A stretch of 18,782 nucleotides of DNA, taken from assembly GCA_030744755.1 (NCBI GenBank), contig JASLPY010000088.1:1-18782 (forward strand), read 5' to 3'. The stretch is from Kiritimatiellia bacterium (GTDB lineage: Bacteria > Verrucomicrobiota > Kiritimatiellia > UBA8416 > JADHWI01). The notes under the pieces were generated by a model, which did not search any database, was not told where the DNA came from, and saw nothing but the letters and a program-made list of their open reading frames with translations. Below are positions 1-18,782 of the stretch, piece by piece (position 1 is the first letter of the stretch; the number at the start of each line of letters is the position of its first letter). Position numbers and translations under genes: made by a program.

Positions 1-258
1 AGCTCGCTTGTCGTCCATAGCCTTGGCGTCGGAGGAAGCGCGGGGGCGCGGGTGGTTACGTTCTCCCATTCTCATCCGCAAATGCCTGCTGGATCTATTC
101 AACCTAAACCCGTTCTACACGCAACAGAGCAGAATCCTCTCCCCACAATCACCTTGAACCTCCGGGCCAAATCAGCGAAGATACTCATGGTGTTCCGGGG
201 CGAGTCACCTGGGGGCTCGCACCTGGAGATTTGAAATCCCTGGAAAGGAGGTGGTCAT

Positions 259-300
259 ATGTCTAATTTGACTTGTGGTGCTTCCGGAGTAACGTTTTAA
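259..300 (+). other. 13-codon mini-ORF (MSNLTCGASGVTF) preceded by a near-perfect Shine-Dalgarno; possible leader/small peptide
   Basis: AAAGGAGGTG sits 5 nt upstream of the ATG at 259 and the stop TAA is at 298-300. A hairpin plus T-rich tract follows (329-367). No downstream same-strand gene is visible. Confidence 0.2.
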
Positions 301-328
301 CACCTGTTAACGGAAGCTCCTGAGCTGT

Positions 329-367
329 TGGGGCCCAGCCAGTTTTGGTTGGGCCCCACTTTTGCTT
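329..367 (+). terminator. GC-rich hairpin (9-bp perfect stem TGGGGCCCA/TGGGCCCCA, 12-nt loop) followed by CTTTTGCTT
   Basis: The inverted repeat is read directly from the sequence and the T-rich tail lies on the + strand. Confidence 0.4.
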
Positions 368-400
368 ACTAAGCTGGAACTGTTAAGAGAAGAGGGAGAA

Positions 401-442
401 TTCAACCGCGGATTACGCTGATGACGCGGATAGGGTTCTTGC
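401..442. repeat. Copy 1 of a ~34-40 bp repeated motif (TTCAACCGCGGATTACGC...GCGGATA...TTGC)
   Basis: It matches 13610-13643 at 17 of 18 positions in the core and has conserved flanks. Copy 1 carries a 7-8 nt insertion. Both copies lie 40-110 bp downstream of minus-strand HTH genes. Confidence 0.45.
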
Positions 443-482
443 GTAGAACGATGCTCTGCGCCGTGTTCCGGCAACTGTGCAA

Positions 483-950
483 CTACCGCATGTCGAACAG
501 GCCCTGTTCGCAGGCGTACACGAACTGCTCCGTGTAACGCTTGAGCGTTTCCCATTCCTCCCTGATCTGCCGGGCTTCGTCCGGGTCGATCCGGTTCTCG
601 TTGGCGATGGACTCCGCCATCACGCGCAGAAGGTCCGAGAAATCATGGATTATGCGCTGGGTTTGTGCAACGAACTCGCCGTCAACGGCGTCCTCGTTAA
701 CATCGGGATTGTTTACGAAGAAGCCACCTTCCTGTTCGCAAAGCCACTCTGAAAGGTCTCCCCCGGTGCATTCTGAAAGAGCGCGGAGCCTGTCCAGAGG
801 ATTGCGTGTGCCGCTGGCCGTATCCTCATCCGTCTCCTTCGGGCGTTCGCACCATTTGTACACGAGTGACCGGGACACGTTCAGGGCCGAAGCAACCTGC
901 TTTACGCCGACCTTGTCCACAGCTTTTTTTATGACTTCATATGATTGCAT
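483..950 (-). CDS. Phage lambda CII-like HTH transcriptional regulator
   Basis: The ORF track extends to 986, but the ATG at 950 (MQSYEVIKKAVDKVG...) has GGGGGAG 5 nt upstream. The motif VASALNVSRSLVYKWC resembles the lambda CII DNA-binding helix (AEAVGVDKSQISRWK). An acidic C-terminal region follows. Confidence 0.55.
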   Translation of the reverse strand: MQSYEVIKKAVDKVGVKQVASALNVSRSLVYKWCERPKETDEDTASGTRNPLDRLRALSECTGGDLSEWLCEQEGGFFVNNPDVNEDAVDGEFVAQTQRIIHDFSDLLRVMAESIANENRIDPDEARQIREEWETLKRYTEQFVYACEQGLFDMR

Positions 951-1077
951 CGCTACTCCCCCTGCCTTCTGTCCCTTCCTGCACAAAGTTCTTCTGTCTG
1001 GTTAGGGCAATACAGTCGACCCTGCCAGAGCCATCTCCGATCAAGCAGAATAATGCCGCTTGCCGGCCTGGTCCGCT

Positions 1078-1104
1078 TTTACAATCTAGCTCGAAGTTTA
1101 TAAT
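1078..1104 (+). promoter_or_regulatory. Candidate sigma70-type promoter (TTTACA, ~15-16 nt, TATAAT) for the NfeD-flotillin operon
   Basis: A perfect TATAAT hexamer sits ~117 bp upstream of the 1221 start. The -35 element is imperfect and the spacer is short. Confidence 0.3.
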
Positions 1105-1220
1105 GGACTATTAAGCTTTGAGCTGCAAACCTGTCATTGGTTTGGGAAGAGACTGCCCGTTCCGAGTCATCATGAAGACGTGCGGTTGAAAGATCGGAGC
1201 CAAGCCTTAAGGAGGATATC

Positions 1221-1856
1221 ATGAACGAGTGGTGGGATACACTTAGTACTCTCAACAAGGCATTCTATTCAGGTGCCGGTTTCTTCAGCGTTCTCTTCAT
1301 TTGGCAGCTGCTCTCGGCTCTCATTGGCCTTGGGGGCGATGACGTTGATCTGGATGGCGATGTAGACGTGGATGTATCCGCGGATCTCGACCACGACGGT
1401 ACGTATGATGACTTCGAAGCCGGAGCCGAAGCAGATTCCGGCGAAACGATGACTTCATTCAAGCTCTTGAGCGTGCGAGCCATCATTACGTTCTTCACGC
1501 TGTTCACATGGGGTGGCGCCTTGTACATGAATGATGGCGTTCCCGCGCACAAGGCAACCGGCCTCGCACTCATATGGGGCCTGGCTGGAGGACTGATGAT
1601 TGCCGTACTTCTCAACGCGCTCAGAAAGCTTGCTGAGACGGGGAATCTCCAGCTCGCCACCAGCCTCGGAACGACGGGAACCGTCTATCTCAACATACCG
1701 GAAAACGGTACAGGCGAGGTCAAGGTTACTGTCAGCGGCGTAGTCTCACACGTAAAGGCACGTGCCAAAGAGGGCAAAGCCATCGTTGCCGGTACCCCTA
1801 TTCAAGTCGTGCGAAAGATCGGCAACAGCATACTTGAAGTCGAAGTCGTAGAGTAA
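1221..1856 (+). CDS. NfeD-like membrane protein (YqiJ family), partner of flotillin
   Basis: AAGGAGGA RBS precedes the start. There are two TM helices, an acidic DVDLDGDVDVDV linker and a C-terminal OB-fold-like region (GEVKVTVSGVVSHVKARAKEGKAIVAGTPIQVV) typical of NfeD. It lies directly upstream of the flotillin gene. Confidence 0.75.
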   Translation: MNEWWDTLSTLNKAFYSGAGFFSVLFIWQLLSALIGLGGDDVDLDGDVDVDVSADLDHDGTYDDFEAGAEADSGETMTSFKLLSVRAIITFFTLFTWGGALYMNDGVPAHKATGLALIWGLAGGLMIAVLLNALRKLAETGNLQLATSLGTTGTVYLNIPENGTGEVKVTVSGVVSHVKARAKEGKAIVAGTPIQVVRKIGNSILEVEVVE

Positions 1857-1907
1857 AACAGTTGTTCCCGGCAAGGCGCCCGGGGAAATCCAGAAAGGAG
1901 TTAGGTC

Positions 1908-3395
1908 ATGAACGCATTAATGAACTGTGTACCTGTTTCGGCAATTCTGGGGATGCCGCCCGCGATGTTCCTCATCTTGATTGTCGCGATCTCTTTCATA
2001 GTGGTCCTCATCAGCATGGCGCAGCGCTACAAGCGTTGTCCATCGAACAAGATTCTCGTTATCTACGGCAAAACAGGAAGCGGGGCTGCCAAGTGCATAC
2101 ACGGCGGCGCTGCATTCGTGTGGCCTCTCATCCAGGCATACGACTACCTGGACCTGGAACCGTTCGTTGTGCCGATCGACCTGACGAACGCCCTGTCTCT
2201 GGAGAACATCCGGGTGACAGTTCCGACAACCGTGACGGCGGCGGTCTCTAATCAGCCCGGTATTATGCAGAACGCGGCAGTGCGTCTGCTGGGACTGAAC
2301 TCCAAGGAGATCCAGGACCAGGCCCAGGATATCATTCTCGGCCAGATGCGTGCGGTAATCGCCACGATGAAGATCGAGGAGATCAACCAGGACAGGCAGG
2401 CATTCCTTGCCAAGGTGAACGAGGCGGTATCGGGCGAGCTCGAGAAGATTGGTCTCTCCCTGATCAACGTCAACATCCGCGACATCGAAGACGAGTCCGG
2501 ATATATCGTTGCTCTTGGTCGCAGGGCCGCAGCCGAAGCCATCAACCAGGCCAACATCGACGTCGCCGAGCAGGAGAAGACCGGTAAAACCGGCGTGGCC
2601 GAACGTAACCGTGACCAGAGAGTCGCGGTTGCGGCAGCCAACGCAACCGCCGAAGTTGGCGAAGCCACTGCGGATAGGGACAGGCGAATGAAATCGGCAA
2701 CTCTTGAGGCCGAGGCAGTCTCGGGTGAAACAGAAGCTGATGCCAAGAAGGCAGCTTACCGCGCAAATCAAAAGGTCGCGGAAGAAGATGCCCGTAACCG
2801 TTCCGAATCTGCGGCGCGCGAAGCCGACGGTGCAATTCGCGTGGCCCAGGAAGTGGCTGAGAAGAAGGCTGAAGAAGCGCGGGCCGAAAGAGAAGAGGCC
2901 AGGCTCAATGCCGAGATCGTGGTTCCGGCAAGTGCCGACAAGGAGAAGGTTCTCATCCAGGCTGACGCCAGGAAAGAGCAGGCTATCCGCATTGCCCAGG
3001 GCGAAGCCGAAGCAACGCTGGCCAGGATGTCCGCGGAAGGTAAAGGTATCAAGGCGATACTCGACGGTAAGGCGGAAGGCTACAGTGGTCTGGTTGAATC
3101 GTGTGCCTCGGCCGAGCAGGCCTCGGCACTGCTGCTCATCGAGAAACTGCAGGAGGTCGCCACGATCCAGGCACAGGCCATCCAGGATCTGCCTATCGAG
3201 AAGGTGTTCGTGTGGGACGGCGGTGGAGAAGGCAGCGGCCTGAGCAATCTTGGCCAGCGCCTTATGGGTACCCTACCTCCGATGCACGAACTTGCGAAAC
3301 AGGTCGGGCTGGATCTGCCGGACTACCTGGGTAAGGCTTCGAGCGAAGACAAGACTTCGCATTCCGCACCGGAACCGGAACTGCCCAAGGGCTAG
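1908..3395 (+). CDS. Flotillin-like SPFH/band-7 protein (YqiK/FloT family)
   Basis: GAAAGGAG RBS precedes the start. There is an N-terminal TM anchor, an SPFH core (KILVIYGKTGSG..., IQAYDYLDLEPF...) and a long Ala/Glu-rich coiled-coil flotillin repeat region. Confidence 0.9.
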   Translation: MNALMNCVPVSAILGMPPAMFLILIVAISFIVVLISMAQRYKRCPSNKILVIYGKTGSGAAKCIHGGAAFVWPLIQAYDYLDLEPFVVPIDLTNALSLENIRVTVPTTVTAAVSNQPGIMQNAAVRLLGLNSKEIQDQAQDIILGQMRAVIATMKIEEINQDRQAFLAKVNEAVSGELEKIGLSLINVNIRDIEDESGYIVALGRRAAAEAINQANIDVAEQEKTGKTGVAERNRDQRVAVAAANATAEVGEATADRDRRMKSATLEAEAVSGETEADAKKAAYRANQKVAEEDARNRSESAAREADGAIRVAQEVAEKKAEEARAEREEARLNAEIVVPASADKEKVLIQADARKEQAIRIAQGEAEATLARMSAEGKGIKAILDGKAEGYSGLVESCASAEQASALLLIEKLQEVATIQAQAIQDLPIEKVFVWDGGGEGSGLSNLGQRLMGTLPPMHELAKQVGLDLPDYLGKASSEDKTSHSAPEPELPKG

Positions 3396-3420
3396 TGTTA
3401 GCAGAAAAACGTTAATCAGC

Positions 3421-3458
3421 AAGGCCCCGCGGTATTATGCCGCGGGGCCTTTCCCTTC
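3421..3458 (+). terminator. Intrinsic terminator after the flotillin gene (12-bp GC stem AAGGCCCCGCGG/CCGCGGGGCCTT, 7-nt loop, then TTCCCTTCC)
   Basis: A perfect inverted repeat lies 26 nt after the stop at 3393-3395 and is followed by a pyrimidine-rich tract. Confidence 0.6.
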
Positions 3459-3469
3459 CGATCCCAGTA

Positions 3470-3492
3470 CGTCCACCGCTACGAGGTGGACG
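3470..3492. repeat. Palindromic hairpin CGTCCACC-GCTACGA-GGTGGACG; left arm of an inverted pair
   Basis: It is the exact reverse complement, loop included, of the hairpin at 3578-3600. Confidence 0.5.
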
Positions 3493-3577
3493 CATCCCGC
3501 CATTAACTCGTCAACCAGCAGAAAAAGGCATATCCTTTGGACTTCCTCTGCGAACTGGTCTGGCCAACATTGAACAT

Positions 3578-3600
3578 GGTCCACCTCGTAGCGGTGGACC
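3578..3600. repeat. Palindromic hairpin GGTCCACC-TCGTAGC-GGTGGACC; right arm of the inverted pair, abutting the stop codon of the minus-strand gene 3600..3914
   Basis: It is the reverse complement of 3470-3492, lies 85 bp away and overlaps the stop codon at 3600-3602. Confidence 0.5.
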
Positions 3601-3914
3601 TACTTACGTGAAGTGTCTGAGTGGCGGCTCCGCTTTCTCTTTATGCAGCTAATTATCTCGGCCATCGACCGGCCAGTGAGATAACACCCCAGAGCAAAAA
3701 GAGAAAAGATGAATGCCAGTAGGAGCACTACAGGACCCCAGCTGCCGAAGAAGTCAGCCATGTCCGAAAGCATTTCGCCAATCTCATCCACGCCTTCGCC
3801 AATGATCATGACTGTCGGCCAAACCAGCATCATCAGGACGAAAATGCCCGCTATTGCCCTGCAGATACTCCGCAGAATCCCTAGCTGCTTAAGTTCTCTC
3901 AGTTTCTTCCACAT
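3600..3914 (-). CDS. Small 2-TM membrane protein with a basic C-terminal tail; last gene of the PEP-CTERM operon
   Basis: It is 104 aa long. Two hydrophobic helices (IAGIFVLMMLVWPTVMIIG, VVLLLAFIFSLFALGCYL) are present. GGAG lies ~8 nt upstream of the ATG. The gene sits 76 nt downstream of the PEP-CTERM gene on the same strand. Confidence 0.45.
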   Translation of the reverse strand: MWKKLRELKQLGILRSICRAIAGIFVLMMLVWPTVMIIGEGVDEIGEMLSDMADFFGSWGPVVLLLAFIFSLFALGCYLTGRSMAEIISCIKRKRSRHSDTSRK

Positions 3915-3990
3915 GCGTAAACTCCATCTTCGGTACCCAGTCCATATGTGGGCGGCCTATCCCCATGGGCCGCTTCCCCGGTCTCGCGAC

Positions 3991-6438
3991 TCAGGCACAC
4001 CTCACATGCCTGCGTTTCAAGATCCCGCCCAGCGAAGCTACCACTCCCCCCGCAATCATCAACGCCAGTGTCCCAGGTTCGGGCACCGACATTCTTGGGG
4101 TGGAGCCTGCATCGACGGGGAGCAGGCCGGCCTCGTCGTATTGCTGTTGCGTTTCCAGTACCACGGCTCCGGTCACCGGCGTAACAAGCTGGTAGAGGCT
4201 TGCCAGGGCGACAGCATTCGTGACGTCTGCCGTACTGCCGGAACCCGCCATTCTCAAGACTTCTCCATTCGCCCACAGACGCGCCAGGTGGTCCGAAGCA
4301 TGCTCCGCCAAGTCCTCATCACCTTGAGGCTCGTGCCTTGAACGCACGTACTGCAGCGGGATCTTCTCGCCCGTCAACTGACCTAGAAATCCGCGCAGGT
4401 CGGCTTCGACATCGCCGAATACAGGAACCGGCCTCAGGAACCCCTTCTTCTCAAGTGCACGCGATATCACATTGGGACCGGCTTCGAATTGAAGATCGTA
4501 GATGGTGGGCGAATGCCGACCTAGTTTGTCTGTGGCCGAATCCAACGCTGCAAGCTCAACGGGTTGGGGAGCGTGCAACCAGATTATGGCGCAGTCTGGA
4601 ATCCCGCTCGCGAGCTCCACGGCACGGATGAGCGCCGGTACGCTGTCGCGACCTCCCTCGAAAGTGGAAGCAGCCAGATTATGCCTCAGTTCAAGCGCGG
4701 TCTTTTCTCCGGCATCCGTCAAAGGGTACAGCTCGACGACATCGTCACTTGCCAGCAAGACATACATCTCCCTGTCAGCAGGGACACTTGCTATCGCCTC
4801 GGCAATGAGCTCTCCGTGCCGGCCCATCCTTCTTGATCCGTCTATGACGAAGATGAATGATTTAACGGTGGCGACTTGTTTGCCGAGGATGCGTTGACGG
4901 ATTATGAGCCCTTCGTTACCGTGCATGTCTTCGGTCCATGCCAGGTCTCTGTCACGGTTTCTCCCGAACGAGATACTCAGGGGACTCGTGATGTGAGCCT
5001 GTTCCAGGTTACCCCGCACAGTGTGCGGGTCCAGTTCGGAAAGCGTAGGTGGCGTGCCGATTTGACAGACGATGCCCCGAATTGCGGTCGCGGAATGCAG
5101 GGAGAGCTCGGGTGCAGCCTGCGGCGCTATGTTGAAATTGCGCTCGACGAACTGGGGGATGCGCAGCATCCCCTCCGATTTTGATTCAAGCGACAATGGC
5201 GCTGTGATGCCAAGTCTAACCTGCATTTCTCCACCGCCAGGAGGGACTGGGAAGCACTGCACCATGACCAGGTCACTGCCTTTGCTGGTGACAAGGACCG
5301 GATCCCGCCGCCGGCGCACGACTTTCTGGTAGGCGGCCTTCACAGAGCCGGTTCCGCTGAAGGCCGCTTCGCGTTCCTCACCGTCGATCCAGAGCGTCAG
5401 GCGCGAGACTACTCCTCCGGGCGGCAACAGGACCTGTGAACGGGCTTCCCGTTGCAGCGCCGAGTCGTTTCTGAACCGCAGGGTCCATTCCGTGTAGCTG
5501 GTTCCACAGTCGGCATCAACGGAGCTTTCGGTACGCGATTCAACCAGTGAGAGCCCGCGTATTCGTGCTGCGACCGCGTCCCCGCCCTGGTCGAAATCAA
5601 CGTCGTTCTGGGTGACCGCAGACCCCAGCGTTCCCCCGCGGATACTCCTGATCGCCGGGGCCTTCACGGCATTGTAGGGTGTTCCGGTCACGCGGTAATA
5701 GACTTCGCGGGCATTTTGGGGACGGATTTCTTCCATCGCACCTGGCAATACCAAGTCCACAAAGTTCGAACAGGCTTCAAGAAGTACTGCAGGGGACAGG
5801 GGCCGGTTCACGCTGTAACAGAACCTGAGCAGGTGGTCTTCCTCAACATAGTCCCGAAGGAGTCGTATGCCCTGTGTCCGGGTATCCCTTTTGCAGGCCA
5901 TCTTGATTCCCGCGAACGCAAGAACTGTGGGCGCGGCAAGAAGGCACAGCGCCAGGCTTGCGGCGAGCAGGGGAATCCATATGCGAGGCAACAAAAGTCC
6001 CGTTTCCTTCTCGAACATCTGCCGCAACTTAACCCTTAAGCGCAGCCCCGTCACCAGGGTAATGAAAGGTGTAAGGGGCAATAGACCCAGCCCAAAGGCG
6101 GGAAGGGCCATGACGGCGAAGGGAGCTATGGGAAGAAACGCTATGGCGTAACATGCAGATACACCCACGGCGGCCCCGTTTATCAGTCCGACTCCCTTCG
6201 CGTGGCGATAGTCCGATGAGCGAATCGCAACATACGCGGCCAGGTTGGCGATTGGGACAACGGATAAGAGCAATGCGTGCCAGATCGAAGGCACGGGATC
6301 AAACGACAGGCAGGCGCAGAAGCCGCTTACGATTTCGAACAGAAGCGTGAACGTTGGCAGAATGACGCCGAAGACCAGAGCGAAAACACCTACGGCCGGC
6401 CGTGCTTTTTGGAGAATACTTGTGGATTCGGGATTCAT
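3991..6438 (-). CDS. PEP-CTERM-anchored protein with an N-terminal polytopic membrane domain, a VIT domain and a vWA domain
   Basis: The real start is ATG 6438 (MNPESTS...), which overlaps the upstream stop as TAATG. There are ~6-7 N-terminal TM segments. A VIT-like region (VLLPPGGVVSRLTLWIDGEERE...) and a vWA fold (VKSFIFVIDGSRRMGRHGELIAEAI..., MIDAS degenerate DGSRR instead of DxSxS) follow. The C-terminus VPEPGTLALMIAGGVVASLGGILKRRHVRCA is a classic PEP-CTERM (PEP motif, TM helix, Arg-rich tail). Confidence 0.85.
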   Translation of the reverse strand: MNPESTSILQKARPAVGVFALVFGVILPTFTLLFEIVSGFCACLSFDPVPSIWHALLLSVVPIANLAAYVAIRSSDYRHAKGVGLINGAAVGVSACYAIAFLPIAPFAVMALPAFGLGLLPLTPFITLVTGLRLRVKLRQMFEKETGLLLPRIWIPLLAASLALCLLAAPTVLAFAGIKMACKRDTRTQGIRLLRDYVEEDHLLRFCYSVNRPLSPAVLLEACSNFVDLVLPGAMEEIRPQNAREVYYRVTGTPYNAVKAPAIRSIRGGTLGSAVTQNDVDFDQGGDAVAARIRGLSLVESRTESSVDADCGTSYTEWTLRFRNDSALQREARSQVLLPPGGVVSRLTLWIDGEEREAAFSGTGSVKAAYQKVVRRRRDPVLVTSKGSDLVMVQCFPVPPGGGEMQVRLGITAPLSLESKSEGMLRIPQFVERNFNIAPQAAPELSLHSATAIRGIVCQIGTPPTLSELDPHTVRGNLEQAHITSPLSISFGRNRDRDLAWTEDMHGNEGLIIRQRILGKQVATVKSFIFVIDGSRRMGRHGELIAEAIASVPADREMYVLLASDDVVELYPLTDAGEKTALELRHNLAASTFEGGRDSVPALIRAVELASGIPDCAIIWLHAPQPVELAALDSATDKLGRHSPTIYDLQFEAGPNVISRALEKKGFLRPVPVFGDVEADLRGFLGQLTGEKIPLQYVRSRHEPQGDEDLAEHASDHLARLWANGEVLRMAGSGSTADVTNAVALASLYQLVTPVTGAVVLETQQQYDEAGLLPVDAGSTPRMSVPEPGTLALMIAGGVVASLGGILKRRHVRCA

Positions 6439-7208
6439 TATTGCTTGCTCCGGATTTCGTTTGCCCTGCCACGATTCTGCTGCTTGCGCATGGAGTCTCC
6501 TAAATGTGCCAGGAAAAACTTCTTCTCGGGGTCGCGCCACCCCGCGTCACTGATGGTCAGTAATGGCCGCATGGTTGTGGCCATTTGGAGCGAGACCACA
6601 ATGTAGATGATGAGCCACCACTCGGATCCCGAGAGACCCTTCTGTGGATCTACCGCGCCAAGAATCCGGAAGATCCTGGAACAGAAACTCACCGAGATCG
6701 CCCATGCGGTTACGTTCATGAGAACGACAAACCGGAGACTGCTGGTGGAAACGCTGAACAGCCAGGAAATGGGGGTCAACCCAATGAGCAGCAACCCGGT
6801 CATGGCAACGGTTGCGCTTCCAAGGGCCAGTGTCTGGGTTAGAGATACAGTTCTGCCTGCCACGCACGAGAACACGTACAGGCTGGGCATGCATAACAGG
6901 ATAGAACAGAGCGAGATGATCGGAGCCTTGCATGCCGTTACCAGCGCCACCTGGGACGATGTGAAGAGCGCCATGGCAAATCCGTATGCAGCATGAAAAA
7001 GCAAACCCCAGAACAGCAACTGCAGGGCCAGTCCCGGAAGCGAATCGTCTTCGTTAATACGGCGTACCAGGCTTGCAGGCGTTTTAAGCAGCCCTGTTAT
7101 GGCGTTGTTTATGGGGATATCATCCATGACTTGAGAGGCCTCCCTCCCGGGCAAACCCCTTGCAGGGGGTACCCGCGCGTCGTTTTCGGCGTTATTGTTA
7201 TGTGTCAT
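6438..7208 (-). CDS. Polytopic membrane protein (5-6 TM), unknown function; possibly Yip1-like
   Basis: The ORF track extends to 7601, but the ATG at 7208 (MTHNNNAEN...) has GGAGGAGGTGG immediately upstream. It overlaps the upstream gene's TGA as ATGA and its own TAA overlaps the next ATG. A ~60-aa soluble N-terminus is followed by five or six hydrophobic helices. Confidence 0.6.
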   Translation of the reverse strand: MTHNNNAENDARVPPARGLPGREASQVMDDIPINNAITGLLKTPASLVRRINEDDSLPGLALQLLFWGLLFHAAYGFAMALFTSSQVALVTACKAPIISLCSILLCMPSLYVFSCVAGRTVSLTQTLALGSATVAMTGLLLIGLTPISWLFSVSTSSLRFVVLMNVTAWAISVSFCSRIFRILGAVDPQKGLSGSEWWLIIYIVVSLQMATTMRPLLTISDAGWRDPEKKFFLAHLGDSMRKQQNRGRANEIRSKQ

Positions 7209-7915
7209 CCACCTCCTCCTTTCATTACGTATGGCAGAACATCGATAAGAACGAACTCGAAGAAGTTGTGGTCGAGGGCGTTGGGACGCATGAACTCCAC
7301 CTCGAAGAATGGGCTCCCAACGAACGGCCGGAGAATCCACGAAAGCTGGCAGCCAACGAGAGCAAATGCGGCTATCCAGCCCCAGTAAATCGCGGTTGCC
7401 GGGCAGGTGGGTGCAACTACTTCGCCCAGTCCACGTCGAAGAGCCGAGTTCCCTGCAACTCCCGCGAAGGCGATCAGGAGAATGTGCATGAGAAGCAGGT
7501 AGTTGTGGGTCAGACGTTGCTCGGCCATGGTGCCTTCGCAGGAGGCGACCCCGTAGGTGAAGAACAGCGTAATCGGTACGAGGCTCAGCAGTACCCAGCA
7601 AGCAATGCCCATGGCGCTATAGGTAACGGCAACAACCTGCCTGAAAGTCATGCCGCTTGTCGCCACGGTCGCAACAATCCAGTTGAGCAGCATCACCAGG
7701 GTTGTCGTTCCAATAAGAAGTGCCGGAAGTTTGACCGCGACATACAACGAAAGCCGGGGGGAGCGCCAGCCGGCGAGAACGATTCCATAAAGAGAGCTTG
7801 CGGCGATTATGAAAACAAAAAGGGACACCACAAGACGGCCGATCTGTTTCTCCGAACAGATTCTCCGCCACAGCAGTGAATGCGAACGAAGTAGAATCAT
7901 AGGTGAGTCAATCAC
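7205..7915 (-). CDS. Polytopic membrane protein (6+ TM), unknown function; first gene of the PEP-CTERM operon
   Basis: The start is GTG at 7915 (AAGGGAG ~10 nt upstream) or ATG at 7900. It is hydrophobic throughout. Cys126 and the NSALRR region are of the kind conserved in exosortases but are not a match. Confidence 0.55.
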   Translation of the reverse strand: MIDSPMILLRSHSLLWRRICSEKQIGRLVVSLFVFIIAASSLYGIVLAGWRSPRLSLYVAVKLPALLIGTTTLVMLLNWIVATVATSGMTFRQVVAVTYSAMGIACWVLLSLVPITLFFTYGVASCEGTMAEQRLTHNYLLLMHILLIAFAGVAGNSALRRGLGEVVAPTCPATAIYWGWIAAFALVGCQLSWILRPFVGSPFFEVEFMRPNALDHNFFEFVLIDVLPYVMKGGGG

Positions 7916-8021
7916 GCGAACGATCTCCCTTTACCCATGTACATAAAGATCCGTGGGGGAAAGTTACAAAAAAAGAACGGGGTGTGAGTATGTGCTCCCT
8001 GTACCCCCTGTTGTCTTGGAC

Positions 8022-8081
8022 GGCGGAGGCCCGCCGCGCTCCACGCTGGCGCACTCTTCTGGAGCGCGGCGGGCCTCCGCC
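8022..8081. promoter_or_regulatory. Perfect 22-bp-stem hairpin (GGCGGAGGCCCGCCGCGCTCCA / TGGAGCGCGGCGGGCCTCCGCC, 16-nt loop) in the divergent intergenic region and 5' leader of the ECF sigma gene
   Basis: The perfect inverted repeat is read directly. It lies ~70 bp upstream of the most likely sigma start and inside the over-extended ORF 7953..8924. Confidence 0.5.
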
Positions 8082-8153
8082 GCATCTCAGCTGGAAGAAT
8101 GCTCGAGAGCCGCCCTCTTGAAGCCGAACACGCTATCTGCAATAATCGGGACC

Positions 8154-8924
8154 GTGAACGACTCGACAGACAGAGGTGCGCATTTTGACGGGCCAGGCGC
8201 TTTCGCAGGCACCCGGTGGAGTGTTGTCGTCAAGGCGCGTTCGAAAGATTTGAGTATAGCCCGGAAAGCTCTTTCGGAGCTCTGCTCGATCTACTGGTAC
8301 CCCCTCTACGCTTTCGCGCGGCGGAGCGGTTGCAATCACCATGAAGCCGAGGACATAACCCAGGGACTTTTTCTTCACCTGATAAGCAAAGACGGGTTGA
8401 GTTCCGTGGATCCTCGAAAGGGCAAGTTCCGATCGTTCCTGCTGATTGCCATGAAGCATTTCATGGCCAACGAGTGGCATCGTTCGCAAGCCCAGAAACG
8501 CGGCGGCGGAAAGACGATTGTGTCTATCGATATGGGTGAGGGAGAAGGGCGCTATGAAAGCGAACCCGTTGATGCCGTGACGCCGGAGTCCCTCTACGAC
8601 CGGGGGTGGGCAATGACTGTGCTGCAGACATGCGTAGATGACTTGGAAGAAGAGTATTGTGCAAAAGGGAAACGAGAAGCCTTCAATCTTCTCAAGGGCA
8701 GGATTATTGAAGAAACACGTTCCGAACCATATTCCGTGCTGGCTGAGAAGCTGAACATGACCGAGGGGAATGTGAAGGTATCAATCCATCGGCTCCGCAG
8801 GCGGTTCGGGGAAATCCTTCGCGATCATGTTGCGCAAACGGTTGAATCGGCAGCGGATGTTGATGAAGAATTGAGATACCTGATATCCTGTTTCGGTGGT
8901 GGTGTGGAGAATACTGCTGGGTAG
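8154..8924 (+). CDS. ECF-type RNA polymerase sigma factor of the Ser/Thr-kinase-associated group (TRWS N-terminal motif)
   Basis: The ORF opens at GTG 7953, but the conserved N-terminus (GTRWSVVVKARSKD...) lies ~20 aa after the in-frame GTG at 8154 (alternatively TTG 8118). Sigma region 2 (LYAFARRSGCNHHEAEDITQGLF) and region 4 (PYSVLAEKLNMTEGNVKVSIHRLRRRF) are present. A kinase gene lies immediately downstream. Confidence 0.75.
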   Translation: MNDSTDRGAHFDGPGAFAGTRWSVVVKARSKDLSIARKALSELCSIYWYPLYAFARRSGCNHHEAEDITQGLFLHLISKDGLSSVDPRKGKFRSFLLIAMKHFMANEWHRSQAQKRGGGKTIVSIDMGEGEGRYESEPVDAVTPESLYDRGWAMTVLQTCVDDLEEEYCAKGKREAFNLLKGRIIEETRSEPYSVLAEKLNMTEGNVKVSIHRLRRRFGEILRDHVAQTVESAADVDEELRYLISCFGGGVENTAG

Positions 8925-8998
8925 AGTACAGAATCTCCAGGTCTGTTAGGCCCGGGCTCAAGGCGAAAGGATTCAGTAAGAGACTGAGTAGAGAGCTT

Positions 8999-9077
8999 GT
9001 CATCCTGAGCGAAGCGGAGCGTAGTCGAAGGATCTAAGCCGTGTGATAGGCCGTGAGATCCCTCGACAGGCTCGGGA
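8999..9077 (+). promoter_or_regulatory. Long imperfect nested hairpin in the kinase 5' leader (GTCATCCTGAGC...GCTCGGGATGAC outer stem; GTCGAAGGATC...GATCCCTCGAC inner stem)
   Basis: Nested inverted repeats are read from the sequence ~90 bp upstream of ATG 9169. Confidence 0.3.
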
Positions 9078-9168
9078 TGACATTAACTAGACATTGTCTG
9101 AAGGAAACGCATGGGATACGGTGACCCTTCGCGGTGATGATCTAGAACGGGAGCGTTGATTAGACAGC

Positions 9169-11295
9169 ATGCCCACCGAACGCACATGTGACGAATGCGG
9201 CAGTGTCGTGCCGGACAGTGCTCCCATGGGGTTGTGCCCGCAGTGCCTTCTAGGGTGCGGGTTGGGCGCGCAGGATCGGTCTACGACTGGTGGTTTCGAG
9301 ACTCCCAGCCTTTCTGTTATGCGGGAACGCTTTCCCGGGTATGAGATCCTGGAGCTCCTGGGACGTGGCGGGATGGGTATTGTCTACAAGGCTCGGCAGT
9401 CGAGGCTGGAACGTCTTGTCGCTATCAAGATCATACCCTTCAAAAAGGACATGGATGTAGAGGCGTCAGAACGATTCCTGCGCGAGGCCAAGACTCTTGC
9501 CAGTCTCAATCATCCCAACATCATCACCGTCTACGATTTCGGTGAAATTGACGGCCTGTGCTACTTCGTTATGGAGTTCGTTGAAGGATGCAACCTGTGG
9601 GAGCTTCTCTCTGCCCGGTCCATCAGCCCATACGACGCCATGAACATAACGTTGGGAGTCTGCAATGGACTGCAACACGCTCACGATCGAGGCGTTGTTC
9701 ACCGGGACATCAAGCCGGCGAATATCCTCATCGACAAATCGGGTGTCCCCAAAATCGCGGATTTCGGATTAGCCAAGATTCTTGCCTGCGCTCCGGGCGC
9801 ACCGTTGCTTACGGCATCGGGACAATCCATGGGAACCCCATTCTACATGGCGCCAGAACAGCGTGACCAGTCCGTTGAGGTCGATCAGCGGGCGGACGTT
9901 TACGCGCTCGGAGTAATAATGTACGAAATGCTCACGGCCCAACTGCCTGCCGGGAACGTGAAGCCACCGTCGACCCTGGCGCAGGTGCCGCGCGGCCTGG
10001 ACCATGTTGTACTCAAGGCAATGGAGCCCAATCCAGACCACCGCTACCAGCGGGCGGATGGAATTGTGTCCGACATCGAGGCACTTGCGTCCGCGGGTGT
10101 CATTCCGGGAACCGGGGGACGGAAGCCGTCCCGCTTCAGCCCGGTCATATTGACCGTCATAGTTTCAGCGGCTGTTCTCGCCGCGTTGTTCGGCGGTGCG
10201 CGCTTTCTCTCAAAGGAACCTCCTCCCCAAGACGTGATCGTCTTCGGCAACCATTTCTACAAAGTGTTCTATGAAAACACGACATGGCACGATGCGCGAA
10301 GGCGATGCGAAAGGATGGGGGGGCGCCTGGCGATCGTCGAGAGCAAGGCCGAAGACGAATTCCTCGCGGCAATATCCCGGAGCCACGTCTGGATTGGGGC
10401 CACGGATGAGGACGAAGAGGGACAATGGAAATGGCTGGATGGATCGGAACTGGCGTATTCTAACTGGGATGCCGACGAGCCGAACAACGCTCCGGGCCGT
10501 GCTGCCGGAACGTACGAAGACTACCTGATGATCTCGAAATATGCGAAATGGAATGATCTGTCGCTTGACTCGGAGATCATCAAGGGTTTCATATGCGAGT
10601 GGGACGCATCAAGCCATCCGGGGCCTGCGAGGGTAAGAACTCCTGAACAGCTCCACAAGGCCTTCGCGGAAGCCAACCCTTACTACAGCAACAAGGCCGG
10701 GATCTCGGTTGTCGATGGAAACATCGTCGGTGTCAGCATTGTTCACGCCGGTGTTGTCGACTTGTCTCCGCTTCGGGGACTCTCCCTGCGCACGGCCGAC
10801 ATAAGCTGGTCGGATGTAACCGACCTGTCCCCGATCGAGAATGCTCCACTCTCCGAGCTGAAGATGAGCCGGAGCAAAGTCACGGATTTGTCGGCACTTG
10901 CCGGCATGCAACTCGTGTCTTTGAGAATTGACGGAACAGGGGTGCATGATCTTATCCCGCTTAAAGGGATGCCACTGACTTACCTGGATATCAGTCATAC
11001 CAGGGTTACTGATCTCAGCCCGCTCGCCGGAATGCCGCTGAAAGAACTGCATATGAATTGCGCCAGAGTTTCCGATCTATCTCCAGTGAGCGGTCTGCCG
11101 CTCACCAAGATAGGGTTGCTGGACAGCCCCGCCGGGGACCTGTCTCCTCTGGGTGAATGCAAACTCCTGGAATCGGCGAATGTCCCGGAAAACGCCACGG
11201 GTATCGAGTGCCTCAGGGAGCTGCCGCTGCTGGAACGGTTAAACGGGAAAACGGTTGAGGAGTTCTGGAAAGAATGGGAAGAGCGCGCTGAATAG
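9169..11295 (+). CDS. Transmembrane Ser/Thr protein kinase with an N-terminal Cys4 zinc-ribbon, extracellular C-type lectin domain and leucine-rich repeats
   Basis: Zinc ribbon: CDECG...CPQC. Hanks kinase motifs: GRGGMGIVYKA, VAIKII, HRDIKPANILID, DFGLAK, YMAPE. TM helix: VILTVIVSAAVLAALFGGA. C-type lectin domain: WHDARRRCERMGGRLAIVES...WIGATDEDEEGQWKWLDGSEL..DEPNN...WNDLSL..CEW, carrying EPN and WND sugar/Ca2+-site motifs. At least six ~22-aa LRRs follow (xVTDLSPLxGMPL...). Confidence 0.9.
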   Translation: MPTERTCDECGSVVPDSAPMGLCPQCLLGCGLGAQDRSTTGGFETPSLSVMRERFPGYEILELLGRGGMGIVYKARQSRLERLVAIKIIPFKKDMDVEASERFLREAKTLASLNHPNIITVYDFGEIDGLCYFVMEFVEGCNLWELLSARSISPYDAMNITLGVCNGLQHAHDRGVVHRDIKPANILIDKSGVPKIADFGLAKILACAPGAPLLTASGQSMGTPFYMAPEQRDQSVEVDQRADVYALGVIMYEMLTAQLPAGNVKPPSTLAQVPRGLDHVVLKAMEPNPDHRYQRADGIVSDIEALASAGVIPGTGGRKPSRFSPVILTVIVSAAVLAALFGGARFLSKEPPPQDVIVFGNHFYKVFYENTTWHDARRRCERMGGRLAIVESKAEDEFLAAISRSHVWIGATDEDEEGQWKWLDGSELAYSNWDADEPNNAPGRAAGTYEDYLMISKYAKWNDLSLDSEIIKGFICEWDASSHPGPARVRTPEQLHKAFAEANPYYSNKAGISVVDGNIVGVSIVHAGVVDLSPLRGLSLRTADISWSDVTDLSPIENAPLSELKMSRSKVTDLSALAGMQLVSLRIDGTGVHDLIPLKGMPLTYLDISHTRVTDLSPLAGMPLKELHMNCARVSDLSPVSGLPLTKIGLLDSPAGDLSPLGECKLLESANVPENATGIECLRELPLLERLNGKTVEEFWKEWEERAE

Positions 11296-11402
11296 CACCC
11301 TGGGTGCAGGAAAAGGCCTCAGAGCCATCTGCGTTGTGAAACAGATCAACGGGGGCAGGGTGAAACGGGGGCACGAGGTTTTGTTTACCCCACAGCATAA
11401 GG

Positions 11403-11533
11403 GGTTAGGCGCTAGGTGTTAGTAGCTAGGATTCTGGGACAGCGCAAATCGACCCCACCGTTTTGAGTGGGATACGAGGCCGGCATCGCTACGCGCACGG
11501 CGGACCTTTCCCGCTAACGCCTAGCGCCTAACC
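11403..11533. repeat. MITE-like segment bounded by ~21-bp inverted repeats (GGTTAGGCGCTAGGTGTTAG / CTAACGCCTAGCGCCTAACC)
   Basis: The IR arms (11403-11423 and 11513-11533) match at ~20 of 21 positions. A ~90 bp interior separates them and extra GGTTAG/CTAACC half-sites are present. The region is non-coding. Confidence 0.4.
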
Positions 11534-11543
11534 ACTAACCACT

Positions 11544-11570
11544 GCGTTCTGCGCTCACAGCGCAGAACGC
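11544..11570 (+). terminator. Perfect 12-bp stem hairpin GCGTTCTGCGCT-CAC-AGCGCAGAACGC followed by a TCAGTTTTCAGTTTG tract
   Basis: It is read directly. It may terminate an upstream transcript or an sRNA lying within 11300-11575. Confidence 0.45.
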
Positions 11571-11587
11571 TCACCTCAGTTTTCAGT

Positions 11588-11616
11588 TTGACACAATCTT
11601 AGACAAGTGCCACAAT
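11588..11616 (+). promoter_or_regulatory. Candidate promoter TTGACA, 17 nt, CACAAT upstream of gene 11720
   Basis: A perfect -35 hexamer with 17-nt spacing is paired with a weak -10. It lies ~100 bp upstream of the start codon. Confidence 0.3.
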
Positions 11617-11719
11617 AGCCATGTTGGCAAAGGCGCTATTGCCATTGGTATGGTATCCCTGATTCATCGGTATTGCTGGTGTTTAGCAACACGTCTTGCA
11701 ATTCGTAAGGAGGGGTACC

Positions 11720-12826
11720 ATGAACAAGCTGTTCACATTCCTCGCCGCGGTCACGCTCGTTCTCGCGAGCACGGCCCTGGCCCTTGGTATTCTCCTGTTC
11801 GAGAAGCGTGAGATCCTTAAAGGCCGCGCCCAGAAGCTCGAACAGACGATTATCCAACTCGGAGCTACTATCGAGGCAGAAAGTGTTGTTCTCGATGAGA
11901 AGCCTGTCTATCCCGAGCGCGATGTCGATGATGTCTCGGATCACCTCATAGAAGACCCCGCGATGGGCGAGTATTGGGAGACGTTCTCTCCCGAGCTGGA
12001 GGTGGGATCCACGGAGACCCTTGACATCGGCCGTAAGCAGGATCAACTCATGACCTACTACATGAGAGATCCCGGCACACTCAAGCCACTGGTTGACCCC
12101 CGTACCGGCATGAAGGTTACAGAGGGTCCGGGTACCATGCAGGAAGTACTCGATGTTGTCGTCTCGAAATCGGCGGAGCAGCTTGACCGCCTCAACGATA
12201 CCCGCGCACAGCTCATCGATATGCGGGGGGAACTCGTAGGTACCATTACTGGTCTTAACAGAACGAAGAACGATCTGCGCCAGGCCTATGTCGACATAAG
12301 TGCTCGCAACAGCACCATTGCCGGACTAAACGAAGATGTCCGTCAGCGTGATGAAACGATAGGAGAGTGCAAGAAGGAGATGATTGCCCTCAACGACACA
12401 ATCCATGAACGTGACATCATAATCGAGGATAAGGATGGTGAGCTCTTCAGACTGAAGAAGGACAATGAGGCCCAGGAAGACAGGATCGCCTTCCTGGAGG
12501 GCCGGGGCAAGGGGGTGGATCCCAACACGTGGTTTGGCCTGACCAGGGGTTACAAGGGGAATGTTGCATCGGTGGATGAGCACTGGCAGTTCGTCGTATT
12601 GCAATTGACGGACGAGTTTCTTGCGCAGTACAGGTATGCCCTGGAGAAGGGTAAGATCATTCCTGAGCCGGATCTGTACGTGGGGCGCAAGAAGAATGGT
12701 GACGAGGAGTTCGTAACGAAGGTTCGCCTAAGCCACGTTGACCCCAACAAGAGGCTCGGCGTAGCCAATGTTCTGAGTGGCTGGCGGCAATTGAACGTCC
12801 GCAAAGGTGACCGGGTCTACTATTGA
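11720..12826 (+). CDS. Membrane-anchored coiled-coil protein, function unknown
   Basis: The start is ATG 11720 (TAAGGAGGGG RBS); the ORF track opens at an upstream TTG. It has a signal-anchor (LFTFLAAVTLVLASTALALGILLF) and a long heptad-like region (RNSTIAGLNEDVRQRDETIGECKKEMIALNDTIHERD...). Confidence 0.7.
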   Translation: MNKLFTFLAAVTLVLASTALALGILLFEKREILKGRAQKLEQTIIQLGATIEAESVVLDEKPVYPERDVDDVSDHLIEDPAMGEYWETFSPELEVGSTETLDIGRKQDQLMTYYMRDPGTLKPLVDPRTGMKVTEGPGTMQEVLDVVVSKSAEQLDRLNDTRAQLIDMRGELVGTITGLNRTKNDLRQAYVDISARNSTIAGLNEDVRQRDETIGECKKEMIALNDTIHERDIIIEDKDGELFRLKKDNEAQEDRIAFLEGRGKGVDPNTWFGLTRGYKGNVASVDEHWQFVVLQLTDEFLAQYRYALEKGKIIPEPDLYVGRKKNGDEEFVTKVRLSHVDPNKRLGVANVLSGWRQLNVRKGDRVYY

Positions 12827-12883
12827 GTTGAGGTAGCAATCCACATCGCGGATTCCATCTGTTGGAGTTGGTGGTATTCCTTT

Positions 12884-12933
12884 GGAGGGACGCGGGCCTC
12901 CGCGTCCGGGGTCACGGAGGCCCGTGACCCTCC
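12884..12933. terminator. Compound GC-rich twin hairpin (GGACGCGG-GCCT-CCGCGTCC and GGGTCACGG-AGGC-CCGTGACCC nested in GGAGG...CCTCC) between convergent genes; likely a bidirectional terminator
   Basis: It is read directly. It lies between the stop at 12824-12826 (+) and the stop at 12983-12985 (-). Confidence 0.55.
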
Positions 12934-12982
12934 ATCCAATGGATTTGCATTCAGCTTACGGTAAACCTGGTGCCTCTTCCGG

Positions 12983-13579
12983 CTATGCATCAATTTTCAG
13001 TATCATGCCTATACACAGTGCGGATGCCATCAGGAGTTGGCGTGTTGTTCCGCCGGGGGGGACCGCTTCGTCAATCTCCAGTACGTAATCCGAGCCGCTT
13101 GCGAAGAGTTCTTTTCCCACGCCTGCCCATTTTTTTCGCACACGCGCAAGCTCCACCTCGTCGGGTGACAGAAAGCGGTAGTTCCACCCTGTGAGTCCTC
13201 CCTTGAGTTCGCAGACGGGTTCACCCGTGGCATCAAGTACGTCGAATATACCGCTGATTGAGAAAGGCCTCAGGGAGAATCCCCCAACAGCTATGTCGCT
13301 CTCGTCGTAGACGTGAACCCGGGATACCATGAAAGAGAGTCCTCGTTTTAACCTGATGACCGGCTCGCCCTGGGCATCGGCGACAAGGAAGTCAAAAGGT
13401 GTTATCCTGCGCAGATCGGAGAACCGGAAGAACTTTGTCAGGGGGCCGATGTGTTGCTCGCGACATGTCATCAGGACGTCACCTGTTTCGGGATCGAGTA
13501 TGTCGTAGCTGAAAGATGCCTTTATAAGGCTTGTCGTTTCACGCACGAAGTACCGGTTTTTGTCCAGGACACCTTTCAT
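12983..13579 (-). CDS. Scramblase / LURP1-like tubby-fold protein with a C-terminal hydrophobic helix
   Basis: It is 198 aa with a predicted beta-rich body and a terminal hydrophobic segment (LLMASALCIGMILKI), as in the PLSCR/PF03803-PF04525 families. RBS: AAGGAAGAAATTCT-ATG. Confidence 0.45.
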   Translation of the reverse strand: MKGVLDKNRYFVRETTSLIKASFSYDILDPETGDVLMTCREQHIGPLTKFFRFSDLRRITPFDFLVADAQGEPVIRLKRGLSFMVSRVHVYDESDIAVGGFSLRPFSISGIFDVLDATGEPVCELKGGLTGWNYRFLSPDEVELARVRKKWAGVGKELFASGSDYVLEIDEAVPPGGTTRQLLMASALCIGMILKIDA

Positions 13580-13609
13580 AGAATTTCTTCCTTTTCTTTC
13601 AGGAACCTT

Positions 13610-13643
13610 TTCAACCGTGGATTACGCGGATACAGATTGTTGC
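13610..13643. repeat. Copy 2 of the repeated motif (TTCAACCGTGGATTACGCGGATACAGATTGTTGC)
   Basis: See 401-442. A tandem TCTGATAG(A/T)AAC direct repeat sits nearby at 13693-13716. Confidence 0.45.
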
Positions 13644-13716
13644 TGCACAGCAGACTTTCCTATACCCGTGCCCGTCCGCGGTTAATCCCTATTCTGATAG
13701 AACTTCTGATAGTAAC

Positions 13717-14556
13717 TCACTTCCCGAAAAAACGTTTTCTCACGCTGATTCTTATGCTGCGAGGCAGGCCACGCTCCTCCGTGATTCTGTTGAAAATCTT
13801 CATTGCCTGAATTCGTGTGATGCTCACGTCGAACATATCGGCAAGAAGTCGCTTGGCCACTTCGGAGGCGTACTCGTCAAACGCCTCCCGGCTTCGCTTC
13901 AGTTCACGCGCTGCCGCCATCTTAAGCTGGTTGGCTTTCTCTCCTGTCCGTCCATCACCCGGTGAAGACGACTTCGTATCCCCAACTTCATCTTTCAGTT
14001 TCCGCCGCTGATCTTCCTTGGCTGCAGAAAGACGTGCTTCCAGGGCTGCCGCGCTGGTTCTCTTGGCTGCCGCCAGTTTCTCGTCGAACACCGGCGGGAG
14101 AACAATGGTGCCGGGTTTGCGCAGGGGAGTGGTGGTTTCTGGTTCTTGCGCCGCTTCTTCTCCGGCGATCCTCTCGAGGGCTTCAAGGGAGACGGGTTGT
14201 CCGTGTTTCAACCTGTGGCCTACCACCGCCGGGGTTTCCATTCGTTTGCGCAGGTCGCCGAGTGTTTCTATAAACGCGTTTTTGACGATTCTCCTGGGTT
14301 CTCCGGGTCCACGCTCACCGAGGATCTCGATATCCCCGTCATCGATCCAGTTCTGAATCGCTCTGCGCGTGGCCCCGAGCATTCGTGCGGCTTCGCTGAC
14401 GGACAGCGTTCGGAGGTTGTCGGCGGCCTCGGCCTCGAGGTAGCCCCGGTCGAACAGCCAGTGGCCGGCTTCGGACTTCATTGCCCACGGAGGAGGGGTT
14501 CCGTTGTGCTCCCTGGCGTATAGATATGCACGCTGCACGTAGGCGCCGGGTTTCAA
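13717..14556 (-). CDS. HTH (excisionase/MerR-like HTH_17) DNA-binding protein, otherwise uncharacterised
   Basis: The helix-turn-helix is LSVSEAARMLGATRRAIQNWIDDGDIEI. The start is TTG at 14556 with AGAAGG upstream. An internal ATG at residue 26 is an alternative start. Confidence 0.55.
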   Translation of the reverse strand: MKPGAYVQRAYLYAREHNGTPPPWAMKSEAGHWLFDRGYLEAEAADNLRTLSVSEAARMLGATRRAIQNWIDDGDIEILGERGPGEPRRIVKNAFIETLGDLRKRMETPAVVGHRLKHGQPVSLEALERIAGEEAAQEPETTTPLRKPGTIVLPPVFDEKLAAAKRTSAAALEARLSAAKEDQRRKLKDEVGDTKSSSPGDGRTGEKANQLKMAAARELKRSREAFDEYASEVAKRLLADMFDVSITRIQAMKIFNRITEERGLPRSIRISVRKRFFGK

Positions 14557-14655
14557 TGCGCCTTCTATTGCCTCTACGTCACGGCTTTCCAGCCAGTGAC
14601 GTTCGGGCGAGCCAGGACTGGAGCCCTTATTGCTGATGGTCTGGCCTCGGGTTTC

Positions 14656-14931
14656 TCAGTCAAACGTGTAGTGCTTGCGAACGTCACCCAGGATCTTCCA
14701 TGTACATCTCATTCCCACCGGAAAGACAACCAGGTCACCTTTTCCCATGGAAACGGGTTCTCCGCCCTCCGGGGTAACCTCCACCTCACCGTCCAGGAAA
14801 TAGCATGTCTCCTGGGATGAATAGGACCATGGAAACTCAGATACCTCCTTGGTCCAGATGGGCCAACCCATCACTCCCAGCTCCGACAGCTTCTCATCAC
14901 TCGGGTTCTTGTCGACATCTATTTCACTCAT
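14656..14931 (-). CDS. Small cupin-fold protein (DUF861/Cupin_3-like)
   Basis: It is 91 aa. GGAGG lies 7 nt upstream of the ATG. The pattern GWPIWTKE...CYFLDGEVEVTPEGGEP...GDLVVFPVGMRCTWKI is characteristic of the single-domain cupin_3 family. It sits 17 nt downstream of the TerB-like gene. Confidence 0.75.
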   Translation of the reverse strand: MSEIDVDKNPSDEKLSELGVMGWPIWTKEVSEFPWSYSSQETCYFLDGEVEVTPEGGEPVSMGKGDLVVFPVGMRCTWKILGDVRKHYTFD

Positions 14932-14948
14932 AGAGGAGCCTCCCCGTG

Positions 14949-16364
14949 CTATGTGTATCTGGAAACTTCAGGTGACTCAGCCAGCAGACGATGATTCAAC
15001 GGGCCGGTGCCGCTGTTCTTGACGGCCCGCCTTATTATCTTGAGCCCTCCCTGGATGCCGGAAGGGATGACACCGTCCACCAGCCTGCTGTCTGTGTATG
15101 AGCAACCATGAACAGTCTTGCGGATGTTCCTGGCCACCGAACCGAATCCCTGCGTCTTGACCTCGCGAAACCGCCACCGTCCCCATACCTTGACCTTGTC
15201 GGGCATGGCTTCCATGGCGGATTCAATGTAGTTCAGCTTCAAGAACGGGCATAGGCGATAGGGCTGAAGGTTTTCCTCCAGTTTCCTTATCATCTGGTCT
15301 TTGTCGAAGACAAAAACATCTTCCGACTTGAACGCTCCGCACGTGAACCATTCGCCGGATGACGACCAGTTCATGTCCGCCTTACGGCAGCCCCAGGTGT
15401 TAAGTTCGTCTGCACCAAGGCCAAAGCAGTATTCCGCCGGATGCTCCGACATCGCCCTTGCCCTTGCGCATGCGCAGAAACCAAAAACGCTTCCCCATGC
15501 GGTCTCAACCCCGTTTATGTAGAGGCGCCTCTTAGGTAGTTGAGAAACGGCCATGGCTGTTCTTGCAAGCTCGGCGACGGAATCGACCAGCCAGACTCCG
15601 TAATGCCATTTCTCTCCGCGCAACTCGTACTCACCCGATTCGTCGGCTGATTCGAATGCCTTAAGCTCACGCTTCAGAAAAAGAGATAGCGATGAGCAGA
15701 ATTCGATCGTGATACCCTCGTCCGGTGGCGTAAATTTCTTCTCCGGCGCAGCGGGCACGGGTGGAGGGGCTTCCCGCTCGGGTCGCAGGACCTCTTTCTT
15801 CTCAACGACCGCAGGTGCCGGAGTTGGCTTCGGTTTCTTCCTGGACGCCGACTTGGGTCTGGCGAGCGCCCTTGCCCTTGGAGGCTTCTGCGTCCTGGTT
15901 ACTTCTTTTGATCTAGTGCGCCGCGCGGTGGCCCTCGCGGGTGTGGCTTTCTTCCTCCTTTTTGGCTGACCACTGGATTTTGGTACGGGCGCGTCTTTCA
16001 CGATTTTCCGGAGCCGGGATTGTGCCTTCTTGACCATCATGTCCATGTCGGCCTGGACATAGCCGAGAACATCAGTCATTTTCTCTATGGGTTTGATCTC
16101 CGAGCTATCCAGCTTGCCGTCGGACAGCGCCACCATTATCATGTCTTCTATGTTCGCACTTCGCTGGCTTGGCGTTCCCAGGGGCTTGAGCTTGTAGTCG
16201 CCCGACGCAAGAAGGCGCGTGGCATCCTCAACGACAGAAGCATCGGCTTCAATGCGGCTGATGATCCATCGAATCGCCAGTTTCTCCTGGAGCGCAACGA
16301 CATCATCGGCGCCGGCAATGGTGAGAACATTGGCGAGATAAACAACTTTCTCGGCTCTGTTCAT
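14949..16364 (-). CDS. TerB-domain protein with a Lys/Arg/Pro-rich basic linker and an unassigned Cys/Trp-rich C-terminal domain
   Basis: GGAAGGAG RBS precedes the start. The N-terminal ~120 aa match the TerB pattern (MIMVALSDGKLDSSEIKPIEKMTDVLG). Residues ~125-200 are KP-rich (PKRRKKATPARATARRTRSK...RKKPKPTPAP). The C-terminal ~270 aa (WHYGVWLVDS...FGFCACARARAMSEHPAEYCFGLGADELNTWGCRKADMNWSSSGEWFTCGAF...) are not recognised. Confidence 0.65.
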   Translation of the reverse strand: MNRAEKVVYLANVLTIAGADDVVALQEKLAIRWIISRIEADASVVEDATRLLASGDYKLKPLGTPSQRSANIEDMIMVALSDGKLDSSEIKPIEKMTDVLGYVQADMDMMVKKAQSRLRKIVKDAPVPKSSGQPKRRKKATPARATARRTRSKEVTRTQKPPRARALARPKSASRKKPKPTPAPAVVEKKEVLRPEREAPPPVPAAPEKKFTPPDEGITIEFCSSLSLFLKRELKAFESADESGEYELRGEKWHYGVWLVDSVAELARTAMAVSQLPKRRLYINGVETAWGSVFGFCACARARAMSEHPAEYCFGLGADELNTWGCRKADMNWSSSGEWFTCGAFKSEDVFVFDKDQMIRKLEENLQPYRLCPFLKLNYIESAMEAMPDKVKVWGRWRFREVKTQGFGSVARNIRKTVHGCSYTDSRLVDGVIPSGIQGGLKIIRRAVKNSGTGPLNHRLLAESPEVSRYT

Positions 16365-16673
16365 TGGTTAACTCCTTCCCAGGCATCAGGACAGAATTCG
16401 CTTAAGCGTTACAATCTTAGCCAACCCCGACCTCAATAGCCAACGATAATAGTTGTCAGTATTGTGCAAACCCAACGCCGTTTCGGCCATTACAATCGTT
16501 GATTCTGTTTGTAATAAAGGAATTCGACCCGTTCCCCCCGCAGCTCCCGACAAGACGGTTCGGAGCGTAGAGTGACTACGGACACCGATGGACGTGACGT
16601 TTTGCAGAAGTTGGGAGGGTCCGCGGCCTCGCGGACCGTGCACAATGATCGCGAGACTTTAGTGCAATCCCAA

Positions 16674-18674
16674 TCATCGAGTGCTACGTTGAGTAGCGGG
16701 CTGCACCGTGCCGAACTCGAACGCGCCAATGTCGGGTGCGGACCCGAGATAGTCATCGTTGATCCCGGGGATGGCCACACCTTTGTCGATCAGGGGGCTC
16801 TTTGGATCCAGGTGGAAATCCCCCTTTGCCGCGTCTGCGAATCCGGGTTCAACCGACATGCCGTGTGATTCCTGGCCGGTTGCGGAGGCGAATGCACCGA
16901 GCGTACCATGGTTGCTTCCCGCCCACCTGATGAAGCGTGCGGCGTGCGTGGTATGCAGGTTGTCGTAGTCGAAATCGACGGGATTGATCGAGCTCCAGCT
17001 CTCCAGCGCGTACTCGGTTCCGGCATAGATGTTGTTGCGCGAGACGATGTTGGTCCAGTCACTGTATTGCTTGAACAGGAACCCGTCCTGCCCGGCTACG
17101 TCCGTGTAGCAGGTGTTGTGATAAATGTGAACCCACTCGATGGCCAGGGATGAGCCGACGTTGAACTTGAACGGATAGCCCTCGTACCTGCCAACGTCGT
17201 GCCAGCCTGAAAGCACATTTCGAAAAATGTAGAACGGCCCGCCGTCGGCAGGTGCCACGGAAACCCCCGTCAGAAAGTCGCGCATGACGTTGCCGTAGAT
17301 CCTGATGTTGCTGCCGGCACCGTCAGTCTCGACACAGTCGTCGCGACAGCCGGTCATTATGTTGCCGTGATAGTCGAGCTCCGTGGTCGGTCCCGCGGCA
17401 TACTGGGAACAGATGTGAGGGCCGTCGAACATGTTGGAGAAGATGTTGAAGCGAATGACCGTACCACGGCTGGCCTGGTCACTGCCGTAGATGGCGACGC
17501 CGCCGGACTCGTAGCCGATCCCTCCGCTTTTGACCGCCGGCCATGACCATTGGTCGATCGGCGATTCCGAAAACGTACAGTGTTGAATCGTGTTGAAATC
17601 GGCGGCACGTTTCAGTCCGACACCAAGGACGTTGTGATGGAAGATGCAGCGGTCCAGAAGGTTGTAGTCGCCGCCGTCGATGTAGATGCCGCGATGGTAG
17701 GTGCCGTACCCGTAGTAGCAGAATGTCAGGCCCCGTATCTGGATATGGGACTTGCGATCGATCACAATGCCCGTGGTGTGGGCGGGAATCGTGAAGACAT
17801 TCGCGCCGGGAGGTACGCCGCCGGGAAAGCGCACGTAGATGTGTTTGCCATCGGCGAAGTATCCGCCGGGCTGATTCCACTTGTTGGCGCTGAGATCGCT
17901 CAACCGCTTGTAATGGAACAGGTGGCCTCCGTTGAGATAGGCGTTGACCGGTTGTCGATCGGACGGCGTGCGATAGACTGCATTGGGGGCGTCAAAAACG
18001 GCCCAGGCGGGCACGAAGTCTGTGTCGGTACCGTCAAGCACGGCGGTTTGCCCTTCGGCGCAGCGGATGACTATGGGGGCGTTCGGACTACCCGACCGCG
18101 GCGCATGTAGCTCCCCCTCGTAGTAGCGCCCCCCGTAGATCAGCACGTTGTCGCCGGGACCGGCGAAGGAAAGGGCCTGGCCAAGCGTCTTGAATGCTGT
18201 CGCGAAGCTCTTCCCGTCGTTTGCATCGCTTCCGCCGGTCGCCGAGACATGGTATGTGCCGTTGGAGGCATCGGGAAACCGGTCGGGGCGGGTGGAAGCA
18301 GTGACCACCAGGTTGGACGCAAAGGCGGATGATTCCAGCAGGAGGGAGTAAGCAGTACCGTCATTCAGCATAAACGCACTTCCCGCAAACCGCGTGGGCG
18401 AAGTCCGGGACAGAGGGTGAATCTTCCTGTAGTTTGTATCACCATCCTTCCGAATTGACATCTCGACAGCAGTCGGTCCCGGCGGCGCGGCAAAGTCCAC
18501 CAACACGCCAAGGTTGTTGAAAGTCGGTGTGACCGTCACGGTTTGCCCGTGCGCGGTTACCGCCCACGCAGCCAGGAACAGAGCGCGGAGCGTCGGAAGC
18601 GCCTTCCACGCGGTGCCGTTCTCAAAAAGCGCTTTCACAAGCGACAAGATTACAGAAGTTCCCCGTGAATGCAA
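16674..18674 (-). CDS. Secreted right-handed parallel beta-helix repeat protein (pectate-lyase-fold; probable polysaccharide lyase/hydrolase or adhesin)
   Basis: PbH1-type repeats are present (NVLIYGGRYYEG, IVIDRKSHIQIRGLTF, IYIDGGDYNLLDRCIFHHN, VIRFNIFSN, NIRIYGNVMRDF). The C-terminal DIGAFEFG is typical of this family. The signal peptide is ...ALFLAAWAVTAHG. The annotated start is TTG; GTG at 18638 gives a cleaner signal peptide (MKALFENG...). Confidence 0.8.
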   Translation of the reverse strand: MHSRGTSVILSLVKALFENGTAWKALPTLRALFLAAWAVTAHGQTVTVTPTFNNLGVLVDFAAPPGPTAVEMSIRKDGDTNYRKIHPLSRTSPTRFAGSAFMLNDGTAYSLLLESSAFASNLVVTASTRPDRFPDASNGTYHVSATGGSDANDGKSFATAFKTLGQALSFAGPGDNVLIYGGRYYEGELHAPRSGSPNAPIVIRCAEGQTAVLDGTDTDFVPAWAVFDAPNAVYRTPSDRQPVNAYLNGGHLFHYKRLSDLSANKWNQPGGYFADGKHIYVRFPGGVPPGANVFTIPAHTTGIVIDRKSHIQIRGLTFCYYGYGTYHRGIYIDGGDYNLLDRCIFHHNVLGVGLKRAADFNTIQHCTFSESPIDQWSWPAVKSGGIGYESGGVAIYGSDQASRGTVIRFNIFSNMFDGPHICSQYAAGPTTELDYHGNIMTGCRDDCVETDGAGSNIRIYGNVMRDFLTGVSVAPADGGPFYIFRNVLSGWHDVGRYEGYPFKFNVGSSLAIEWVHIYHNTCYTDVAGQDGFLFKQYSDWTNIVSRNNIYAGTEYALESWSSINPVDFDYDNLHTTHAARFIRWAGSNHGTLGAFASATGQESHGMSVEPGFADAAKGDFHLDPKSPLIDKGVAIPGINDDYLGSAPDIGAFEFGTVQPATQRSTR

Positions 18675-18782
18675 GCTGTGCTCAGTTCGAGGATTTACCG
18701 CAGTTATGTGGAGTGCGGGATTATGTTGAGTAGATACCGTAAGTCTCTGTGAATGAAGACACAGGGCTAAGAACTACTTAAC

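Follow-up and report, generated by a model that had tools for sequence, protein, structure and literature searches.

Plants have one or two C-type lectin receptor-like kinases (LecRLKs) per genome (PMC7293193). [quoted passage not shown] Our literature search, incomplete in coverage, found no biochemical data on any bacterial PF00059 (Lectin_C) domain or bacterial C-type lectin kinase. To our knowledge, hardly any signals are known for the receptor Ser/Thr kinases and kinase-linked ECF sigma factors of Planctomycetes, Verrucomicrobia and Kiritimatiellae. Recognition of the EPN/WND type is Ca2+-dependent and directed at sugars with equatorial 3- and 4-hydroxyls, and the exchange of EPN for QPD is a known specificity-switch mutation.

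The window analysed here, an 18,782-nt stretch of DNA from a Kiritimatiellia bacterium, contains a gene in which such a lectin domain is joined to a kinase (Table 1). Its 708-aa product is 100% identical to an NCBI protein from a metagenome-assembled genome (MAG) that is called only "protein kinase [Kiritimatiellia bacterium]", and it is built, from the N-terminus, of a Zn-ribbon, a Hanks-type Ser/Thr kinase, one transmembrane helix, a PF00059 C-type lectin domain (CTLD) and seven leucine-rich repeats (LRRs). The original prediction had placed a kinase ectodomain at 10240-11295, which covers residues 358-708 and the stop codon of the forward-strand ORF 9169-11295, and had read the protein as a Hanks kinase with a single membrane helix, a C-type lectin domain and at least six LRRs. 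All of these readings held up: there is one strongly hydrophobic segment, the set of catalytic motifs is complete, the lectin profile matches well over its threshold, and the repeats number seven.

Table 1. Coordinates of the features of the kinase locus within the window.
Feature	Positions	Strand	Basis
Divergent gene 3: VIT-domain surface protein with N-terminal membrane region and PEP-CTERM signal	3991..6540	-	VIT PF08487 42.6 bits
Divergent gene 2: ~250-aa membrane protein	6438..7190	-	39-58% identical in other loci
Divergent gene 1: 236-aa polytopic membrane protein	7205..7915	-	44-68% identical in all 6 loci
Candidate ECF-type promoter of the divergent operon: TGTAAC (7968-7963), N16, TTATGTA (7946-7940)	7940..7968	-	Conserved motif
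ECF-type sigma factor gene	8154..8924	+	TIGR02937 46 bits vs cut-off 42.9; Sigma70_r2 match
85-nt palindromic hairpin between sigma and kinase genes	8998..9082	+	13-nt arms; MFE -43.7 kcal/mol, z -4.98
Whole gene: 708-aa single-pass receptor Ser/Thr kinase with CTLD + LRR ectodomain	9169..11295	+	ORF list, translation
Zinc-ribbon-like CxxC...CxxC motif, N-terminal, aa 7-27	9187..9249	+	Sequence CDECGSVVPDSAPMGLCPQCL
Hanks-type kinase domain, aa 58-310, predicted cytoplasmic	9340..10098	+	PF00069 Pkinase 179 bits
Single transmembrane helix, aa 323-345	10135..10203	+	Sole strongly hydrophobic 19-mer, Kyte-Doolittle 2.46
C-type lectin domain, long-form, single disulfide, aa 355-480	10231..10608	+	PF00059 profile, AF2 model, Foldseek
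EPN tripeptide E437-P438-N439, two principal-site ligands	10477..10485	+	Aligns with human MBP EPN
Variable loop N440-Y449, between EPN and E450	10486..10515	+	Alignment, column variability
E450-D451 (E450 third principal-site ligand; D451 auxiliary site)	10516..10521	+	Aligns with E-D of MBP "sdEDC"
WND W461-N462-D463, final two principal-site ligands	10549..10557	+	Aligns with MBP WND
Linker and LRR N-terminal cap, aa 481-520	10609..10728	+	Ectodomain model: helix 143-153, then hairpin
Seven 21-residue internalin-like LRRs, aa 521-677	10729..11199	+	Strict 21-aa register, model, profiles
LRR C-terminal cap (aa 678-708) and stop codon	11200..11295	+	Helical cap in model

The kinase domain carries GRGGMG, VAIK, HRDIKPAN, DFG and APE (aa 65, 84, 178, 198 and 228), and the HRD/DFG/APE residues show no variation in orthologues, which also retain the Zn-ribbon pattern C.xCG...CP.CLL. 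In the NCBIfam profile search its best matches are bacterial STK models, the first being a PASTA kinase model (273 bits, under its cut-off). RKPSR precedes the transmembrane helix as a positive-inside flank. Seventeen orthologues were aligned, with an overall identity of 48-85%; the mean column entropy is 1.03 for the CTLD, 1.09 for the LRRs and 1.12 for the kinase, so that neither part of the ectodomain is less conserved than the kinase, and the ectodomain is under purifying selection. A scan of 185,579 species representatives, made with two peptide patterns and thus no census, returned one full-length orthologue only, in a Lentisphaerae MAG, together with 34 CTLD proteins without a kinase.

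The lectin domain is a genuine member of PF00059 and belongs to a bacterial single-disulfide subtype. The Lectin_C profile matches residues 370-477 over positions 2-106 of its 107, with 60.5 bits against a gathering cut-off of 22.6 (E 3e-16), which is far beyond chance, and a phmmer search of the PDB returned CL-P1/SRCL (E 5e-19), MBP-A (~1e-15) and DC-SIGN (~1e-13). The double-loop alpha/beta fold with its long-loop region is taken from a predicted structure: AlphaFold2 (AF2) modelled the CTLD with pLDDT 94.3 and pTM 0.88 from a 63-sequence CTLD alignment, and an earlier model of the whole ectodomain, built on 18 sequences, had given pLDDT <50 in the Ca2+ loop. In Foldseek the predicted domain superposes on the sugar-binding domains (CRDs) of SRCL, CD23, ASGR and SP-D (TM 0.8-0.88, rmsd 1.7-2.2 Å). 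The strings quoted in the original prediction (WIGATDEDEEGQWKWLDGS...YSNW, DEPNN and AKWNDLSL) are all found at the expected codons. Its statement that all hallmark positions are present is true of EPN, of WND and of the C1-C4 cysteines (helix alpha1 to strand beta5), C380 (10306-10308) and C476 (10594-10596), which are invariant in orthologues, but not of the C2-C3 disulfide (strand beta3 to the loop after beta4), for whose two cysteines the alignment to human MBP shows Y452 and L466. This disulfide braces the long loop in animal CRDs; it is lost in 271 of 480 related domains. The relatives of the CTLD were taken from an exhaustive representative search, since LRR proteins crowded the results of a query with the entire ectodomain and one with the CTLD alone gave 3 proteins.

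Aligned with MBP, the domain appears to keep an intact EPN-type principal Ca2+ site, whose five ligands would be E437, N439, E450, N462 and D463 and which may bind both Ca2+ and sugar. Four of them (E437, E450, N462 and D463) are invariant in 17/17 orthologues, as are P438 and the whole of WND; the exception is N439, which is serine (EPS) in 2/17. E450, a ligand beyond the EPN and WND motifs, falls on the glutamate of "sdEDC" in MBP. Neither outcome that the original prediction had named as refuting it, a failure of PF00059 to hit or a loss of the Ca2+-coordinating residues besides EPN/WND, has thus come about. The ungapped alignment to CL-P1 and MBP-A spans the half of the domain from WIGxTD to EPN, and a putative auxiliary Ca2+ site in the window protein would consist of D413, E417, N440 and D451, which presumably correspond to D161, E165, D188 and D194 of MBP-A. 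D413, E417 or D451 is replaced in several orthologues, D451 varying among D, N and H. Within the CTLD, variability is highest at positions 442-449, and the loop that contains them (440-449) is 5 aa longer than in MBP, has the length of the ASGPR-type loop of MBP-A QPD mutants and is 5 aa shorter in orthologues P0014-16. As variable C-type-lectin folds are also the targets of diversity-generating retroelements (DGRs), that explanation was considered and rejected: no direct repeat >=30 nt was found in 8900-11400, and no reverse transcriptase domain among the window ORFs scanned.

The CTLD is followed by a linker and N-terminal cap that are less conserved than the flanking domains, and then by the repeats, whose DLSPL-type motifs recur at residues 531, 552, 573, 594, 615, 636 and 657, a strict 21-residue period. 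The LRR_4 profile matches with 27.7 bits (cut-off 27) and internalin NCBIfam models match residues 511-663. In the ectodomain model the LRR region has pLDDT >90; its structural matches are InlA, InlF, InlC2 and Roco (rmsd 1.4-2 Å), with 1.4-1.5 Å over ~171 columns for InlA. A CL..LP.L..LN motif is conserved in the C-terminal cap. An apparently intact Ca2+/sugar site together with LRRs on the outer side of the membrane makes this rare CTLD-LRR receptor kinase, whose gene adjoins that of a sigma factor, a plausible bacterial glycan sensor.

In 6/6 loci the kinase gene is immediately preceded by the sigma gene, and it is on this conserved synteny that the link to an ECF sigma factor, proposed in the original prediction, can be maintained. 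To judge from the alignment of the sigma factors, its start is likely the GTG at 8154, giving 256 aa, although the mechanical ORF begins at 7953; the orthologous sigma factors have 239-263 aa and are 50-58% identical. No anti-sigma-like gene was found in the six loci. An adjacent STK without an anti-sigma factor does fit ECF43, but membership of this group was rejected because all six sigma factors keep the acidic sigma2.2 motif as HH(E/A)AEDLTQG or HHEAEDITQG. The characterised ECF43 phospho-switch therefore does not apply directly; by analogy with the described pairs, the kinase may nevertheless signal to the sigma factor and may phosphorylate it. The 85-nt hairpin between the two genes is absent from the orthologous loci and is an insertion that lies outside the conserved module; a 24-nt arm of it occurs on at least 120 metagenome contigs. 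No Rfam family was found in the window.

Upstream of the sigma gene, three genes are read in the opposite direction. Neither of the first two has a Pfam match, and the second is a distant paralogue of the first (23% identical). The third, which probably starts near 6438, matches the PEP-CTERM model TIGR02595 with 24.1 bits (cut-off 16) as well as an XrtN-system VIT-like model, and VIT proteins are present also at loci L002 and L005. Upstream of this operon, TGTAACC-N15-TGTTGTA is found exactly in four of the six loci, and its TGTAAC half in the same place in all six, which makes the operon the putative regulon of the sigma factor. Pfam and NCBIfam scans found no carbohydrate-utilisation genes among the neighbours of the kinase. 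Cultured Kiritimatiellae are saccharolytic specialists that live on fucose-rich sulfated polysaccharides (PMC5148204, bioRxiv 10.1101/2023.06.09.544357).

We favour, with moderate confidence, the hypothesis that the protein is an inner-membrane receptor kinase whose CTLD and LRR ectodomain senses Ca2+/glycan and signals to the ECF-type sigma factor and the divergent operon. The Zn-ribbon and an active Hanks kinase would lie in the cytoplasm, and the C-terminal ectodomain would face the periplasm or cell envelope, with the CTLD rigidly joined to a capped solenoid of seven internalin-like LRRs. A Ca2+ ion held by the five principal-site ligands would ligate two adjacent equatorial hydroxyls of a sugar, for which a mannose-, GlcNAc-, glucose- or fucose-type residue would be a candidate; loop 440-449 and the LRR surface could add specificity or bind a partner. 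Ligand-dependent clustering would then alter autophosphorylation of the kinase, which would act on the co-transcribed sigma factor (8154-8924), and this in turn would activate transcription of the divergent operon from the conserved TGTAAC-N16-TGTTGTA site, the output being two membrane proteins and the VIT/PEP-CTERM surface protein. The saccharolytic habit of cultured Kiritimatiellae speaks for this hypothesis; the missing C2-C3 disulfide, the varying auxiliary site, the EPS of two orthologues, the acidic motif of the sigma factor, the hairpin between the sigma and kinase genes and neighbours that do not serve carbohydrate utilisation speak against it. The same hypothesis in its most specific form, namely a functional bacterial C-type-lectin receptor kinase with Ca2+-dependent periplasmic binding of a fucose/mannose/GlcNAc-type sugar, signalling through the Hanks kinase to the ECF-like sigma by a mechanism other than that of ECF43, and with an output operon that encodes two novel membrane proteins and a VIT adhesin sorted by an exosortase, is put forward tentatively.

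In a diderm, an inner-membrane kinase exposes its ectodomain to the periplasm, so that the glycan it senses does not have to come from outside. With the same architecture, the lectin domain could thus keep watch on the envelope of the cell itself instead of on nutrients or foreign glycans, and work as an envelope or surface-assembly checkpoint in the manner of PASTA kinases. The predicted topology agrees with this, as does the identity of the conserved partners, which are membrane proteins and an exosortase-sorted surface protein and not carbohydrate-active enzymes. EPN sites accept GlcNAc, as is established for collectins, so that peptidoglycan GlcNAc would be a candidate ligand, along with exopolysaccharide or lipid-linked intermediates and a PEP-CTERM protein that carries glycans, for which the neighbouring VIT protein would be an example. 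However, the data are equally compatible with self and with foreign glycan, and no conserved genes of peptidoglycan or exopolysaccharide biosynthesis adjoin the module in the loci; we regard this possibility as serious and yet somewhat doubtful.

It is also conceivable that the ectodomain binds protein, through the LRR solenoid and perhaps the CTLD, with the Ca2+ site serving loop stability alone. Internalin-type LRRs such as InlA and InlB, both of which were matched, bind proteins. Many CTLDs do so as well, among them CD23, a top structural match of our domain, which binds IgE. Other bacterial kinase-CTLD fusions are without EPN/WND (P0319 has QPN with WVD, WWD and WSD, and P0056 is degenerate), so that CTLDs on such kinases need not bind sugar. 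In the 17 orthologues of the present kinase, on the other hand, the residues of the sugar site are kept, apart from the two with serine for N439, while the structural auxiliary site drifts; this is the pattern expected under selection on ligand contact, and a purely protein-binding ectodomain appears unlikely to us. An artefact, be it contamination with eukaryotic DNA, a chimera made in assembly or an animal lectin exon acquired very recently, would explain why every solved structural or sequence neighbour is an animal protein, but it is effectively refuted and merits practically no credence, as at least six independent contigs, drawn from different samples, carry this architecture with bacterial genes flanking it, GC is uniform (0.55-0.57) over the gene and its neighbours, and the single-disulfide subtype is common to many bacterial proteins with dockerin, Big_2 or Listeria-Bacteroides repeats.

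Bacteria commonly carry PF00059 domains, and in this superphylum it is typical to find receptor kinases whose sensor domains have been swapped. The sensor of the present kinase has a predictable ligand class, and few domains in glycobiology are better understood in their chemistry. Together with the known switch mutation and a small, conserved module of five genes for which there is a candidate promoter, this makes the pathway from kinase to sigma factor experimentally tractable. If the reading as a lectin kinase is true, it would assign the first ligand class to a sigma-coupled receptor kinase of this superphylum and would show that signalling by lectin receptor kinases was also invented independently, by convergence, beyond plants and animals. 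Lectin domains of the single-disulfide subtype with intact sugar sites are widespread in bacteria, and this matters for the view, commonly taken for granted, that the recognition of carbohydrates by C-type domains was invented by metazoans.

Compared with known systems, the CTLD belongs to the same Pfam family and has the same long-form fold as the CRDs of MBP-A/MBL, SRCL/CL-P1, CD23, SP-D and DC-SIGN, with which it shares the WIGxTD, EPN, E-D and WND positions and the C1-C4 disulfide. It differs from these animal domains in lacking the C2-C3 disulfide and in having a 5-residue longer loop after EPN; moreover, its context is bacterial and monomeric, collagen and neck regions are absent, and it is fused to LRRs and, via one transmembrane helix, to a kinase. 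Bacterial multi-CTLD proteins (in Clostridia, with dockerin, Big_2 or Flg_new, and in PVC bacteria) have the single-disulfide subtype in common with it, often a complete EPN/E/WND set, and 38-47% identity. Unlike the protein described here, they lack a kinase and are secreted or displayed on the cell surface, with 2-7 CTLDs in tandem; in our collection of 174 CTLD proteins, one canonical-site CTLD with LRRs and a kinase was found only in this kinase family. The Listeria internalins InlA, InlF and InlC2 likewise have a capped solenoid of short LRRs (rmsd ~1.5 Å, ~30% identity). The internalin repeat has a period of 22 residues, whereas the period here is 21, and neither an Ig-like inter-repeat domain nor an LPXTG/GW anchor is present.

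As to signalling, the PASTA kinases PknB, PrkC and StkP are also single-pass bacterial Hanks receptors, with an ectodomain that recognises a glycan-containing ligand (muropeptides). The present kinase has no PASTA repeats, its recognition would be Ca2+-dependent and mediated by the CTLD, and its host is a diderm of the PVC superphylum. A transmembrane Hanks kinase that adjoins an ECF sigma gene with no anti-sigma factor is found, as here, in PknT-EcfP of Vibrio, PknS-EcfK of Xanthomonas, ECF43 and the PVC groups ECF59-62 and ECF217. The extracytoplasmic sensor domains vary among the members of these pairs, the sensor of PknS consisting of TPRs and that of the present kinase of a CTLD and LRRs; in ECF43 the acidic sigma2.2 motif is replaced by S/T, whereas the sigma factor of the window keeps it (HHEAEDLTQG). 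Finally, the resemblance to plant lectin receptor kinases, suggested in the original prediction, stands as regards domain content, since the plant C-type LecRLK likewise combines a Lectin_C ectodomain, a single transmembrane helix and a Ser/Thr kinase in one polypeptide. It does not extend to their arrangement: in plants the lectin is N-terminal and an RLK/Pelle kinase C-terminal, but the present protein has the opposite order and a kinase of the bacterial Hanks type with a Zn-ribbon, and the plant proteins have neither the LRRs that follow its lectin nor the sigma-factor output proposed for it. The likeness is thus convergent and not one of whole-protein homology, and the plant receptors serve as an analogy only.

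The observation of a lectin receptor kinase is confirmed, and its interpretation is supported as far as sequence, fold, conservation and synteny reach. Every string quoted in the original prediction was found at the expected codons, and the C-type lectin domain (CTLD) proposed there matches PF00059 well above the gathering score (Lectin_C row of the table). Catalytic motifs are complete in the kinase domain (GRGGMG, VAIK, HRDIKPAN, DFG and APE). The only strongly hydrophobic segment, residues 323–345, is preceded by RKPSR, which points to an N-in topology with a cytoplasmic kinase and 360 extracytoplasmic C-terminal residues. An identical protein from a Kiritimatiellia bacterium MAG is named only “protein kinase” at NCBI, where one metagenome protein bears the name “Serine/threonine protein kinase // C-type lectin”. 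The combination of kinase, CTLD and leucine-rich repeats (LRRs) is already visible in precomputed Pfam annotations; no published description of it was found in the literature.

Features of the kinase locus, in nucleotide positions or kinase residues (aa)
Feature	Position	Strand	Remarks
VIT protein, 849 aa	3991–6540	-	PEP-CTERM sorting signal, XrtN-system VIT similarity
Divergent membrane protein 2	about 6438–7190	-	polytopic paralogue of 1; 39–58% identical across loci
Divergent membrane protein 1	7205–7915	-	polytopic; 44–68% identical across loci
Motif TGTAAC-N16-TTATGTA	7968–7940	-	non-coding, upstream of divergent operon
Sigma gene, revised start	GTG 8154 (256 aa)	+	from alignment of six loci
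Kinase ORF	9169–11295	+	708 codons
Zinc-ribbon-like motif CxxC-N13-CxxC, kinase N-terminus	9187–9249	+	orthologues keep C.xCG...AP.G.CP.CLL
Ectodomain span of the original prediction	10240–11295	+	residues 358–708 and stop codon
Pkinase	aa 58–274	+	179 bits
Lectin_C PF00059	aa 370–477	+	60.5 bits, gathering score 22.6, profile 2–106 of 107
LRR_4	ectodomain of kinase protein	+	27.7 bits, cut-off 27
Internalin NCBIfam models	aa 511–663	+	profile match

Searched against the PDB with phmmer, the CTLD retrieves animal carbohydrate-recognition domains (CRDs), with E = 5e-19 for SRCL/CL-P1, about 1e-15 for MBP-A and about 1e-13 for DC-SIGN. No gap is needed to align its N-terminal half (WIGATDEDEEGQWKWLDGS...YSNW...EPNN) with CL-P1 and MBP-A. 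Residue by residue, human MBP matches EPN with EPN, WND with WND, and the E-D of “sdEDC” with E450-D451. These alignments indicate that the principal Ca2+/sugar site has its full set of five side-chain ligands, E450 being the putative ligand besides EPN and WND. The C1–C4 cysteines are both there (C380 and C476), while Y452 and L466 replace C2 and C3, and there is no second disulfide. The domain, predicted to be canonical, is thus mostly so: the motifs, the ligands and the C1–C4 pair stand, but one disulfide does not. Between EPN and E450 the loop has five residues more than that of MBP, which brings it to the length of the ASGPR-type graft in galactose-binding MBP-A mutants (1afa). By sequence, the kinase CTLD is a collectin/CLR-type CRD minus one disulfide and is predicted to work like one; the EPN sites of collectins accept fucose, mannose, glucose and GlcNAc.

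The AlphaFold model of the ectodomain, built from 18 sequences, has an LRR solenoid with pLDDT above 90 and a disordered Ca2+ loop. The CTLD modelled alone, on a 63-sequence alignment that took in bacterial CTLDs from an exhaustive search, scores pTM 0.88 and pLDDT 94.3, and every segment is at 50 or above. Its top Foldseek matches in the PDB are all sugar-type CRDs, namely SRCL (TM 0.81–0.88, rmsd 1.7–2.2 Å, 34% identity), CD23, ASGR1/2, SP-D, CL-K1, MGL and Endo180 CRD2. As far as alignment and predicted fold go, the Ca2+-site geometry is supported. At least six LRRs had been predicted; there are exactly seven, with a strict 21-residue period and N- and C-caps, and their model superimposes on InlA, InlF, InlC2 and Roco LRRs at 1.4–2 Å.

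From 5.8 billion proteins we obtained 17 full-length orthologue clusters (48–85% identical), all with kinase, Lectin_C and LRR. C380, W408, E437, P438, E450, W461, N462, D463, C476, E477 and W478 are invariant in their alignment, and N439 is replaced by Ser in two. Averaged over columns, entropy is 1.03 in the CTLD, 1.09 in the LRRs, 1.12 in the kinase and 2.29 in the juxtamembrane/TM segment; purifying selection on the ectodomain is therefore no weaker than on the catalytic domain. It is sharpest on the sugar-ligating residues, as opposed to the merely structural Ca2+ site. Two features add to the original prediction: the auxiliary Ca2+-site positions (in the window's protein D413, E417 and D451) vary among orthologues, and loop 442–449, which adjoins EPN, varies more than any other stretch of the CTLD and lacks five residues in three orthologues.

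Judging from homology searches, a PF00059 domain in a bacterium is not very unusual: searched on its own, the CTLD matches 32,228 of 1.84 billion cluster representatives at E ≤ 1e-3. The closest relatives (38–47% identical) have unmistakably bacterial architectures, with two or three CTLDs plus dockerin, Big_2, Listeria-Bacteroides repeats, amidase or ricin domains. Among 480 near-full-length CTLDs taken from the collected proteins, EPN occurs in 260 and WND in 284, C2 and C3 are both missing in 271, and 71 domains (45 proteins) combine a complete EPN/E/WND site with loss of the second disulfide. When 185,579 species representatives were scanned by pattern, domains of this kind came up in Akkermansiaceae, Lentisphaerae, Planctomycetota, Pirellulales and Kiritimatiellae, and also in many rumen/gut Clostridia, Butyrivibrio and Fredinandcohnia; a single full-length kinase orthologue, from a Lentisphaerae MAG, appeared in it. 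The canonical site is kept by only the 17 orthologues among 21 kinase–CTLD proteins collected. By these counts and this comparison the kinase CTLD belongs to an established bacterial single-disulfide subtype, and the combination of kinase, canonical CTLD and LRRs is rare and restricted to a small PVC clade. Four other collected proteins (P0319, P0031, P0048 and P0056) are bacterial Hanks kinases with one to three CTLDs plus FKBP or FGE-sulfatase domains and degenerate EPN/WND sites, P0056 included. P0319, a second kinase fusion among the closest CTLD relatives (Pkinase, three CTLDs and FKBP), has QPN with WVD, WWD and WSD. Judging from such proteins, kinase–CTLD fusion has arisen or diversified more than once.

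We compared six independent loci: the window and five on other contigs (L001, L002/L003, L004, L005 and L006). The gene directly upstream of the kinase encodes, in all six, a protein of 239–263 residues, 50–58% identical to window ORF 7953–8924, an ECF-type sigma factor (TIGR02937, 46 bits versus 42.9; Sigma70_r2 match). The mechanical start at 7953 adds about 67 residues without support. A CAATAAT/GATAAT-like box (within window 8120–8160, + strand) is conserved in all loci about 7 nt before the revised start; its position suggests a -10 element immediately before the start codon, which would make the sigma transcript leaderless. ECF43 sigmas are directly activated by adjacent receptor kinases (EcfP/PknT and EcfK/PknS), depending on a phospho-acceptor Thr that replaces the acidic DAED/DxxD of sigma2.2 (PMC8999054, PMC13147305). 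Because all six sigmas keep the acidic HHEAED(L/I)TQG, they are not ECF43-like, and their resemblance is to the kinase-linked groups of PVC bacteria, ECF59-62 and ECF217. In the predicted glycan sensing that feeds an ECF sigma factor, we thus infer the kinase-to-sigma step solely from synteny and precedent.

On the opposite strand, two polytopic proteins (about 235–250 aa) match no Pfam or NCBIfam family. They are better conserved across loci (up to 68%) than the kinase, always lie beside the sigma/kinase pair, and may form a new family linked with the signalling module. A VIT-domain protein comes next in most loci. Ours has an N-terminal multi-pass membrane region, the VIT domain and a C-terminal PEP-CTERM; in L004 and L005, separate genes encode the membrane and VIT parts. 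Its annotated GTG start lies about 100 nt inside the upstream gene; the true start is therefore probably a Met near 6438. In all six loci TGTAAC precedes the first divergent gene by about 25–55 nt on that gene's strand, and four have the exact TGTAACC-N15-TGTTGTA. The motif, with spacing N15/16, is kept in the window and in L001, L004, L005 and L006, though the locus proteins are only about 50–68% identical. With its likeness to an ECF-type -35/-10 pair it is taken as the candidate target promoter; it may instead be an imperfect inverted-repeat operator. The kinase is part of a conserved module of five genes, with the motif as its candidate promoter.

The 245-nt gap between sigma and kinase genes, which abut or overlap in orthologous loci, holds a near-perfect 85-nt hairpin (8998–9082, + strand; arms TGTCATCCTGAGC / GCTCGGGATGACA; RNA MFE -43.7 kcal/mol, z -4.98). 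It has no Rfam match and is absent from all orthologous loci compared. Its 24-nt arm matches exactly in at least 120 metagenome contigs (peat, soil, sediment), so the element resembles a palindromic, MITE/REP-like insertion of wide distribution. Four other window genes, 1908–3395 (+), 12983–13579 (-), 14949–16364 (-) and 16674–18674 (-), encode SPFH/Band-7, scramblase-like, TerB-domain and right-handed beta-helix proteins seemingly unrelated to the module.

A glycan sensor is ecologically plausible here: Kiritimatiellae in culture live anaerobically and specialise in sulfated algal polysaccharides rich in fucose (PMC5148204; bioRxiv 10.1101/2023.06.09.544357). Since the conserved neighbours are envelope proteins, with CAZymes not among them, and the lectin domain is periplasmic, monitoring of the cell's own envelope by the receptor is a serious rival explanation.

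Plant C-type LecRLKs (PMC7293193) are an analogue of the protein as a whole, which upholds the predicted likeness; it is not a member of their family, since its kinase is bacterial and its domains run in the opposite order. PASTA kinases are likewise analogous, as Hanks receptors that sense glycans, a putative role here. Ectodomains of relatives by kinase domain carry FGE-sulfatase, WD40, TPR, PEGA or Big_5 domains or are unannotated, and the window kinase fits a known PVC theme in which sensor domains are interchangeable on a single kinase/sigma chassis.
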